Shown here: one piece after another, positions 1-64,000 of the stretch | How positions within the stretch are numbered: position 1 is the first letter of the stretch | How the letters are laid out: the number at the start of each line of letters is the position of its first letter | Assembly: GCA_963718895.1 (NCBI GenBank) | Contig: CAVRAG010000007.1 | Coordinates: 128,001-192,000 of the forward strand | From: an uncultured Nitrososphaerota archaeon | GTDB taxonomy: Archaea; Thermoproteota; Nitrososphaeria; Nitrososphaerales; Gagatemarchaeaceae | Length of the DNA: 64,000 nt | Reading direction: 5' to 3' | The notes under the pieces: generated by a model | Databases searched by the model: none | Told to the model about the DNA's origin: nothing | Seen by the model: only the letters and a program-made list of their open reading frames with translations | Made by a program: the position numbers and the translations under genes

Positions 1-521
1 AAGCTGTCCGTCTCGGACGCCGTGGTCGAGAAGGCCGCTTACATCTACAGGAAGGCCCTGGAGCGCGGGCTGGTGCAGGGGAAGGTCGATCTCCGCGATA
101 ATCGCCGCCTCACTCTACGCCGCCTGCAGGGACAGGGAGACGCCGAGGACCCTCAAGGACCTTGCTGTGGTCTCCAACGTCAAGAAGAAGGACATCGCCA
201 GGTGCTACAGGCTGCTCCTCAAGGAGATGGACATCAAGATGCCCGTGGTCGACCCGACCAAGTGCGTCTCAAGGATAGCGTCCAGGGCGCAGCCTCTCCG
301 AGAGGACGAAGAGGAGGGCGCTGGAGATACTCAAGAAGGCCGAGGAGGCGCGGATCTCGGCCGGGAAGGACCCGATGGGGCTCGCGGCCGCGGCGCTCTA
401 CGTGTCGTGCACCCTCGAGGGCGAGGACAAGACCCAGAGGGACGTCGCCGAGGCTGCCGGAGTGACCGAGGTCACAATCCGGAACAGGTACAAGGGGCTC
501 AGGTCGGCCCTCGGAATATGA
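1..521 (+). CDS. tfb: Transcription initiation factor IIB, 3' part (two apparent frameshifts)
   Basis: Joined frames give EKAAYIYRKALERGLV..SISAIIAASLYAACR..PRTLKD..KKDIARCYR..GKDPMGLAAAALY..TQRDVAEAAGVTEVTIRNRYK, the two cyclin repeats of TFB; stop TGA 519-521. Confidence 0.93.
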
Positions 522-580
522 GAACTGCCGGGTGCAAATCTCTAAAGTGAGTTAGAGATTACACAGAAATTTCACCGCAA

Positions 581-588
581 TATATAAG
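581..588 (+). promoter_or_regulatory. Archaeal TATA box for the Lrp-like regulator
   Basis: TATATAAG about 35 nt upstream of ATG 623 in an AT-rich gap. Confidence 0.6.
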
Positions 589-622
589 TAACGAGTCCGC
601 GGGGCCAACGCCAACGACCTCA

Positions 623-1825
623 ATGTCTCTAGAGAGAGCCGGCGGGAACAGGGAAGAAGAAAGTTCGAACATCAAGACGGGTCAGCTGGCAAAGCTGATC
701 ACCGAGGTAGGGCCGAACATCTCGGAGATTGCGAGACGGCTCGGTCAGTACAAGGAGTCCGTCCGCTACAGGTACAAGGAGAAGTTGCTCAACAAAGGTT
801 TCGCGGTCCGGGTCGCCGTCGACCACGAGAAACTCGGGCTGCGCCGGGTCATCATGCTCATGGACTTCGCCGACGGGTACAGGGACGTCGCGGAGTTGAT
901 GCTTACAATAATGAGCTATGAAGGCTATCTGGTCGCCTTCGAGAAGGTCCTGCCTGACGGGAGGTTCCTCGTGCACGCGTCCGTGCCTGACGAGCAGGTC
1001 GAGGCCTACCGGGAGTTCTTCAGCGGCTTGAGAGAGAAGGGCTACTTCAGGTCGTTCGAGTTCCACACGTTCCACTGGTTCAGGAACTCTCCGATGAAGA
1101 CGGAGATGTACAACTTCGACGAAGGACTCTGGGACTTCGACTGGTCCACTGAGGTGAAGGTTGACAGGCAGGTTGCGTCCTACATGCCTTCGGCGAGAGA
1201 GAAGTTCGACGCCACCGACCTGCAGATCCTCAAGCAGCTCCAGATGGACGGCAACAGGAGCCTCTCCGAGATGGCCGAGAAGCTCAAAATCAACTACAAG
1301 ACGCTCACCTGGCACTTCAGGAAGCACATCGAGGAGAGGAAGCTCATCAAGGGGTACTTGATCAACTGGATGGGGACGAAGTACGACTACAAGGCAGACA
1401 GGGCGCTAAACAAGAAGCACACCTATCTCGCGGTCTCCGTCCTATTCTCAGACCTGGATCAGGCGAAGAGGATTGACGTCATGTCCCGCCTCAACCAGCT
1501 CCCCTTCATCTGGTCCGAGGCCGTCGGAGACAGGTACGAGGCAGAGCTCATCTTCCCGATCGAGTCGATCACAGAGGGGCTCCAGCTCCTGGCCGAGGTC
1601 ATCTCCGAGACCAAGACCAGCGCACGTTACTTCATCATCGACCAGCGCCACGCCCTTTCGTTCAGCATCATCCCCGAGCTCTACAACGAGTCCAAGCAGA
1701 CCTGGGAGTTCAACGACCAGCTTCTCATGCGGCGGTTCGAGAACCTGCTCCAGAGGGCAAAGGGGATAGAGCAAGAAAGCCTATCGCTGCGAAAGACGAA
1801 ACCTGGCCAGCAGATCGGCAGGTAG
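623..1825 (+). CDS. Lrp/AsnC-like transcriptional regulator with two winged-HTH modules
   Basis: N-terminal HTH (GPNISEIARRLG..VRYRY) and an internal AsnC HTH (DATDLQILKQLQMDGNRSLSEMAEKLKINYKTLTWH), each followed by a RAM-like region. Confidence 0.75.
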   Translation: MSLERAGGNREEESSNIKTGQLAKLITEVGPNISEIARRLGQYKESVRYRYKEKLLNKGFAVRVAVDHEKLGLRRVIMLMDFADGYRDVAELMLTIMSYEGYLVAFEKVLPDGRFLVHASVPDEQVEAYREFFSGLREKGYFRSFEFHTFHWFRNSPMKTEMYNFDEGLWDFDWSTEVKVDRQVASYMPSAREKFDATDLQILKQLQMDGNRSLSEMAEKLKINYKTLTWHFRKHIEERKLIKGYLINWMGTKYDYKADRALNKKHTYLAVSVLFSDLDQAKRIDVMSRLNQLPFIWSEAVGDRYEAELIFPIESITEGLQLLAEVISETKTSARYFIIDQRHALSFSIIPELYNESKQTWEFNDQLLMRRFENLLQRAKGIEQESLSLRKTKPGQQIGR

Positions 1826-2006
1826 CCGACCCTGCTGCACGGGTCGTCCCGTGATCCCAGAATCCGCCGAAGGCGCATCGATGCGCGTAAGGGGCTTGTT
1901 CCTGGAAGAGGAGAGGGCCGATTGATAGGTAGAGCAGGAACTCTTTTGGTCGTCCGGCTGCTTCAGCGAGTCCCCTAACCCGCCGCAGAACGCCCGCGGG
2001 ACATGG

Positions 2007-2037
2007 AAAGAAAAGGCGCCCCCAGGGCAAGGAGCGC
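2007..2037 (-). terminator. Hairpin plus T-tract terminator of the repeat-peptide gene
   Basis: Minus strand GCGCTCC-ttgccctg-GGGGCGC followed by CTTTTCTTT, 16 nt after the stop codon. Confidence 0.6.
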
Positions 2038-2053
2038 TAGTAGCTCAGTTTGT

Positions 2054-2242
2054 TCAGTTGCTCGGCCCGAATCCGCCGATGGGGTCCAGGGTTACATAGC
2101 TCGGTCCGAACCCGCCTATTGGATCGCAGCTAGGACCGAATCCGCCTATTGGGTCGAGAGTCAGATAGCTCGGCCCGAATCCGCCGATGGGGTCGCAGCT
2201 AGGTCCGAAACCTCCGATTGGGTCTTCTGATTGAGTGCTCAT
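2054..2242 (-). CDS. 62-aa tandem-repeat peptide (5x DPIGGFGPS), function unknown
   Basis: MSTQSE-DPIGGFGPSC-DPIGGFGPSYLTL-DPIGGFGPSC-DPIGGFGPSYVTL-DPIGGFGPSN; all differences among the 27-nt cores are synonymous in this frame. Confidence 0.85.
   Translation of the reverse strand: MSTQSEDPIGGFGPSCDPIGGFGPSYLTLDPIGGFGPSCDPIGGFGPSYVTLDPIGGFGPSN
2060..2224 (-). repeat. Five 27-bp coding repeats
   Basis: Copies at 2060-2086, 2099-2125, 2129-2155, 2168-2194 and 2198-2224, separated alternately by 12 and 3 nt. Confidence 0.95.
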
Positions 2243-2327
2243 GCAATATGGCTAGCATGGCACGGAGTTAAGCTTAGTGATTTCTTAGTATCACAGTGCA
2301 ATAGTTCATGCGGATTCCAAGATTAGG

Positions 2328-2855
2328 TCAGCCTTCCTTGACCCGGTTCTTCTTCATCTTCCTCAGCTCCTCCTCGGTGAAGAGCGTCCCGAAGTGCGTC
2401 GCGAGGATCTTGACATAGGTCTCGGTCTCCCTCTCGTTCATGTACTGGAACATGTAGTTCCCCCGGTAGGGTGAGGGTTCGCCGTCCCTCGAGATGAACT
2501 CGATGTGGATCAGCGGGTCTCCGTGCCTCACGGTTATCGGCGACCTCTCGTTGTTGAGGTTGACGAGCTCGAGGGCCAGCCTCCCCACGAAGCCGCTGTG
2601 GACCTTCACCGAGTTCAAGAAGGATAGCCCCATCCGCCCGAATCGGCTCTTGGCGGTAAGGTGAGCCACGTAGTTGGGCGGCGTGAAGATGACCTCCTTG
2701 GAGACCATGTTCCTGTGTTCCAGATAGTTCAGCGTCCTGTCCTCCCTGACCGTGAGTACGTAGCCGTCGCCGTCGAAGCCCTCGGGCGAGGTCGGGGAGA
2801 TTACCCTGTACTTCTCGACGAGCTCAGTCAGGATTGATTTGCCGATTACTGTCAT
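2328..2855 (-). CDS. dcd: dCTP deaminase / dUTPase-superfamily protein
   Basis: AKSRFGRMGL, VHSGFVGRLALELVN and PYRGNYMFQ motifs. Confidence 0.7.
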   Translation of the reverse strand: MTVIGKSILTELVEKYRVISPTSPEGFDGDGYVLTVREDRTLNYLEHRNMVSKEVIFTPPNYVAHLTAKSRFGRMGLSFLNSVKVHSGFVGRLALELVNLNNERSPITVRHGDPLIHIEFISRDGEPSPYRGNYMFQYMNERETETYVKILATHFGTLFTEEELRKMKKNRVKEG

Positions 2856-3885
2856 CCGCAGTCACCCCTCCCCGCGTGTTAATAACTCGCTTGAGGAGGC
2901 GGCTGGCGAAGTAGACCAGGCCCGGCAGCCCCAGCAGGAAGACGATGTCTATCGTAGGCACGAAGCTGTAGACGCTGTTGGAAGTCCAGGAGATCCCGTA
3001 TGCGGCCTGCCCATAGAACGCGAAGGCGTTGGCTGCGTAGTCGACGGCCCAGTGGAAGATGATGCTCGCGTGGAGCCCGTATCTGACGTAGAGATAGGCG
3101 AGCGCGACCCCGTCCAGGGCCGCCTCGCTGACCTTTCCGATGTCCCACCCGGCGCCGGAGAGGAAGTGGGCCAGTCCGAAGAGAATCGAGCTCAGGACGA
3201 TAAGGAAGTAGACGAGCACCCTCAGGGTGGGGGCAGAGTAGACCTCGGGCCCTCCGCCGGAGACGCCCTCCCACGCCGAGGAGGGCCGCCAGAGCGCCTT
3301 CAGCATTCGCGTCACGCTCGACCTCGTGAGGAGCATGACGAAGACGAGGGGTACGCCTATCAGGAAGAACCGGAATCCGACCTCCTCGATAAGTGGGGCG
3401 AGGGTGAAGCTCACGAGGAGCCCGTAGGGATCTCCGGAGAGGCCCCCAGAGGGGACGCCGGCGGACGTCTGGAAGAGATCAAGGATTATCGTCGCGAGGA
3501 GCGTCGCGCCAAGGATCATTATCGTCGCCGAGAGCGGGTTTCGCAGAAGGGCGCCCATTCCCTCCCTGGACGCGTCCTTCAGGGCGCGGACGAACCCCCC
3601 TCCCTGCACCGAGGCGAGAGCAAGGAAGAAGGCGAAGAGGACCGTCAGGGAGGCGAAGAGGATCCCGAAAGTGGGGCTGATGGGGAGGGAGATCGCGAAG
3701 AGACCGATGTAGATCGGGACCGAGGCGATCTGGGTCTGATAGGTGTACGGCGGGGTACTCGTCGAGAGGTGGGGCGAGAGGATGGCGTACGTCCCGAACG
3801 GGATGGACAGGACGAAAAGTATCAGCGTGAGCGCCACGATCGCGGCATAGACCAGTCCTGGGACATTGAGCCGGGGCCGCTCCAA
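2824..3885 (-). CDS. CPBP family (CAAX/Abi, Rce1-like) intramembrane glutamic endopeptidase
   Basis: Multiple TM helices; APLIEEVGFR, FGLAH and IIFHWAVD motifs. Confidence 0.88.
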   Translation of the reverse strand: MERPRLNVPGLVYAAIVALTLILFVLSIPFGTYAILSPHLSTSTPPYTYQTQIASVPIYIGLFAISLPISPTFGILFASLTVLFAFFLALASVQGGGFVRALKDASREGMGALLRNPLSATIMILGATLLATIILDLFQTSAGVPSGGLSGDPYGLLVSFTLAPLIEEVGFRFFLIGVPLVFVMLLTRSSVTRMLKALWRPSSAWEGVSGGGPEVYSAPTLRVLVYFLIVLSSILFGLAHFLSGAGWDIGKVSEAALDGVALAYLYVRYGLHASIIFHWAVDYAANAFAFYGQAAYGISWTSNSVYSFVPTIDIVFLLGLPGLVYFASRLLKRVINTRGGVTADDSNRQINPD

Positions 3886-3891
3886 GGAGAG

Positions 3892-4117
3892 TCAGTCCGC
3901 CCGCTTCTTCTCTTCCTTCGGGTCCTTCTGCGCCTCCTCGAGGTAGGCGATGCCCGTGTACCCGCACTTGGGGCACAGGTAGTTCTGCGGGATCGAGCCA
4001 GCCCCCGAGCTCGCCCATCTTCTGAAGCGGGGTGAGGCAGACCGGGCACAGATGCGGGGTCGTCGAGAAGACCTTGCGCCTCACAAGTCTCGGCGTGCCG
4101 ATCTCTGCGTCCTCCAA
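3892..4117 (-). CDS. Small zinc-ribbon protein (one apparent frameshift near 3995)
   Basis: Joined frames: ..HLCPVCLTPL..GWL-PQNYLCPKCGYTGIAYLEE.. Confidence 0.7.
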
Positions 4118-4174
4118 AGGTGTTACCGACCCTCAGCCAAACTCGGAGGCTTTAACGCTTTTCGCGCCGCCCGT

Positions 4175-5644
4175 TCAGGATACCAGGACGGGCACGTAGA
4201 CCGACCTTGAGGTCAGCCCGTCGGAGACCGTCATCAGGAGGAGGTACTGGCCGACGGCCGTCGATGCGGCGACCCGGACGCTGACGCTGACCCCGACCGC
4301 CCGTGGAGGGACGCGATCGAGGTGACGTTCGAGACGAATGAGAGCTTATCCGGGACGGAGCTGATGGACTCCGAGTCCGAGAAGGTGACGTTCAGGGGCC
4401 TGGTCGAGGTCCCCGTGATCTTGAGCTGGAACTGCGCGGAGGAGCCCGCCGCTATCGGCGTGACCGTGCCGTTGGCGGTCGAGGAGACCGAGAAGGAAGG
4501 CACGACCGAGTCGTTGACGAACCCGACCTGGTTCGCGGTCCATGCGGTGAACCAGACGAGGTTTCTGTCGAGCGCGATCGTGAGCGCGTTCCCTATGCCC
4601 ACCTCGTCTATGGGGACGGGGGACATCGCGTACTCCGTCAGTGACGTCTCGTTGGTCGATCTGGGCCACCCTGTTCGCGTCATGCTCGTTGAACCAGACC
4701 GAACTCCCGTTGGCCAAGAGGTAGTAGGGCAGGGTCAGCGGGAGCTTCGGGTCCGTCGAAGTGGGGTAGAACGTCCAGTTGTCGGCATTGGTGTCGTAGG
4801 AGGCGACGTAGGAAGCCTCGTGCTCTCCCACCCAGATCGACCCCTGGGAGACGGCAACGCTGTATGGTCCAAGGAGCGTCTGGTTGCCCCCCACCTGCTG
4901 GAAGGCCATCGCAGCGGCAAGCGGGTCGAACGAGAAGATCTGGCCATGGTTGTCCTGCGGGTTCACCGTGACGACGTAGGCAAGGGTGGCGTCGTGGAAG
5001 AGCATGGAAGCGGTGTACTCACCCGTGGCCGCGGGGACCGAGTGGTAGACCGGCGGGGCGGTCGCGTTGCGTATCATGCCGACCTGTCCGGGAGGCGAGG
5101 TCTCGGTGAACCAGAGGTTGTCCTCGGGATCGATGGCCAGGAAACGAGGGACGACGCTGGGTCCCAGAGGGACCACGGTGAACGACCCCGTCGTCTGGTT
5201 CATGCCGACCAGCTGGTTGTTGGCAGGGTCCGAGGCCCAGACCAGACCGTTCCAGAGGACGACCCCCCAGATCTCCGAGCGGTCGAAGCAGAGGGAGTCC
5301 GGCGTGGAGTTGGGAAAGGGCCACGGGTACTCGACCAGCGTCCCGTTGAGAGGGAAGAGGTGAGCCAGCCCGGGGACCGCGACTTCACCGAACCAGACGG
5401 AGCCGTCCGGCGCCGCTGTTATCGAGTTGGGACTCCTCAGAGGCGAGGGGAGGCTGAAGGTCGTGACGCTCCCGAACTGCGACCTCGTCAGCTGCACCCG
5501 CTGCACCGAGGTGAGGTTCGCGCAAGCGGCCTGCCCCGAAGAACTGCTCGTGCCCGTCCGTTCCTGGACAAGGACGTAGGAGCCCGCGGCTATCGCCCCG
5601 GCGAGCAGGAGGACGACGATGACCGAGACGTACCTGGCTCGCAC
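4175..5644 (-). CDS. Secreted/anchored Vgb (virginiamycin B lyase)-like beta-propeller protein (frameshifted)
   Basis: N-terminal TM; repeated blades (PNSITAAPDGSVWFGE, LAIDPEDNLWFTE, SVWFNEHDANRVA); C-terminal Ig-like domain in shifted frames. Confidence 0.75.
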
Positions 5645-5688
5645 GGCTTCATCGCGCCCCCGGAGGACGTTTTACGGGTTTCGCGGAA

Positions 5689-6348
5689 TCACGCGACGAC
5701 GTTGATCGTGCCATCCATCCAGATCGGGTGCCACTCGCAGAAGTAGGTGTACCTGCCGGGGGTCGTAAAGGTCATGCAGTTCGCCAGCACGCCGGTGGTG
5801 ACGCAGGTGTTGCCCGTGCCGGGCAGGCTGTAGAACTGGAACGGCTGGCCGCTCGTCGGCCATGCGGTCGACTCCAGGATGTGCTCCTGGTCGTCGTGGT
5901 TGGTGAAGAAGACCGTGTTGTTCACCCCGATGACTATGGTGATGTTGATCGGCTCGAACGAGACCTTGTTGGCGAGGTTCTCGATGCCCGGCGGGATTAT
6001 CACCTGCACCTCACTCTTGTTGGCGGAGGCCGAGCTCGTGCGGCTGATGCCTGAGCTGGTAGAGCTGGCTGAGCCGGAAGCTGACGAGGTGGTTGGGGAG
6101 ACGGTCGAAGCTGAACTCGAGGAGGAAGTGGCCGCAGACGACCCCGTCGAGCTCGTGGCTTGGGACGTGGCGATGGAAGACGTCGAGGACGCCGTAGTCC
6201 GGCCGCCCGTGCCCTGGGAGAAGGCGAGGTAAGAGCCGACACCCGCAAGGGCCACGATGACGAACACGAGGATGACCGCGACGCTGGAGGTTACGGCCCT
6301 CCTCTCGCTCGTGTGCTGTCTCATTCTGTTCAGAAAAATGTGCGCCAT
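5689..6348 (-). CDS. Membrane-anchored blue-copper (cupredoxin/plastocyanin-like) protein
   Basis: TM, Ser/Thr linker, then EHILE and YTYFCEWHPIWMDGTINV providing the H-C-H-M type 1 copper ligands. Confidence 0.88.
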   Translation of the reverse strand: MAHIFLNRMRQHTSERRAVTSSVAVILVFVIVALAGVGSYLAFSQGTGGRTTASSTSSIATSQATSSTGSSAATSSSSSASTVSPTTSSASGSASSTSSGISRTSSASANKSEVQVIIPPGIENLANKVSFEPINITIVIGVNNTVFFTNHDDQEHILESTAWPTSGQPFQFYSLPGTGNTCVTTGVLANCMTFTTPGRYTYFCEWHPIWMDGTINVVA

Positions 6349-6416
6349 TTGCGATTTAAGGATTCTTCACTTTGGTCGCCAAACTCTATAAGGATAGTGG
6401 CTCAACTGGGGAACCG

Positions 6417-6536
6417 TTGCCAGAGCAGACCTGCTACTGCGGGGCCAAGATGGTCGAGCTCCAGACCTGCAAATACAGATGCCCGATCGATGGCTCGATA
6501 TGGGACTGCGAGGACGTCCTGGGCCTTCCCAAGTAG
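6417..6536 (+). CDS. 39-aa Cys-rich zinc-finger micro-protein (not in ORF track)
   Basis: TTG start: MPEQTCYCGAKMVELQTCKYRCPIDGSIWDCEDVLGLPK; CTATAAG at 6386-6392 about 25 nt upstream. Confidence 0.75.
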   Translation: MPEQTCYCGAKMVELQTCKYRCPIDGSIWDCEDVLGLPK

Positions 6537-6583
6537 GATGGAGTTCGTTTATAACCCGAAAAGGAGGACGCCGTACCAGTATC

Positions 6584-7603
6584 ATGAAGGCGGCTCTGAT
6601 AGACTCACCAGACGGGCTTAGGATAGTCGAGATGCCCAAGCCGACACCCAAGGAGGGAGAGGTCCTGATCAGGATGAAGTGCTGCGGAATCTGCGGGACG
6701 GACGTCGAGAAGGTCCACGGGGAGGGCATCACGACCCGGATCATCGGCCACGAGGAGGTTGGAGAGGTCGCCGACGTCGGACCTGGCGTGAAGGGAATCT
6801 CGGCAGGCGAGAGGGTCTTCGCCCATCATCACGTGGGCTGCGGGGAGTGCAGCCTATGCCGTAGGGGGAAGAGCACGCTGTGCAGCGAATACGCGAAGCA
6901 CAACCTCGTGCCTTGCGGCCTAGCCGAGTACTTCATCGTGCCGAAGTACAACGTCGACCGGGGTGCGGTCCTCAAGATTCCCGACGGACTGGGGTACGAA
7001 GAGGCCAGCTTCATAGAACCCCTCGCCTGTTGCATCCTCGGGCTCGAGCAGGCTGGAGCGAAGGACGTAGCCTCGGCCATGGTCTACGGGGCCGGACCGG
7101 TGGGCCTGACCCACCTCAAGCTCCTGAGGTCCTACGGAGTGAAGAGGGTGGGGATATCAGACGTGAGCGAGTACAGGGTATCGCTCGCCAAGAGGATGGG
7201 AGCGGAGATCGCGTTCAACCCGACGGTTGAGGGCGAGCGCGAGCGCGCCCTCGGCGAGTTCAGCGAGGGGCCGGAGCTCGTCGTGCTCGCGACCGGGAGC
7301 AGCGCCGCCTTCGAGGACGGGATGAGGTCTGTCGCGAGGGGCGGGACGGTGCTCCTCTTCGGGGCCCCCCGGAAGGACGCCGTCGCGCGGCTCGAGATGG
7401 CGAGGTTCTTCCTGAACGGGACGCGGCTCGTCACAAGCTATGCCTCCTCGGAGCGGGAGACGTCGGCCGCTCTGGCCATTCTAGCCCAGCGAAGGATCGA
7501 GGTAGCCGACATGATCACCCACAGGTTCCCCCTCGAGAGGACGGCCGACGCCTTCGAGGTCGCGTCGCAGCAGCAGTGCATGAAGGCGCTGGTAACGAAC
7601 TGA
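6584..7603 (+). CDS. Zinc-dependent alcohol/polyol dehydrogenase (MDR family)
   Basis: CGICGTD, GHE, CGECSLCRRG..C and GAGPVG; TTTATAA at 6548 supports the start at 6584. Confidence 0.9.
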   Translation: MKAALIDSPDGLRIVEMPKPTPKEGEVLIRMKCCGICGTDVEKVHGEGITTRIIGHEEVGEVADVGPGVKGISAGERVFAHHHVGCGECSLCRRGKSTLCSEYAKHNLVPCGLAEYFIVPKYNVDRGAVLKIPDGLGYEEASFIEPLACCILGLEQAGAKDVASAMVYGAGPVGLTHLKLLRSYGVKRVGISDVSEYRVSLAKRMGAEIAFNPTVEGERERALGEFSEGPELVVLATGSSAAFEDGMRSVARGGTVLLFGAPRKDAVARLEMARFFLNGTRLVTSYASSERETSAALAILAQRRIEVADMITHRFPLERTADAFEVASQQQCMKALVTN

Positions 7604-7655
7604 CCCTCGAACAGACGGGCTGCGGTCAGGTGCCAGGAGGAGCGGGCTGGTCCAT

Positions 7656-8501
7656 TTGAAGATCCGTCTCCTCGACCTCGTCCTGGTCCTGCTGGTCTGC
7701 CTGATCTGGGCCGCGAACTACTTCGTCATAAAGGCGGTCCTTCCCTACGTCGACCCCATCACCTTCGCCCTCCTCCGTGCAGTTCTGGGAGGGGTGTTCG
7801 TGGTTGCGATAGGAGGGCACGTCATCAAGGGGTTGAGACGCGTCGACCTTCTCTGGCTGACGCTTCTGGGCCTCTTCAACATAGCTCTCTTCCTTATTTT
7901 CCTGAACCTCAGTCTCGTGACCGCCAACGCCGGGGTCGACTCGACGCTGATCTACACTCAGCCGGTGATCGTTGCGGTGCTCGCGCCGCTGGTGGGAGAG
8001 AAGTTCACCCGCGGGAGGGTTCTCGGCATAGCCGCGGCGTTCGGGGGCATCGTCGTGATATTCCTGCCCAGCATCGTCTCCTCCACCTTGGTCGTGGGCG
8101 ACCTGTACGCGCTCGTCGCGTCCCTCTCCTGGGCGATTGCCATCATCCTCTTCAAGCGGTGGAGGACCACGATGGACGCCAGGACGATAACAGCGGTCCA
8201 GTCTCTTGTCGGAGGAGTCTTCATCCTCCCTGTCGTCTTCGCCGGCCACCCCTTCATCAGCCCGGCGCCGATCTTCTGGGTGCTCCTCGGCTACAACGTC
8301 GTGCTCGTGAGCGGGCTGGCGTACGTGATCTTCTGGAAGGTGCTCTCCAGCATGCCGGCCGCGCAGTTCGCCTCCTATTTCTTCCTCGTCCCTGTCTTCG
8401 CCGTCACCATAGGGACCCTCCTCCAGTTGAGCGCGCCACCCCTGACCGAGGTCGCCGGGACGGCGCTGGTCGCCCTAGGGATCATAGCCGTGAACAGGTA
8501 A
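7656..8501 (+). CDS. DMT/EamA family transporter
   Basis: About 10 TM helices; LIWAANY..IK and YTQPVIVAVLA..GEK patterns. Confidence 0.88.
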   Translation: MKIRLLDLVLVLLVCLIWAANYFVIKAVLPYVDPITFALLRAVLGGVFVVAIGGHVIKGLRRVDLLWLTLLGLFNIALFLIFLNLSLVTANAGVDSTLIYTQPVIVAVLAPLVGEKFTRGRVLGIAAAFGGIVVIFLPSIVSSTLVVGDLYALVASLSWAIAIILFKRWRTTMDARTITAVQSLVGGVFILPVVFAGHPFISPAPIFWVLLGYNVVLVSGLAYVIFWKVLSSMPAAQFASYFFLVPVFAVTIGTLLQLSAPPLTEVAGTALVALGIIAVNR

Positions 8502-8540
8502 CCGCTCAAGCTTATCTCCAAACTCGGGGAGTGCTGGGCC

Positions 8541-9560
8541 GTGGAGCAGTCTCGCAACCAGACCGAGGCGAGCGTGAGGAGCATCCTTCCGGCTCTCAAG
8601 ACGTTCCCCACGAACGATGTCGCAATAATAGGCTGCCATGCTCAGAACCTGAGCAGGAGCTCCTGCGAGTACGACCTTCTCGTCGTGACCCGGGACCCGA
8701 TCCCCGAGAAGATCATCAAGGTGGGCGACGTCTATGCTAGGATAATCTTCAGGAACGAAGGGCACGTGAGGCAGCCCGAACCCGAGCTGGCCGTCACCCT
8801 GGCCTCCGCGGTCCCCCTGAGGGATTCCTCCCTGCTGCTCGCCACTGCGAGCTCGGACTGCAAACGCAGTTTCAAGACGAATTGCAAGAAGGGGGCGGAG
8901 GCGCACCTCGCCTCGTCCCTCAAGTCGCTCGCCAGGGTCGACGAGCTGCTCTCCGAGAAGGAGACGCAGGAGGCCGACCTGTCCCTGCTCTCCGCGGCGC
9001 GCGATTTCGCCTACGCCGACCTCCTCATGAATGGGACGGTCCCCTCCCCGAGCCACGTGTTGGGCCAGATCAAGATGCTTCCCAAGAGGAGGCCGACGAG
9101 TTTCAAAGTCTGGGCGGACGCGTTCGGCCTCGAGCTGGCATCCAGGGTCTCCTGCGAGAACAGGCTGGAGGGCCTCGCAGTCATCTATGACGTCCTCCGG
9201 ACGAGCAGCGGAGAGGTGGACCCGGCCTCCCAGTTCGGGAGATACAGAGAGATCGAGGCGGTAGAGGTGATGGAGATGAAGGTCGGGGACCTGCTGGAAT
9301 CCATGCAATCCGCCGAGTGCTTCTCGTTCCTAGGGCAGGAGGTCATCCAGAGCCTCTTCGACCTGTACGTCCTCCATGTCACGAGGCTGTCGAGGGAGAA
9401 GGACTACTCCAGAGTGGTCCGCGACCTTACGGTCGGGGACGACCGGCTCATCTCCGAGGATGTCGTGAAGCTGCTCGGCCTGGTAAGGGGCTCGGAGATT
9501 ATCAGGGGCGCGACTCCTGGGCTCAAGTCGGCCGTGTCCGCACTCGCCAAGAGAATCTAA
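8541..9560 (+). CDS. Conserved hypothetical protein, possibly degenerate nucleotidyltransferase fold
   Basis: Long ORF with host-like codon usage; IIGCHA..CEYDLLVV resembles a G-S..DxD NTase motif. Confidence 0.55.
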   Translation: MEQSRNQTEASVRSILPALKTFPTNDVAIIGCHAQNLSRSSCEYDLLVVTRDPIPEKIIKVGDVYARIIFRNEGHVRQPEPELAVTLASAVPLRDSSLLLATASSDCKRSFKTNCKKGAEAHLASSLKSLARVDELLSEKETQEADLSLLSAARDFAYADLLMNGTVPSPSHVLGQIKMLPKRRPTSFKVWADAFGLELASRVSCENRLEGLAVIYDVLRTSSGEVDPASQFGRYREIEAVEVMEMKVGDLLESMQSAECFSFLGQEVIQSLFDLYVLHVTRLSREKDYSRVVRDLTVGDDRLISEDVVKLLGLVRGSEIIRGATPGLKSAVSALAKRI

Positions 9561-9804
9561 GGCAGGAGAGGCGGCAAAACCTTCAGAACAGTTGAGCGCC
9601 TGTTCCCGAAATCGGAATGCGTTCTTCCAATCACAATATTGTTAGAGCCGTGGCAATATTTTGTTTGGATGGAAGACCGGAGAAACATTGTTGGTCGCGG
9701 CTCGCGGACCAAATCGTGCAATAGTTCTCACTTTAAGGAGAATATTCCTACATTATAACATCTATGCTTAAAGACAAGCCGTTCCACATATAGCACAGGA
9801 AAAG

Positions 9805-9987
9805 TTGAGTACAACCCACCCCGAATCCGGAGCGAGCAGCGTCGTTTCGTGCAACTTCTGTAGCAAGTTGCTGGGCAAGGAGTACTATTTTCGATGCCAC
9901 ATCTGCGGCGCAACCTACTGCTACATCCACATGACGAAGCACTCTCGGGCCCACAAGCCCCCTGTGCCATACCCCTTCAGCGGCTAG
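9805..9987 (+). CDS. Small zinc-finger protein (AN1-like Cys/His pattern)
   Basis: CNFC..CHIC..YCYIH..H..H in 60 aa; CTTAAAG at 9767 upstream. Confidence 0.7.
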   Translation: MSTTHPESGASSVVSCNFCSKLLGKEYYFRCHICGATYCYIHMTKHSRAHKPPVPYPFSG

Positions 9988-9993
9988 ACTTCC

Positions 9994-10505
9994 CTACTTC
10001 CGCATCTCTTTGGCAGCCGCTCTGACGGATGTGATTATGTTCTGGTAGCCGGTGCACCGGCAGAGGTTTCCCGAGAGGCCGAGCTTGATCTCGTCGTCCG
10101 TCGGATTCGGGTTCTCCTTGAGCATCCAGTAGGCCTCCATTATCATCCCGGGGGTGCAGAAGCCGCACTGCAGGCCGTGGTTGTCCCAGAAGGCCTGCTG
10201 GAGGGGATGAAGGGCCCCGTCGCGGGCCAACCCCTCTATCGTCTCGACCCGCGCCCCGTCAGCCTGGACGGCGAGCAGCGGTGCAGGACTTTATCGACTT
10301 GCCGTTAAGGACCACGGTGCAGGCGCCACAGTTGGACGTCTCGCAACCCACGTGCGTGCCCGTGAGCCCGGCGACGTCGCGGATGAAGTGGACGAGCAGC
10401 AGCCGCGGCTCGACTTCCCTCCTGTAGTCCACGCCGTTGATGTTAACGGAGATGCTTCTCAGCCCTGACCTCGCCGTCCTTTGACCTGGCGGAGGCTCTC
10501 GCCAT
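9994..10505 (-). CDS. coxS: CoxS/CutS-type (2Fe-2S) subunit of a molybdenum hydroxylase (frameshifted)
   Basis: [25 protein letters not shown] and GNLCRCTGY motifs across frames. Confidence 0.88.
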
Positions 10506-11386
10506 CAGCGGGCACCCCCCTTGGCTCTGCCTACGGCCAGCTGGAGGCCGCGCCGGGTGTAGACCTTTGCCATCTCCTTCTTGTACTCCGCCGACCCCCT
10601 CAGCGGGTCTGAGGATGGCTGTGCATCTTCCGAAGCCGCCTCGGCCGCCTCTTCGATCACCTTCGGAGTCAGGGGCCTTCCCAGAAGCGCAGCCTCTGCC
10701 TTCGCCGCTCTGAGGTTCTTGTTCCCCAGGGCTGTCAGTCCGATCCCGGCGTAGGCGCACGCGCCGCTCCTGTCTATGGTCACCTGCACCCCGACCGCCG
10801 CGGTCGCAAAGTCTCCCGTCCTTCTCTCGAGCTTGACGTAGGCGCCGCCGCTTCTGGCTGGAGGGATCGGGATGCTTATCTGGGTCAACAGCTCTGTCGG
10901 GCTGAGCGCCGATGTGAAGGTATCGACGAGGAAGTCGTCTATCGTCATGGTCCGCTCCTTCGAGGGACCTTTTATTCTCAGGGACCCTCTTACGGCGAGG
11001 ATTGCCGCGCCCCAGTCTCCGCTCGGATCGCAGTGTGAGAGCGAGCCTCCCATCGTGCCCATGTTTCTGACCTGTGGGTCCCCGATGGTGCCTGCGCACT
11101 CAGAGAGGATGAAGGCCTTCTCCTTGATGAGCTTCGACCGCTCTATGTCGTGATGGCGCGCAAGCGGGCCCACGAGTATGTTCCCGCCTGACTCCTTGAT
11201 GTAATCCATCCCGGGGATCCTGTTGATGTCGACTATGTACGCCGGCGACCCGAGCCTCAGCTTCATGACGGGCAGAAGGCTCATCCCGCCTGCCAGGACC
11301 TTCGCGTCGGAACCGTACTTCTTGAGAAGCGCGGTCGCGTCAACTACCGACTCGGGGGCAAAATACTCGAACTTGCGCGGTACCAT
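10505..11386 (-). CDS. coxM: CoxM/CutM-type FAD-binding subunit of a molybdenum hydroxylase
   Basis: AKVLAGGMSLLPVMKLR, IGDPQVRNMGTMGGSL, DPLRGSAEYKK; start MVPRKFEY. Confidence 0.88.
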   Translation of the reverse strand: MVPRKFEYFAPESVVDATALLKKYGSDAKVLAGGMSLLPVMKLRLGSPAYIVDINRIPGMDYIKESGGNILVGPLARHHDIERSKLIKEKAFILSECAGTIGDPQVRNMGTMGGSLSHCDPSGDWGAAILAVRGSLRIKGPSKERTMTIDDFLVDTFTSALSPTELLTQISIPIPPARSGGAYVKLERRTGDFATAAVGVQVTIDRSGACAYAGIGLTALGNKNLRAAKAEAALLGRPLTPKVIEEAAEAASEDAQPSSDPLRGSAEYKKEMAKVYTRRGLQLAVGRAKGGAR

Positions 11387-11441
11387 GTCGCGTGGCCCGT
11401 CGGGAGTGATTTTTGTAGATAAAGCTTCTGCTGTCCAGCTT

Positions 11442-12742
11442 TGGTAAGTTGACGGGCCATGCGTGGCGGTTAAATGGGTCGCGGGCATTTCCTACCATTG
11501 CGAGCGACAAAGTGCGTCGTCCAGTCATATGAAGCCGATGGCCTAAGCGGCCTTCTTGCCGAATGTCTCACCCTGACCTACAACGGCATCAACTATGCTC
11601 AGGAGCACAAGATTGACGACAGGAAGGGGATGAAGGGGTTCTACCGGACGCTCAACAGACTCGAAGCTGCCTTCGTGCTACAAGGTGGCCGTGATTGGAA
11701 GGGCCTGCGAGGTCGTCGCGAGCAGGAAGAAGAGCGAGAGGCGCGGCGTGAAGACGAGGCATCCGAAGCCTCTCAGGCCCGTGGCCTGTATAGTCTCGGG
11801 ATTCTTCATCACCATGAAAGGGAGATTGTTCGTTCCTCTGCGCCGAGACAGATATTTCGACGCCCAGCTCAACCGGCACGTGATTGAGACGCTTGCAGGC
11901 AAGAAGGTTAGGAGCCTCACGATAACACCCGATAGGCTGTCGTTCTGCTACTCGGAAGAGGTCGAAGCCGCACCAGTGAAGACGGTCTACGGCGTGGACA
12001 GGAACGAGAAGAACATCACGTTCGGAGACAAGGACGGTGTGATTCAGATGGACATGGCGAAGGCCGTTAAGATGAGGCAGACGACGAGGGAGATCGTCGG
12101 CTCGTTCAGGAGGAACGACGTGAGGGTGAGGCGGCAGCTCGCCCGCAAGTACTGGAAGAGGTGCAACGACAGGACCAACAACCTCCTTCACGCCACCACG
12201 AACTTCATCGTCGGGACCGCTGCAAGGAACGGGGCGGCCCTCGCCCTCGAAGACCTCACAGACATCGGGAAGATGTACCGGAGGGGTAACGGTCAGGGAA
12301 ATGATTACAGGTTCCGGTTGAACTCATGGCCTCACTCGAAGGCCAAGCAGATGCTCGAATACAAGGCCGCTTGGAACGGAATGACCACAATTGCGCTTAC
12401 CAAGTCTGACACCAGAGGATCCTCATCGGAGTGCTCGGCGTGTGGGGAGAAGCTTCACAACCCAGAGAAGGGCGATGTCGCGCACAAGCGGATGCTCTGG
12501 TGTGAGAACTGTAAGAGTTGGACGGACAGGGACGTGAACGCGGCCCTGAACCTGTCCACGAGGGGGCTTGCAAGGTTCGCGAGTTCCCTTCCCGAGCCGA
12601 AGGGTCGCTCGCAACAAGCTGATCTTGAAACGAGGGAGAAAGGGCTGGCAGGTGAAGCGGTGAAGGGGAACGGGACGCGGACCCTAATCCTCCGAGTCGA
12701 TGCCAGCAAGCTGGTCGGTGGGCATGGCCCGTCGACTTACCA
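11442..12742 (+). mobile_element. Transposase-less TnpB element bounded by a 21-bp inverted repeat
   Basis: TGGTAAGTTGACGGGCCATGC (11442-11462) and GCATGGCCCGTCGACTTACCA (12722-12742) are reverse complements at 20/21 positions and enclose only tnpB. Confidence 0.75.
11498..12740 (+). CDS. tnpB: TnpB RNA-guided endonuclease (frameshift near 11663; 3' end uncertain)
   Basis: RuvC-I GVDRNEKN, RuvC-II ALEDLTDI, Zn finger CSACG..CENC, RuvC-III DRDVNAALNL; N-terminus (TTG 11498, MRATKCVVQ) is in another frame. Confidence 0.88.
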
Positions 12743-12761
12743 GAACCTGCTGACAGGCGCG

Positions 12762-13628
12762 CTAGGAGCTCGTCGGGGCGGGAGACTCGCTGGGCGCGAG
12801 CTCCTTGTGAGGGAAGTGCTTCCCGCGCCTCGTCGCGGTGACGTCGGCCATTATGCTGAGGGCTATCTCCTCGGGGGTGACGGCCCCTATGTCTGCCCCG
12901 ATGGGGGCGTGTATCGACTGGATCAGGGGCTCGGGGACCCCGCTCTTTCTCAGCGCCTCGAGGTCGTCTCTGATTCGCTGGGCGCTCGCCATGATGCCGA
13001 CGAACCTTACCCCCTTCCTGGTGAGAGTCTCAAGGGTCTTCACGTCCCTCTCCCCCTTGGTGAGCACCACCACCGAGTCGGAGGCGGAAAACGGGAAACC
13101 GTCCAAGTCGTAGTCCAGGTCGGTGATGAGGGTGTCGGGTTCCTGTGATAGTATCGGAAGATGGTCTATCACCACCGTCTCGTATCCGAGCATGCCTCCG
13201 AGGCGGACCAGCCCGTCCTCGATGTCGTCCTTGCCTCCCTGGCCCACAAGGACCAATCTGTCCGTGGGCAGATAGGGGTCCACGTATATCTCCATCATCC
13301 CTCCGCACTTGACCTCGACATAAATCTCATCCGGGTTCTTGTTCTTCAGGGTCCCGTCCAGGGCACCCCTGGCATCCTCGAGGTAGACCTTGACGACCTT
13401 CGCCTTGCCCGTGTGCAGCGCCTCCATGGCCATCGTCGCTATCGCGGACTCTGGACAGACGCCTCCCACGGTCCCCTGGATGATCCGGCCATCCTTCGAG
13501 ACCACGGCCTTGAAGCCTGGCTTCCCGATAGACGAACCATGGATTCTCACGACGGTCGCAAGGACGAACGGCTCCCTCCTTTCGGCGAGGTCGTTCATGA
13601 CCCGGGTGAGGTCCTTTACCTTAGGCAT
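12762..13628 (-). CDS. xdhC: XdhC/CoxF family Mo-hydroxylase maturation factor
   Basis: LATVVRIHGSS, GTVGGVCPE, CGGMMEIYVDP and IHAPIGADIGAVTPEEIALSIMA motifs. Confidence 0.9.
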   Translation of the reverse strand: MPKVKDLTRVMNDLAERREPFVLATVVRIHGSSIGKPGFKAVVSKDGRIIQGTVGGVCPESAIATMAMEALHTGKAKVVKVYLEDARGALDGTLKNKNPDEIYVEVKCGGMMEIYVDPYLPTDRLVLVGQGGKDDIEDGLVRLGGMLGYETVVIDHLPILSQEPDTLITDLDYDLDGFPFSASDSVVVLTKGERDVKTLETLTRKGVRFVGIMASAQRIRDDLEALRKSGVPEPLIQSIHAPIGADIGAVTPEEIALSIMADVTATRRGKHFPHKELAPSESPAPTSS

Positions 13629-13772
13629 CTGTTACAAAAACGGCCTTCGGGATTATTTATCTGTGCCGACACCGGTCTTGAGAAAATCGACCGCACGGGG
13701 CCTTCGCCTCACGAGACAGAGGGGTTCGATTGGGTGAGGTGTGTCCCCGTCGGACTCCTCTCTCCCGCGGCA

Positions 13773-14513
13773 CTACAGCCCCAGGGTGTCCTTGGCGTTC
13801 GTGTAGAAGACCTTCTCCAGCTGTCTCTTAGACAGACCAGACGCACACACGCGCGCTATCTCCACGGCCGGGTCGTGAAAAGGAATGTCTGACCCGTACA
13901 ATACCCTCTCCTCACCCACCTGCTCGACCGCCTCCTTGATCTTCGTGTGCATGGGCATCCCGCTGGTCTCGAGGTAGACGTTGTCTAAGCGTTTGGCTAC
14001 GGACAACGCAGCCTGGATGTAGACGCCGTGCCCGTGCCCCATGTGGAGCATGACGATGGTCACGTCCCTAAAGTTCTCGGCGAGCTCGCCTATGCTCCAG
14101 GGGAGCGAGAAGGGCGCATGGCCCGAATGGATCAGGACCGGGACCCTTGCCTTCCTGGCCTCGTCCATTATCGGGTACACTATCTCGTCGTTTGGCAGGA
14201 AGGCGTGGAACAGGGGGTGGAGCTTAATCCCCCTGAACTTCCAAACTGTGAGCGCCGTGTGGACGAGCGCCGTTGCCCCTTCCTGACGCGGGTCCGGCCA
14301 CACGTATCCCGATATCTTGCGGGGGTGTTCCGCGGCGGCCCTTCGGACCAGCTCGTTGTCCAAATAGAAGAGACACGACCTCTCCACGTTGTGGAGACGC
14401 ATCGAGACGAGGAGCTCGCCGGTGTCGCAAGCGACGTTTGCCCAGGACCCGAAATCGCCGATGTGGGCGTGCGCGTCGATCTTCTTCCCTTCATACGATG
14501 TCGCAGGCTTCAG
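13773..14513 (-). CDS. Amidohydrolase family (TIM barrel) protein; start uncertain
   Basis: Frame stays open upstream of the ORF-track start and includes IDAHAHIG; also GIKLHP, VLIHSG, HMG and LYGSDIPF. Confidence 0.85.
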   Translation of the reverse strand: MKPATSYEGKKIDAHAHIGDFGSWANVACDTGELLVSMRLHNVERSCLFYLDNELVRRAAAEHPRKISGYVWPDPRQEGATALVHTALTVWKFRGIKLHPLFHAFLPNDEIVYPIMDEARKARVPVLIHSGHAPFSLPWSIGELAENFRDVTIVMLHMGHGHGVYIQAALSVAKRLDNVYLETSGMPMHTKIKEAVEQVGEERVLYGSDIPFHDPAVEIARVCASGLSKRQLEKVFYTNAKDTLGL

Positions 14514-14554
14514 GTTCGGTCTCGCCCTCGTCGTCTCTGTTCACCGGTTCTCCA

Positions 14555-16144
14555 CTACTCGGGCGGGAGTTCGCCGGTTATTAGGCTAAGGTCGAAGCCC
14601 CTTCTCTTGTTGTAGTAGTAGGAGACGGCATAAATCACGATCGGGACGACGACGATTGCAAGGATGAGGAGGCGTGCGGTCTCCGCGCTCGGTCCTATGG
14701 CGGGGTTGGTGAACGCGTTGTAGCTGAAGTACCCTATCACCGCCACGGAGACGAGGCCTATCCATGAGAGGACCGGAAAGCCGAGGATCTTGGAGTTCGC
14801 CTCAGACATCTGAAACACCGCTTTCCTGCGGAACGGCAGAACGACCGCCGCGACCGCTGAGACGAGCCAGGCTATCGTGAAGAGAAAGACCCCGTTGAGC
14901 TGGGTACTGATGAACGAGGTGAAGAAGATGAGGTACATCGGGATGGTGGAGAGGGCCACGGTGAGCATTATCGAGAACGTGGGTGTGTGGAACCTGTCGC
15001 TCACGTGGGCCAAACCCGTAGGCACGATGCGGTCGAAGGCCCAGGCCATCGGTATCCGGCTTGCGAAGACGAGCGCCAGCCACCACCAGCCGATGTTACC
15101 GACGAAGAGGCCTATCGTGATGACCCAGAGCAGGATCGTGTTAGGGTAGAAGACCATCGCGAGCGCTGAAGGGACGGTCGAGGACCCTCCACCGACGCTC
15201 AGGGTCCAGGCTTCCAGGAAGGAGATGCCGATGGAGTGGTCGAATAGATAGGTCATGAGAAGGAAGATGGCAATAGAGGCGAACTCGGCGCCCACGGCGC
15301 CGAGCAGGAGGGAACGCTTGGGGTTGTTTATCTCGCCTCCGACCATCTGCATGGTGGGGTAGGGGCCGAGGCTGACGAAGATGACCGGGATTATCAAGCC
15401 GAGGGACGCGAGACTGTAGCCCGGGCTGTATCCTGCCGTGCCGAGCGCGCTCGCGTAGACCCCCGAAACCCCTCCGGGAAAGTACTTCACATAGTCTGTG
15501 GCAAAGGTGGCCTGATTGTTCAGAGCGAACATCGCCATCACCACGACGAGGACGATGGCGCCGTAGGCAAAGAACCCGTAGATGATTGTCCTGAAGATCC
15601 TCCCGCCCAGAATCACGCCGACGGCTCCGACAACGAGGAGGAGGGCGCTCACTGCGAAGAGGGTGATCGGGCTCGACGTGGTGAACGGACTCAGGAATGT
15701 CCCCAGATTAGTGATGCCGGGATTGTTGAGGACCTGCCCCGCGAAGGCGAGCTGGAGTCCTGCCTCCGAAAACCCCCAGAAGGCCCCCGTCGATCCCGGG
15801 TCTGCCAGCAGCGCAACGTAGAAGACGAAGCTCGCCACGAACCCGACCGACCCGGCTATCGCCCTGGAGACGAAGACGTAGTCGCCGCCGGACCGGGGCA
15901 TCGCCGTCGTCAGCTGCCAGTAAAGGACAACCACGACGAGGGCCGTGAAGGCCCAGACCCCGAGCGAAAGGTAGTAGTTCACGTTCTGGTAGTAATCGGG
16001 AGTGACCCAGAAGAGCCCTGACCAGCTGGTCAGCCACGGAAAGAAGATTACGCTCCAGACGAAGACGTCGATCCAAGAAAGCTGTTTGACGAGACCCGTC
16101 GCTTCGCGCACGAACCCCGACTGACCAGCGGCCCCCTGTGGCAA
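14555..16144 (-). CDS. APC family amino-acid permease
   Basis: FVREATGLVK, AMPRSGGDYVFVSR and SRIPMAWAFDRIVP; 12 or more TM helices. Confidence 0.9.
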   Translation of the reverse strand: MPQGAAGQSGFVREATGLVKQLSWIDVFVWSVIFFPWLTSWSGLFWVTPDYYQNVNYYLSLGVWAFTALVVVVLYWQLTTAMPRSGGDYVFVSRAIAGSVGFVASFVFYVALLADPGSTGAFWGFSEAGLQLAFAGQVLNNPGITNLGTFLSPFTTSSPITLFAVSALLLVVGAVGVILGGRIFRTIIYGFFAYGAIVLVVVMAMFALNNQATFATDYVKYFPGGVSGVYASALGTAGYSPGYSLASLGLIIPVIFVSLGPYPTMQMVGGEINNPKRSLLLGAVGAEFASIAIFLLMTYLFDHSIGISFLEAWTLSVGGGSSTVPSALAMVFYPNTILLWVITIGLFVGNIGWWWLALVFASRIPMAWAFDRIVPTGLAHVSDRFHTPTFSIMLTVALSTIPMYLIFFTSFISTQLNGVFLFTIAWLVSAVAAVVLPFRRKAVFQMSEANSKILGFPVLSWIGLVSVAVIGYFSYNAFTNPAIGPSAETARLLILAIVVVPIVIYAVSYYYNKRRGFDLSLITGELPPE

Positions 16145-16316
16145 AGTTCGGAGGTCGCCCTGCGGTGTAGCTTAAAAGCTAGCAGCCGATTCGTCGCCCC
16201 GCCAAGGAATCGGGGGACGCGCCCAAGGGGGGACAGCGTCTAACGAGCCCGGACGCTGCACAGACGGGCCCACGGGCGTCTAACGACTAAATAGAGCACC
16301 CGGCACGGAGCTTCGA

Positions 16317-17339
16317 ATGAGCCGAGACCCGACCCGAGATGGACCTCAGCCTCGTCTGGGCTACTGGTCAGCCCAGGAGCAGTACTCCATGAGCGATTTG
16401 CTAGACTTCGCCGTCGAGGCCGAGAAGGGCGGCTTCGGGACCATGATGGCGAGCGACCACTTCCACCCCTGGTTCCACAGGGGCGCGTTCGGGAACTTCA
16501 CCTGGGTCTGGATGGCCGCCGCTGCCGAGAGGACCAGGAGCATGCAGTTCTTCACCGGGGTGACGTGCCCCATCTATCGGTACACGCCCGGCATCGTCGC
16601 CCAGGCCTTCGCTAGCCTCGACAATCTGTACCCGGGCAGGATAGGGCTGGGCGTGGGGACAGGGGAGGCCATGAACGAGGTCCCGAACGGGTTCGCCTGG
16701 GGGACCCAGAAGGAGAGGCTCGAGAGGACGAGGGAGGCGATCGAGATAATCAGGGCGCTTTGGGAGGGGAGGGGAGACGGGTTCGTGGACTACCGCGGCA
16801 CCTACAACATGACCGACAGGGCCAGGCTCTACACGCCGCCGAAGAGACGAATCCCGCTCTACATGGCGGCCGTGGGGAAGAACTCGACCAGGGTCGCGGC
16901 GAAGTACTGCGACGGGCTGATAACCTTCCTCAAGGGAGAGGAGTTCGCCCAGCAGCTCGCGGCGTTCAGGGCAGCGATGGCGCAGGAGGGGAGGGACCCG
17001 GAATCTGTCGACGTCGTAGCCGAATACAAGGTCTCTTTTGACCCGGACTACGACCGGGCCTTCGAGTCCGTGAAGCGCTGGCGGCCGACGCGCCTGAAGG
17101 GCGTGCTGATGTCCGAGGTCCACGACCCGAGAGAGCTCGAGGCAAAGGCGGAGAGGGAGGTCTCCGACGAGAGTCTGAAAGAGTCATGGGAAGTCATCAC
17201 CTCGATCGAGGAGTCGGCCAGATCGATAGAGCGGCTCTTCAAGGAGGGATTCACGAAGGTCTACGTCCACAGTTCCAGCCCCGAAGAGATAGAGTTCATC
17301 CGGGCGTTCACTGCTAGGGTGCTCCCCCACTTCTCCTGA
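16317..17339 (+). CDS. F420-dependent LLM-class oxidoreductase (G6PDH-like family)
   Basis: SDHFHPW, VAQAFASL..LYPGRIGLGVGTGEAMNE. Confidence 0.88.
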   Translation: MSRDPTRDGPQPRLGYWSAQEQYSMSDLLDFAVEAEKGGFGTMMASDHFHPWFHRGAFGNFTWVWMAAAAERTRSMQFFTGVTCPIYRYTPGIVAQAFASLDNLYPGRIGLGVGTGEAMNEVPNGFAWGTQKERLERTREAIEIIRALWEGRGDGFVDYRGTYNMTDRARLYTPPKRRIPLYMAAVGKNSTRVAAKYCDGLITFLKGEEFAQQLAAFRAAMAQEGRDPESVDVVAEYKVSFDPDYDRAFESVKRWRPTRLKGVLMSEVHDPRELEAKAEREVSDESLKESWEVITSIEESARSIERLFKEGFTKVYVHSSSPEEIEFIRAFTARVLPHFS

Positions 17340-17366
17340 GGAGCGTGAGGAGACTCGTCGACGGGC

Positions 17367-18056
17367 ATGGCACGCGCCGAGGAGGATAGGCCCAAGGAAA
17401 GGGGAGTCTCCGCCATCATTCTAGCGGCTGGGCTCTCCAGCCGCTTCGGGAGAGCGAAGCAGCTAGCGGACCTCGACGGGGTGGCACTGGTCAGGAGGGC
17501 GCAGACCACGCTCGAGCTCTCGCTTGTGGACGAGATAGTCGTGGTCGTGGGCCACAGAGCGGGCCTGGTCGCGGAGGAGCTGAGAGGGACCAGCGCCAGG
17601 GTCGTGGTCAACGAGGACTATAGGTCAGGACTCGGCACCTCCCTGAGGTCAGGCGTCGCGGCCCTGGGCACCGAGAGCCGCGCCGTCGTCGTCTGCCTCG
17701 CCGACCAGCCGTTCGTCACGGCCCAGCTGATCGACCGGATAGTCACGAGGCATCGGCGGACAGGCAGCGATATCGTCGCCTCGGCATCTCGAGGGCTGAT
17801 CAGTCCTCCGGTGTTGTTCAGCAGGCGGCTCTACGGAGAACTGGCGGAGCTTCGCGGGGACAAGGGCGCCAGATCGATCATCGAGAGACACTCGAGCTAC
17901 GAGAAGGTACGGGTTAGACCCGAGATCCTCCTCGACGTCGACACAGAGGAAGACCTCCGGCGAGCCAACGGGCTCCTCGGAGGTGGCGCGGTCAGAGCGA
18001 GGAGAGCCCGGGGAGCAGATGGACGCGGACGGACTCGCCCTTCTTCAGGGTCATGA
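17367..18056 (+). CDS. mocA: Molybdenum cofactor cytidylyltransferase (MocA-like)
   Basis: IILAAGLSSRFGRAKQL, LADQP, GDKGAR, DVDT. Confidence 0.85.
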   Translation: MARAEEDRPKERGVSAIILAAGLSSRFGRAKQLADLDGVALVRRAQTTLELSLVDEIVVVVGHRAGLVAEELRGTSARVVVNEDYRSGLGTSLRSGVAALGTESRAVVVCLADQPFVTAQLIDRIVTRHRRTGSDIVASASRGLISPPVLFSRRLYGELAELRGDKGARSIIERHSSYEKVRVRPEILLDVDTEEDLRRANGLLGGGAVRARRARGADGRGRTRPSSGS

Positions 18057-19266
18057 CACTCTCTCCGAGAAGCAGGTATCCATCGTTCCTGGTCAGGAAC
18101 ATTACGTTCTCAGTCTCGCCCATCGAGGCCTCGACGGCTAGCGGGTCGCAGTCGGTCTGCGTCTTGACGAAGACGACCTTGGTGAAGTGGGAGAACCTCC
18201 TCGGAGCCTCCCAGTCGTTCGAGATCCTCGCCGCGATCGACGGAGGGGACTCGAACCCTCTACCGAGCAAGGCACGAATGAGCGGATAGCCCAGCAGCGC
18301 GAACGCGTTCACAGCGCCCTGTATGGGTCCTGGCAGGATGACGATCGCCTTTCCCCCCGCAACGCCGAACCCCATGACTCGACCACGGGTCACCTTCATC
18401 CCGTGCACTAGCACGCCGGGTTTGCCCGAGCTGTTTATCGCCTCCTCGGTGAGATCGGATTCGCTGACCGATGTGCCGGCCAGGGTCAGGACGACTTCCG
18501 CCACCCTTAACCCGACCCTGATCGACTCCCTTATCTCATCGGCGTCGTCGCGGACGATCGGCATGTGCACTGGTGTGCCACCGGCGCCCTCGACGAGGCG
18601 CGACAGAAGGAGGGTGTGGGTCTCTGCCACCCTCCCGGGCTCGGTGGCTCCGATCTTCTCGCTCAGCTCGCTCCCGGTCGGGATGATGGCGACCCTGGGC
18701 TTGGCGTAGACCGGCACCCGTTCAAGGTGGAGAGAGCCCAGCAGGACCAGGTCTGTCCCCCTGATGGTCCGGCCCGCTTCGAGGACCTTCTCCCCCTTCT
18801 TCACGTCCCGCCCCCTTGGGTAGACGAACTCACTGGGTTCAACGGGGCCGAAGAAGGAGACGACGCCGTCACTGACCTTGACCCTCTCCGCTTGCACGAC
18901 CGAGTCGGCCCCTGCCGGGACGAACCCCCCCGTAAGGATGGAGTGTGCTTCCCCCTCCTTCAGGGCCCTCCTAGGGCGTTCGCCGAGCGCACTCCCTTCG
19001 ATCCGCCTCAGTTCAACCGGGTTCCCGGGCGTCGCCTGGGCGAGGTCTGACGAACGGACCGCGAAGCCGTCCATGTGCGAACTGTCCCTCGGCGGGATGT
19101 CGTACCTTGAGAGGACGTCCCCGGAGAGGACCCGTCCATATGAGACCCCGAGCGGGACGGACTCGCGCCTGGGCGAGACCCTAACGTTCGCCCGCAGTAT
19201 CTCGGTCGCATCGGCGAGCGAGATATAATCAGTGAACTCTCGGACCGTGCCAGGGGCCCCCGCTAT
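17992..19266 (-). CDS. moeA: Molybdopterin molybdotransferase; start uncertain
   Basis: SHMDGFAV, ILTGGFVPAGADSVV, IIPTGSEL, LPGP; homology continues upstream (YISLADA..GRVLSGDV) of the ORF-track start. Confidence 0.9.
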   Translation of the reverse strand: MAGAPGTVREFTDYISLADATEILRANVRVSPRRESVPLGVSYGRVLSGDVLSRYDIPPRDSSHMDGFAVRSSDLAQATPGNPVELRRIEGSALGERPRRALKEGEAHSILTGGFVPAGADSVVQAERVKVSDGVVSFFGPVEPSEFVYPRGRDVKKGEKVLEAGRTIRGTDLVLLGSLHLERVPVYAKPRVAIIPTGSELSEKIGATEPGRVAETHTLLLSRLVEGAGGTPVHMPIVRDDADEIRESIRVGLRVAEVVLTLAGTSVSESDLTEEAINSSGKPGVLVHGMKVTRGRVMGFGVAGGKAIVILPGPIQGAVNAFALLGYPLIRALLGRGFESPPSIAARISNDWEAPRRFSHFTKVVFVKTQTDCDPLAVEASMGETENVMFLTRNDGYLLLGESVMTLKKGESVRVHLLPGLSSL

Positions 19267-19781
19267 CGCGACTTGGGCCGCGCGCCCTTCTTCCTGCTCT
19301 TGGTAGCGCCGGCGTTCGGAGCTCCGCCCGGCGCGCTGGCCGTGCTCTGCAGCGCCGCCTTCCCCTTTACCCAGTGCTCCTTCCCGTCAGCAAGCCGTTC
19401 CTTCTTCCAGATCGGAACGACCCGCTTGATCTCTTCGATGCCGTATCTGCAGAGCTCGAAGGCGAGGGCTCGGTGCGGCGCAGAGACGGCGATGACCACG
19501 CTCACCTCTCCCACGCCCAGCTCCCCGACCCTGTGCTGCATGGCCACCTTCCCGACCGGAAGTCGGCGCCTGATCTCCGCCTCTATCTCGACCATCTTCC
19601 TTTCGGCCATGGGCACGTAGGCGTCATAGTCGATCCTGTCTACATCGCCTGCCTCGCTGTGGTTCCTTATGGTGCCGATGAACAGGACGGTCCCGCCGGA
19701 CATCGGGTCTTCGGTCGCGGCCATCATGGCCGGGATGTCTATCTTGGTCCGGGTGACTCTATCATAGCTCTTCATGGTCAA
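19263..19781 (-). CDS. moaE: Molybdopterin synthase catalytic subunit
   Basis: FIGTIRN, HRVGEL, SAPHR, VPIWKKE. Confidence 0.92.
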   Translation of the reverse strand: MTMKSYDRVTRTKIDIPAMMAATEDPMSGGTVLFIGTIRNHSEAGDVDRIDYDAYVPMAERKMVEIEAEIRRRLPVGKVAMQHRVGELGVGEVSVVIAVSAPHRALAFELCRYGIEEIKRVVPIWKKERLADGKEHWVKGKAALQSTASAPGGAPNAGATKSRKKGARPKSR

Positions 19782-20029
19782 CCACCTGCGACCGGCGGAA
19801 GGAGGGCGACGACGTCCCCGTCCCGGAGCAACTGACCTGGCTTCGCCAGCTCCTCGTTCACGGCCACCTGCATTATCTCCCTCATCTTCTCGATCTTCGG
19901 GTGGGCGCTGGAGGACCGCTGGACGAGAACGTCGACGGAGGAGCGATCCGGAAGCGAGTACTCTTCCTCGCCCTTTCCCGCGGCGTCGCGGGCCTGCCCG
20001 AAGTATAGCACCCTGATGTGTATCGACAA
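19778..20029 (-). CDS. moaD: Molybdopterin synthase sulfur carrier
   Basis: VLYFG..AVNEE..DGDVVALLPPVAGG with C-terminal GG. Confidence 0.92.
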   Translation of the reverse strand: MSIHIRVLYFGQARDAAGKGEEEYSLPDRSSVDVLVQRSSSAHPKIEKMREIMQVAVNEELAKPGQLLRDGDVVALLPPVAGG

Positions 20030-20033
20030 TTCT

Positions 20034-21056
20034 CTAACCGCCGATCGTGTACATCGGCCGAACGTGCTTGAGCTCAACGTTGTTCTTCAGCATGCTCTCG
20101 ACCCCCTCTGACTTTAGCATGAACGAGCGGCGCAGGAAGCGGGAGATATCCTCATCGCTCGCGCCCCCTCTCAGCAGCGGTTTCAGAGCGAACTCGGCCT
20201 TACTGAAGAGGCACGGGACCATTCTCCCGTCCGCCATCAGCCGAATCCTGTCGCAGTCGGAGCAGAAGGGCTTGGTCATGGACGCTATGATCCCAATCTC
20301 GCCCGTCGAACCGTCGACGAACCTGTGATGGACGGCCGTGGCGCCCGGGTCGCGCTCGAGCGGCACCAGCTCGTACCTCTCCTGGACCTTCCGGATGATC
20401 TCCTCGCCGCTCACGACCCGCTCGGCGTCCCAGACCTTCGTCCCGTCGAACGGCATGTACTCTATGAAACGCACGGAGACGCCCGCGTCATGGGCCATCC
20501 TCGCAAAATCGGGAATCTCATCCTCGTTGCACCCCCTCGTCACCACGCAATTCACCTTGACCCGCTCGAACCCTACGGCGCGAGCCTCCTCGAGGCCCTC
20601 CATCACGCGGCCGAACATGTCCTTCGTCCCGGTTATCGCATGGTACCGGTCAGCCTTGAGGCTGTGGAGGCTGACCGTCACGCAGTGCAGCCCGCTCTCC
20701 TTCAGCAACCGAGCCTTCTGCTTCAGCAGCGCACCGTTCGTGGTGAGCGCCACGCGCTCGATCCCGGGCACCGCGACGAGCATCTTCACCAGCGTCTCGA
20801 GTTCCTTCCGGACCAGGGGCTCTCCGCCGCTGACCCTGATCGACCTCACGCCCATCCTGGCGGTGATCGCTGCGACCCTCGTGATCTCCTCAAAGCTGAG
20901 TACCTCCTTCTGGTCCAGCCAGACGGGGTTGGTCGGCATGCAGAAGTCGCACCTGAAGTTGCAGCGGTCGGTTACCGAGAGCCTGAGCTTCCTCGCTTGC
21001 CGGCCGAACGAGTCGACCAGCGTGTCGTTGTCGTAGGCCGGGGAAGCAGGGACCAA
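20034..21056 (-). CDS. moaA: GTP 3',8-cyclase (radical SAM)
   Basis: LRLSVTDRCNFRCDFCMP, SGGEPL, FCSDCDRIRL..CL, C-terminal MYTIGG. Confidence 0.95.
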   Translation of the reverse strand: MVPASPAYDNDTLVDSFGRQARKLRLSVTDRCNFRCDFCMPTNPVWLDQKEVLSFEEITRVAAITARMGVRSIRVSGGEPLVRKELETLVKMLVAVPGIERVALTTNGALLKQKARLLKESGLHCVTVSLHSLKADRYHAITGTKDMFGRVMEGLEEARAVGFERVKVNCVVTRGCNEDEIPDFARMAHDAGVSVRFIEYMPFDGTKVWDAERVVSGEEIIRKVQERYELVPLERDPGATAVHHRFVDGSTGEIGIIASMTKPFCSDCDRIRLMADGRMVPCLFSKAEFALKPLLRGGASDEDISRFLRRSFMLKSEGVESMLKNNVELKHVRPMYTIGG

Positions 21057-21279
21057 ATACGATGCCTCGCACGAAAATCTTCCGAGTGGCCACTTAAACC
21101 TATCCACCGGGCCGGACGCGGCACCAGCACCTGGGTCAGAGAGCCCTCCCCCTTCTGGGCGATCGCCAGGCCCGCCCCGAGCCCGAAGAGCGCTCGAAGG
21201 CCCGCGTCACTCCGGGGGACCGAGGCGCCCCAGAAAGCGTGCACGCCTGAGGATTGGACTTCGGGCGGACATCTCAAAG

Positions 21280-21307
21280 TATATCAAACACGATATATGT
21301 ATATAAT
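21280..21307 (+). promoter_or_regulatory. Palindromic operator candidate plus TATA box of the padR operon
   Basis: TATATC-aaacac-GATATA (21280-21297) directly before TATATAAT (21300-21307). Confidence 0.5.
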
Positions 21308-21334
21308 AGTGGAGGGAGACCTTCCTCGATAGTA

Positions 21335-21913
21335 TTGTCCTCCAAGGAAGAAGGTGAGCGTGGGCTCGCCCATCCTCAGGGAGCCCCGAGAGGGCTGCTC
21401 CTGCACTACATGCTTCGCAAGATCTCCCAGAAGCCCTGCCACGGGTACGAGATACTTCAGGAGATCGACAGCAAGACCGAGGGGGCGTGGAGGCCCGGCG
21501 CCGGCTCGATCTACCCCATACTGAAGAAGCTCCTCGAGAGCGGCTACATACAGTCGGACCAGAAGACGGGCGCCGACCGGCGGATCTACTCGGTCACCGC
21601 CAAGGGGCTGGAGACGCTCAAGGAGGACGAGAAGACGTTTCTAAACTCGGGACAGAAGTGGATGGCCATGAGGAGACTGTTCATCGAGCTGATAGAGCCC
21701 GACCAGCTTGCGCGCTTCCTGAGCGACGGCACGAGGGGGCAGTTCGAGATTGCGCAGGAGATAATCAAGACCAAGACGAAGGAGATACCCCAGAAGGAGC
21801 TCGAGTACCTCCTCAAGGAGTACATACTAACCCTCGAGCGGCAGCTCGATTGGGCGAATGAGACTCTCACCCAGCTAAAGCCGGTCGTCAGCGCCAAGTC
21901 CAGACACAGGTGA
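21335..21913 (+). CDS. PadR family transcriptional regulator
   Basis: HGYEILQEI..WRPGAGSIYPILKKL..RRIYSVTAKG. Confidence 0.9.
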   Translation: MSSKEEGERGLAHPQGAPRGLLLHYMLRKISQKPCHGYEILQEIDSKTEGAWRPGAGSIYPILKKLLESGYIQSDQKTGADRRIYSVTAKGLETLKEDEKTFLNSGQKWMAMRRLFIELIEPDQLARFLSDGTRGQFEIAQEIIKTKTKEIPQKELEYLLKEYILTLERQLDWANETLTQLKPVVSAKSRHR

Positions 21914-22963
21914 ATGAACAGGTGACAACGGAACAGCAGGGGCCCTACAACGATTCCACCGCGATCGTGAAGGTCGAGGGCCTCGTCGAAGAGCTACGAT
22001 GGCGGGAAGACCAAGGCCGTCGACGGCGTCAGCTTCGAGGTGAAGCAGGGCGAGATCTTCGGGTTCCTGGGGCCGAACGGCGCAGGGAAGAGCACCACCA
22101 TCAACATGCTCACGACGCTGCTCCCCCCGACCTCGGGCACGGCTCGAGGTCTGCGGATTCGACGTCCACAAGCAGGCGAACGAGGTGCGAAGGAGCGTCG
22201 GGGTGGTCCCGCAGGACTACACCGCTGACGAGGACATGACGGGCTACGAGAACATACTTCTCTGCGCGGACCTCTACGGCATCCCCCGGAGCGACTCGAA
22301 GCGTCCACGCCGAGGAGCTCCTCCAGCTGGTCGAGCTGCAGGACGCGGCGAAGAGGAAGGTGAGCACCTACTCGGGAGGGATGCGGAGGAGGCTGGAGCT
22401 CGCCTGCGGGCTGATCAACTACCCGAAGCTCCTCTTCCTCGACGAGCCGACGCTCGGGCTCGACGTCCAGACGCGCGCGGCCGTCTGGAAGTACATCCGC
22501 CAGCTCAAGCAGGACTACAACATGACGCTCTTCCTGACGACCCACTACCTCGAGGAGGCAGACTCTCTCTGCGACAGGATTGCGATCATCGACCACGGCC
22601 ACATCATCAAGATCGGGACGCCTGACGAGCTGAAGGCGAGCGTAGGAGGGGACGTGATAATCGTCGGTGTCAAGGAAGCCGGAACCTGACATATCCTCGG
22701 ACATCGCCAAGGTCGACCTGGTGAAGGCGGTTACCAAGACGGGGAACGACTACCGCATAAAGGCGGACGACGGCGAGGAGGCTCTCACCGCAGATCATAG
22801 ACCTGATCAGGTCGAAGGGGCTGCACGTCTCGAAGATTTCGCTGACCAGACCGACCCTCGACGAGGCCTACCTCGAGCTCACTGGGCGGACCCTGAGGGA
22901 GGAGGAGACCAACAGGTGGGCGATGATGAGCCAGAGGGCACCATGCGCAGAGCGAGGTCGTAG
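21910..22963 (+). CDS. ABC-2/DrrA-type exporter ATP-binding subunit (several frameshifts)
   Basis: [39 protein letters not shown] across frames. Confidence 0.88.
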
Positions 22964-22979
22964 GCGGAGGGGATCGATT

Positions 22980-23966
22980 ATGGTGGAGAGCGAACACGTC
23001 GCGAACGAGGGACGGTGCAACCCGGAGCGCCACCCTTCAGCAGCCGACGGCGGTGCCTGGTGCGAAGGCCGCCTCCCGGCCCAACCCGAAACTGAACGAG
23101 AGTCCGACCCACGGGCTCTGGGCGCTGACCAAGAGGGACCTGCGGAAGTGGTACACCAACCCGTACCAGCTGATAATCTCGCTGATCCAGCCGGTCATCT
23201 GGATGGGGCTCTTCGGCAAGGCTCTGAACTTCAGCTCGTTCATCACGGCGGGGGCGGCGACCAGTGGCGTCAGCGTGGGCGGCGGGTCATCGTCGACGAG
23301 CTGCGTCGGGGCGACCGGGGTCAACGCGACCTTGCTGAGCTTCTTCGGGACGACCAGCTACTTCTCGTACCTGGTGTGCGGGATGCTGGTCTTCATCGTG
23401 CTCTTCAGCTCCGCGTTCAGCGGGATGTCGGTGGTCTGGGACCGGAGGTTCGGCTTCATGAACAAGGCGCTGAGCACGCCGGTGAGCCGCGGGGCGATAG
23501 TGATGGGCAAGATACTCCAGAGCGTCATAAGGTCGCTCATCCAGGCGGTCGGTCGTCCTCCTGATCGGCATCGCCCTGGGGATGGAGACGGGAAGCTTCT
23601 CGGTCCTGGGCATCGCTGGGACGTTCGTCGTCATCTTCCTGGTCGCGATGGGCCTCTCCGGGCTCTTCGTCATGCTCTCGCTCAGGTCGAGCAACTGGCA
23701 GACCCAGATGGCGATAATCAACCTGCTCAACCTTCCGCTCCTCTTCGCGAGCAACGCCCTCTTCCCGGTGAAGATAATGCCGGATTGGCTCAGGACGTCG
23801 TGAAGGTCAACCCGTCAGCTACTGCGATCGACGCGAATACGCCAGCTCCTGATAGGAGCGCACGGGATCATACGCGCTCTGGGTGGACTTCACCGTCGTC
23901 ATCGGGTTCGCGGCCTTCTTCTCCATCGTGGGGATAGTGATGTCGTGGAGACTCCTCAGCAAGTAG
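22980..23966 (+). CDS. ABC-2/DrrB-type exporter permease (frameshifted)
   Basis: SLIQPVIWMGLFG, WDRRFGFMNKALSTPVSR, PLLFASNALFP..MPDWL. Confidence 0.88.
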
Positions 23967-24020
23967 CGCCGGGCAACTTTTTTATCGCAGCCGCCGCCTC
24001 TGGGGATTAGGTGCGCGAGG

Positions 24021-24291
24021 TTGAGACCAGAAGAAGAAAGCGTCGGGAGGGCAGAGCCGAGCTCTACCCTTGCGCTGATAGGCAAGGCGTGTCCGAACTG
24101 CGGCCTTGGGCTCGAGCTTTCTGGAAAACCCTCCGGTGATAGTCCCGGACGACCTGGGCAAGCTCGAATGGGACTATGTCAAGAACCTGTCCCTGGTCCC
24201 GAAGGTCCTGGCAATCTGCCTGAAGTGCGGCTTCGTGGCAGTCGAATGCATGACCCCGGTTGAGGCGCGTGGGACCTACGTGGGGACCTAG
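24021..24291 (+). CDS. Small protein with two CxxCG knuckles (frameshift near 24110)
   Basis: KACPNCG in one frame continues into SFLENPPVIVPDD..ICLKCGFVA in the next. Confidence 0.55.
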
Positions 24292-24394
24292 AAGAGGAGC
24301 TTTCGTCGAAAGGGCATCCAAGAATCACTAGTGATTATGGAACGATTTTGGAGATTTCCTAAATACCGAGGCGGGGGACTCGAGTGCGTGAGAT

Positions 24395-25815
24395 GTGAAG
24401 GACACGAAGAGGAATGAAATGGGACATCGGACAAGGCGTGTCAACGGCTCTCAACGGGGGCGCCCGTTCTCTCAGCACGGGAGGACGGCGATTGGTGTGG
24501 GGGCGCGTCCGGGGAGCCCGCTCCTCCCTGCGTTGCTCGCCCTCACGACAATGACGCTCATTGTTCTGGGTACGCTCTCTGCAGCAGCGCCCCAAACGGC
24601 AATGGCTCAGACCCACGTCGAGACAACCCCGCAGTCAGATGCTCAGGCCAGCTCACCGACGACCATCCCCGGGTCCCCGCTGTTGAGGGTGCATCCGCCG
24701 CCCTCGGGCGCGGCCTACGACGAGCAGCTCGGGATGACTTTTACCCAGGATTTCACAAATATGGAGTACAACGTCACGGCGGTGGAGCAGGTAGATCCGA
24801 CTCTCGCGACAGGTCCCGGCTACCTTCTTAGCGGCCTCTCGACCGTCGGCTATTGGTTCCAGGTGGGGCTCTCGTGGGACTGGAGTCCAGGGAGCGGGTT
24901 CCAGATGAGCTATGAAGTCTTCAACTCCTTGGGCAACTCAATCTTCCCGGCGGGTGGAGGCGGCGGTCTGGCGCCCATCTCCGGGACCGTCAATGCTGGC
25001 GACGTGGTTACGCTCAGCCTCTACTTCAACGCCGTTGGCCAGGTCGTGATGCGGGTGCACGATACACGGACGGGCGCGTCGGCCCAGCTGGAGTACTCCG
25101 CAGGGGGAAGCACCACATTCGTCGGAGAACCGAACGCTGACGCAAATTCAAACGGCTTCTTCACAGGTCTGATGACAGAGTGGTATCATGGAGCGCCGTA
25201 CTACGCCAATCCACAGGAGGTGGTCTATTCATCGAACGTCTCCCTCTCGTCGGCCTGGTTGTGGATGGGCGAGTTCAACGCGAACAACTTCCAGACTGTC
25301 TTCGCCAACAACTCGACCGCGCTGAGCAACTTCACCGCCAACCCCGCACAACTTCAGGAACTCTCGGACGGCAGTGTGACCGAGTACTGCGACGCCCAGG
25401 AGTTCATTACTGGTCCCTCAACAACCACCACGAGCACGTCCAGCTCGACATCTATTCCACAACGAACATGGTCGTCACCTCCACGGAGGTCGTAACCACC
25501 ACCGTTCCCGTCACCGTTACGCAGACGTCCACCGCGACTTCGACGGCCACCGCTACCACCACTTCCACCGCGACCGTGACTCGGCCCGTCACGACCACCG
25601 TGACCTCGACCCAACCCATCACTGTCACCGATACTACGACTTCGACCGCACCCGCGTCAACCGTCACGAACACGACTACCCAGACGATGACGCAGACAGT
25701 GGTCGCGACAGGTGCGCTCCCCGCTTGGATCTACGGGCTGATGGCCGCACTCATGCTAGGCGGGCTCGGGCTAGGCTACGCGCTGAAGAGGCCTGGAGTC
25801 AAGCCTTCTCTCTAA
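24395..25815 (+). CDS. Cell-surface protein: signal/TM, beta-rich domain, Thr-rich stalk, C-terminal anchor (frameshift near 25455)
   Basis: Hydrophobic N-terminus, N-x-S/T sites, long T/V/S tract, TM WIYGLMAALMLGGLGLGYAL followed by KRP; start uncertain. Confidence 0.7.
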
Positions 25816-25955
25816 TTCCCGGGCCCACCGACGGCCGTGGGGCATTAGCCGAGGGCCGCATCCTCCATTCGATGTTTCTGCGGGGAGAGCAGAGTATTGG
25901 GGTCGTTCCCTCCGCCAAGGCATAAATAGAATATGAAGGCCCGACTGCCGCGTTC

Positions 25956-27281
25956 ATGAAGAGTGAAGAAGAGCTCGGAAGCTGGCGGAGGACCCACTAC
26001 TCCGTCCAGATCACCCCTGAGCTCGACGGGAAGGAGGTCACCGTCTTCGGCTGGGTCAGCAGCGTCAGGACCCACGGCGGAATCACCTTCCTCTTCGTTA
26101 ACGACAAGGAGGGGATCTTCCAGGTCACGACCATCAAGGGCAAGGCCAGCGACGAGATGCTGGAGAAGATACGCTCGATAGGCGAGCAGACGAGCATCGG
26201 CGTCAGAGGGACCGTCAAGAAGATTGCCAAGGCTCCGAACGGCGCCGAGGTCATCCCCAGCGAGATCAAGATCCTCAACGCGGCCAAGAAGAAGCCGCCC
26301 TTCAGCATCTTCGGGGGTGCGCTCCCCTCGATAGACAAGCGCCTCGACATCAGGGCCGTCGACCTCAGGAGGGAGAAGGCCCAGGCGATCTTCAAGATCC
26401 AGAGGGCTCTGCTGCGGAGCCTGAGGGAGTTCTTCGTGGAGAAGGGGTACCTCGAGGTCAGGACGCCGAAGCTCATCTCGACGGCGACTGAGGGAGGGGC
26501 CTCGCTCTTCTCGGTCCTGTACTACAACAGGCCCTCCTTCCTGACCCAGAGCCCCCAGCTCTACAAGGAGGAGCTGGTGCATGCCGTTCGAGAAGGTCTA
26601 CGAGATCGGCCCCGCCTTCCGCGCCGAGGAGTCGAGGACCCAGAAGCACCTGAGCGAGATCACCTCAATCGACATCGAGGAGGCCTACGTTGACTATCGG
26701 GACGTCATGGACACGCTCGAGGCGCTGATCACGACGGGCCTCGAGGGACGTTGCGGAGTCCTGCCCGAAGGAGTTCGAGAAGCTCAAGAGGAGGCCGGTC
26801 GAGGTCCCGGACCGCTTCGAGAGACTGACTTACGGCGACGTGATAAAGGAGATCGCGAAGAGCAGAGACGGCATCTCCTGGGGCGACGACGTCACCGGAC
26901 CCGACGGCGAGGAGCTGGCGAAGTCCCACCCCGGCTTCTACTTCATAACCGACTGGCCGACCTCTTCGAAGCCCTTCTACATCAAGCCCAAGACCGCCGA
27001 GCCCAAGGTCAGCGAGTCCTTCGACCTGATGTACGGCTCCCTCGAGCTCGCCTCGGGGGGGACCAGGGTCACCTCCAGGGCCTCTCTCGTAAAGAGGCTG
27101 AAGGACCAGAAGCTGAAGACCGCAGGCCTTCGAGTACCACCTCGATGCCTTCGACTACGGCATGCCACCCCACGCCGGGTTCGGCCTCGGGCTGGAGAGG
27201 CTGATGATGGCGCTCACGGGGGAGGAGAACATAAGGGAGGTCACGCTCTTCCCCAGGGACAAGTTGAGGCTCACGCCCTGA
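25956..27281 (+). CDS. aspS: Aspartate--tRNA(Asp/Asn) ligase, archaeal type (frameshifted)
   Basis: [61 protein letters not shown]. Confidence 0.95.
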
Positions 27282-27380
27282 GGACGGCCACATCGCCCCT
27301 GTCGGCTCCCGGAGCAAGCTCCACGATGAGGAGAGGTCGGGGTTTAAGAGCGAGCACGGCAGTCCTCTCAGAGAGAGAGT

Positions 27381-28586
27381 CTGCTTTCAGGTCAACATGA
27401 AGAGCCAACGACGAATCGCAGGAAGGTCCTGGCAGCCACAGCTCTAATCCTTCTGGTCATCATCTCGGCCGTGGCGTATGAGTCCTATCGTGGTTATTCG
27501 GCGTCTCTGGCTGGACCGTCTCAGACCGTTCAGGAGATCTCACTGACTGGGGCGTCGGGGTCTCTCTCCGGAGTCAGCTCGACCCTCGTCTACTCCCCCT
27601 CCGGGCCGACGAACCCCGACTTCGGCGCTCGCGGAGTAAACATAAGCGAGCCGGCCGATTACTCTAATCTGGTCCAGTTCACTCTGGGACTGATCAACCA
27701 GAACCGGAACCAGTCCGGCGTCCGGGACGTGACCCTGAGCACCGTCGAATCCGGCCAGCAGCACGCGGACTCGCTGGCCTACCACGGGACGTTCAGCCAT
27801 TGGGACGTCCAGGGGTACAAGCCATACATGAGGTACACCCTCCTCGGAGGAGAGGGCGATGTCGCCGAGAACGTCGCCCAGAACTACTGCACCTACACCC
27901 CCACCTATGACACCTCTGTGTTTCCGACGAGCTGCAGTCTTCGAACCATCGAGAACGGGATAGAGAATTCCGAGGTCGGGCTGATGACCCGCGACGACGC
28001 CTGCTGCAACAATTCTCACCGTCACAACATCTTGGACGCCTTCCACACGAGCGTGTCCATAGGAATAGCCTACAACTCCACCACAGACGCGCTGTACCTG
28101 GTCGAGGATTTCGAGAACAGTTACATCACATCGGAGTCGCTTCAGCTGTCCGGGAGCACCATCACGTTCCAAGGCTCGACACAGCAGGACCTGACGGGAT
28201 GGATCGGCGCGTCTTCGGGTGCGCTCATCGTCGTCTACCACGACCCGACGCCCGTCCCGATTGAGCCAAGCGAACTGAGGTCTTCGGCGTACTGCGCTCA
28301 GATCAGCGAACTGGATGAACCCCCCGCCTGCCAGTACCAGGGAGGGTACACCCCAGGAACGTTCGTCACGGAGATGTTCGCCCCCTGCAGTCAGGGATAT
28401 ACCTGCGGACCTGTCGAATACTCGTACGCGCAGCAGTGGACCCAGTCCAGGTCTGGGAGCTTCAAGATCGTCTTCTCGATGTCTGGCCCCGAAGCAGCCT
28501 ACGGGTCCGGAGTCTACACCTTCTATCTGTATCCAAACGGGGACAAGACGGACGCGATCACCAGTCTGTCGCTCTTCGTGTCTTGA
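27381..28586 (+). CDS. Secreted CAP (SCP/PR-1) domain protein; start uncertain
   Basis: Signal/TM upstream in frame; LINQNR, QQHAD..FSHWD, AENVA, HRHNILD..VSIGIAY; several paired Cys. Confidence 0.8.
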   Translation: MLSGQHEEPTTNRRKVLAATALILLVIISAVAYESYRGYSASLAGPSQTVQEISLTGASGSLSGVSSTLVYSPSGPTNPDFGARGVNISEPADYSNLVQFTLGLINQNRNQSGVRDVTLSTVESGQQHADSLAYHGTFSHWDVQGYKPYMRYTLLGGEGDVAENVAQNYCTYTPTYDTSVFPTSCSLRTIENGIENSEVGLMTRDDACCNNSHRHNILDAFHTSVSIGIAYNSTTDALYLVEDFENSYITSESLQLSGSTITFQGSTQQDLTGWIGASSGALIVVYHDPTPVPIEPSELRSSAYCAQISELDEPPACQYQGGYTPGTFVTEMFAPCSQGYTCGPVEYSYAQQWTQSRSGSFKIVFSMSGPEAAYGSGVYTFYLYPNGDKTDAITSLSLFVS

Positions 28587-28725
28587 CCGAAGCGAACCCC
28601 CGACCTCGACGGCCGGCTCGAGGAGGTTCACTGTCAATCGTCGGTCTGGCTCGCGATGGCAGCACTGACAAGGTTCTTTAAATTGCCAAACCGGGGCGAC
28701 AAGCCAGCGCCGTTGTCACTATGTC

Positions 28726-29064
28726 TTGGTAAGCGGGTTCCATCCGCAGAGGCAGGGAGGAGAGTCAGACCTGTCCCCTAGGCCCAAGGCCGCCGTCACT
28801 CTGGAGGAAGTCAAGAGGCTCGCGAGCCTCTCCAGGCTGACTATGACAAGACCGGAAGAGGAGAGGCTCAGGGAGGAACTCTCGTCTATCCTGGAGTACT
28901 TCAGGGTGGTCGACGGCGTGGCTGGCACCGGGGAGACCAACAGGACCATCGAGGACACCTCGGCTCTGCGGCCGGATGAGGTCGGGCCGTCGGACCCAGA
29001 CGGAGTGCTGAGAGGAGTCCCGCGCAAGAAGGGGCGCCTGGTCAGGGCCCCCAGGGTATTCTGA
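28726..29064 (+). CDS. gatC: Asp/Glu-tRNA amidotransferase subunit C
   Basis: VKRLASLSRL..LSSILEYF..LRPDE..VRAPRV directly upstream of gatA. Confidence 0.85.
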   Translation: MVSGFHPQRQGGESDLSPRPKAAVTLEEVKRLASLSRLTMTRPEEERLREELSSILEYFRVVDGVAGTGETNRTIEDTSALRPDEVGPSDPDGVLRGVPRKKGRLVRAPRVF

Positions 29065-29072
29065 GGTCTTGG

Positions 29073-30500
29073 GTGTTGGGGAAGCTCTCGCCGTCGGTCT
29101 CGGAGGTGGTCCGGAGGATAAGCGCGGGGGAGATAAGCTGCGAGGAGAGGATCGCATCCAGGCTAGAGAGGCTCCCGAGGTTGGACAGGGACATACACGC
29201 GTTCCTCAGCGTGGCGAAAGAAGAGGCACTGGAGAAGGCTCGAGAGATCGACGGCAGGGCGAGGCGCGGCGAGCACGTCGGGAGGCTCACCGGGATAACC
29301 ATCGCCGTGAAGGACAACATCTGCGTCGCGGGCATGCCCGCGACCTGCGGTTCGAGGATACTGGAGGGCTTCCGGCCGCCCTACGACGCCACGGTCATCG
29401 AGCGCATACGGGCAGAGGACGGGATAGTCATCGGGAAGACGAACATGGATGAGTTTGCCATGGGCAACACGACCCAGTCGGGCGCCTTCGGACCGACGAA
29501 GAACCCCTGGAACGTGGAGAGGGTGCCCGGAGGCTCATCGGGGGGGAGCGCGGCCGCGGTCGCGGGCAGCATGGCGACCCTCGCCCTCGGTTCGGACACG
29601 GGCGGGTCCGTGAGGTGCCCTGCGAGCTTCTGCTCGATACTCGGACTCAAACCGACCTACGGCGCGGTCAGCCGGTACGGCCTGATACCTTACGCCAACA
29701 GCCTCGAGCAGGTCGGGCCGATGGCGAGGCGCGTCGAGGACCTCTCGCTCCTCTTTGGCATCATATCCGGACACGACCCGAGGGACGCGACGACGTCGAA
29801 GAGGCGAGGACCCCACAGCGGGGCTGCGACCGCCGTGAAGGGGTTGAGGATCGGGATGGTCAAGGACCTCTTCGGCGAGGGCACGCAGGAGGACGTGAGC
29901 AGGCTGGTCCTCGACGCCAGCGACGAGCTCGAGGGCCTCGGCGCCGTCGTCGGGGAGGCGAGGATCGAGAACCTGGGCTACGCGCTCGCGGCCTACTACA
30001 TCGTGGCGATGGCCGAGGCCTCATCGAACCTCTCGAGGTACGATGGCGTCAGGTACGGGGCCTCCGTCGAGTCGGGCTCTGCGGACTGGAACGAGGCTTT
30101 CGCCAAGACGAGGACCGAGTGCTTCGGTCCCGAGGTGAAGAGGCGAATCCTCCTCGGCACGTTCGTGCTCTCGGCAGGATACTACGAGGCGTACTACCTC
30201 AAGGCGGAGAGGGCGAGGGGGCTCATAAGGAATGAGCTCGAACGGGCCTTCAAGAAGTTCGACGTCCTCCTCGGACCGACGATGCCCGTGCTGCCTCCGA
30301 AGGTCGGGGAGAAGGTGACGCCGCTCGAGGACTACATGATTGACGTGAACACGGTCCCTGCCAACCTCGCAGGCATCCCGGCACTCAGCGTCCCCGTGGG
30401 CTTCGCCCATGGGCTGCCTGTGGGTATGCAGCTCATGGCCCCTCACTTCCAGGAGGAGAGGCTCTTCGGGGTTGCGGCGGCGTACGAGGCCAGAGCATGA
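29073..30500 (+). CDS. gatA: Asp/Glu-tRNA amidotransferase subunit A
   Basis: GKTNMDEFAMG, PGGSSGGSAAAVA, GSDTGGSVR, EASSNLSRYDG, EVKRRILLG. Confidence 0.96.
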   Translation: MLGKLSPSVSEVVRRISAGEISCEERIASRLERLPRLDRDIHAFLSVAKEEALEKAREIDGRARRGEHVGRLTGITIAVKDNICVAGMPATCGSRILEGFRPPYDATVIERIRAEDGIVIGKTNMDEFAMGNTTQSGAFGPTKNPWNVERVPGGSSGGSAAAVAGSMATLALGSDTGGSVRCPASFCSILGLKPTYGAVSRYGLIPYANSLEQVGPMARRVEDLSLLFGIISGHDPRDATTSKRRGPHSGAATAVKGLRIGMVKDLFGEGTQEDVSRLVLDASDELEGLGAVVGEARIENLGYALAAYYIVAMAEASSNLSRYDGVRYGASVESGSADWNEAFAKTRTECFGPEVKRRILLGTFVLSAGYYEAYYLKAERARGLIRNELERAFKKFDVLLGPTMPVLPPKVGEKVTPLEDYMIDVNTVPANLAGIPALSVPVGFAHGLPVGMQLMAPHFQEERLFGVAAAYEARA

Positions 30501-31927
30501 AGAGCAGGGAAGCGAATGGCAAGGGCGTGAGGATTGGGCTCGAGATACACTGCCAGCTCACGGCCCTCAGGACCAAGCTCTTCTGCTCCTGCTCCTCGGA
30601 CTATCGCGGGAAGCAGCCGAACGAGCTGGTCTGCCCGGTCTGCTTCGGACTCCCCGGGACTCTCCCCGTCCTCAACGCGAAGGGCGTGGAGTACGCCGTG
30701 CGGATAGCGAACGCCCTAGGCTCCACGGTCGCGATGGAGACCACGTTCTACAGGAAGAACTACTTCTATCCCGACCTGCCAAAGAACTTCCAGATAAGCC
30801 AGTACGACAAGGCGGGGGGAGTGCCCATCGCGTCGGGAGGGTCCGTCGAGACAGGGGGGAAGAAAGTGAGGATTCGCAGGATACAGCTCGAGGAAGACCC
30901 GGGGAAGCTCACCTATGAAGGCACCATCGAGAAGTCGACCTACAGCCTTGTGGACTACAACAGGGCGGGTATCGCCCTCGTCGAGATCGTGACCGAACCG
31001 GACTTCGGGTCCGCCAAGGAGGCGAAGACATTCCTCGAGAAGCTCCGTTCGACGGTGGAGGCGCTGGGGGTCTCGGACGGCGAGCTGGAGGGAGCCATGA
31101 GGTGCGACGCGAACGTATCGGTCGCGGGGGGAGCGCGGGTCGAGGTCAAGAACATCTCATCGTTCAGGGAGGTCGAGAGGGCCCTGAACTACGAAGTGCT
31201 CAGGCAGGGAACATTTGGGGGCACCAGCGGGAGCTCGGTCAACGAAACCCGTCACTGGGACGAGAGGCGGAGCATCACAATCTCACTCAGGCTCAAGGAA
31301 GAGGAACAGGACTACCGCTACTTCCCAGAGCCCGACCTTCCCGCCGTGTCCCTGAGCCCAGAGTTCCTAGAGGGCGTCCGGCGGGCCACCCCGGAGGTGC
31401 AGGACGCGAGAGCGCAGAGGTACGTCCGTGACTACCTCCTTGGCGCCCAAATCGCCGGGGAGCTGTCGAGGGACGAAATTCTCTCGCGGTTCTTCGAGGA
31501 GACCCTGAAGACATTCGAGAAACCCGCCGAGATCGCGAGCTGGTTGATAGGGGAGGTTCGAGGGCCAGCCCGGGCGAAGCTCTCGGCCGAATCGCCTCCA
31601 GTGACCCCAGCCGGACTCTCGGAGCTCCTGACGATGCTGAACGAGGGTAAGGTAACCAGACCCCAAGCGAAGGAGATCTTCAGGGAGATGATCTCGACAG
31701 GCAAGCGGCCGTCTGAGCTGAAGCGTGACGCTGCGGGAGTCGCCATCGACGAAGACACTATCGCAAAGATCATCTCAAGGCTGTTGGACGAAGGCAAAGT
31801 CGCCAGAGAGACAAAGGAGAGCCCCAAGGCCTTCAACTACCTCGTCGGCCAAGTGCTCAGAATCGAGCCGAGAGCAGACCCCAAGTTGGTCGCGAAGACG
31901 CTGGCACGCATGATAAAGAACGAGTGA
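30497..31927 (+). CDS. gatB: Asp/Glu-tRNA amidotransferase subunit B
   Basis: IGLEIH, RKNYFYPDLPKNFQISQY, LEEDPG, MRCDANVS, DYRYFPEPDL. Confidence 0.96.
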   Translation: MKSREANGKGVRIGLEIHCQLTALRTKLFCSCSSDYRGKQPNELVCPVCFGLPGTLPVLNAKGVEYAVRIANALGSTVAMETTFYRKNYFYPDLPKNFQISQYDKAGGVPIASGGSVETGGKKVRIRRIQLEEDPGKLTYEGTIEKSTYSLVDYNRAGIALVEIVTEPDFGSAKEAKTFLEKLRSTVEALGVSDGELEGAMRCDANVSVAGGARVEVKNISSFREVERALNYEVLRQGTFGGTSGSSVNETRHWDERRSITISLRLKEEEQDYRYFPEPDLPAVSLSPEFLEGVRRATPEVQDARAQRYVRDYLLGAQIAGELSRDEILSRFFEETLKTFEKPAEIASWLIGEVRGPARAKLSAESPPVTPAGLSELLTMLNEGKVTRPQAKEIFREMISTGKRPSELKRDAAGVAIDEDTIAKIISRLLDEGKVARETKESPKAFNYLVGQVLRIEPRADPKLVAKTLARMIKNE

Positions 31928-31998
31928 CGTCGCAGGATCGCCTCGCTCCGGACGGCCGAAGACACTATCCTCGGCGAGAGCGCCGGCGGAATGCTGAA

Positions 31999-34900
31999 CT
32001 AGAGATAGCCCCAGGCGAAGAGCATGTCGGCATCCCTAGACCACCTACGACCTATGTCGTCCCGGTAGAACATGTTGGGGAGCATGACGTTCTTGACCGA
32101 TTGGTAGGCCTGCGCTATCGCCTCCTGCATGGTCATCCCGGATCCGGTGACGACCAGAGAGTAGCCCGACCGGCCTGCCAGCTTCCAGTCGCCCTCTTCC
32201 AGCTTCACCTCGCCTATGTGGATCCCATTGAGGCTAGGCTTCCTGAAGAGGATGGTCGCGTCCTCCGAGTATTTGCGGAAGGCCTTCTCGTCCTCGAACG
32301 GGAAGGGAGGGACCGCTATGACCACACCCACCTGGTAGCCCTTCTTGCACTTCAGCTGCGTCGGCTTGCCGTGGGCGATATCGCTGAGGAAGGTCCCCCA
32401 TTCGCTCAGCACCCCCTCCATGTGGATCGAGACGGTCGGGTACCCAAATCTACAATTCCCAGAGAAGAACGGTTTCCCATGCCTACGCACCAGCATCGTA
32501 TGCCAGTCTTCTACCTCGACATCCCAGACCAGGCCGGAGTAGCGTTCCTTTTGAATGACTCTCTTGTCTACGGAGTAGTCCATCTTCTTTTCTCTCACTG
32601 AGACTACGTTCATGTCAGAATTCCTGAGGTATCCGCCAATCCCCTGTGTGCCCTTCACCCGGTCGACCCTGATGTTGGCCATTTTTCCACACTTGATCAG
32701 CAGCTCTTGGACATCTCCTGCAAGTCGAGGCGAGGTAGTCCCAAAGCTCAACTGACCAGTTCTCCCGTGCCAGTTTCCGTCTCCGAGGGCGTAGCCGTGG
32801 AGGAAGTCCATCAAAAGGTCTGGAGAAAATTCCTTGAACCTCGCCGGCACGAACTTGGTCGCAGCATCCATTTGATTGAATCCCAGAGTGTCCATGAAGG
32901 CACAGAGCTGCCGGGAACTGAATTGATACGCGCCGTTCTTCTGCTGAGTGAACTTCATCCCAGTCGCTCCCAGAATCATTTCAATCTCATCCCCCCTCGT
33001 TCCATTCGGGCTCTGGGAAATCGAGACAACATGGTCTCCGAGGGACCCTTCGGCGAGATACAGGCCTAGAAACATCATGAACGCGTGGGCTTCGACGGAG
33101 ATGGCCCTGTGGACTATCTCCATCGTCGTTCTATGCTTCCCGAGGTGGTGCGTTTCGATGTACTCAGGGATCTCGATGCTGGCCACGGACGTGCCTTTGA
33201 AAGTTCCTGTCCTGACCACCTTCGTCGCGTGCTTAGGGATCGAGTCTGCTCGGACCAAGCTTAGGCGTCCGGCCCGATCTACGATGACCTGATGCTCCGG
33301 GGTGACGAGCATATCCAGTGCCGTATGAGCTTTGTTCTTCGCGCCTATCCCGATCATCTCGCCGGAGTAGTTTCTCACCATCTTGTTGGTGATTCTCTTC
33401 CAGCAAAGCTCTCGGTCCGCGAGGTTGATTGCGAGAGTTTCATCCCCAATTCGAACCTCGTGGCAGGTCTTCCATCCTTCTCGAGTCAGTACCTCGGTCT
33501 CTTCATCGAAGCAGGTCCACTCCAATGGCCAGACGCCCCTGCCGTTTGCGATGCAGTTGATGTCTATGTAGCCCACGTACTTCGATGCCCTCAGCTGCTG
33601 CCTCATCTTGCCAAGAGTCGCCTCGAAGATGAAGTTCGGCTTTGTCCATAATGTGGATGTGTTGCCGCACCAATAGGGTTTGCCGTTCCTTCGCACGTAC
33701 ATCACGTGATTCTTCACGGTCGCGCAGTAGACGACCCCTGAGTAGTCGACTTCTCTGATGTCTCTTCTATCTAACCAAGAGGTGAGCTTCTTGACTCTTT
33801 CGTGAAGTTCATACTGTGGTCGAGAGGCATCGGCATCGTGATTCCCGATTCTCACCGTCCCCCTGCCCAGACGCGTCTTCACGATTCCGAGTCGACCTAC
33901 CTTCAGGAGAAGTTCTTGAACGTCGTCGACGAGCCTCTTGGAAGATGAGTAGAAGATTCGGTACCCGTTCTTCATCGCAGTTCCATCTCCGAGCGCGTAC
34001 CACTCTAAGAAGATCTGAATCTGACGGGCGCTGAGACCCTTTATGAACGCGGGGATGTACTTCTCGGGTGCCTGGCCGAATTGCCTTAGGAAGGATGCTA
34101 GCTGCTTGTTCGAGCAATTGAAACTGCCACCTGCCTTGGAGAAATTGAACGGGAGATTTTTCAGGAGTGCTTCTATCTTCTCAACCTTTCCAGCTTTCTT
34201 CTGCGCAACCCCAACATGGTAGCTGTCTCCGCGGCTATCGACAAATCCATCGGAGAGCCAGATTCCCATGAACGCGAGCCAAGTGTCCATTGGTATGTCG
34301 ACGGCCGCCGTCTCATGTAGCACGACTTGTCTGCCCTCGTAGTGGGCTAATGCGACCGATGGGAGAACGAAGCTACCTCGCTCATGGCCGATCCATGTGC
34401 CGGTGCGCTTGATTCTCGATTGGGATTGCAAGTCCCTCGCTTTCACGAACTTGAAGTGATCGCGGTGACTCTTCGCGTCTTGTTGAGATTCGACAAACAT
34501 ATTGTGGTCTGGAGTAACCATGATGTCAAGCGTCCTGTTTTGTATCGAGATGAGGCGCTTGTGATGAACAAATGAAACAATCTCGTAAGGTCTTTCGAAT
34601 TCTATCATGCTGCTTATCGGATTCAGCGTGCAGATTTCATGGTCCCGAGTTAGATTCTTGAACAGCGTCCAACCCTTGTCGGTAAGGACCTCCGTCTTGT
34701 CATCGTAGCATCCCATTTCTCCGGTGCTAGGCCCGATGTCGTTCGGGAACAGTCGCTTGTGCTCGAAGTTAATGTTGATGGGCTCCACGAAGTCAGAGCC
34801 GTTGAAGAACGCCCCGACGGCAATCTCGACTCCCTGCGCATACTTCTGTAGGAGGAAGACCTTGATCTTGCTCGACCACTTCTTCTTGTAGTGCTCGAGC

Positions 34901-35379
34901 ACCTGTTCTACATCTCTACCGTCCTCCTCCTGGCCCACGAAGAGGAGCTCCTTCTCATTCTGGGCTTTCCCGCTGGGCTTGATCACGTAGCGGTCGGGAT
35001 TCTGCTTGATGAATGCGACTGCCTCGTCGAAGGAGGTGAAATTCCAACTCGGCAGTATTGGCACCCCAGACTTCCTCAGCTCTTCCTGGCCGAACTCCCT
35101 GTCGTCCTCAAGCTTGTCAGTGTACGCGCTACCTCCCACGACGAACTTCCCCTCAGCCCTAAGCCGCTCTGCGGTCGCGGCGAACCCGATGTCGTCGAAG
35201 ATTATCACGTCCGCCCAGTCCTTCTGTGGTTCCCACTGATCCACCTTCGGCACAAAGCCGTCTCCAACGTCCTTCTCGCTGGCGTCCTGGACGAAGAAGT
35301 TCACCTCGTGGCCCTCCTTCTTCAGCTGCCACGCGAGGTCGACCGAGAGCGCCTCACGCGTTACGAAGAGGAACTTCAA
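31999..35379 (-). CDS. purD: Phosphoribosylamine--glycine ligase-like ATP-grasp enzyme with two inteins (~423-aa extein)
   Basis: LEDDREFG, YVIKP, FEHKRLF..GPSTGEMG|T, LEWT|CRFGYP, FYRDDIG. Confidence 0.85.
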   Translation of the reverse strand: MKFLFVTREALSVDLAWQLKKEGHEVNFFVQDASEKDVGDGFVPKVDQWEPQKDWADVIIFDDIGFAATAERLRAEGKFVVGGSAYTDKLEDDREFGQEELRKSGVPILPSWNFTSFDEAVAFIKQNPDRYVIKPSGKAQNEKELLFVGQEEDGRDVEQVLEHYKKKWSSKIKVFLLQKYAQGVEIAVGAFFNGSDFVEPININFEHKRLFPNDIGPSTGEMGCYDDKTEVLTDKGWTLFKNLTRDHEICTLNPISSMIEFERPYEIVSFVHHKRLISIQNRTLDIMVTPDHNMFVESQQDAKSHRDHFKFVKARDLQSQSRIKRTGTWIGHERGSFVLPSVALAHYEGRQVVLHETAAVDIPMDTWLAFMGIWLSDGFVDSRGDSYHVGVAQKKAGKVEKIEALLKNLPFNFSKAGGSFNCSNKQLASFLRQFGQAPEKYIPAFIKGLSARQIQIFLEWYALGDGTAMKNGYRIFYSSSKRLVDDVQELLLKVGRLGIVKTRLGRGTVRIGNHDADASRPQYELHERVKKLTSWLDRRDIREVDYSGVVYCATVKNHVMYVRRNGKPYWCGNTSTLWTKPNFIFEATLGKMRQQLRASKYVGYIDINCIANGRGVWPLEWTCFDEETEVLTREGWKTCHEVRIGDETLAINLADRELCWKRITNKMVRNYSGEMIGIGAKNKAHTALDMLVTPEHQVIVDRAGRLSLVRADSIPKHATKVVRTGTFKGTSVASIEIPEYIETHHLGKHRTTMEIVHRAISVEAHAFMMFLGLYLAEGSLGDHVVSISQSPNGTRGDEIEMILGATGMKFTQQKNGAYQFSSRQLCAFMDTLGFNQMDAATKFVPARFKEFSPDLLMDFLHGYALGDGNWHGRTGQLSFGTTSPRLAGDVQELLIKCGKMANIRVDRVKGTQGIGGYLRNSDMNVVSVREKKMDYSVDKRVIQKERYSGLVWDVEVEDWHTMLVRRHGKPFFSGNCRFGYPTVSIHMEGVLSEWGTFLSDIAHGKPTQLKCKKGYQVGVVIAVPPFPFEDEKAFRKYSEDATILFRKPSLNGIHIGEVKLEEGDWKLAGRSGYSLVVTGSGMTMQEAIAQAYQSVKNVMLPNMFYRDDIGRRWSRDADMLFAWGYL
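32455..33513 (-). mobile_element. Intein 2 (353 aa) with LAGLIDADG homing endonuclease
   Basis: CFDEETEVLTREGW..VTPEH..FLGLYLAEG..FLHGYALGDG..VRRHGKPFFSGN, followed by Cys+1. Confidence 0.92.
33661..34710 (-). mobile_element. Intein 1 (350 aa) with LAGLIDADG homing endonuclease
   Basis: CYDDKTEVLTDKGW..VTPDH..FMGIWLSDG..WYALGDG..VRRNGKPYWCGN, followed by Thr+1; visibly lower GC than flanks. Confidence 0.92.
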
Positions 35380-35473
35380 CTGGAAGCTGACCTCCGGAGC
35401 TTCATATTAGGTCTATCTGCGATTCGAGGGCTGCGACAACTCTTTATCAGCGCGGAGCACATCGATGTCCTGA

Positions 35474-36127
35474 TTGCCTCGACCGATTGAGAGCCTGTCG
35501 AATCCGAAGGTCTTCAAGCGCGGCTACGATCATGTCAGGAAGCGCGACCCGCTGCTGGCCAAGGTGCTGGAGAAGCACGGCCCGCTCGAGTTCAGGGCCG
35601 AGGGCGACCTGTTCGAGGCCCTTGTGGAGTCGATACTATCGCAACAACTCGCGTCGCCCGCGGCGACCTCGATAATTCGCAAGGTCAGGGCAATCTACCC
35701 CGGGGGGAGGCTAGAGGCCGGGGCAGTCTACCGGACGCCTACTAGGAAGCTCCGCGCGGCCGGAGTCTCGCCCCAGAAGCTCACCTATCTCAAAGACCTC
35801 TCGAGGAGAGTTTCCAGGGGCTCGATCGACCTGGAGTCCCTGAGGGAGATGGAGGACGAGGAGATAATCCGGATTCTGGACGAGGTGAAGGGGATCGGAC
35901 CCTGGACGGTCCAGATGCTGCTGATATTCACCCTCGGGAGGACAGACGTGTTCCCGCTCGACGACCTGGGTGTGAAGAAGGGTGTCCAGAGCGTCTACTC
36001 GCTAGCCGAGAGGCCCAAGAAGGTGGAGATGGAGAGGATTGCCGAGAGCTGGCACCCCTACAGGACCGTGGCCTCGCTCTATCTCTGGCGCCACAAAGAC
36101 ACCGGACGAGGAGATAAGAAGAGATGA
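35474..36127 (+). CDS. alkA: DNA-3-methyladenine glycosylase II (AlkA, HhH-GPD family)
   Basis: SILSQQLA, VKGIGPWT, DVFPLDDLG, WHPYRTVA. Confidence 0.9.
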   Translation: MPRPIESLSNPKVFKRGYDHVRKRDPLLAKVLEKHGPLEFRAEGDLFEALVESILSQQLASPAATSIIRKVRAIYPGGRLEAGAVYRTPTRKLRAAGVSPQKLTYLKDLSRRVSRGSIDLESLREMEDEEIIRILDEVKGIGPWTVQMLLIFTLGRTDVFPLDDLGVKKGVQSVYSLAERPKKVEMERIAESWHPYRTVASLYLWRHKDTGRGDKKR

Positions 36128-36140
36128 ACGAGACGCAGGG

Positions 36141-36974
36141 ATGACAGAATTGGGAAACACGAATTACAAGGGCTATCCGGACCCCTCTCACATCATCTCG
36201 GTCGAGGAGGCGTCGAAACTCCCGAAGGACAAAGACACAGTCTTCGTCGACACCCGGAACTACTGGAAGTACGCCAAGGGACACGTGCCCGGGGCGGTCA
36301 ACCTCGAGATGTACGCCTTCCACTGGGTCGACACTTCGAGGGAGGGCCTGAAGGCCTTCGCAAGGGAGATGGGAGGTCTACTCGGCGCGTACGGGATCGA
36401 CAACAGGAAACAGGTTGTCTTCTATCAGAACAACAGCGGCTACGATGCAGCCCGCGGGGTCTGGCTGCTTGAGTTCCTCGGGAACAAGCACGGCCGCATG
36501 CTGGACGGCGGACTGAACCTCTGGAAGAGGAGCGGCGGTGAGCTCTCGAAGTCCGACCCCCAAGCCGCCAGGGCGACTTTCAACCCCAAACCCGACTACG
36601 GGACCGTGTGCCGTGTCGAAGAAGTGAGCGAGAGCCTAGGGATGAAGGGCTTCGCCGTGATCGACGCCCGCTCGCCGGGGGAATACAGCGGCTCTTACAG
36701 GAGGGCGCTCAAAGGAGGGCACATACCTGGCGCCGTCAACGTCGAGTGGAAGCAGGCGGTCAGACGGGACGGGACCCTGAAGGACGCCAAGCAGCTCCGG
36801 GCGCTCTACGCCGGGATCTCCCCGCGGGGCAGGGTCGTGACCTACTGCCAGAGCGGTTACCGTGCCGCCCATTCGTGGCTGATCCTCAGGCTTCTGGGAT
36901 TCACGGACGTCTGCAACTACATCGGATCCTGGTACGAGTGGGGGAACCACCCCGACACCCGCGTAGAAAGGTAG
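36141..36974 (+). CDS. Two-domain rhodanese/sulfurtransferase
   Basis: GHVPGA, LDGG, GHIPGA, YCQSGYRA, YIGSWYEW. Confidence 0.92.
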   Translation: MTELGNTNYKGYPDPSHIISVEEASKLPKDKDTVFVDTRNYWKYAKGHVPGAVNLEMYAFHWVDTSREGLKAFAREMGGLLGAYGIDNRKQVVFYQNNSGYDAARGVWLLEFLGNKHGRMLDGGLNLWKRSGGELSKSDPQAARATFNPKPDYGTVCRVEEVSESLGMKGFAVIDARSPGEYSGSYRRALKGGHIPGAVNVEWKQAVRRDGTLKDAKQLRALYAGISPRGRVVTYCQSGYRAAHSWLILRLLGFTDVCNYIGSWYEWGNHPDTRVER

Positions 36975-37037
36975 CACCCGCCCGGCATGAGGCGGGACTC
37001 GACAAAGGCTAAATCTCCTGCTCAGGGGAAGGGAAGC

Positions 37038-37478
37038 ATGGATATCAAACAGGCGGACATCTCGGCGAAGCCAGTTTTGTTCCGGGAAGCCTCGGCCTGG
37101 GGGCGGATCCTGCTGAAGCCGGAGACGGTGAAACGGGTCAGGGAAGGTCGCCTCGAGAAGGGCGACGCTCTCGCGATCTCGAAGACCATGGCCGTCGTGG
37201 CCGCCAAGAAGACGCCGGAGATGCTGGCGCTCTGTCACCCCCTTAGGCTGGAGTCGACGAAGGTCGAGACCAAGCTCAATAGGGACTCGATCGAAGTCAC
37301 AGTCTCAGTGGCGGCCCACGAGAAGACCGGAGTCGAGATGGAGGCGCTCACAGGTGTGAGCATCGCCCTGCTCAACATCTGGGACGTCGTCAAAGCCTAC
37401 GAGAAGGATGAGAAAGGGCAGTATCCGACGACGAGGATAGAGGAGATACGAGTCCTCAGGAAGGCGAAACACGAGTGA
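37038..37478 (+). CDS. moaC: Cyclic pyranopterin monophosphate synthase
   Basis: KGDAL, AAKKT..LCHP, KTGVEMEALTG, IWDVVKA. Confidence 0.93.
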   Translation: MDIKQADISAKPVLFREASAWGRILLKPETVKRVREGRLEKGDALAISKTMAVVAAKKTPEMLALCHPLRLESTKVETKLNRDSIEVTVSVAAHEKTGVEMEALTGVSIALLNIWDVVKAYEKDEKGQYPTTRIEEIRVLRKAKHE

Positions 37479-38005
37479 AGGCTAAGGACTCCCACAGGGA
37501 AGCGGCGCCGAAACAGCTGAACTTCTACATCGTAACGGTCAGCTCGAGCAGGTACGCAAAGAAGGAGCGCAACGCCAGGTTCCGGGACGAGTCGGGCGAT
37601 GTTGCCGAGAAGCTTGTCGAGAAGGCGGGGCATACCGTCCTCGGGAGGGAACTCATCTCCGACGACACGGCGATGCTCGGGGCGTCGCTGGAGAAGGCGA
37701 TCAAGAGCGAAGGAGTGGACGTCGCGATCTTCACCGGGGGGACAGGGGTCTCCCCGCGTGACATCACCGTGGAGGCAATCCGCCCGCACTTTGAGAAGGA
37801 GCTCGAGGGGTTCGGCGAACTGCTCCGCGCAATCAGCTACGCAAAGATAGGGGCGGCCGCGGTGCTGACCCGCGCCACCGCCGGGCTGATACATGGCAAG
37901 CTCATATTCTGTCTGCCGGGTTCTCCCGACGCGGTCGAGACGGCCCTGAACCTGTTCATGAGCGACATTCCGCACGTCGTCTACATCGCGCGCAAGAGTC
38001 CCTAG
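37475..38005 (+). CDS. moaB: MoaB/MogA molybdopterin adenylyltransferase
   Basis: TVSSSR..DESG, TGGTGVSPRDITVEA, LPGSP. Confidence 0.9.
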   Translation: MKAKDSHREAAPKQLNFYIVTVSSSRYAKKERNARFRDESGDVAEKLVEKAGHTVLGRELISDDTAMLGASLEKAIKSEGVDVAIFTGGTGVSPRDITVEAIRPHFEKELEGFGELLRAISYAKIGAAAVLTRATAGLIHGKLIFCLPGSPDAVETALNLFMSDIPHVVYIARKSP

Positions 38006-38112
38006 CTCTTGACCCTGGCGGCCACCCATGCCTTCCTGTAGGGGCCGCGCCGCTTCTTCCTCGTCTTCTTCCTGGCCTCCTTCTGCTCGAGGAGCGACCC
38101 CTCTTCGACCAA
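38002..38112 (-). CDS. 36-aa basic micro-protein (not in ORF track)
   Basis: TTG start 2 nt after the mrp stop: MVEEGSLLEQKEARKKTRKKRRGPYRKAWVAARVKS; fills the intergenic gap exactly. Confidence 0.65.
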   Translation of the reverse strand: MVEEGSLLEQKEARKKTRKKRRGPYRKAWVAARVKS

Positions 38113-38114
38113 GG

Positions 38115-39167
38115 CTACTGCCCCTGGTCGTATGCGACCATGCTTATCATCCCCGCCACCCTGAACGCCACATCCTTGAAGGCGAGGCTCTCGGGTGACT
38201 CGGGCGCGGCCACGACCATGGGCACCCCAAGGTCGGACTGCTCCCGGATGCGGGGATGGAGCGGTATGTCGCCGAGGAACTGTACCTCGAGCGCCGCGGC
38301 GGCCTTCCTCCCGCCTCCGGAGGAGAAGATGTATGACCGCTCACCGCAGTGCGGGCAGACGAAGTAGCTCATGTTCTCTATCATCCCGAGAATGGGGACA
38401 TTGAGCTTCCTGAACATCCCTACAGCCTTGGTGGCGACGTTAAGAGCCGCCTCCTGAGGGGTCGTCACAATCACAACTCCTCCGAGCGGCACCGTCTGGG
38501 CGAGGGTCAGACCCGAATCGCCCGTCCCGGGCGGAAGATCAACAATCAGGTAATCGAGGTCGCCCCAGTCGACCTGGGTGAGGAGCTGCTTCACGGCTCC
38601 GGCGACCATGGGTCCCCTCCAGACCAGGGCGGTCTCGTCCTTGTAGAAGAAGCCGAGAGAAGCGACCTTGATCCCATGGGCGACCGGCGGCACGATCATG
38701 TCGCCCCTCATCGCCGGCCGGTCCCTCGCGCCCATCATCAGCGGGATGCTCGGACCATAGACGTCCGCGTCGAGGATGCCAACCTTTGCGCCCGAGCCGG
38801 ACAGGGCGAGGGCGAGGTTCACGGCCACCGTCGACTTGCCGACGCCCCCTTTCCCGCTTGCGACCGCGATTATGTTCTTGACGTTCTTCAGGACCTCCTT
38901 CTCCCCGAATGCGTGCGTCGCGGCGACCTGAGCTGCGACCTTCATCTCTACGGTCTTGACGCCCTTGAGGGCGGCCACGGCATCCCTGGCCTCCTTCTCG
39001 ATCTTCGTCCGCAGCGGGCAAGCTGGGGTGGTGAGGTTCAGCGTAAAGGTAACCCTGTCGCCTTCGACCGCTACGTCGCGGACCATGTTAAGCGTCACGA
39101 GGTCCTTTCGGAGCTCCGGGTCGGTGACCGCTCGGAGCGCGTCCAGGACTTCTTCCTTCGAGACCAT
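38115..39167 (-). CDS. mrp: Mrp/ApbC/NBP35 Fe-S cluster carrier ATPase
   Basis: DPEL..LTTPACP, SGKGGVGKST, DADVYGPS, DLPPGTGD, ENMSYFVCPHC. Confidence 0.95.
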   Translation of the reverse strand: MVSKEEVLDALRAVTDPELRKDLVTLNMVRDVAVEGDRVTFTLNLTTPACPLRTKIEKEARDAVAALKGVKTVEMKVAAQVAATHAFGEKEVLKNVKNIIAVASGKGGVGKSTVAVNLALALSGSGAKVGILDADVYGPSIPLMMGARDRPAMRGDMIVPPVAHGIKVASLGFFYKDETALVWRGPMVAGAVKQLLTQVDWGDLDYLIVDLPPGTGDSGLTLAQTVPLGGVVIVTTPQEAALNVATKAVGMFRKLNVPILGMIENMSYFVCPHCGERSYIFSSGGGRKAAAALEVQFLGDIPLHPRIREQSDLGVPMVVAAPESPESLAFKDVAFRVAGMISMVAYDQGQ

Positions 39168-39283
39168 CAGAAAAAACCCCTAGGGCTCCGATTAAAGCTT
39201 TGGCCCGGTCACCTGGGCGCGGTGCGCTGAGACCAGGATACCAAGATTTCATAAAGACCCTACTCATGGGCCTGATGCTCAAA

Positions 39284-40036
39284 ATGGAAGGAATCGTGCA
39301 GGTCTTTCCCCTTCGCGGGATCCCAAGGGTGAAGCCAGGCGACGACCTGCTCCAGCTGCTCAAGCGCTCGCTCGAGGAAGGCGGAATAGTTCTCCAGGAC
39401 TCGGATGTGGTCGTCATAACCCAGAAGGTCGTCTCCAAGTCGGAGGGCAGAGTGGTGAAGATAGACGAGGTGCGCCCGGGCAGGAAGGCCAAACTCCTCG
39501 CCGAGGAGATGCAGAAAGACCCCAGGACTGTCCAGGTGATCCTGAGCGAGTCCAAGAGGATCGTGCGGAAGGGCCACGGCGTCCTCATAATGGAGACGAA
39601 GCACGGCTTCGTCTGCGCCAACGCGGGCATCGACCAGTCGAACGTCGAGGAGGGGTACCTGACGCTGCTCCCCGAGGACCCCGACAGGAGCGCCAGAGGG
39701 TTGCGGAAGAGGCTCGAGGCAGAGACGGGGAAGAAGCTGGCGGTGGTGATAACGGACACCTTCGGGAGGCCGTGGCGCGACGGCCAGATCGACATCGCCA
39801 TAGGCTGCTCAGGTCTGTCCCCGCTCGAGGACCTTGTCGGCACGACCGACCCGTACGGCCACACGCTGAGGGTGACCCAGCCCGCGATCGTCGACGAGAT
39901 TGCATCTGCCTCGGAGCTGGTGATGAGGAAGCACTCGCTGACCCCAGCTGCCGTGGTCAGGGGCCTCAGCTACAAGCGCAGCGACGCCGGCGTGCGGAGC
40001 ATCGTCAGGGAAAGAAGACTGGACCTCTTTAGGTGA
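39284..40036 (+). CDS. cofE: Coenzyme F420-0:L-glutamate ligase
   Basis: KVVSKSEGR, ANAGIDQSN, LLPEDPD, ITDTFGRPWR. Confidence 0.95.
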   Translation: MEGIVQVFPLRGIPRVKPGDDLLQLLKRSLEEGGIVLQDSDVVVITQKVVSKSEGRVVKIDEVRPGRKAKLLAEEMQKDPRTVQVILSESKRIVRKGHGVLIMETKHGFVCANAGIDQSNVEEGYLTLLPEDPDRSARGLRKRLEAETGKKLAVVITDTFGRPWRDGQIDIAIGCSGLSPLEDLVGTTDPYGHTLRVTQPAIVDEIASASELVMRKHSLTPAAVVRGLSYKRSDAGVRSIVRERRLDLFR

Positions 40037-40042
40037 GCAGTC

Positions 40043-40957
40043 TTGAGACTGGTAGTCCTCGCTGGCGGGACCGGGTCGGCAAAGCTGCTCAGGGGCCTGA
40101 AGGCGGAGGCCGGCGAGTTCACGGTGGTCTCGAACGTAGGCGATAACTTCTGGCACCACGGGCTGTACATCGCGCCGGACGTCGACATCGCAGTCTACAC
40201 GCTGGCAGGGCTCGAGGACCCCGTCAGGGGGTGGGGGATCAGGGATGACACCTTCAACGCGCTATCGCAGCTCGGAAGGATGGGGGAGGAGACGTGGTTC
40301 AACCTAGGGGACAGGGACCTGGCGACACACATCTTCAGGACCGAGCAGCTGGGACGCGGGATGAGGCTGGGAGACATCACCCTGGCGATCTGTCGGAGGC
40401 TGGGAGTGAGTCAGCGGGTGATTCCCTGCACCGACGACAGACTGGAGACCTACGTCGCGACCCGGACGGGCGCGATGCACCTCCAGGAGTTCTGGGTCAA
40501 GAACAGGGGCGAACCCGAGGTGACTGGCGTGGAGTACAGGGGCGAGGACGGCGCCAGGCCCGATCGGAGGGCGGTCGAGGCCCTCGAAGGGGCGGAACGG
40601 ATAGTCTTCTGTCCGGCGAATCCCGTGACGAGCATCATGCCCATCCTTGCGGTCAACGGGATCAGGCAGGCGATCGCCAAGAGCGCGGCGAGGAAGATCG
40701 CCGTCTCTCCGATGGTCGGCGGTTCCCCGGTCACCGGGCCGGCGGGCAAGTTGATGAAGGCCATAGGCCTCGAGGCGAACTCGCTCGCGGTCTCGAGGCT
40801 CTACAAGGGGCTCATTGATTGCATGATGATCGACCCAACAGACTCGAACCAGGCCGAGGCGATCGAGGGGGAAGGGGTGAGGGCCGCGGTCGGCTCCATC
40901 CTCATGAGGACCCCGGACGACGAGGCGCGGCTTGCCCGCGACGTCCTGGCCCTGTGA
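40043..40957 (+). CDS. cofD: 2-phospho-L-lactate transferase
   Basis: LAGGTGSAK, NVGDN..PDVD, WFNLGDRDLATH, HLQEFWV, PANPVTSI. Confidence 0.95.
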   Translation: MRLVVLAGGTGSAKLLRGLKAEAGEFTVVSNVGDNFWHHGLYIAPDVDIAVYTLAGLEDPVRGWGIRDDTFNALSQLGRMGEETWFNLGDRDLATHIFRTEQLGRGMRLGDITLAICRRLGVSQRVIPCTDDRLETYVATRTGAMHLQEFWVKNRGEPEVTGVEYRGEDGARPDRRAVEALEGAERIVFCPANPVTSIMPILAVNGIRQAIAKSAARKIAVSPMVGGSPVTGPAGKLMKAIGLEANSLAVSRLYKGLIDCMMIDPTDSNQAEAIEGEGVRAAVGSILMRTPDDEARLARDVLAL

Positions 40958-40970
40958 GCGGATCCGTGTC

Positions 40971-41667
40971 TCAGGACTCCCTTTCTGGGTTCTTGGAGGA
41001 TCCTCTCGAGGGCCCTCGGCTCCAGTCTGCGGGCGCGCTTCAGGGACCTCTCCAGGAAGTTCATCGTGCTGTTCCTCCGACCAAACTTGAAGTATCTATG
41101 GACGTCCCCTGCATGGTCGATGTCGAACGCCACGTTCTCGGAGTAGTACACCGCAGCCCTGGTAGCCGTGGCGGTAGCCTCCCTCAAGTGCTTGTTGAAG
41201 CTGTCATCGTCGTAGTGCAGGGCAATCCGGGTCTCCTTGGTCATGAGGAGGAGGTTGGTCCCGCTGTAGTCTTCGGAGGGAGAGACGATTATCGAGGATC
41301 CCATCCTGTGCAGCGTGAACACTGTCTTGATGTCGTTGGGAGAGATGAGCGGGAGGTCCGCGGGCATGATGAGCCAACCGTCGTAGTCCCCGAGCCTGGC
41401 CATCGAGCCCTCCACGGCTTCGTTGACCCCGCTGTCCCTGTCTTCCTCGATCGAACCAACCCCGTAGCGTCCTGCGAACTTCAGGATCTCTCGGTCGGAC
41501 GAGACGACGTAGGTGTGGGAGCTCTTCTTCGCCTTCGCGACAGCGTAGAGGGTGTCCTCCAGCATGGCGACCTGCAGCTGCTTCCGCTCCCTGGCCCCGA
41601 AGAGCGACGAGAGCCGGGCCTTCGGGTTCGAGCCCTTGACGGGGATTATGAGAGCGATCTTGTTCAC
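40971..41667 (-). CDS. cofC: 2-phospho-L-lactate (PEP) guanylyltransferase; 3' end uncertain
   Basis: IPVK..KARLS, MPADLPL, GTNLL, FDIDH; the ORF-track frame runs into cofD, so the true stop is probably near 40971. Confidence 0.88.
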
Positions 41668-42194
41668 TGCTGGCGCGCCCTCTTCAGCGGCTCGAACCTC
41701 CCGCTCTTGTTGTAGTTCAGCAGCCCAGCGTAAATGGCCCAGTGTATCAAAATGGTCGTGAGCAGCGACTGGTTCATCTCGGGCTCATGGTGCCAAGTGA
41801 TCCCTCTCTCGGCGAGGGCCTCCGCGACCTCCTCGGCCGAGACCGAGCCCTGCCTTGCGGCGAGCTCGACCGCCGTCTTGAACGGCTCGAGCTTCGCGAG
41901 CTGATCTGTGAGGAGCTTGACCTTGTTCCTCGAGGTCTTCTGGAACTTGTGCCCGAACTCGGTCAGTGAGATGTCACCCTTCTCGCTCTTTACAAGGCCC
42001 AGCAACTCGGCGGTATCAAGGATGGGAAGAAGGAACGCGATGTCGCCGCCGAGCTCGTCGGCGAGGCGGGAGGCGTCGATTACCGATCCTAGACCTCCGG
42101 TAACCTCGACGAGGCTAATGACCTGACCGGCCCTGACGTTACCGGGCATCATCGGGACCTTCTTGGCCTCTGTCTGGGATCGTCTATCTGCCAT
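41664..42194 (-). CDS. AAA-associated domain protein of a NitT/TauT ABC system
   Basis: LADELG..LLPILDTAELLGLV..GDISLT..IHWAIYAGL, immediately downstream of the ATPase. Confidence 0.75.
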   Translation of the reverse strand: MADRRSQTEAKKVPMMPGNVRAGQVISLVEVTGGLGSVIDASRLADELGGDIAFLLPILDTAELLGLVKSEKGDISLTEFGHKFQKTSRNKVKLLTDQLAKLEPFKTAVELAARQGSVSAEEVAEALAERGITWHHEPEMNQSLLTTILIHWAIYAGLLNYNKSGRFEPLKRARQQ

Positions 42195-42209
42195 CGAGGA
42201 ACACCACGC

Positions 42210-42960
42210 TTAGGCAAGGTACGAATAAAGCTTATCCACCCAAAGCAGGAACTCGTCGGACTTCTTGTTGCGCGGTCTCGGCAGGTCTATCTTGAGGTCG
42301 ACGACGACGTGTCCCGGCCTGGGGGAGAGCACGACGACCCTGTCCGCGAGCTCGACTATCTCCTCGACGTTGTGACTGACCATTATCACCGTCTGAATCG
42401 AGGTCGATGGGTTCATGAGAAGCGAGAATATCTCCCTGCGCAGGCGATCGGCGGTCAGGTTGTCGAGCGCGCTGAACGGCTCGTCCATGAGCAGGACCTG
42501 AGGCTGGATGGCTAGGGCCCGAGCGATGCCGACTCTTTGTTTCATCCCTCCAGATAGCTCGCCGGGGTAGACGTTCTCGAATCCCCCGAGACCTGCGCTA
42601 TCCAGCGCCTCCGTTGCCACCTTCCTCTTAAGCTCGTCAGTGAGATCGTTCCTCGAGGAGAGCCCGAAGACGACGTTCTCCAGCGACGTCTTCCAAGGGA
42701 GGAGGACGAAGTTCTGGAAGATCATGGCCAGCTCGGCACGTGGTTGATTGATGGGCTCACCTCGGAACTTCACGACGCCCGAGCTCGCCTTCGTCAGTCC
42801 CGCGATGATCCGGAGAAGGGTGGACTTGCCGCAGCCGGAAGGGCCGGTCAGCGCCACAAACTCGTTCTTGTACGCCGAGAGCGAGACGTCGACGAGCACC
42901 GGCATCTCCGCTTTCTCCTTCCTGAAGCTCAGGCTCACGCGTTCGACCTCGACTATCGGC
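42210..42960 (-). CDS. NitT/TauT family ABC transporter ATP-binding protein; start uncertain
   Basis: GPSGCGKST, FQNFVLLPW, LSGGMKQR, MDEPFSALD, SPRPG. Confidence 0.9.
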
Positions 42961-43138
42961 CCTCCTTCGTCCGCCGAGGCTTGGGGGGCGCGACCGATCC
43001 GGTCTCGACCTGGCCCGCCGAGGGCTGGACGGCTCTGGTCCGCTCCGACGCGCTTCCGAACCCGGAGGGGAGCCGAACTGTCAAGCTAACCGCCCCCGTG
43101 GGATTGTTCACCGGGATATCCTTTCTGGTCGCCGGAGC

Positions 43139-44806
43139 TCACCGGTTGTAGACGAACCGCTTGGTCACGAAGTGGTAGACCCTCCTCCAGACGGTGAGGT
43201 TGAAGGCGACTACCACGGCTGTCATCGAGAGGACGGCCAGCGAGAGGACCAGTCCGTCTCCTGCCCCGTTGTTGGCGTTTATCATGCCGCAGAGCTGGCC
43301 GTTGGCAGAGGAGATGGCACTGGACGCGCACCCGTAGGTCGCTATCACGATTATCTTCCCTATGCCGTCCCCCACCTGGGTCAGGGGGGCGCTGCCGGTC
43401 GAACCGAAGTACTCGGCGACGATTAGGGTGTTCCAGGCCGCTCCGATGGCCGTTATCGAACCGGTGACGAAGGCGGTCGCCACCGCTGGGAGGTATATGT
43501 TACGCCAAGCCTGAAGCGGCGACACCCTCAGGCTCCGCTTCAGCTCGCCGAGGTCCCCAGGTAGCGTCCTGATCCCCGCTATGACATTGAACAGGATGTA
43601 CCAGATCATGCCCAGGAATATGATTATCGCGGCGGTGAGCTCACCCGCCAGCATGCCCGCGAGCAGGGTGAAGGGGATGAGCGCCGGCAGCAGCGCGGGG
43701 GCGGGGATCGACGCGATGGTCTCTATCACAGGGACGAGGGCGTTGTAGGCCCTCTCGTGCAGCGCGACCAGGATGCCCACCGGGACGGCGACGAGGACGC
43801 AGATGAAGTAGACATACCATATCCGTACGAATGAGAAGGCGAGCCCGACGATGATGAACGCCTCGTCACCGGGCGCGGCGGCGAAGTCGGCCGTCAGATT
43901 GAACGAGTGCGCCCCGGTCCTCGCCGAGTTCACGAGGGTCCCGAACTCGAAGAGCAGGAACAGGACGACGAGGATGAGCAAGGCGTACTTCACACCCTTC
44001 CTGAACCTGTTGAGCGAAGAAGTCAGCGCGGTGACGCCCCTCCCCGGGCGGATCAGGAATAGCTTCGAGAGGCTCCTCGCGTTGACCCAAGAGTACCTCT
44101 TCATCAGCCAGTCCTTGTGACCGGCGCGCGGGTCGTCGCCGAACCTGTACTTCTCGGCCCAGAGCGAGAACTCGCGCAGGAAGACCACCTGCCATATCAC
44201 GACCGCGGCGATGAGGAGGATCAGGCAGGAGTAGTAGGCTCCGTAGTCGTGGGCGGTCCCGTAGGTGAGGATGTCGACGCCTATTCCTCGCACAGGAAGG
44301 TTCGAGGTCTCGGTGGAGATCACTTCGCTCGAGATTAGGTAGAACAGCCCCACGGCCCAGGATATCTGGGAGTTGTAGGCGATCCTGCTCAGCGAGGCTG
44401 GGATGTAGATCGAGACGACCCTCTGGAGCGAGCCCGCGCTGGACATCGAAGAGAGGTCGATGTAGTCCTGGGGTATCGATTTCACCGCCTCGTAGACCCC
44501 GAAGGATATGTTCCACGACATGCTGGTGAAGATAAGGAAGACCACGGCGAGGTCGATCCCTGCAGGTCCGGGGACCGCCGCGGCTATCCCGAGTATCACC
44601 AGAGGGAAGAAGCCCAGTATCGGTATCGACTGGAGCACGTCGAGCAGAGGGATTATGACCGCCTCCGCCTTTCGGTTGCGCGCGGCGGTTATCCCGACGA
44701 CGAGGCTGAACAGGATGCTGAAGAACAGCGCGAATATCATCCTGCTCCACGAGAACAGAAGATCGAGGGAGGTGGAGAACAGGTTGAAGTCTGCTGTCGT
44801 GACGAT
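43139..44806 (-). CDS. NitT/TauT family ABC transporter permease (two fused TM domains); start uncertain
   Basis: LDVLQSIPILGFFP, WNISF, GMIWYILFN, GAAWNTLIVAE. Confidence 0.88.
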   Translation of the reverse strand: MVTTADFNLFSTSLDLLFSWSRMIFALFFSILFSLVVGITAARNRKAEAVIIPLLDVLQSIPILGFFPLVILGIAAAVPGPAGIDLAVVFLIFTSMSWNISFGVYEAVKSIPQDYIDLSSMSSAGSLQRVVSIYIPASLSRIAYNSQISWAVGLFYLISSEVISTETSNLPVRGIGVDILTYGTAHDYGAYYSCLILLIAAVVIWQVVFLREFSLWAEKYRFGDDPRAGHKDWLMKRYSWVNARSLSKLFLIRPGRGVTALTSSLNRFRKGVKYALLILVVLFLLFEFGTLVNSARTGAHSFNLTADFAAAPGDEAFIIVGLAFSFVRIWYVYFICVLVAVPVGILVALHERAYNALVPVIETIASIPAPALLPALIPFTLLAGMLAGELTAAIIIFLGMIWYILFNVIAGIRTLPGDLGELKRSLRVSPLQAWRNIYLPAVATAFVTGSITAIGAAWNTLIVAEYFGSTGSAPLTQVGDGIGKIIVIATYGCASSAISSANGQLCGMINANNGAGDGLVLSLAVLSMTAVVVAFNLTVWRRVYHFVTKRFVYNR

Positions 44807-44907
44807 TCTTTGGCGGCTGAGTCCGTGATGTATTAGAGGCTATTGGCGCGATTCAGGTCCGATTCTCCCCGCCGTCGCGGACCCCTCCCGGACAGAGTAG
44901 GCGGTCC

Positions 44908-45411
44908 TCAGCGAATGTAGGAAGTGCTAGACGAGTCGAACCTGGTCACGGTCTCGAACTGGCCGTTGTCCCTGAACATCGCGAACTGCGATATCTCGGG
45001 GAAGAACTGGTGCAACGGCTTCGTCGCCATCTCCCCGGCGATGTGACCCTTGCCCAGGAAGTCGTCGGCAATCTTCCTCCCGAGGTCTCTGACCTGGGCG
45101 TCGTCGGTGAAACCGAGGGCGTGAAGGTACTCGTGGAGCAGTATCATGAACGTGAAGGCGTTCCGCTTGCTCCTCGCCCGCGTCGATCGCCACACGACCT
45201 TCACGATGTTCCTGTTCATCACTATCGCGTTGGAGCCAAGCTCGTGGTAGGCCCCCACGTTGTTCGGGATGTCCCCCAGGACGAGCGAGAGCCCGGCCCT
45301 GTGCATGTCGAGGGAGTCCTCCGCGGCCCTCTTGACGAGCTCGAAGACATCGTCGAAGCCCGTCGCGAGCGCTAGCCGCCTGGAATTCACGTTTGAGTTC
45401 GTTCTGTACAC
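44908..45411 (-). CDS. Small HExxH zincin-like hypothetical protein
   Basis: ILLHEYLHALGFTDD. Confidence 0.65.
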   Translation of the reverse strand: MYRTNSNVNSRRLALATGFDDVFELVKRAAEDSLDMHRAGLSLVLGDIPNNVGAYHELGSNAIVMNRNIVKVVWRSTRARSKRNAFTFMILLHEYLHALGFTDDAQVRDLGRKIADDFLGKGHIAGEMATKPLHQFFPEISQFAMFRDNGQFETVTRFDSSSTSYIR

Positions 45412-45575
45412 TCTCCTACATGAGACACGCCCCTAGTAATTAAGCTCCCCCATGGCGCTCGCCACACCCCGACCGACCTGTCGGGCAACCACGCGTCTGA
45501 TATCGGTCCGCTCGGACCAGAGGCGCCTCCGAGTGGCCCGCCTCGTCGAGCCAGGGAGGATTCGGACCGTCGGAG

Positions 45576-46553
45576 CTAGTCGTTCGCTCGACCGCAGTTC
45601 GGGCAGAAGACCACACCCGGCGCCAGGTAGTTCTTGCAGTAGACGCAGGTCCTCTGGGAGCTGGCCGCGGCGGGGAGGGGAAGCGAGGGTGTCGGTGGTG
45701 CGGATGTGGACGGGGGAGGGGCGGACGGCCCTGGACGCACCGCCTCGGAGGGGCCCTTCGATTCACCGGCCTTCCTGAGATGGCGGGCCCTGTTCCGGCC
45801 GCCGAGGAAGACCGCCAGCTCCAGGAGCGTGATGATCGGGACGAAGAGGATGACGTCCAGCAGAGGACCGCCGTCCGGGGTGATTATGGCGGTCCCGATG
45901 TAGGTGACGGCCCAGATTATGACCCTGTTCTTCCTGTAGGTCGAGGCCTGGAGGATGCCGAAGTCTATCACCGTGTAGACGTAGACCGGGATCGTGAACG
46001 CGAACCCGCTCATGGCTATCGTCAGGAAGACCGTGAAGTAGAAGCTCCCCGCGTCGACCAGAGGGGCGATGTTCACCGTGATAAAGAAGGGGGCGAGCGC
46101 AACGAGAAGGAACTTCGCGAGGAAGAAGTAGCCGAAAACGACCCCGAATGCGAAGAGGCCCGTGACGGCCCCGACGAAGGGGTAGATCAGCCCCTTCTCG
46201 CGCTCGTTGAGGGCGGGGCTGATGAAGCGGACGGTCTCGAAGGCGAAGATCGGGGCGTTGAAGATCAGAGCGAAGAGGACCGACGCCACGAGGTAGATCT
46301 CGAGGGGCTGGCTCAGGCCTCCAGAGGCTATCAGCGTCCATCCGTGTGGCAGGAGTTGTTGGTCCACGCTGTTGATGAAGAACCCGATCATCGGCCTGAA
46401 GCTGTTGTAACCCCCCGTGATGAGGGCGGCCGGGTCCTCCGGGACTACCAAGAAGACGGCAAGGATGACGACGAAGCTCGTGAAGGCGACTTTGAACCTG
46501 TGCTTCAGTTCCGATATATGCTCACGGAGCGACATCACGGTTTCGACGGACAA
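45576..46553 (-). CDS. tatC: Twin-arginine translocase TatC with Pro linker and C-terminal zinc ribbon
   Basis: MSLREHISELKHR, FISPALNERE, AIITPDG, LLE; tail CVYC..FCPNCG. Confidence 0.92.
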   Translation of the reverse strand: MSVETVMSLREHISELKHRFKVAFTSFVVILAVFLVVPEDPAALITGGYNSFRPMIGFFINSVDQQLLPHGWTLIASGGLSQPLEIYLVASVLFALIFNAPIFAFETVRFISPALNEREKGLIYPFVGAVTGLFAFGVVFGYFFLAKFLLVALAPFFITVNIAPLVDAGSFYFTVFLTIAMSGFAFTIPVYVYTVIDFGILQASTYRKNRVIIWAVTYIGTAIITPDGGPLLDVILFVPIITLLELAVFLGGRNRARHLRKAGESKGPSEAVRPGPSAPPPSTSAPPTPSLPLPAAASSQRTCVYCKNYLAPGVVFCPNCGRAND

Positions 46554-46679
46554 TGTTCCACTCTGGTCTCGAGCGTCTCACACGAGCGCGCTCTTGCCTG
46601 ATGAGCTGCTCGGCAATTGACTGAGACTGGGCGAATTGTTAAGGTTTTAAGCTTTCGAGAACCTAGGGGGTACCCTCGC

Positions 46680-47771
46680 ATGACAGGTGTCACGCTCGAA
46701 AATCTAGTCAAGAAATATGGTTCGGTCCAAGCGGTGAAGGGGGTTTCTCTGGAGATAGAGGACGGGTCATTCGTCGTCCTGCTCGGTCCCTCTGGTTGCG
46801 GCAAGACGACCACTCTGAGGTGCATAGCCGGCCTGGAAGTCCCAGACTCGGGCGATATCCGGATCGGCGACGTCAGGGTGAACGACATGCAGCCCAAGGA
46901 CAGGGACATCGCGATGGTCTTCCAGAACTACGCACTCTATCCCCACATGACCGTCTTCAACAACATAGCGTTCCCCCTCAAGATGAGGAAGGTTCCGAGC
47001 AACGACATCAAGATGCGCGTCCAGAAGGTCGCCGAGCTGCTGAACATCTCCGAGCTGCTCCCCAGGAAGCCGGGACAGCTCAGCGGAGGGCAGCAGCAGA
47101 GGGTGGCCCTCGCCAGGGCCATCGTCAGGCAGCCGAAGGTCTTCCTCATGGACGAGCCCCTCAGCAACCTCGACGCGAGGCTGAGACTGTACACGCGGGC
47201 CGAGCTCAAGAGGCTCAAGCAGGAGCTTAAGATCACGACGATCTTCGTCACCCACGACCAGGCAGAGGCCATGTCGATGGCCGACAAGATAGCGGTCATG
47301 AACGCGGGCGAGCTGGTCCAGTACGCCGAGCCCTACACCATATACAGCAAGCCCGCCTCTACCTTCGTCGCGAGCTTCATCGGGAGCCCCCCGATGAACC
47401 TGATGAAGGCCGTAGTGTCCCCTGCGGGTGGCGGACTCTCTCTCGACACAGGGTCCTTCAAGTACAATGTGCCCAGCGAGGACGTGAAGGCGATCAAGGA
47501 TGCAGGCGTCTCAGAGGTCACCCTCGGCATCAGACCCGAGGACCTAGCCCTCTCCACAAAGCAGACGAACGACGCGATATTCGACGCGGAAGTCTACGTC
47601 GTGGAGCCCCTCGGGGCGAACACGGTGGTCGACCTGAAGATGAAGGACGGGCTCTACAAGGCAGTGGCTTCAGGGACCTTCAGGGCCGACGTCGGCCAGA
47701 AGGTCTGGGTCACGTTCGCTCCTGAGCACACCCACGTCTTCAACACGGCCAGCGGCCAGGCAATCACCTAG
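46680..47771 (+). CDS. Carbohydrate ABC transporter ATP-binding protein (MalK/MsmX-like)
   Basis: GPSGCGKTT, MVFQNYALYPHM, LSGGQQQR, FVASFIGSPPMN, C-terminal TOBE-like domain. Confidence 0.93.
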   Translation: MTGVTLENLVKKYGSVQAVKGVSLEIEDGSFVVLLGPSGCGKTTTLRCIAGLEVPDSGDIRIGDVRVNDMQPKDRDIAMVFQNYALYPHMTVFNNIAFPLKMRKVPSNDIKMRVQKVAELLNISELLPRKPGQLSGGQQQRVALARAIVRQPKVFLMDEPLSNLDARLRLYTRAELKRLKQELKITTIFVTHDQAEAMSMADKIAVMNAGELVQYAEPYTIYSKPASTFVASFIGSPPMNLMKAVVSPAGGGLSLDTGSFKYNVPSEDVKAIKDAGVSEVTLGIRPEDLALSTKQTNDAIFDAEVYVVEPLGANTVVDLKMKDGLYKAVASGTFRADVGQKVWVTFAPEHTHVFNTASGQAIT

Positions 47772-47797
47772 GGCCGTCTTCGGGTCCGGCGCGCACC

Positions 47798-49906
47798 CTA
47801 GGCAGGCCCGACGAAGTAGAGCGGGTGCATCACCCTCAGTCTCGTCCCGTCGGTTATCTGCATGGCACAGACGCTGCTCTCGCTCGCGACCAACCTGGTC
47901 TTGCTCTCTTCGAAGAGTTTGAAGAGGCGGTCGCCGACCGCCATCGACAGGTCGTAGCCCAGAGGACCGTTCTTCATCCCGAAGGTCCCGGCCATCCCGC
48001 AGCAGGTTCCGGTCTCCACCACCTGCACCGTGTATCCGGCCCGCTCAAGGAACGCCATCGCCGGTACCCCGCCGCTCATGGCCCTCTCATGGCAGGCGAT
48101 GTGGAATCCGATCGGCTCGTCGGTGGGGAACGCCGCCTTGAGCTTGACCGCCCCCAGGTCGCTCTGAATCTTCGCAAAGAAGCTGGTGCTGACGGCCGCG
48201 ACCCTCTTCGAGGCATCCCCCGGGACTAGGTTCGGATACATCTCCCTGAGCATGTAGGTGGCCGTCGGCTCGGTCGCCACGACCCCGTAGCCGGACGCGA
48301 CGTAGGGCTCGAGGATCCCTAGGTTGAGCTTCGCGACCTCGGTCGCCTTCTCCACGTCCCCGTAGGAGATGTAGGGCATCCCGCTCCACTTCAGATCAGG
48401 AACCTCGACGGCGTAGCCCATGGAGCGGAGGAGGGCTATCGCCCGGTATCCGAGTTCGGGGTCGTTGTAGTCGGCATAGATGTCGGGGAAGAAGACCAGC
48501 TTGCCCTTCTCCCCGGTACCCTTGCTCGTGCCCTCGAGCCTGTCCCTCAGCCTCGTCCGGCTGAAATGAGGCAGGGTTCTCCTTCGGTCGACGCCCACGG
48601 CCTTCTCCATCAGGAAGCGGGTGAGCGACCTCCTGATCATCCAGTTCGAGACCGGGGCGGTGGCGGATGCCAGGCCAGCCAGCCGGTCCGACGCCATGAA
48701 GAACCCGTTCACTCTCAGCTGCCCGTTCTTCGCCACCTCTTCGGACTTCACCTTGGCTATCATCAGGGGCATGTCGATGTCCACCGGACAGATCTCCTTG
48801 CAGAGGCCGCAGGAGATGCAGAGGTGCGCGAAGGTCGCGTTCTCCAGGCCGTGGACCTCGGCCGTCCATGGGATGCCTATGGGGCCGGGATAGAGGTAGC
48901 CGAAGACGTGCCCGCCAACGATGCCGTATGTGGGACAGATGTTCATGCACGCCCCGCACCTTATGCAGTTTAGCGCGTCGTTGAACGAAGGGTCGTCGTG
49001 CATCTTGGTGCGCCCGTTGTCGAGTATGACGACGTGGAACTCCCGCCCGTCCGATGAACCGGCGAGCGGGACGTGCTGGGTGAAGATCGAGATGTAGACG
49101 GTCTGGCTCTGACCGGTCGCGCTGACCGCGTGGGCCTCGAGCAGTTGGGCGACGTCGTCCCACGACTGGATGATCTTCTCCATCCCCATCACCACGATGT
49201 GAACCTTGGGAAGGCTAGCCACCAACCTCGCGTTCCCTTCGTTGGTCTCGACGATTATCGTGCCAGTCTCGGCCACGCCTATGTTCGCCCCTGTCACGCC
49301 TATTTGGGCCGAGAGGAACAGCGGGCGCAGGTACGGCCTGACCTCCTTCAGGATGGCCTCGGGATCGGCAGGGATCTTCTTGTTCAGCTCGCGAGAGAAG
49401 ATCTCCGCGACGTCTGCGGTTGAGAGGTGCGCGGCTGGGGCGACGAGGTGGACCGGCTTCTCGTTGTTCAGCTGGACTATGAGCTCGCCGAGGTCCGTCT
49501 CCACGCACCTCACACCCGATTCTGCCAGGTGATGATTGAACTCTATCTCTTCGGTCGTGAGAGATTTCGATTTCACGATGAGCTCGGCGCCGGTCCTCTT
49601 CGCCAGCTCGGCAACATAGCGCACCGCATCCTCCCCCGTCTTGGCCATGAAGACGTGGCCCCCGTTCCGCCTCACCGATTCGGCGAACCGCTCGATGAGC
49701 TCGGGGTCTCCCGCCTTCCCGGCCTTCACGCGCCTGTCCGCTGCCTTCATCTCCTCGACCTCGATGCCGAACTCCGCGAGCCCGACCTTCCGGTTCGTCC
49801 GGCTTCTCGCCATCGACCCCCACATCTTGTCCGAGGCCGGGCGGTTCGCTATTGCGCGCTCTACGTCCTCCTTGAGCTTCTCTCTTGCGGTTGTCACGAC
49901 TCTCAC
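47798..49906 (-). CDS. LutB/LldF-like LUD and 4Fe-4S protein fused to CCG domains
   Basis: KSKSLTTEEI, ETDLGE, TNEGN, CIRCGACMNICP, CISCGLCKEICP, CCGMAGTFG. Confidence 0.85.
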   Translation of the reverse strand: MRVVTTAREKLKEDVERAIANRPASDKMWGSMARSRTNRKVGLAEFGIEVEEMKAADRRVKAGKAGDPELIERFAESVRRNGGHVFMAKTGEDAVRYVAELAKRTGAELIVKSKSLTTEEIEFNHHLAESGVRCVETDLGELIVQLNNEKPVHLVAPAAHLSTADVAEIFSRELNKKIPADPEAILKEVRPYLRPLFLSAQIGVTGANIGVAETGTIIVETNEGNARLVASLPKVHIVVMGMEKIIQSWDDVAQLLEAHAVSATGQSQTVYISIFTQHVPLAGSSDGREFHVVILDNGRTKMHDDPSFNDALNCIRCGACMNICPTYGIVGGHVFGYLYPGPIGIPWTAEVHGLENATFAHLCISCGLCKEICPVDIDMPLMIAKVKSEEVAKNGQLRVNGFFMASDRLAGLASATAPVSNWMIRRSLTRFLMEKAVGVDRRRTLPHFSRTRLRDRLEGTSKGTGEKGKLVFFPDIYADYNDPELGYRAIALLRSMGYAVEVPDLKWSGMPYISYGDVEKATEVAKLNLGILEPYVASGYGVVATEPTATYMLREMYPNLVPGDASKRVAAVSTSFFAKIQSDLGAVKLKAAFPTDEPIGFHIACHERAMSGGVPAMAFLERAGYTVQVVETGTCCGMAGTFGMKNGPLGYDLSMAVGDRLFKLFEESKTRLVASESSVCAMQITDGTRLRVMHPLYFVGPA

Positions 49907-50499
49907 TAGATCCAGTCGAGGAGCAGCACGTGGAGCTCGTGGGGGCCGTGGACCCCGTAGAGAAGCCGCAGCTCGATATCGGCGGTCTTGCTCGGGCCAG
50001 AGATGAACGAGACGACCGGCTTTACCTCGCCCGATGATCGAATCCTCTCGGCGACCAGCTTGACCGCAGAGGATAGGTCCGGACAGAGGTTCTTCGACGA
50101 GAGCAGGAAGACGCTGACCCGTGGCAGGGAGGAGACGAGCTTGACCGCGTCGTCGTAGGCCATCTCCACCAGAGCGCCCTGTCGAGCGGCGCCGTAGCGG
50201 GCCCAGCTTACCCCCACGTCGGCCTTGGAGATAACCCCGACCGCCTCGGATGGCTTAAGGTCCTCGACGAAGCTGTGCTTCGTCCCCTTGAGCGCAGCCT
50301 CGACGAGCATCTTTGCGGGAGCCGGCAGCCCCCCAGCAACCACCGACTTGGCGTTCGCCTCCCCGACCACGGACTTTATGACGTCGACCGTCGTCTTGGC
50401 GTCTCCGACGGCGTAGGGGATGGTGTGCAGGTTGCGGAGCGCCGCAAAGAAGGCCTCCGGGCTGCCCAGGACAGGGAGCTGGTCGGTGTATTCCTGCAT
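49906..50499 (-). CDS. LutC/LUD domain protein
   Basis: FISGPSKTADIE..GVHGP. Confidence 0.88.
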   Translation of the reverse strand: MQEYTDQLPVLGSPEAFFAALRNLHTIPYAVGDAKTTVDVIKSVVGEANAKSVVAGGLPAPAKMLVEAALKGTKHSFVEDLKPSEAVGVISKADVGVSWARYGAARQGALVEMAYDDAVKLVSSLPRVSVFLLSSKNLCPDLSSAVKLVAERIRSSGEVKPVVSFISGPSKTADIELRLLYGVHGPHELHVLLLDWI

Positions 50500-50623
50500 G
50501 GCGAGGCCTCGTCGAACCTTTTCTCTATTTTAAGATGATGTGCGCTGTGAACTTCCTGAGAGGCGACGACTCCCGAATCTCGCGGGGCCGGACATTCCGA
50601 GAGACCGGGCCGGAGCTAAGAGC

Positions 50624-50884
50624 TCACTCGGACTCGGCGAGCTCGACGTCCGGTACGACGCCTTCGACCGACCGCACTACCACAAACTCCTGCGGTTCAG
50701 AGAGCGTGACCCCGTTGCTCGCGCCGGGCTCCATGACCTTCAGTTCCGACGTGATGCCCTTCTCGCTGGCGTACTCGCGTAGGGCTCTCTCGGAAAGGAA
50801 TACAGCGACGACGCCGAACCAAGTCCACTCCTCCGACGCTCCCATCTGGTAGAGGACGAAGAGCTCGGTCTTGCGTTCGCTCAT
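50624..50884 (-). CDS. Small hypothetical protein (86 aa)
   Basis: MSERKTELFVLYQ..WFGVVAVF..; host-like codons; TTATTA-like box about 25 nt upstream. Confidence 0.5.
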   Translation of the reverse strand: MSERKTELFVLYQMGASEEWTWFGVVAVFLSERALREYASEKGITSELKVMEPGASNGVTLSEPQEFVVVRSVEGVVPDVELAESE

Positions 50885-51006
50885 GGAGCGACGCCCTCGT
50901 ACGGACCCTAATAACGATAGGCCGCCCGGCGGGCGAACGACCGACGGGGGGTCGCCATGCTTTATAGCGGCCCAGGAGGCTACCACGTAGAAGAGGACCA
51001 GCAGAC

Positions 51007-51897
51007 TTGAAACTAGCAAACTACGAGAAAGGCGGTCTGATCAGGGCGGGCATCGTCAAAGGCGACAGGATCTACGATATCGCCCAAGAGGCTGAGAGCG
51101 CCGGGGAAGCTCGCCTCAAGTCGGTGAGTAGCGTCGACCAGCTGCTCGACGACAGCCTCATTGAGGCTCTGAGGGAGGCAGAGCCCAAACTAACCTCCGG
51201 AAGGGGGGCGCCTCTGAAGTCGGCCAAGCTCAAGAGCCCGGTCCTCTTCCCGGAGAAGATATTCATGGTCGCGGTGAACTACGGCTCTCACGGCAAGGAG
51301 ACGCGCACGCCTCCGCCGCCGTATCCGTACCTCTTTACCAAGTTCAGGAACTCGCTTATCGGGCCCGGCGATGCCATAATCGCGCCCAAGAGCTCTAAGA
51401 AGGTGGATTGGGAGGTCGAGCTGGCCGTCGTCATCGGGAAGGAAGGGAAGAACATCAAGAGGGAGAAGGCCTACGAGTACGTAGCCGGTTACACCGTCTC
51501 GAACGACATCAGCTTCCGCGACTTCCAAGGCCAGAAGAACGAGTCCCTGGGACTCAACTGGGTCAAGGGGAAGGGGTTGGACGCCTCGTTCCCGCTTGGC
51601 CCCTGGCTCGTGACCAGGGACGAGATAGGCGACCCTCACTCGCTGGGGATATCCCTCACCGTAAACGGGAAACAGAAACAGGGCTCGAACACGAAGGAGA
51701 TGATGATCAAGGTAGACGAGCTGGTCGCATATGCCTCGATCGGGACGACGCTCAGGCCGGGAGACATAATCTCGACCGGCACCCCGGAGGGCATCGCCGC
51801 GGCGACGGGAGAGCCCTTCCTCAAGGAAGGTGACGTCGTCGAGGCCAAGGTGGAGAAGATCGGGACCCTTCGCAATCCTGTGAGAGCAGAGGCCTGA
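51007..51897 (+). CDS. Fumarylacetoacetate hydrolase family protein
   Basis: VDWEVELAVVIG, NDIS.RD, KGKG, PGDIISTGTPEG. Confidence 0.93.
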   Translation: MKLANYEKGGLIRAGIVKGDRIYDIAQEAESAGEARLKSVSSVDQLLDDSLIEALREAEPKLTSGRGAPLKSAKLKSPVLFPEKIFMVAVNYGSHGKETRTPPPPYPYLFTKFRNSLIGPGDAIIAPKSSKKVDWEVELAVVIGKEGKNIKREKAYEYVAGYTVSNDISFRDFQGQKNESLGLNWVKGKGLDASFPLGPWLVTRDEIGDPHSLGISLTVNGKQKQGSNTKEMMIKVDELVAYASIGTTLRPGDIISTGTPEGIAAATGEPFLKEGDVVEAKVEKIGTLRNPVRAEA

Positions 51898-51902
51898 CCG
51901 GG

Positions 51903-52974
51903 TCAGCCCCTCAGCGTCGGGATCGATCTCCTTCGCGAAGCGTTCCAGTGTGCCGGCGCCGCCCAGGACGTTCGAGAGAAGTATGTGGGTCGCGCCTGCC
52001 TTTACGAATCGCGCCACCGACTCCGTGCACTCGGCGGGGGTCCCGACGGCCATCATCTCCGCAATCCCTCGCTCGAGCACATCCTCGGAGACCGGGAGCG
52101 ACCGGTAGGTCTTCTCGAGTATCCTCGCGTAGGCTGGCGTCGGTGCGATTGTCTGGTACTGGAGGGTCTTGGAGACCATCTCGTAGGCCTCCTCCTCGCC
52201 CAGCAGCCTCAGCATGTAGCGGTTTATCACCAGGGCCCGCCTGTAGTACTTCTTCAGGGCATCCATCGTCTTCCTGTCACTGGCGAAGACAACAGGGACG
52301 TTGGCGATCAGGTCGATCTCGCCCCGCTTCCTCCGCGCGGCGCGCGCCGCTTCCAGGACCACGCCCGCCTTCTCGCTGAACGCACCCGGCGAGAAGAACG
52401 AGCCAGGATACCAGCCTTCGGCCAGCTCGCCCGCGATCTCGAGCATGGGCCTCGAGGCGAACGCGCCCACGTACACCGGCGGCCCTGGTTTCTGGATCGG
52501 AGGGAGGCTGAGATGGGCTTCCTTGAAGCTGTAGAGCGTCCCGTCGAAGCCGACCTGACTCTCGAACGAGGAAGACCAGAGCCTCTTGACGACCTTGATG
52601 TACTCCCTGACGCGCCGGACCCGGACCTCGGTCGACTCCCACTCCATGCCGAAGGGCCTCGTGTTCATCACCTCTCCAGCCCCGATTCCGAGCACAGCGC
52701 GCCCCCCGGTCAGGTTGTCGAGCGTCGCGACGGTGTTGGCAGTCTTCGCCGGGTGCATCCTCTGCGTGTCCGTCACCCCGGAGCCCAGCATGACCCTGTT
52801 GGTCTTCGCGCCGATGTAGGCGAGCATCGTCCAGGCGTCGTAGATCGCGGTGGCTGGAGGGATGTCAGTGAGGTGGTCGGGAACCCAGACGAGGTCGTAA
52901 CCGAGCTTCTCCGCCTGGAAGGCTTCCTTGAGCGTCGAGTCCAGAGGCCCGCCCACCCCAATGGAGAACATCAA
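51903..52974 (-). CDS. LLM-class flavin/F420-dependent oxidoreductase (3' frameshift near 51930)
   Basis: AEKLGYDLVWVPDH, TLDNLTGGRAVLGIGAGE, PPVYVGA. Confidence 0.88.
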
Positions 52975-53037
52975 TCTCCTGCGGCTCTCGGCGGCCCTGA
53001 CTGGTCGTGGCAACGATCTCGCTCCCGCTGTCAGAGT

Positions 53038-53448
53038 CTACTTCTTCTTTCCGTCCGTCTTAGGCGCGACTATCTCCCACTCCGGCCAGACGGGGAAAGG
53101 AGGAGATGTCGTGACCATGACCTTCATCATGGTCTTCCCGGTGTTCTCGAGCCCGTGTTCGGCGTTGGCGGGGAGGTGGAAGAACATCCCGGGTTCGATG
53201 TCGATGGGCTTGCCGAGCCCGAAGTGGCCCCTTCCGGTCCCCTCCAGCAGGATGTAGACCTCCTCGTTCTCGTGGGAATGAGGGTCGACCCTGCCTCCCG
53301 GCGCTATGTACAGGAGCTGGACGCTGAGGTTTTTCGACGGCGCCTTCGGGTTCTGGGGGTGGACGATCCTGATCCCGAAGCCCCTCTTGAACTCCTTGTA
53401 GAGCATAGGGATGCCGTCTTCCTCGCGTACGATGTTGGCCTTGACCAT
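53038..53448 (-). CDS. Cupin domain protein
   Basis: PHSHENEEVYILLEG..PANAEHGLEN. Confidence 0.88.
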   Translation of the reverse strand: MVKANIVREEDGIPMLYKEFKRGFGIRIVHPQNPKAPSKNLSVQLLYIAPGGRVDPHSHENEEVYILLEGTGRGHFGLGKPIDIEPGMFFHLPANAEHGLENTGKTMMKVMVTTSPPFPVWPEWEIVAPKTDGKKK

Positions 53449-53589
53449 GATTTGGACACGGGCCGGAGGCTCGAACGCTCTATAACCTTTGTTCCGTGCC
53501 TCCCCGACCTTCCGCTCGAGACGCCCGCGAACAGATAAAGCCGGGTGGAGGACGAGAGAGACCGCTGCAAACTTGGCGCGCCAGAACCC

Positions 53590-54406
53590 TTTGATCCGGG
53601 CCGGAGGAATCAGCTTCAAGGATTATCCGGTTGAGGAGGCCATCGAACGGATGAAGCGGGCGGGATACGACGGGTGGGAGGTCTTCACCCCCCAGATCGC
53701 GAGGGTAAAGACGCCCGAGCTGCTCGAACAGTTCGTCGAGTACACGAAGCGCGCCGGCCTCGAGGTGTGCGCGCTCAACGACAACGACAACGACCAGTTC
53801 CGGCCCTTCGACTCGGAGAGTGGGTTCGAGAGGACCGTACAGCTCATGAAGGAGGGGGTGAGGCTGGCGAACGCCCTCCACGTGAAAGACGTGATGTACT
53901 GGGAAGGCGTCAGGCCGAGGGGGGACAATCGGAGCGACGACGAGCTCCTCAAGGTCGCGACCAGGCTCTACAAGGAGGCGATCTCCTACTCTTCGAGGTT
54001 TGGGGTCAGGTTCCTCGTGGAGCCGCACCCGTTCTCCCTCGGGATGAACCTCGACTACCTGGCCAAGCTCTGTGACGGACTGGACTCGAGGTACTTCGGC
54101 GTTCTCTACGACACTTGCCACTTCGGGGTAGGCAAGCCCAAGGGCTACATCGAGGCGATTCGCTACCTGGGCAAGAGGATAAGGTACATCCACTTCTCCG
54201 ACAGCGACATGAGGACATCCGAGCTCCACTACCCTCTCGGAAGGGGGAAGCTCGACATCGACGGCATCGTTGATGCTTTCGCGGAGATCGGGTACGACGG
54301 CCAGATATCCCTGGACACCTGGGGATACCCGCTCCCGGAGGAGACGTCGAGGATTGGCATCCCGGCACTGAAGAAAGCGTTACGCAAGCTCGGTCTTGAC
54401 AGGTGA
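53590..54406 (+). CDS. Sugar-phosphate isomerase/epimerase (xylose isomerase-like TIM barrel)
   Basis: AGYDGWE, VEPHP, YDTCH, HFSD..H.PLGRG.LD..GYDG. Confidence 0.85.
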
Positions 54407-55769
54407 GTCGCGGATAGAAAACGTATCCGGGAGGCTCGCGGACTTTGCCTCACGCCTGGACCTAGACGAGGTGCCTGAGAAGGTCGTGAGGGTCTCGAAG
54501 CTGAGCATCCTCGACGCCATCGGGACCGCCCTGCTCTCCTCTGGGCTGGAGAAGTCCAAGAAGACGGTCAAGGCGGTCAAGAGCGTCTCCCCTGCCGGAA
54601 GGAGCACCGTCTGGGGGTTCGGGGTCAAGGCCTGGCCCCTCGAAGCCGCACTCCTCAACGGGATGCTCGTCGAGGGCCTCGACTACAGTGACATCCACGT
54701 GGGCGCCGGACTCCACCCGACCTCCGTGATCCTTCCGGCGATCGCGGCGCTGGGGCAGCTCAAGCACGTCAGCGGCAGAGACCTTCTACTCTCTCACGTG
54801 ATAGGTTGTGAGACCATGATACGCCTCGGGCTGAGCGCGCCCGGCCGCTTCCATGCGCGGGGATTCCAGCCGACCTCCATAACAGGGGTGGTGGGGGCGG
54901 CGCTCGCCGTCTCCAGAATCATGGCACTGTCCAAGGACAAGACGGAGGAGGCGATGAGCCTAGCGAGTACGCTGGCCTTCGGCTCTTCGCTCTCGGTCCG
55001 CGTCGGCGCATACTTCGGCGGCGTCGACGCCGGGAGGGCGTCTGAGGGCGGGATCCTCGCGGCGACCCTGGCGGGCGAAGGGATATCGGGCATCGCCACC
55101 GACTCGATCGAGGGCAGGTTCGGCTTCCTCGAGGCTCACGCCGGGCCCGGAAGCTACGACCTGGGACCAGTCACAAGGGGACTCGGCAAAGGCTGGGAGA
55201 TGGAGGACATCTTCCTGAAGCGGTACCCCACGAGCTATGCGTGCACCTCCCTGCTCGACGCCGCTATCAGGATCAAGAGGAAGACGAAGCTTGAGGTCGC
55301 GGAGATAGACGAGGTCAGGTTCGGAGATACGGCTCCGAACATAGGTCTGTTCTCGGAGCCCGAACAGGTGAAGCGCAGGCCCGCCACGATTTACGACGCG
55401 AAGACGAGCCACTATTTCCTTCTCGCCCTTGCCCTAGGCTATGGCGAGGTGAAAGCTCCCATGCTGGGTGCGAGGCTGAAGGACGGGAAGGTCCTTGAGC
55501 TTTCGGACAGGGTCAGATACTCCTTGGACGAGAATAGCCACTGGGTGGAGGTCAGGACAAGGGATGGAAGGGTGTACAGGGAGACCCAGGACAGCCTTCT
55601 CCCGACACCGGAGCGCCTCGTGAGGAGGAAGTACATGGAGAACGCGTCCCAAGCCTTGGGTGTTGAGAGATCGGAGAGGATCGAGTCGGTGGTGGACTCC
55701 CTAGAACGACTGGCCGACGTCGGCGAACTTATCGGTTTGCTCGGAAGGGTCGCGCCCGGTCAGAGGTAG
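54396..55769 (+). CDS. MmgE/PrpD family protein
   Basis: ILDAIG, LLNG..LDYSDIH..LHP, RGFQPT, EGRFGF, KRYP. Confidence 0.88.
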   Translation: MTGESRIENVSGRLADFASRLDLDEVPEKVVRVSKLSILDAIGTALLSSGLEKSKKTVKAVKSVSPAGRSTVWGFGVKAWPLEAALLNGMLVEGLDYSDIHVGAGLHPTSVILPAIAALGQLKHVSGRDLLLSHVIGCETMIRLGLSAPGRFHARGFQPTSITGVVGAALAVSRIMALSKDKTEEAMSLASTLAFGSSLSVRVGAYFGGVDAGRASEGGILAATLAGEGISGIATDSIEGRFGFLEAHAGPGSYDLGPVTRGLGKGWEMEDIFLKRYPTSYACTSLLDAAIRIKRKTKLEVAEIDEVRFGDTAPNIGLFSEPEQVKRRPATIYDAKTSHYFLLALALGYGEVKAPMLGARLKDGKVLELSDRVRYSLDENSHWVEVRTRDGRVYRETQDSLLPTPERLVRRKYMENASQALGVERSERIESVVDSLERLADVGELIGLLGRVAPGQR

Positions 55770-56569
55770 GGCGAAATTACCCTCCGGATGGCTTCGAGGG
55801 CGGCCTCGTCCGATCCAGATGGTGTGTACTCAAAGCCGAGCCCGCCCTTGTACCCTGCGGAGGCGAGCGCCTCGAGGATGTAGGGGAGGTTCAGCTCGCC
55901 GGTCCCTGGTTCGTGCCTACCGGGGACGTCCGCGAACTGCACGTACCCGATCGCGTCAAGGTTCTCGAGGAGGGTCCTGGTGACGTTCCCCTCGGAGATC
56001 TGCATGTGGTAGATGTCATACAGCATCCTCAGGCTCCTCTGGCCGACCTTCCGCACGATCTCCAGCGTCAGCCGCGAATTGTTCAGGAAGTACATGGGGT
56101 GGTCCCCGTTGTTCAGCGCCTCGAGGAGGAGCACCACGCCCGAGCCCTCGGCTAGGTCGCAGGCGTCCGTCAGCGCGTCGACGATGTTGGTCGCCTTCTC
56201 GTCCGCGGGGATGTCGTTGGCCGCGCCCGGCATCTCGGGCGGTCCAGAACCACCCTCACGCGGCACTAGGCGCTCGCTGAAGACTGTGATGTTCCGGCAA
56301 TCGAGCCGTCGGGCGAAGTCGATGCTCTCCCTGAGCTCTGCTAGGAAGCTTCCCTTCTCCCGGGCGACGGACGTCGAGGAACGAGTCTGTCCGACGAAGG
56401 AATTCAAAGATACCCCGCGCGAAAGCATCCCGCCCGCCAGGGCCCGAGGGTCCTTGGTCCTCCAGTCCCAGATGTCTATTCTGTCGAATCCGTGCGCCGC
56501 GACGCGGGCGGTCCGGTCCTCGACCCTCAGCTCGGGGTAGATCATCTCCGTGCAGACGGAGAAGAACAA
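55760..56569 (-). CDS. hyi: Hydroxypyruvate isomerase family protein
   Basis: LEALN..DHP.YFL, LYDIYHMQISEGN, ADVPGRHEPGTGELN, GFEY. Confidence 0.85.
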   Translation of the reverse strand: MFFSVCTEMIYPELRVEDRTARVAAHGFDRIDIWDWRTKDPRALAGGMLSRGVSLNSFVGQTRSSTSVAREKGSFLAELRESIDFARRLDCRNITVFSERLVPREGGSGPPEMPGAANDIPADEKATNIVDALTDACDLAEGSGVVLLLEALNNGDHPMYFLNNSRLTLEIVRKVGQRSLRMLYDIYHMQISEGNVTRTLLENLDAIGYVQFADVPGRHEPGTGELNLPYILEALASAGYKGGLGFEYTPSGSDEAALEAIRRVISPYL

Positions 56570-56593
56570 GACGGTCCAAACGCTCCCCCTCGG

Positions 56594-56602
56594 CTTATAA
56601 AT
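56594..56602. promoter_or_regulatory. Shared bidirectional TATA box between hyi-like and aldolase genes
   Basis: CTTATAAAT lies about 25-30 nt from both divergent TTG starts (56569 and 56633). Confidence 0.5.
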
Positions 56603-56632
56603 CATCCAGTCCGGACGGGGACGGGAAGGTCA

Positions 56633-57391
56633 TTGCAGAACACCCTGAAGAGAAAGCTCGAGAGGAACGAGGCGGCCGTCGGGACGTGGATTTCGTCAGG
56701 GAGCCCGACGGTGGTCGACCTGCTGCGGAAACTCCCCTTCGATTGGTTCGTCTTTGACATGGAGCACTCACCGATATCGATCGAGACAGTGGGACGCATG
56801 ATACAGGTCCTCAACGGGAGCACGGCGACACCCCTCGTAAGGGTCGGGCAGATTGACCAGGCGCTCTTCAAGATAGTGCTGGATACCGGCGCCCACGGGA
56901 TGGTAGTCCCGCTCGTGAACTCCCCGGAGGAGGCCGAGCGCGCGGTCCGATTCTGCAAGTACCCTCCGACGGGCGTGAGGGGGGTCGCGGCGACCAAGGC
57001 CTCGGACTACGGGCTGAGCCTTGGGAGTTACATAAGGACTGCGAACGACGAGACAACGGTCATCGCGCAGATTGAGACACCGCAGGCGGTCGAGAGCATA
57101 AGGGAGATAGTCGCGGTGAAGGGCGTCGACATCGCCTTCGTCGGCCCGTCCGACCTCACGATGACCATGGGGCTCCTCGACGACAGGTCGAACCCGAAGG
57201 TCGCCGAGGCGATGCTGAAGGTGGTGAAGGCCTGCGACGAAGCGGGCAAGGCCGCGGGCGTGATGGCCTCGACCCTCGACGAGGCGAGGCTTGCCGTCCA
57301 GAGGGGCTTCAAGTTCATCTCTCTGGCGTCGGACATGCGGCACGTCACGATGGGGGCTAGGTCGTTCCTAGAGTCGGTCGGAAGGACCTAG
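56633..57391 (+). CDS. HpcH/HpaI (GarL-like) class II aldolase
   Basis: FDWFVFDMEHS, LDTGA.G..VP, YPP.G.RG, QIET, FVGPSDL. Confidence 0.9.
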   Translation: MQNTLKRKLERNEAAVGTWISSGSPTVVDLLRKLPFDWFVFDMEHSPISIETVGRMIQVLNGSTATPLVRVGQIDQALFKIVLDTGAHGMVVPLVNSPEEAERAVRFCKYPPTGVRGVAATKASDYGLSLGSYIRTANDETTVIAQIETPQAVESIREIVAVKGVDIAFVGPSDLTMTMGLLDDRSNPKVAEAMLKVVKACDEAGKAAGVMASTLDEARLAVQRGFKFISLASDMRHVTMGARSFLESVGRT

Positions 57392-57393
57392 GC

Positions 57394-58398
57394 TCAGCGG
57401 CGCCTGCGCGACAGCACTTCGGGGTTCAGGACGTCCTGGGGGACCCTGCCCTCGATCGCGTCGATCATCTGGTTCGCGGCGTGGTAGATCATGGCCCGCC
57501 CCGTCCTTGAGCCGTAGCCGAGGTGGGGCGTCATCACCAGGGTGGGCAGTCGCTTCTCGAGCTTGTAGAGAGGGTGCGGGGGCGCGAGAGGTTCGACCGA
57601 GAACGCGTCGACGCACGCGCCCGCGATCCTGCCAGACTCGAGCGCCCTCACGAGGGCGTCCTCGTCGACGACGGCCCCCCTCGCGGTGTTGACGAGGATG
57701 GCCGAGGGCTTCATCCTGGCGAACGCGCCGTCGTTGATTATCCCCCTCGTCGCGGCCGAGAGAGGGGTGTGAAGCGAGAGGACGTCCGAGTCCGCGAGCA
57801 GCCTCTCGAACGAGACGTACTCCATCCCAAGCGACTGCTCGAGGTCGGCCCGCCGGATTACATCGTGATAGATCAGCTTCATGTCGAAGGACTTCGCCCG
57901 CTTGGCGACCTCGCTCCCGATCCTTCCGACGCCCAGCAGCCCGAAGGTCAGGCCATAGAGGTCCGTCACCTGCTTCCCCCAGTGGGTGGTCCTCCACTCG
58001 CCCTCCCTCAGGCTCTCGTTCATCTGCGGGACCCTCTTTGTGAGGCTGAGGAGCAGGGCGAAGGTGTGCTCGGCCATCGCCTGCGCGAGCTCGTGAACCG
58101 GAGCGGTCGTGACAATCACGCCCCTCTCTGTGGCGGCCTTGACGTCGACGGCGTCAAATCCCACCCCGACCCGGGAGACCACTTTCAGCGTCGGGAGGGC
58201 GTCGAAGACCTTTGCAGTGTAGGGTTCGTTCGCCGCGAGCGTTCCCTCTACCCCCTGGATCAACTCGACAAGCTGGTCCTCGCTCATCGCCCCCGTGTAC
58301 GGGTTGCTGATTACCTCGACCCCGTGTGAAGACAGGAAGTCCTTGATGTCCTCGGGGAATCTCGGGTCACGGCCGTTTGCCGCCACATAGCACTTCAA
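57394..58398 (-). CDS. D-isomer-specific 2-hydroxyacid dehydrogenase
   Basis: RVGVGFD, GVGRIG, LHTPL, VNTARG, DAFSVEP, TPH. Confidence 0.92.
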   Translation of the reverse strand: MKCYVAANGRDPRFPEDIKDFLSSHGVEVISNPYTGAMSEDQLVELIQGVEGTLAANEPYTAKVFDALPTLKVVSRVGVGFDAVDVKAATERGVIVTTAPVHELAQAMAEHTFALLLSLTKRVPQMNESLREGEWRTTHWGKQVTDLYGLTFGLLGVGRIGSEVAKRAKSFDMKLIYHDVIRRADLEQSLGMEYVSFERLLADSDVLSLHTPLSAATRGIINDGAFARMKPSAILVNTARGAVVDEDALVRALESGRIAGACVDAFSVEPLAPPHPLYKLEKRLPTLVMTPHLGYGSRTGRAMIYHAANQMIDAIEGRVPQDVLNPEVLSRRRR

Positions 58399-58408
58399 GC
58401 CATCACGC

Positions 58409-59227
58409 TCAGCTGTTGCGAATCCCGATGAGCTTCCGCGCCTCGTCGGGCTTGGCGACCTCTCTCCCCACCTCCCCGGCTATCCTGACCATCCTGGCGA
58501 CGAACTCGCCGCTGTCCTTCGCGAGACGGTCTGGGTAGTAGTACGGGTTGTCCTCGGTCCCGACCCTCAGGTGGTGGCCGAGGAGCAGGGACATCGCCGC
58601 TATCGTCGTCTGGGAGTGGCTCATGATGCTGACACTGCATATCGAGTCTTCCCTCTGCTGCTTCAGCCGGTGGAGCAGCTCGTCCGCAGTAGCGGGTGAC
58701 CAGATTCCACCAGGCCAGTCGAAGAAGAGCGTGACGAAGTGCGGGGGCTTTGCGAGTCCCTTGTCCACAAGGTAGTTCAGGTTCCAGACCGAGCCGGCGT
58801 GCCAGACCTCCCACTCCGGCCTGATGCCGAACTTGGTGCAGAGCCTGCAGTACTCCTCGAGCTCGTCCCTGTTGTGGAGCAGGCTCATCGTCATCCGGGG
58901 GAACGCCTCGTCGTGGTGGTTCAGGATGATTGAGAGCATGTCGGGCTTCATCTTGATGACGGGTAGCCGATCGGGAATCTTCAGGGCGGAGAGGCCGACC
59001 TGGACTATGGCGTCCGTCTGGTCACGAAGGGTCTTGATGACCCGCCTCCACTCGTCCTCGGTGAAGTTCATCCTCCCGTGGATGTGGATCACGGCCGCGC
59101 CTGCTTTCGACGCCGAGATCGCCTCCTCTATGGCGTCGTCTGCGGTCTTGGCGTTGTTCCTTGCGTCCGGATAGATCCAGGACGGGGCCACGGTTGACGT
59201 TATGATTAGGGGTGACTTCTTGTCCAT
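58409..59227 (-). CDS. Beta-keto acid cleavage enzyme (BKACE/DUF849)
   Basis: AGAAVIHIHGR, PEWE, HLRVGTEDN, GREVA.PDEAR. Confidence 0.88.
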   Translation of the reverse strand: MDKKSPLIITSTVAPSWIYPDARNNAKTADDAIEEAISASKAGAAVIHIHGRMNFTEDEWRRVIKTLRDQTDAIVQVGLSALKIPDRLPVIKMKPDMLSIILNHHDEAFPRMTMSLLHNRDELEEYCRLCTKFGIRPEWEVWHAGSVWNLNYLVDKGLAKPPHFVTLFFDWPGGIWSPATADELLHRLKQQREDSICSVSIMSHSQTTIAAMSLLLGHHLRVGTEDNPYYYPDRLAKDSGEFVARMVRIAGEVGREVAKPDEARKLIGIRNS

Positions 59228-59273
59228 GCAGAGCCGTGGAGTGCAACCTACGTTATTTAATCGCGACGGGGCG

Positions 59274-60299
59274 TCAGCCCAACTTCAGGACGACCCTTCC
59301 GGAGGCGCCCCGGGCGACCCTGCCCAAGGCCCTGTTTGCGTCCTCGAGCGCGAAGACCTCCGAGATGACCGGCCGCACGACCCCCCTTCCGAGGAGCTCG
59401 AGCGCAGCCTGCATGTTCATGCGGGAGCCGTTGCGAGAGCCCACGACCTCCAGTTCGCGCTGAGCGATCGCAGTGGTATCAGCGGGGAGACGGGCTTCCT
59501 CTTCACCGACAATCACAATTCTTCCGCACCGCCTCACCATGGCGAGGGCGTCCTTCATCGACTCGTCAGAGCCGACGCAGTCGAAGACCACGTCTATCCC
59601 GTCGGGCGAGACGCCACGCGAGAGACCCCCGATGCTTGGGTCTCCGGCCCGCCACGCGGCGTCGGCGCCGATGCTTCTCGCGACGGCGAGCTTCGACTCA
59701 CTCCTGCTGACCGCGATCACACGCTTGTTGAGGTGCTTCAGGAGCTGGATGACCACCTGGCCCACCCCTCCCGCCCCCACCACCGCCGCCGAGGACGCAG
59801 TTCCGAGACCTCCCCTGTCGTAGACGGCGTGCACCGAGGTGATTACAGCGTCCGCCGCAAGCGCGCCGAGGTCGAACGGGACGCTCTCGGGAAGAACGAA
59901 GAGGTTTCGGGCCGGGGCCTTGAACATCTGGGCGAACGCGCCGTTGGTCGTCACTCCGATTATGCCCCCGAGGTCGGCGCACATGCTGTCCCTTCCGCTG
60001 CGGCAGTACCAGCATCGGCCACAGGTGATGAACAGGTAAGGGACTACCCTGTCCCCGGGCTTGAGTCCCGTCACCCCGGCGCCAACCTTCGCCACCACCC
60101 CTGACGGTTCGTGGCCCAGGATGTGGGGGAGCTTGGGCACGTATCCCTTCCCCTCCACTATGTGCAGGTCGGTCCCGCAAATCCCGCAGAACTTTGTCTC
60201 GACGAGCACTTCGTCGCCCGAAATCCCCGGGACCGGGACGTCCTCGATTGAGAGTGGCTTCCCAAGCTCCGAGAGGACTGCGGCTCTCATCTGACTCAC
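59274..60299 (-). CDS. Zinc-dependent alcohol dehydrogenase (MDR family)
   Basis: CGICGTD, GHE, CGRCWYCRSG..C, GAGGVG. Confidence 0.9.
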   Translation of the reverse strand: MSQMRAAVLSELGKPLSIEDVPVPGISGDEVLVETKFCGICGTDLHIVEGKGYVPKLPHILGHEPSGVVAKVGAGVTGLKPGDRVVPYLFITCGRCWYCRSGRDSMCADLGGIIGVTTNGAFAQMFKAPARNLFVLPESVPFDLGALAADAVITSVHAVYDRGGLGTASSAAVVGAGGVGQVVIQLLKHLNKRVIAVSRSESKLAVARSIGADAAWRAGDPSIGGLSRGVSPDGIDVVFDCVGSDESMKDALAMVRRCGRIVIVGEEEARLPADTTAIAQRELEVVGSRNGSRMNMQAALELLGRGVVRPVISEVFALEDANRALGRVARGASGRVVLKLG

Positions 60300-60381
60300 G
60301 TGGTTCGGTGACGAGCGACCCCTCCGAGATTATAGACCTTGCGCGGGGAGGGCCTCTGGCGGAGCGGGCGGGGACCAGCGG

Positions 60382-61467
60382 CTAGTCTGCGCGAAGAGGA
60401 GCGATACCAAGTCGCTTCGAGAGCGTTCCGAAGTAGGTCCATGTCTCCTCGTCGACGGGTATCCCCTCTCGGGATCGCATGGCCTTGGTGAGGAGTTCCG
60501 GTTCGCCGGGAAGGTAGACCTTCTTGAAACCCTCGGCCAGTCTTGAGCCGTGTATCCTGCGTGTCAATCTCTTGATGTCTCGGAGGTACTCGGGGTACTC
60601 CCGGAAGGCACCGATGTCTGTCGCCTGTATGTAGAACCCTCCCTGGAAGTACCGGCCCTTCCCTACGGACGAGAGGACGCCCCCGCCTAGGATGGCGGAG
60701 TAGACCTCGGAGGTGAACATGAGACCGTATCCCTTGTGCCCCCCGAAGGGCAGGAGGACCCCCTCCATCGCCCGCGATGGGTCTGTCGTCGGCTTCCCCT
60801 CGCGGTCGAGGGCCCAGCCGACGGGTATCGTCTTGCCGTCCCTGATGGCCAGGACGACCTTCTGGCCCGCGCCCGTCGTCGTCGCGACATCGAAGACAAT
60901 CCCGTCGCCCTCGTTGGGGAAAGCAAAGCAGAGAGGGTTGGTCCCGAAGACGGGGCTGGAACCGCCCCACGGTGCCGCGAGACGGCTCGAGTTGGTGAAG
61001 GCCATGGCGGCCATCTTCTGCCTCGCGACCATCAGGCCGTAATACGAGAGAGCACCGCAGTGGGTTAGGTTCACGAGCGAGACCGCGCCGACGCCGGTCT
61101 TCTTCGCCTTGCTGACGGCGAGCCTCGTGGCTCCGGAGGCGACGAAGGCACCTAACCCTCGGTCTCCGTCGATGACAGCGACGGACTGGGAGCTTCTCAG
61201 GACCTTCGGTCTGGGCCGCTTGTTGATGTCCCCGCTCCTGATTCCTTCGATATAGCGCTCGGCGAGGACGATCCCGTGGGTGTCGACGCCGCGGAGGCTC
61301 GTCGTGATGAGGAGGTCGACGACGGAGTCGGTCTGCGGCTTGGTCAGCCCCACCTTCGAGAAGGCCCGACGCAGGAAGAGCTCGAGCCTCTCGCGAGAGA
61401 CCCTCGTCTGCGAGTCCACGGCCCCGTTCGACCGGGCCGGGCGATTAATCCTTTTGGCCTCCTTCAT
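60382..61467 (-). CDS. Ldh_2 family (ComC/AllD/YiaK-like) NAD(P)-dependent dehydrogenase
   Basis: RGVDTHG, DGDRGLG, HCGAL, GTNP, D.AT, FGGHKGYGL, LPGE. Confidence 0.9.
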   Translation of the reverse strand: MKEAKRINRPARSNGAVDSQTRVSRERLELFLRRAFSKVGLTKPQTDSVVDLLITTSLRGVDTHGIVLAERYIEGIRSGDINKRPRPKVLRSSQSVAVIDGDRGLGAFVASGATRLAVSKAKKTGVGAVSLVNLTHCGALSYYGLMVARQKMAAMAFTNSSRLAAPWGGSSPVFGTNPLCFAFPNEGDGIVFDVATTTGAGQKVVLAIRDGKTIPVGWALDREGKPTTDPSRAMEGVLLPFGGHKGYGLMFTSEVYSAILGGGVLSSVGKGRYFQGGFYIQATDIGAFREYPEYLRDIKRLTRRIHGSRLAEGFKKVYLPGEPELLTKAMRSREGIPVDEETWTYFGTLSKRLGIAPLRAD

Positions 61468-62491
61468 TGGGTCAGCGTGATCTTCATGCTCTGACCCCGC
61501 TGCACTGCGAACCTGAAGGCCTCATCGGCCTCCCAGACCGAGAACCTGTGCGTTATGAGGGCGGAGGGATCTATGACGTTCCTTGAAATCAGGTTGATGA
61601 CGTGAGGGAACGTGTCATGGCCAGAGTGTCCGAGGCTGCCCACGAGCGATGTCCCGTGTCTCACGAGGCTGATCCTTCTATCGTCGAGGGTCGTTCGAGC
61701 ATCCCGATGAGTACACCGCGGCCCTTGAAGCGAAGGCAACCGATGAGCATGGGCAGGACCTTCTCGTTGGCCGAGCACTCTATCGCCATCTCCGCGCCGT
61801 AACCGCCGGTGAGGCCCTTCACCGCGCTCGCGGGATCAACCTCGGCCGGGTCCCGCACGTGGTCCGCCCCGGCACGCTTCGCCATCTCTCGCCGCCAAGC
61901 GTTGACCTCGAAGACGCAGACTTCCGCTCCTGCCGACTTTGCGAGCATCGTCGACAGCAGGCCGATCGGGCCCGCCCCGAAGACCGCGACGAAGTCTCCG
62001 GGCGAGATGCCGCCGCCCTGCACGAAGATCCCGTTGTAGGCCACGGAGGCTGGCTCGACGAGGGAACCGGCCTCGTAGGAGACGGAGCCCGGGAGCGCGT
62101 GGACGTATCTCTGGTTGACCTTCACTAGCTCTGCCAAGGCCCCGGGGGCGGTGAATCCGAGCTCTCCGAGGTTCTCGCAGAAGTTGGGGTAGCCGGCCTT
62201 GCAGGGTCGACAGAACCCGCACCACTGAACCTCTTCGGCCGTCACCGTGTCCCCGACCTTGAGCTTGGTTACCCGAGGGCCAAGTTCGACGATGTCGCCC
62301 GAGAACTCGTGCCCCATCACCACGGGCAGTCTCGAGAGCCTGGTGTAGACCCCGCGACACATGTCGATGTCCGACCCGCAGATGCCGACGGCCCTCGGAC
62401 GGATCAGGACGTCGTCCTGACCGAGTTCCGGACGGGGGAGGCCTTCTATCGAGAGCTCGGCCAGACCCTTGAGAAGGACGGCTCTTGACAA
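61464..62491 (-). CDS. Zn-dependent dehydrogenase, scyllo-inosose 3-dehydrogenase (IolM)-like (frameshift near 61680)
   Basis: AEEVQWCGFCRPC..PNFCENL.ELGF, GSLVEP.SVAYN..GGGI.PGD and GSLGHSGH.TFP match recalled Thermotoga IolM motifs. Confidence 0.75.
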
Positions 62492-62552
62492 CGCGGCGCA
62501 TCACTCCTCGGTGGTCTAAAACGATTGTGTCGGAGACGGACGAGAGAGCGCC

Positions 62553-63290
62553 TCACTTCGGCGAATAGGCCTTCGAGAGGGTTAGCTGGGACTTGTCGTG
62601 GGAGAAGATCCAGTCGGCGTTCCTGATCTCGAGGAGCTTCTTCATCGAGTCGATCGCCATCCCCCTGTCGCACCCCGTCATCGCGACACGCCCCGTCAGG
62701 TTCTTCTTCAGCGGCGCCACGTCCCCTGAGTAGACCAGGTTCCTCCTGCCCATCGAGACGACGACCGACTGGTGGCCCGTCGTGTGGCCGGGCGTCGGGA
62801 TGACGAGCACCTCTTCGGAGAGGCGATACTCTCCCTTGGTCTCGTTCACGCTCTTCAGCTTGTCGTAGTTCTCGGGGATGTAGGCGGTCTGGTTGGGGTC
62901 GTCGCCGATCGACCTGTCTATGAAGCCGAACTCGCTCTTCGAGATGTAGAACTGTGCGTTCGTGAACAGGTTGTTGCCTCCGCTGTGGGCGTTGTGGAGG
63001 TGTGTGTTCACTACGGCGGTGATCTCCTCCGGCCTTATCCCCAATCTCGCGAGCCCGACCTTCATACCCTGCGCCTTCGTCCGCGTTATCGTCTGGACGC
63101 GCCTGATCGCGTCGAACTTCGGGTCCTCGGGGACGGACCCTATGCCGGTGTCCACAAGGATCTTGTCCTTCCCCGTCTCGATCAATAGGCTCTTTGCAAC
63201 CGCCGAGTACATCGACGGCGCGCCCTCGGGAAGGAAGATGCGCCTGTCTGCCACGAAGCCTCCGTCGACTATGAGGTGGAGTCTTGCCAT
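62553..63290 (-). CDS. Metallo-beta-lactamase fold, AHL-lactonase-like protein
   Basis: LVDTG, THLHNAHSGG, TPGHTTGHQS, SGD, FSHD. Confidence 0.82.
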   Translation of the reverse strand: MARLHLIVDGGFVADRRIFLPEGAPSMYSAVAKSLLIETGKDKILVDTGIGSVPEDPKFDAIRRVQTITRTKAQGMKVGLARLGIRPEEITAVVNTHLHNAHSGGNNLFTNAQFYISKSEFGFIDRSIGDDPNQTAYIPENYDKLKSVNETKGEYRLSEEVLVIPTPGHTTGHQSVVVSMGRRNLVYSGDVAPLKKNLTGRVAMTGCDRGMAIDSMKKLLEIRNADWIFSHDKSQLTLSKAYSPK

Positions 63291-63308
63291 CTGGTCGCTA
63301 CACCCCGC

Positions 63309-64000
63309 TCACGGGACGGCGTACGGACCGGTCTCCCTCTTCGGGGTGAGTTCGCTCAGCCCCTTCTTGGTTATCTGGAAGGTCCTCTCCACCTGGTAGG
63401 CACCCACTCCCCGGACGTCCATGGGCGTCTCTATGTTGATGACCATGCCCTCCTCGAACGGGATGTCGATGCCTACGTCCACTATCTCGTCTGATATCGT
63501 CTTGTGGTCGCTGTAGTTGATGACCGGATGCTCACGCGTCTGGAGGCCTATGGCGTGGCCTTGGTATCCGACGCCCTTCATCCTGTGCTTCTCGTAGGAC
63601 TTGCCGAAGGCCTTGAGGACCGCGGACGGTCTCTTGCCCGGCGCGAGCAGGTCGAGGTGGGACTCGAAGATCTCCCAGAGGGTCCGGTGGGTCTTCTCCG
63701 CCTCCGGATTGCTCCCGAAGACGACCGTCATCCCGGTGTCCGAGTAGTACTGTTTGTAGATCACACCGCAGTCGATCATGGTGAAGTCTCCCGCACGGAA
63801 CTTGAAACGCGGGGAGCTCGATATCCCGAACCCCCGGGGGTTGTAGATGTAGTGGTCCGGTATCGCGCCATGGCGCGCGACCTCCGAGAGGTACGCCTGG
63901 CTCATCTCCCCCGCCGTGGCCTCTTCTCCGGCGGCCTTGACGCTCCGTTTCAGTCCCTTCTCTGTAATCTCAGCTGCGGTCCTCATCCTCGAGACCTCCT
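63309..64000 (-). CDS. M24 (Xaa-Pro peptidase/creatinase) family protein, 5' end outside window
   Basis: IDCG..YYSD, GHAIGL..EHP, INIETP, QVE. Confidence 0.85.
   Translation of the reverse strand, partial: EVSRMRTAAEITEKGLKRSVKAAGEEATAGEMSQAYLSEVARHGAIPDHYIYNPRGFGISSSPRFKFRAGDFTMIDCGVIYKQYYSDTGMTVVFGSNPEAEKTHRTLWEIFESHLDLLAPGKRPSAVLKAFGKSYEKHRMKGVGYQGHAIGLQTREHPVINYSDHKTISDEIVDVGIDIPFEEGMVINIETPMDVRGVGAYQVERTFQITKKGLSELTPKRETGPYAVP

Follow-up and report, generated by a model that had tools for sequence, protein, structure and literature searches.

The micro-gene described here encodes five copies of the nonapeptide DPIGGFGPS, is subject to selection acting on the peptide, and is linked to a convergent gene for a putative transcription regulator. 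It was found in the window, that is, in the whole 64,000-nucleotide stretch of archaeal DNA that we analyzed. The two genes are best explained as an undescribed two-gene module of the Gagatemarchaeaceae, a non-ammonia-oxidizing family of Nitrososphaerales. By analogy with the convergent, non-homologous SHP/Rgg modules, we tentatively propose, with a probability of about 0.45, that the peptide is a partner or ligand of the adjacent regulator.

A micro-gene with five identical peptide units

The micro-gene is located at 2054..2242 on the minus strand and consists of 62 codons and a TGA stop, with the ATG at 2242-2240. Translation of this ORF gives 62 aa, in which six initial residues are followed by five DPIGGFGPS units ending, in this order, in C, YLTL, C, YVTL and N. 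Counted together with their tenth residues, the units are located on the minus strand at 2195..2224 (unit 1, residues 7-16, tenth residue C), 2165..2194 (unit 2, residues 17-26, Y), 2126..2155 (unit 3, residues 30-39, C), 2096..2125 (unit 4, residues 40-49, Y) and 2057..2086 (unit 5, residues 53-62, N). The spacers between them are 0-3 residues long; LTL follows unit 2 (2156-2164) and VTL follows unit 4 (2087-2095). The 27-nt core DNA of units 5 and 2 is identical, and Tandem Repeats Finder detected a period of 69 with 2.4 copies at 2060-2224 (score 218), with period-30 sub-arrays within it. The codon strings of the five cores agree exactly with a preliminary description of this DNA, which also lists the tenth residues, the (L/V)TL spacers and the 6-aa leader. 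The product contains six acidic and no basic residues, and Gly and Pro make up 40% of it. Inspection of the 62-aa sequence revealed neither a hydrophobic nor an export segment, in line with the earlier statement that a signal peptide is absent.

Comparison of the five cores in 10 pairs, which within a single gene are not independent, revealed 41 synonymous and 0 non-synonymous differences (pS 0.615, pN 0). Seven of the 27 nucleotide columns are variable, every one of them at codon position 3. The five units of the window are those of the genome that contains it (G000); when they were pooled with the units of G011 and G001, the resulting 13 units gave a pS of 0.571 and a pN of 0.014, with eight variable columns, all at third positions. 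Out of the six reading frames, only the frame of the ORF yields five identical peptides. The micro-gene encodes a peptide that is under selection, as had been proposed from the purely synonymous variation at third positions. In G002 and G011 the DNA of the units is identical or near-identical within the array, and hence these units are recent.

The flanks of the gene contain candidate expression signals. Behind the stop codon lies a terminator-like element (2006..2037, minus strand) composed of a hairpin at 2037..2016 and a T-run; in total, the scan found three terminator-like sites in 1700-2900, versus 0.8 +/- 0.9 in shuffled sequences. The gap upstream of the gene (2243-2327) has a GC content of 0.424 versus 0.619 window-wide, so that both the AT-rich gap and the hairpin/T-tract terminator reported earlier are supported. 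About 29 nt upstream of the ATG there is an A/T-rich TATA-like box (2267..2288, minus strand). Alignment of 11 orthologous upstream regions revealed that this element and the start context are common to leader-type and leaderless orthologues (see below). The element probably represents an archaeal promoter, and the 5' UTR would then be very short or absent. A sigma-70 promoter scan found no site, the sigma-70 model being not applicable to archaea.

The micro-gene is present in an RNA library: a 175-nt contig from a peat metatranscriptome (run X1) matches 2048..2222 with one difference. Two contigs of the same library match the regulator gene (886-1036 and 1300-1451), and the contigs on both genes differ from the window at 0-1 positions. 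The contigs reveal neither strand nor level, and DNA can occur in an RNA library. The single difference, 2143 C>A, changes codon 34 (GGA, 2143-2141) to TGA on the coding strand, and thus at least one natural variant stops within the third unit. Contigs matching 1-500 (TFB gene) differ at many positions and probably come from relatives. No contig of this library was found on 2355-6400 or on some other bins, which is not evidence of silence. Judged by its sequence features, the micro-gene is best explained as a real, translated gene.

The leader-plus-tail peptide family and loss of the leader

The preliminary description did not recognize the motif from any described family. We found that the micro-gene belongs to a widespread, undescribed and unnamed family of leader-plus-tail peptides of ~40 residues. 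A profile search revealed this family in 67 of the 74 Gagatemarchaeaceae genomes sampled; beyond the Gagatemarchaeaceae, weak matches were obtained in f7 (8/13, the unpublished genome G193 included) and also in f5, f14, f17, f18 and f12. The N-terminal part of the peptides contains two basic residues and ~17 uncharged residues followed by His-x-x-Pro-Leu, while the C-terminal tail of 9-10 residues has the structure acidic-(I/P)-hydrophobic-G-G-x-G-x-x. Among the 34 distinct sequences out of 35 leader-type peptides examined, E/D is present in 30, GG in 29-30 and the third G in 30, the residues between them being variable. Mean pairwise identity of the leader-type peptides is 0.71 in the leader and 0.38 in the tail. 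The unit of the window matches every conserved position of the tail (acidic-x-x-G-G-x-G).

Neither the leader-type nor the leaderless peptides have a match in NCBIfam, and Pfam gave only a sub-threshold low-complexity match to the micro-gene (MSSP, 17.1 bits versus a cut-off of 21.2). A search of the ESM Atlas with one leader-type peptide revealed unnamed clusters only (best score 0.80). Among called proteins of near length there were 26 candidates for the 62-aa product, none of them with E <= 0.01. When protein representatives of all lengths were searched, 16 hits with E <= 0.001 were found; the 10 that were inspected are unrelated low-complexity repeats sitting mostly in long or implausible ORFs. 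These 10 of the 16 hits gave no sign that the micro-gene is a fragment of a larger known repeat protein, a possibility that had been raised earlier.

In relatives within Ca. Gagatemarchaeum, the number of units in the same slot is 1, 3, 5 or at least 6; these genomes are close kin and the counts are not independent. Five copies were found in G011, three each in G001 and the metagenome contig L087, at least six in G002, where the assembly breaks inside the array, and a single copy each in G007, G010 and G005. Since copy number varies in this way, the data support the view that the unit is a discrete functional module. The single-unit leaderless forms are only 16-20 aa long, and that of G005 is divergent in its start, end and upstream region. 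Even as copy number shifts, the orthologues preserve their reading frame, their start and the promoter-like element. Within the leaderless clade, seven species and one metagenome variant retain the ORF as well as its start context and the promoter-like element.

In more distant species (genomes G003, G013, G015, G004 and G017), the peptide in this slot is of the leader-plus-tail type and 39-40 aa long; its N-terminal part is hydrophobic and conserved, and the unit forms its C-terminal tail. The tail of G003 and the core of G007 share 20 of 24 bases, as counted by hand from the codon rows. In the midpoint-rooted tree of the regulators, the leaderless forms group together as a single clade with 95/96 support, within which a sub-clade (100/98) comprises the multi-copy F-type forms. 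The micro-gene has no counterpart of the conserved ~31-residue N-terminal part containing the hydrophobic stretch, and the leader-type profile (A3) did not match its locus, the best hit in the window (E 0.61) being elsewhere. Homology of the micro-gene to the leader-plus-tail family is shown by synteny, by the tail, and by a promoter and start context common to both.

From parsimony and the midpoint root, the gene of the window appears to be a derived member of the family that has lost the leader and amplified the tail. In the lineage of the window, an in-frame deletion would have taken out the hydrophobic part but spared the first six codons along with the start and the promoter. Tandem duplication of the tail would then have given 3, 5 or at least 6 copies, each with its amino-acid sequence preserved.

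The convergent regulator and the possible role of the peptide

The convergent gene at 623..1825 (plus strand) encodes a putative transcription regulator of 400 aa with a double Lrp/AsnC fold; its stop lies at 1825 and that of the micro-gene at 2054. It had been missed in the preliminary description, which suggested a search for co-conserved genes. In this search the regulator alone proved to be conserved with the peptide family (35 of 36 loci), and no third conserved gene of the module was found in the 36 loci. The non-regulator clusters were present in 31, 21, 12 or fewer loci, and the first two of them, to judge from example sequences and positions, probably represent alternative frames of the regulator gene, which is GC-rich. 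Thirty loci were fetched with the peptide profile. In 29 of them a regulator paralogue is convergent (tail-to-tail) with the leader-type peptide gene, with 3' ends separated by 2-66 nt; the remaining locus is located at the end of a contig. Strict orthologues of the regulator of the window (67-90% identity, next best 50%) were found in all 10 other genomes with a peptide gene in the micro-gene slot, and G021 contains neither the regulator orthologue nor a peptide gene at that locus. Three of the four other full-length regulator paralogues in the genome of the window also have a convergent small ORF. Within a genome the module has been duplicated 1-4 times, and each regulator paralogue has its own peptide with differing variable residues in the tail.

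The structural model of the regulator (pLDDT 86.4) comprises two units per chain, each composed of an HTH and a beta-alpha-beta-beta-alpha-beta domain. Foldseek matched it to Lrp/AsnC/FFRP structures, several of which were solved with amino-acid ligands, and each unit has structural matches to ST1022, PH0061, LrpA, AsnC and others. The best full-length match is the siroheme decarboxylase NirDL (PDB 4ch7; TMq 0.51, 12% identity), an enzyme that likewise consists of two fused Lrp folds. Pfam recognized the HTH only (HTH_24/HTH_AsnC), and the sequence match to ST1022 (residues 196-297) is marginal, with E about 4e-4. The fold and the basic residues seen by alignment in both putative recognition helices suggest that the protein binds DNA, and it may respond to a small ligand. 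The predicted complex of the regulator with the 62-aa peptide, modeled in two runs without controls, scored 0.00, with a peptide pLDDT <50; this outcome is taken as neither supporting nor opposing binding.

If the peptide is a partner or ligand of the regulator, the tail would be its active part and would act on the adjacent protein. The peptide of the window would be made without an export segment and with several copies per chain, supplying the regulator from inside the cell; the 62-mer may work as an intact, multivalent binder, or it may first be cut at the Y/C-spacer junctions. The outcome would be a privatized, dosage-amplified signal. Peptide binding, topology, ancestral secretion and cleavage are what we infer in this scheme. 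As the export segment is missing, a secreted-signal role for the gene of the window would need some other route. We regard as rather doubtful the broader proposal that the modules are the first peptide-based receptor-propeptide signaling seen in Archaea, with an Lrp/AsnC-fold receptor, and that the gene of the window encodes an export-less private intracellular ligand amplified up to five-fold or more per chain.

The small gene could instead be a target of the regulator. Its ancestral product would then be a small membrane or envelope protein and that of the window a soluble, very acidic and disordered micro-protein, rich in Gly/Pro, whose separate function could be structural, in metal or proton buffering in an acidophile, or as a chaperone-like spacer. 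Lrp-type regulators commonly adjoin their targets. The adjacency could mean only that the regulator controls the peptide gene, and both the composition of the 62-aa product and the resemblance of the ancestral N-terminal part to a membrane segment agree with this. However, once the hydrophobic part is gone a membrane role cannot persist, yet strict selection maintains the tail, which has been amplified. Module copies that each have their own peptide and variable tail are also more typical of cognate pairs, and we consider it unlikely that the gene is simply a target.

The preliminary description favored a multi-core precursor. Of this proposal, the selected discrete units stand, and the leader-plus-core layout of the relatives supports it, being the layout of precursor peptides; the leader, however, is lost in the window, and no linked tailoring, cyclization or export gene was found. 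In this case the product would be processed by enzymes encoded elsewhere into a secreted 9-10-mer, possibly modified or cyclic, that serves as an antimicrobial, a metal ligand or a signal. This seems to us quite improbable. The cores are indeed tandem, identical and selected, their copy number differs among species, and the Y/C residues together with the short spacers could be cleavage sites. Secreted peptidases, together with multiple oligopeptide ABC transporters, are reported to be encoded in the family (PMC10640624), and G000 has eight matches to the oligopeptide-binding family PF00496; for the reading of the peptide as a ligand of the regulator, these are no more than permissive evidence. 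At the same time, the 36 loci revealed no conserved companion of the peptide gene that encodes a RiPP tailoring or cyclization enzyme, an exporter, a protease or a transporter, and the gene of the window has neither a leader nor a recognition sequence and belongs to no Pfam or NCBIfam family. A CPBP/Rce1-like intramembrane protease encoded two genes upstream of the micro-gene (2824..3885) was rejected as the maturation enzyme. In 26 of 30 loci it is found together with a dCTP-deaminase-like gene, the other neighbor of the micro-gene, also in genera having no micro-gene, and it pairs with that gene family-wide and not with the peptide. Thus, the earlier statement that no tailoring enzyme is nearby holds for linked genes, with the qualification that this protease, not specific to the micro-gene, lies close to it.

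We give little credence to the view that the gene is a decaying remnant, functionless after deletion of the leader, whose repeats are slippage products not yet eroded. Loss of the leader, the unstable copy number, the recent units of G002 and G011, the divergent form of G005 and the premature-stop variant in the RNA-library contig would fit such decay. Against it, the units of G000 have diverged to a pS of 0.615 without amino-acid change, the seven species and the metagenome variant have preserved the ORF together with its start context and the promoter-like element, and the gene is present in the RNA library. A toxin-antitoxin-like system, in which the ancestral hydrophobic peptide would be a membrane-damaging type I-like toxin checked by an overlapping convergent transcript and the copy of the window would be disarmed, is very improbable: with 3' ends 2-66 nt apart the transcripts probably overlap, but the gene on the convergent side encodes a conserved protein of 400 aa and not a small RNA, the peptide of the window has no hydrophobic segment, and a conserved acidic-GG-x-G tail that is amplified once this segment is lost is unexpected for a pore-forming toxin.

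Significance and comparison with known systems

For uncultured soil archaea, annotation of small proteins is almost wholly lacking. The locus provides a concrete testable pair, a 400-aa protein and a 10-mer, together with a natural series of variants (leader-type, single-core leaderless and multi-core leaderless) and with cognate versus non-cognate paralogue pairs inside a single genome. If the pairing of peptide and regulator is functional, the ligand range of the Lrp/AsnC fold would extend to peptides, receptor-propeptide modules would have arisen independently in archaea, and the variants would trace a route from a public to a private signal. Searches of literature listings found no peptide-based cell-cell signaling in archaea, although this does not prove that it is absent. 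Should the peptide turn out not to bind, a 62-aa ORF in which every repeat is strictly selected still shows that real micro-genes escape gene callers; this query matched no called protein among the near lengths searched.

The neighbor protein resembles Lrp/AsnC regulators in having an HTH and a beta-alpha-beta-beta-alpha-beta (RAM-type) domain, present twice in one chain. It differs in being a single 400-aa chain of two units with marginal sequence similarity; the known ligands are amino acids for Lrp/AsnC proteins and a tetrapyrrole for NirDL, not peptides. Precursors of cyanobactins and fungal dikaritins are encoded by small ORFs with tandem identical cores, whose copy number varies between relatives. 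The micro-gene shares with such multi-core RiPP precursors the tandem identical cores in a small ORF and the variable copy number, but differs from them in having neither leader or recognition sequences nor linked maturation enzymes.

Tandemly duplicated pheromone propeptides are known in Rap-Phr (RRNPPA) systems, in which, as in our module, several putative mature-peptide copies are contained in one precursor encoded beside the receptor (the part of PMC11343458 considered here). According to the same part of that work, these propeptides are secreted and matured by extracellular proteases, whereas the gene of the window has no export segment; the protein families are unrelated.

A close parallel is found in the SHP/Rgg modules (PMC3679016). 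They occur in several copies per genome, and in group III the shp gene lies downstream of rgg in convergent orientation. Likewise, the archaeal modules combine a cytoplasmic HTH regulator with a tiny downstream convergent peptide gene and have several paralogous copies per genome. The receptors are not homologous: in streptococci they consist of an HTH-XRE domain and TPR-like repeats, in contrast to the double Lrp/AsnC fold of the archaeal neighbor. SHPs have a conserved Glu or Asp, and their mature pheromones are C-terminal 8-9-mers with a D/E start and a Gly-rich end (PMC3679016). SHPs, as described there, and the leader-type relatives of the micro-gene both have a basic N-terminus, a hydrophobic stretch, a conserved Asp/Glu and a short Gly-rich C-terminal part. 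The peptide of the window differs in being archaeal and in that its hydrophobic part was lost and its tail repeated. In SHPs the Gly-rich C-terminal part is the active 8-9-mer; of the pattern seen in its leader-type relatives, the gene of the window keeps only the D and the Gly-rich part, in repeated form.

The repeat gene and its conservation

The micro-gene is an ORF of 62 codons on the minus strand (2054..2242) that starts with ATG and encodes six N-terminal residues followed by five copies of DPIGGFGPS, the successive units being followed by C, YLTL, C, YVTL and N. The codon strings of all five cores are exactly as listed in the preliminary description. Tandem Repeats Finder gave a higher-order period of 69 nt (2.4 copies, 2060-2224, score 218). 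Seven columns vary among the five 27-nt cores, all of them third codon positions, and the DNA of units 2 and 5 is identical. The 10 unit pairs, which are not independent of each other, show 41 synonymous and no non-synonymous differences (pS 0.615, pN 0), in line with the selection on the peptide proposed earlier. When all six frames were compared, five identical peptides were found in the ORF frame only. The 62-aa product contains six acidic and no basic residues and 40% Gly+Pro. Its gene is preceded by an AT-rich gap of 85 nt (GC 0.424 vs. 0.619 for the window) and followed by a terminator-like hairpin and T-run (2037..2006, minus strand), both as originally described. A single copy is present in the genome (3.13 Mb, 11 contigs, 80.5% complete).

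A six-frame search of 61 relatives revealed strong matches in genomes G011, G001 and G002; in G007 and G010 the matches were weak and N-terminal, and others (E 0.15-0.39) lay at sites elsewhere. We also surveyed the DNA downstream of the dCTP-deaminase-like gene (the slot) at 30 loci. A small ORF was found in 11 of them, all from one genus; it was seen neither in G021 nor in 18 loci of other genera (at one of which, L043, readable DNA is only 41 nt). The ORF contains five units in G011, each followed by Y and a two-residue spacer, three units in G001, and a single unit in G007 and G010 (16 aa) and in G005 (20 aa). In G002 at least six DNA-identical 36-nt units of a G..A..R variant extend over two contig ends (L023:3-155 and the end of L014), with an assembly break inside the array, so that their true number may be higher. 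Leader-type ORFs occupy the remaining slots: in G003, G013, G015 and G004 they are 39-40 aa long, with a hydrophobic N-terminal part and a unit-like end, and G017 has another. A metagenome scan added a variant with three units ending in C (L087).

The 13 units of the window's genome, G011 and G001 have eight variable columns, again all third positions (pS 0.571, pN 0.014). The preliminary description had named frame-breaking orthologues as grounds for rejection; the reading frame is in fact conserved across the orthologues. Derivation from a larger known repeat protein found no backing among 1.84 billion representatives, where the 10 of 16 hits inspected were unrelated low-complexity repeats. 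It should be mentioned that one representative (P0006, 193 aa) has about eight repeats around P-I-G-H-F-G-P, near the window's unit; the likeness may reflect convergence or a distant link. Overall, we have little doubt that the micro-gene is real and under selection.

RNA data came from one peat metatranscriptome, available as contigs, which shares 0.05 of the sampled words and was compared with window positions 1-6400. A 175-nt contig covers 2048-2222, and two others lie on the neighbouring regulator gene (886-1036, no differences; 1300-1451, one difference). The micro-gene is thus represented in an RNA library, which hints at its transcription, although contigs are silent on strand and level and RNA libraries may contain contaminating DNA. 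The sole difference in the micro-gene contig (2143 C>A) changes codon 34 from GGA to TGA and would end the product within the third unit, a caution that truncated natural variants exist.

The convergent putative regulator and the leader-type peptides

The micro-gene is convergent with a gene for a 400-aa protein (623..1825, plus strand). Pfam detects an AsnC-type HTH at residues 196-234 and, more weakly, another one at 29-51, and a PDB sequence search returned Lrp/AsnC proteins only (ST1022, E ~4e-4, residues 196-297). The AlphaFold2 model built from 30 sequences (pLDDT 86.4, pTM 0.84) consists of two successive HTH + beta-alpha-beta-beta-alpha-beta units. In Foldseek, many Lrp/AsnC/FFRP structures, several solved with amino-acid ligands, match each unit, while the best full-length match is NirDL, a fused double-Lrp-fold enzyme (TMq 0.51, 12% identity). 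Because of this fold and of conserved basic residues in both putative recognition helices, the protein is considered a putative regulator.

Its family is multi-copy and present in 91 of 97 family genomes. The window's genome has four other full-length paralogues and one split one, apparently in two adjacent frames. Three of the four (L049, L050, L052) lie tail-to-tail with an ORF of 40-47 aa, and these ORFs share one design and align with the slot forms of G003, G013, G015 and G004. The two others, L051 and L053/L054 on contigs C8 and C4, are a full-length paralogue that lacks a recognisable convergent small ORF and the split one.

With one of these ORFs we retrieved 24 called metagenome proteins of 39-63 aa. 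None has a functional name (all are 'hypothetical protein' or unnamed, the sole named source being a Nitrososphaerales MAG), and neither Pfam nor NCBIfam contains a family for leader-type peptides. A profile built from 23 members had matches in 81 of the 301 genomes searched across the order, including 67 of 74 from Gagatemarchaeaceae and 8 of 13 from a second family, f7 (weak matches, among them the unpublished G193). Of the two largest families sampled, one gave 0 of 73 and the other 1 of 73, a marginal match. Weak matches outside Gagatemarchaeaceae occur in f7, f5, f14, f17 and f18 (E from 1e-16 to 1e-3); should a double-Lrp gene adjoin them, the module would extend beyond a single family. 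At 29 of 30 loci fetched with the profile a convergent regulator paralogue was found, the two 3' ends being separated by 2-66 nt; the remaining locus lies at a contig end.

Comparison of 34 distinct leader-type sequences revealed that: (i) the first 31 columns have a mean pairwise identity of 0.71 and the tail of 0.38; (ii) the tail follows the pattern acidic (30/34), I/P, hydrophobic, G-G (29-30/34), variable, G (30/34), two variable; and (iii) the window's unit agrees with every conserved tail position, a tail from another genus (L073) differing from it in the last two residues alone. The 47-aa convergent ORF of L052 (2596-2736, minus strand, contig C8) has a distinct N-terminal part and a tail with D-P-I-G-G-G-P; it is not matched by the profile and probably represents a divergent module.

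Strict orthologues of the window's regulator (67-90% identity; next best match 50%) are present in the 10 other genomes with a slot peptide gene. In other genera a convergent TFB gene abuts the dCTP-deaminase-like gene instead, and therefore the regulator and the peptide gene seem to have been inserted beside the latter as a unit. The proposed search for co-conserved genes yielded the regulator, the only ORF cluster in 35 of 36 loci; no third gene was conserved with the module in these 36 loci.

The divergent dCTP-deaminase-like gene (175 aa; PF22769, TIGR02274 below cut-off) overlaps by ~30 nt a gene for a CPBP/Rce1-like intramembrane protease (353 aa, 2824..3885, minus strand), both lying on the minus strand at 2328-3885. 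In 26 of 30 loci from various Gagatemarchaeaceae genera the two remain together, whether the micro-gene is present or not, and the protease was accordingly rejected as part of the system; the pair is conserved and unexplained. Two proteins encoded further along (4346-6348, minus strand), a beta-propeller of the Vgb-lyase/NHL type (432 aa) and a cupredoxin rich in Ser and Thr (219 aa), look ordinary for the phylum.

Origin and possible action of the leaderless form

All 11 orthologous loci share their start context and, ~29 nt upstream of the ATG, a promoter-like A/T-rich element. Codons 1-6 and those of the tail can still be aligned among them; by manual count of codon rows, 20 of 24 bases are identical between the G003 tail and the G007 core. 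On a tree of regulator orthologues (10 rows, midpoint root only; G002 and G017 omitted, their regulator being outside the fetched locus or fragmentary) the leaderless forms make up one clade (support 95/96), within which the multi-copy F-type forms group together (100/98). No clear branching order emerged for the dCTP-deaminase-like protein. All remaining modules, from at least eight genera, are leader-type; therefore, by parsimony, the leader would have been lost once, through an in-frame deletion, with tail amplification following the loss and occurring independently in the G002 line. The micro-gene is very probably (about 0.9) a derived member of the regulator-peptide module.

Since the leader is dispensable in one lineage while every tail copy is held constant and multiplied, the tail appears as the working part of the peptide. 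Genomes contain several regulator-peptide pairs, and the variable tail residues differ between paralogous pairs. The strict pairing with an HTH protein that carries ligand-type domains, these paralogous pairs, the conserved leader, the acidic start of the tail, its multiplication and the SHP/Rgg analogy discussed below led us to propose that the tail might act on the adjacent regulator as a ligand or partner, to which we give slightly less than even odds. The window's form would then deliver the tail from inside the cell, several copies per chain. Eight matches to PF00496 in the window's genome, together with the secreted peptidases and ABC transporters for oligopeptides reported for Gagatemarchaeaceae in PMC10640624, indicate the usual means of peptide uptake, which is permissive only.

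Comparison with known peptide systems

The preliminary description suggested a multi-core precursor. The five tandem cores stand; a classical multi-core RiPP locus was rejected, there being neither a leader nor linked enzymes. Membership in the RRNPP/Rgg family was likewise rejected, since the receptor fold differs.

In function, the closest analogy is SHP/Rgg, with convergent gene pairs, multiple copies and a short C-terminal part with an acidic start. As described in PMC3679016, these systems occur in several copies per genome, group III shp genes are downstream of and convergent with rgg, and SHP peptides carry a conserved Glu or Asp, the mature pheromones being C-terminal 8-9-mers that start with D or E. 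Tandem duplication of the mature peptide, resembling the units of the micro-gene, is documented for Rap-Phr propeptides (PMC11343458).

We found no archaeal module of this kind in the open-access literature, and 'Lrp' and 'quorum' are absent from the genome paper on Gagatemarchaeaceae, described there as 'Group I.1c' Thaumarchaeota from acidic soils and peat that do not oxidise ammonia (PMC10640624). The micro-gene is more interesting than an orphan repeat, as it points to a wider regulator-micropeptide system that is conserved, unannotated and of putative function. By analogy, this module would work most like a receptor-propeptide module. Its novelty lies in the components (a receptor with an Lrp/AsnC fold and a peptide family that has no name), in its occurrence in archaea and in the leaderless, amplified derivative.

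What the first reader, a model, noticed from the sequence alone, without database searches (positions are those of the whole stretch)
11428..12756. TnpB-only element bounded by inverted repeats
Seen: tnpB with all three RuvC acidic residues, no TnpA, serine recombinase or DDE gene, enclosed by a 20/21 inverted repeat (11442-11462 and 12722-12742). Looser symmetry extends outward (CTGTCCAGC versus GCTGACAG), and CTGCTG occurs on both flanks (11428-11433, 12747-12752) as a doubtful target duplication. It sits between xdhC and the coxM promoter. Knowledge: IS200/IS605 elements use subterminal hairpins and, like IS607, typically lack terminal inverted repeats; TIR-associated relatives are best known as eukaryotic Fanzors. 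Inference: a non-autonomous TIR element carrying TnpB and mobilised in trans, possibly a distinct archaeal OMEGA element class.
Basis: partly seen in the sequence, partly recalled or inferred. Interest (0 to 1): 0.8.

Follow-up and report, generated by a model that had tools for sequence, protein, structure and literature searches.

The report
TnpB element with IS6-type ends
A decayed copy of an RNA-guided nuclease gene (tnpB) sits in a small mobile element whose inverted ends and 8-bp target duplication are those of IS6-type cut-and-join transposons, not of the hairpin-ended family that normally carries tnpB.

Summary
The inverted repeat is real: 20 of 21 bases, 0 of 100 shuffles. It is the inner part of a 26-bp terminal inverted repeat, 11437-11462 against 12722-12747, matching at 22 of 26. 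The element is 1311 bp and is flanked by a decayed 8-bp target duplication (6 of 8). Relatives hold the unoccupied xdhC-coxM site.

Dozens of related tnpB copies in Nitrososphaerota MAGs share this build: ends that open with GG and a CTGT core, and 8-bp duplications that differ from copy to copy. Elements in the same genus that encode IS6-family DDE transposases carry the same ends (13-14 of 14 bases for three of four), the same duplication length and the same target choice. Y1 TnpA and serine recombinase genes are almost absent.

The best reading is a non-autonomous IS6-type element carrying tnpB and its guide RNA, moved in trans. The focal copy is a relic, with a +1 frameshift and a lost stop codon. 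Insertions lie just upstream of host TATA boxes, always with the left end facing the promoter.

Other DDE-linked TnpB branches are published; I found no report of an IS6 link.

The parts
10505..11386 (-). coxM-type FAD-binding subunit gene, the host gene whose promoter faces the element
   Evidence: Pfam PF00941 at 4.2e-45 and PF03450 at 1.9e-23. The start codon at 11386 was read.
11416..11424 (-). TATA-like box of the coxM promoter, in flank DNA, 13-21 nt left of the element
   Evidence: It is present in the unoccupied sites of relatives. It lies at the -21..-15 AT-rich peak shared by the family and about 30 nt upstream of the coxM start. Its function as a promoter is inferred.
11429..11436 (.). 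left copy of the 8-bp target site duplication (decayed)
   Evidence: It matches 12748-12755 at 6 of 8 bases; the first five (TGCTG) are identical. Relatives' empty sites hold this stretch once.
11437..11462 (+). left terminal inverted repeat (26 bp); the outer 8 bases have diverged
   Evidence: It matches the reverse complement of 12722-12747 at 22 of 26, with the inner 21 at 20 of 21.
11470..11475 (+). the element's own TATA-like box for tnpB
   Evidence: It is conserved in position in the left ends of relatives and lies 22 nt before the conserved TTG start. Promoter function is inferred.
11498..11665 (+). tnpB, N-terminal part, in the frame of the conserved TTG start at 11498 (in frame with ATG 11474)
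   Evidence: Translations. The start codon is conserved in 17 relatives listed.
11666..11666 (+). approximate site of the one-base insertion that shifts the tnpB frame
   Evidence: The frames switch here. The internally deleted copy in the same genome and the intact relatives read through in one frame.
11667..12747 (+). tnpB, remaining part, with RuvC I/II/III and the zinc finger. There is no stop codon; the family's stop position is TAC at 12738-12740.
   Evidence: Pfam PF07282 and translation. In relatives the stop codon lies inside the right TIR.
12600..12747 (+). omegaRNA-like scaffold overlapping the 3' end of tnpB. The conserved core runs from about 12640. The 3' strand of the last stem, 12735-12741, lies inside the right TIR.
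   Evidence: The consensus structure has 23 pairs, 10 of them with compensatory changes. 95.5% of cells are paired against 82.5% in shuffles (0 of 500 reach the observed value) and 26-43% when slid. The 5' limit is approximate, and no RNA was observed.
12722..12747 (+). right terminal inverted repeat (26 bp), ending at the conserved element terminus
   Evidence: The terminus is shared by 4 of 4 copies in the same genome and 24 of 25 in the genus. A contig of run X2 matches up to 12747 and then diverges.
12748..12755 (.). right copy of the 8-bp target site duplication; also the first bases of the presumed guide (about 12748-12763)
   Evidence: The guide role is inferred from the position of guides in characterised TnpB systems (established knowledge).
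12762..13628 (-). xdhC-type maturation factor gene, whose 3' end lies 14 nt from the element
   Evidence: Pfam PF13478 at 7.3e-24 and PF02625 at 1.6e-18.

Best explanation
Window 11437-12747 is a 1311-bp non-autonomous transposable element. It carries a TnpB / omegaRNA (OMEGA) module between IS6-family-type terminal inverted repeats.

It was inserted by a DDE transposase supplied in trans by IS6-type elements of the same lineage. That transposase made an 8-bp target duplication just upstream of the coxM core promoter. The right TIR does double duty. It is the transposase's end, it holds the tnpB stop codon in intact relatives, and it forms the 3' strand of the last omegaRNA stem. The guide therefore starts with the duplicated 8 bp and continues into the flank.

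By analogy with characterised TnpB systems, an intact module would cut the unoccupied allele and so favour retention or homing of the element.

The focal copy is a relic. It has a +1 frameshift, no stop codon, a diverged outer left end and a decayed duplication.

Shown: the ends, the duplication, the empty site, the family-wide architecture, the shared ends with IS6-transposase elements, and the conserved RNA structure. Inferred: that the IS6 transposase is the mobilising enzyme, that the RNA is made and guides TnpB, and the homing role.
For: 1. Ends of the focal copy. The IR is non-random. All 8 relatives' xdhC-coxM junctions printed are unoccupied, and they hold the duplicated stretch once.

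2. Family-wide TIR plus 8-bp duplication. I scored 31 of the 40 named loci. The 9 dropped had cut flanks or odd match coordinates: L070, L072, L086, L087, L089, L093, L095, L097, L107.
- The flanking 8-mers match 8 of 8 in 11 loci and 7 of 8 in 7 loci. Left/right chimeric controls gave 1 and 4.
- The combined TIR+TSD score is 18 or more in 15 of 31 loci, against 0 of 31 controls.
- The 8-mers differ from copy to copy.
- More distant copies in other families of the phylum keep the build: L112 has a TIR of at least 25 bp and a 9-bp repeat, and L116 and L117 score 7 of 8.

3. The partner.
- PF13610 (IS6/IS240 DDE) is found in 19 of 23 genomes of the genus.
- Four transposase-bearing elements have clear ends and perfect 8-bp duplications: one of 794 bp in the same genome, two in G007 and one in G022.
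- Their first 14 end bases match the consensus of 44 tnpB-element ends at 14, 13, 13 and 9 of 14. Random GG-starting 14-mers average 4.8 and reach 10 or more in 0.13%.
- NCBIfam NF033587 (IS6 transposase) is the best hit for the three tested.
- The published IS6 hallmarks are an 8-bp duplication, GG tips and a cTGTt core (PMC7986276, passages).

4. Usual TnpB partners are missing.
- Y1 TnpA: 0 hits in this genome (80.5% complete) and hits in 1 of 23 genus genomes.
- Resolvase: hits in 1 of 5 genomes, and not near a tnpB.
- G007 is a single contig, 95% complete. It holds at least 3 tnpB copies and 3 IS6 DDE hits, but no Y1.

5. Recent activity. The same genome has three elements of 249-257 bp with the same ends, an omegaRNA-like core, and perfect or 7 of 8 duplications.

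6. RNA structure.
Against: - No transposase was ever seen inside a tnpB element, so mobilisation by IS6 enzymes is circumstantial.
- The only IS6 element found in the same genome matches the consensus end at just 9 of 14. Its differences mostly fall on variable positions.
- Boundary scanning found clear ends for only 1 of the 12 IS6 loci fetched. One IS6-like element in G009 has quite different 29-nt ends, so several IS6 lineages coexist.
- G021 has six or more tnpB copies but no PF13610 hit. It is 69% complete.
- Two of the three transposases tested score below the NCBIfam cut-off (102 and 87 bits against 125). Harmer and Hall argue that archaeal 'IS6' elements may not belong to the IS6/IS26 family (PMC6807381, passages).
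- In the focal copy the outer 8 bases of the left end match at only 5 of 8 and the duplication at 6 of 8. Its own boundary therefore rests partly on the family pattern.
- No RNA data exist, and no TAM could be derived.
- The genomes are MAGs, so the frameshift could be an assembly error. No read data covered it.
Confidence: 0.8

Rival explanations
1. An ordinary IS200/IS605 (IS1341-type) TnpB-only element, moved as single-stranded DNA by a Y1 TnpA in trans. On this view the inverted repeat is a by-product of similar subterminal hairpins.
For: The protein is a TnpB. The right end contains a hairpin, 12715-12734, with a compensatory change in a second copy. Most solo tnpB genes are filed this way in the literature (PMC4810608, PMC3119063, passages).
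Against: That family makes no target duplication and has no TIRs. Here 8-bp duplications flank the copies and the repeats reach the very tips. The left end has no matching hairpin. Y1 TnpA is absent from this genome and found in 1 of 23 genus genomes.
Confidence: 0.03
2. A chance nesting: an IS1341-type tnpB that once landed inside an unrelated IS6-derived miniature element, so that the two are not one functional unit.
For: Short elements with the same ends exist. This IS6 lineage also carries other cargo.
Against: Copies at dozens of different loci, spanning 48-100% protein identity and several families of the phylum, each have their own duplication at the TIR tips. The tnpB stop codon and the last omegaRNA stem lie inside the right TIR. 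No inner IS605-like boundary is visible. An ancient capture event is compatible with the main explanation; the point at issue is that the unit now moves as one.
Confidence: 0.05
3. A TIR element moved by a DDE transposase of another family that also makes 8-bp duplications (ISL3, IS1595, IS5/ISH1 and the like), not by IS6-type enzymes.
For: An 8-bp duplication and GG-initial ends are not unique to IS6 (recalled). The same-genome IS6 element matches the end consensus at only 9 of 14.
Against: PF01610 (ISL3 DDE) is found in 0 of 23 genus genomes. The only transposase genes found between such ends are IS6-type, in 4 of 4 elements. Other families were not searched one by one.
Confidence: 0.07
4. 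A domesticated TnpB or guide RNA kept at the coxM promoter as a regulator (TldR-like), not a transposon relic.
For: It sits immediately upstream of a core promoter. Domesticated TnpB repressors are known (PMC10705468; search listing and abstract only).
Against: The gene is frameshifted while the nuclease residues are kept. All 8 relatives' sites printed are empty. The same promoter-edge position is shared by unrelated insertions, including transposase-bearing ones.
Confidence: 0.02

Closest known systems
IS200/IS605 family, IS1341 group (TnpB-only elements)
   Same: A TnpB with the RuvC triad and zinc finger. A structured RNA overlaps the 3' end of the gene and runs to the element's right tip. 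There is no transposase in cis, and internally deleted RNA-only derivatives exist (compare the PATEs of PMC3119063).
   Different: This element has terminal inverted repeats that reach the tips and an 8-bp target duplication. It has no 4-5-nt target motif abutting the left end and no Y1 partner in the genomes. The published family definition excludes TIRs and duplications.
IS6 / IS26 family, archaeal branch, and its MITEs
   Same: An 8-bp duplication and short TIRs with GG tips and a CTGT core. Transposase-bearing relatives in the same genomes have near-identical ends.
   Different: No transposase lies inside; the cargo is tnpB plus guide RNA. The 2021 review lists a single IS6 member with a passenger gene and two MITEs (PMC7986276, passages). 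The marked TATA-adjacent, oriented target choice was not in the passages I read. Whether archaeal 'IS6' elements belong to the family is disputed (PMC6807381).
DDE-associated TnpB branches (IS630; ISL2 and IS1031 of IS5), Altae-Tran et al. 2023
   Same: Prokaryotic TnpB within elements that have symmetrical ends and are moved by DDE enzymes (PMC10691335 and PMC13565253, passages).
   Different: Those branches were defined by a DDE gene beside tnpB. Here the transposase is only in trans, and it belongs to a family not named in the passages I read ('IS6' as a whole word: 0 hits in the main text). I did not see the supplement or the tree.
Fanzor1 in eukaryotic DDE transposons
   Same: A TnpB-family nuclease as cargo of TIR/TSD transposons, with the guide adjoining the element end.
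   Different: The host here is prokaryotic, the protein is TnpB-sized (about 420 aa), and the transposon family is different.

Membership tests
IS200/IS605 (IS1341 group) | Encodes TnpB (RuvC-like nuclease with zinc finger) | tested here: met
   PF07282 at 3.5e-15. An intact relative hits NF040570 at 4.5e-19, though at 69 bits it is below the 100-bit cut-off. It also hits solved TnpB and Cas12f chains.
IS200/IS605 (IS1341 group) | No terminal inverted repeats; similar subterminal hairpins at both ends instead | tested here: not met
   A 26-bp TIR reaches both tips and is seen family-wide. A hairpin is found only at the right end.
IS200/IS605 (IS1341 group) | No target site duplication; insertion 3' of a fixed 4-5-nt motif | tested here: not met
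   8-bp duplications score 8 of 8 in 11 and 7 of 8 in 7 of 31 loci, against 1 and 4 in controls. The bases just left of the duplication vary.
IS200/IS605 (IS1341 group) | A Y1 (HUH) TnpA available in the genome for mobilisation | tested here: not met
   PF01797 gives 0 hits in this genome (80.5% complete) and hits in 1 of 23 genus genomes. Incompleteness is a caveat.
OMEGA module (TnpB + omegaRNA) | Conserved structured RNA at the 3' end of tnpB, ending at the element tip | tested here: met
   23 pairs, 10 of them compensatory. 95.5% paired, 0 of 500 shuffles as high, and slid controls at 26-43%. RNA expression and processing could not be tested: no RNA holder was listed.
OMEGA module (TnpB + omegaRNA) | RNA-guided, TAM-dependent DNA cleavage | not testable with these tools
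   This needs biochemistry or a depletion assay. No clear TAM emerged from the 5 nt left of the duplication.
IS6/IS26 family (as a non-autonomous derivative) | 8-bp target site duplication | tested here: met
   The family trait is taken from PMC7986276.
IS6/IS26 family (as a non-autonomous derivative) | Short TIRs with GG tips and a cTGTt core | tested here: met
   Base counts at 44 ends: G at position 1 in 37, G at position 2 in 38, and C-T-G-T at positions 5-8 in 37, 36, 40 and 32. The third published motif ('caaa') is only partly kept.
IS6/IS26 family (as a non-autonomous derivative) | IS6-type DDE transposase encoded between the ends | tested here: not met
   Only tnpB lies between the ends. 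IS6-type transposases occur in trans. It is therefore a derivative, not a member in its own right.
IS6/IS26 family (as a non-autonomous derivative) | Cointegrate (copy-in) transposition | not testable with these tools
   This needs an assay.
DDE-associated TnpB branches (PNAS 2023) | A DDE transposase gene next to tnpB in one element | tested here: not met
   None of the copies examined has one. The one adjacency, in G009, is two separate elements.
DDE-associated TnpB branches (PNAS 2023) | Placement of the protein in branches DDE-1 to DDE-6 of the published tree | not tested
MITE | TIRs and a duplication, no transposase, miniature size | tested here: inconclusive
   The first three traits are met. 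At 1311 bp with a (broken) gene it is not miniature. True 249-257-bp derivatives exist in the same genome.

The most novel reading that the evidence does not exclude
Across Nitrososphaerota, a whole clade of OMEGA modules has left the hairpin-ended IS200/IS605 vehicle and rides on IS6-type inverted-repeat ends, moved in trans by DDE transposases.

The right TIR has been co-opted as the last stem of the guide RNA, so each insertion's 8-bp duplication becomes the start of its guide. RNA-only miniature derivatives spread alongside.

The whole lineage, transposase-bearing members included, is aimed in one orientation at the upstream edge of host core promoters (BRE/TATA), possibly by reading the bound transcription factors. 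This would be a prokaryotic parallel both to Fanzor-in-DDE-transposon and to promoter-targeting retroelements.
Probability: 0.45. Interest if true: 0.85.

Novelty: new variant of a known kind. Interest (0 to 1): 0.66.

Why it matters
TnpB is the ancestor of Cas12, and current accounts tie its biology to scarless single-strand or serine-recombinase transposition. A lineage in which tnpB and its guide RNA travel on DDE-type ends, with the transposase only in trans, bears on three points.

- **Missed associations.** Gene-neighbourhood surveys cannot detect such links, so solo tnpB genes filed as IS1341 may hide other vehicles.
- **A test case.** It allows a test of whether RNA-guided homing pays off for elements that make target duplications. 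The occupied site keeps only an 8-base match to the guide, which is a simple way to tell self from non-self.
- **Annotation.** It gives exact boundaries for annotating these elements in ammonia-oxidiser relatives.

The oriented insertion next to TATA boxes, if mechanistic, would be a rare case of promoter-directed integration in archaea. For the host gene itself the finding is minor: the coxM core promoter is left intact.

Tried and rejected
- **ISL3 as the partner.** I suspected it from the look of the ends. PF01610 was found in 0 of 23 genus genomes, so I dropped it.
- **Y1 TnpA and serine recombinase as partners.**; see the rival explanations.
- **The 13-nt match at 11390-11402.** It matches the repeat (D9 and I6). 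Relatives without the element carry a similar coxM leader, so I judged it native flank and probably chance.
- **A CTGCTG or 5-bp duplication, or none at all.** Family comparison replaced this with an 8-bp duplication.
Only 8 of 16 bases match when aligned outward, counted by eye. I did not pursue it.
- **Boundary scanning of the 12 IS6 loci.** It gave clear ends for only 1.
- **A TAM from the bases left of the duplication.** They are T-rich but show no clear motif.
- **The closest out-of-genus copies, L110 and L111.** Only weak left-end matches and no duplication.
- **Expression.** No RNA holder was listed.
- **Laying four DNA runs.** This gave only short, low-depth contigs. None covered the frameshift or the left junction.
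I redid the analysis from coordinates.
- **Not available.** ISfinder and paper supplements could not be consulted.
- **Not done.** I ran no protein structure or complex prediction, because no claim depends on one.

Full report
**The observation.** The arms 11442-11462 and 12722-12742 are 21 nt long and match at 20 positions (I1). The motif occurs only at these two places in the window at up to 3 mismatches, and none of 100 shuffles gave two matches. Between the arms lies a tnpB (PF07282 at 3.5e-15) and no other credible gene. The flanks are an XdhC-type gene and a CoxM-type gene, both on the minus strand. The acidic RuvC motifs and the zinc finger can be read in the translation. They fall on invariant columns of 15 intact relatives.

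The gene is broken, however. One extra base near 11666 shifts the frame. No stop codon lies inside the element, so the frame runs on to 13148, antisense to xdhC.

**True ends.** The right end is fixed by comparison.
- The other three copies or fragments in the same genome stop being similar at the position that corresponds to 12747.
- 24 of 25 copies from the genus carry the same terminal bases there; the 25th is cut by a contig end.
- A contig of run X2 matches up to 12747 and then diverges.

With the right end at 12747, the repeat extends to 26 bp, 11437-11462 against 12722-12747, matching at 22 of 26. The losses are in the outer 8 bases of the left arm.

Eight relatives' xdhC-coxM junctions were printed and all are unoccupied. 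They carry once the stretch that the focal locus carries on both sides of the element. The two 8-mers, 11429-11436 and 12748-12755, agree at 6 of 8.

**The family.** The genus holds many related copies at 70-79% DNA identity, at different loci. A scan of GTDB species genomes gave 40 loci, all from MAGs titled Nitrososphaerota or Thaumarchaeota, among them Candidatus Gagatemarchaeum stordalenia.

I scored TIR and flanking 8-mers on 31 of these 40 loci. The nine dropped had cut flanks or odd coordinates and are named in the For line.
- The flanking 8-mers are identical in 11 loci and differ at one base in 7. Chimeras of left and right halves from different loci gave 1 and 4.
- The combined score reaches 18 in 15 of 31 real loci and in 0 of 31 controls.
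- The 8-mers differ from locus to locus.

At least 15 copies encode intact proteins of about 420 aa. Others are frameshifted at various places, so the focal frameshift looks like decay rather than a programmed shift.

In a sample of 301 genomes of the phylum, only 6 have a close relative at E of 1e-40 or better. Some of these distant copies, in small AT-rich genomes, keep the same ends and duplication: L112, L116 and L117.

**Who moves it.** I first suspected ISL3, but no such transposase exists in 23 genus genomes. Searching four genomes for the end motif turned up pairs of inverted ends around other things.
- In the single-contig genome G007, a 2785-bp and a 4626-bp element each encode an IS6-family DDE transposase plus cargo.
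- In the window's own genome, a 794-bp element encodes an apparently complete 221-aa transposase.
- In G022, a 1978-bp element has ends matching at 18 of 18.

All four have perfect 8-bp duplications. Their first 14 end bases match the consensus of 44 tnpB-element ends at 14, 13, 13 and 9 of 14. Random GG-starting 14-mers average 4.8 and reach 10 in 0.13%. NF033587 (IS6 transposase) is the best NCBIfam hit for the three tested, though only one reaches the cut-off.

PF13610 occurs in 19 of 23 genus genomes. Y1 TnpA occurs in 1 of 23 and not in this genome. Resolvase occurs in 1 of 5, away from any tnpB.

The published traits of the IS6 family are an 8-bp duplication, GG tips and a cTGTt core (PMC7986276, passages). 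IS200/IS605 and IS607 are defined as lacking both TIRs and duplications (PMC4810608, PMC3119063 and PMC13565253, passages).

**The cargo.** The last ~110-150 nt of the element are the most conserved part of the family. They also occur without the gene. Three elements of 249-257 bp in the same genome have the same ends and perfect or 7 of 8 duplications. There is also an internally deleted copy and a right-end fragment.

An alignment of 22 right ends gives a consensus structure of 23 pairs, 10 with compensatory changes. 95.5% of cells are paired, against 82.5% in shuffles (0 of 500 as high) and 26-43% when partners are slid.

The 3' strand of the last helix lies inside the right TIR (focal 12735-12741). 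In intact relatives the tnpB stop codon lies there too. In the focal copy that codon reads TAC, and two of the seven pairs of this helix are mismatched.

That this RNA is an omegaRNA whose guide begins with the duplicated 8 bp is inferred from characterised TnpB systems. No RNA run was available.

**Target choice.**
- Of 38 loci, 24 passed a boundary filter; two of those look mis-called. In these 24, the fraction of A/T rises to 0.8-1.0 at positions -21 to -15 from the left end. There is no peak on the right.
- The same box, at the same distance and on the same side relative to the gene's strand, is seen for 9 of 9 further elements. These include all three IS6-transposase elements tested there and the G022 element.
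- In 21 of 24 loci, a mechanically called ORF of 80 aa or more reads leftward, with its first possible start 25-90 nt from the left end.
- Of 10 such ORFs tested, 7 have Pfam domains beginning near their N-termini. The focal one is coxM.

The box is therefore most simply the TATA box of a divergent host gene, and the element sits just upstream of its core promoter. Transposase-bearing elements behave alike, so this is a property of the vehicle, not of TnpB. It remains open whether it reflects sequence preference, recognition of bound factors, or selection after insertion.

**Comparison with what is known.** The element works like an IS1341-type OMEGA element in what it carries and like a non-autonomous IS6 derivative in how it moves.

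TnpB linked to DDE transposases is already published, for IS630, ISL2 and IS1031, with symmetrical ends (PMC10691335 and PMC13565253, passages). Those links were defined by a neighbouring transposase gene.

My searches found nothing that links TnpB with IS6:
- TnpB + 'IS6 family' + archaea
- TnpB / IS6 / omegaRNA as whole words
- TnpB + DDE transposase + non-autonomous + IS1341
- TnpB + terminal inverted repeats + target site duplication + archaea

In the PNAS paper's main text, 'IS6' as a whole word has 0 hits. Its supplement, which may hold more, was closed, and ISfinder was not available. The IS6 review lists one member with a passenger gene and two MITEs.

**Verdict.** The partner family is now named and the ends and duplication corrected. 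The focal copy is an inactive relic. The class it belongs to is a new variant of a known kind.

The main weaknesses are these:
- Mobilisation by IS6 enzymes is circumstantial.
- All genomes are MAGs.
- No RNA or activity data exist.

Noticed in passing
Flanks of L068-L106, focal 11416-11424, and G000 C1:30554, C4:192054, C8:385939, C8:574167: Every well-bounded element of this lineage, transposase-bearing ones included, has a TATA-like box 13-21 nt outside one end. It is always the end upstream of the carried gene, and usually about 25-35 nt from the start of a divergent host gene. This looks like oriented insertion at the upstream edge of core promoters.
   Followed up: partly
G000 C4:191798-192054, C8:385683-385939, C8:574167-574415 (outside the window): Three near-identical 249-257-bp elements with the same inverted ends, an internal TATA-like box and the omegaRNA-like core, but no gene. 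They have perfect or 7 of 8 8-bp duplications, which suggests recent mobilisation of RNA-only derivatives.
   Followed up: partly
L049 537-5162 and L050 535-3319: IS6-type elements with cargo. One carries an 804-aa N6-adenine DNA methylase and a 406-aa transposase with a SWIM-like zinc finger. The other carries four passenger ORFs, among them a DUF5678 protein and an aspartyl-protease-like protein. This lineage seems to pick up cargo readily.
   Followed up: partly
L108 1820-3143 and 3145-5070: In G009 a tnpB element has inserted exactly at the tip of another IS6-like element, whose 29-nt inverted ends are unrelated to the GG...CTGT type. At least two IS6-like lineages therefore coexist in the genus.
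   Followed up: partly
window 11390-11402: A 13-nt stretch in the coxM leader matches the core of the inverted repeat at 12 of 13 bases (direct to the right arm, inverted to the left arm). Relatives without the element have a similar leader, so it is probably chance.
   Followed up: yes
G000 C7:118683-119370 (outside the window): A 688-bp element with the same type of ends and a perfect 8-bp duplication. A further end-like motif lies inside it at 119291. Its content was not examined.
   Followed up: no
window 11685-13148: The 487-aa ORF listed here is an artefact. It is the tnpB frame reading through the lost stop codon and on, antisense to xdhC.
   Followed up: yes
G000 C7:547705-548900 and C8:545239-546581 (outside the window): Two more distant tnpB copies in the same genome, at 40-47% protein identity. 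One is frameshifted. The other, 1343 bp, is bounded by the same type of ends.
   Followed up: partly
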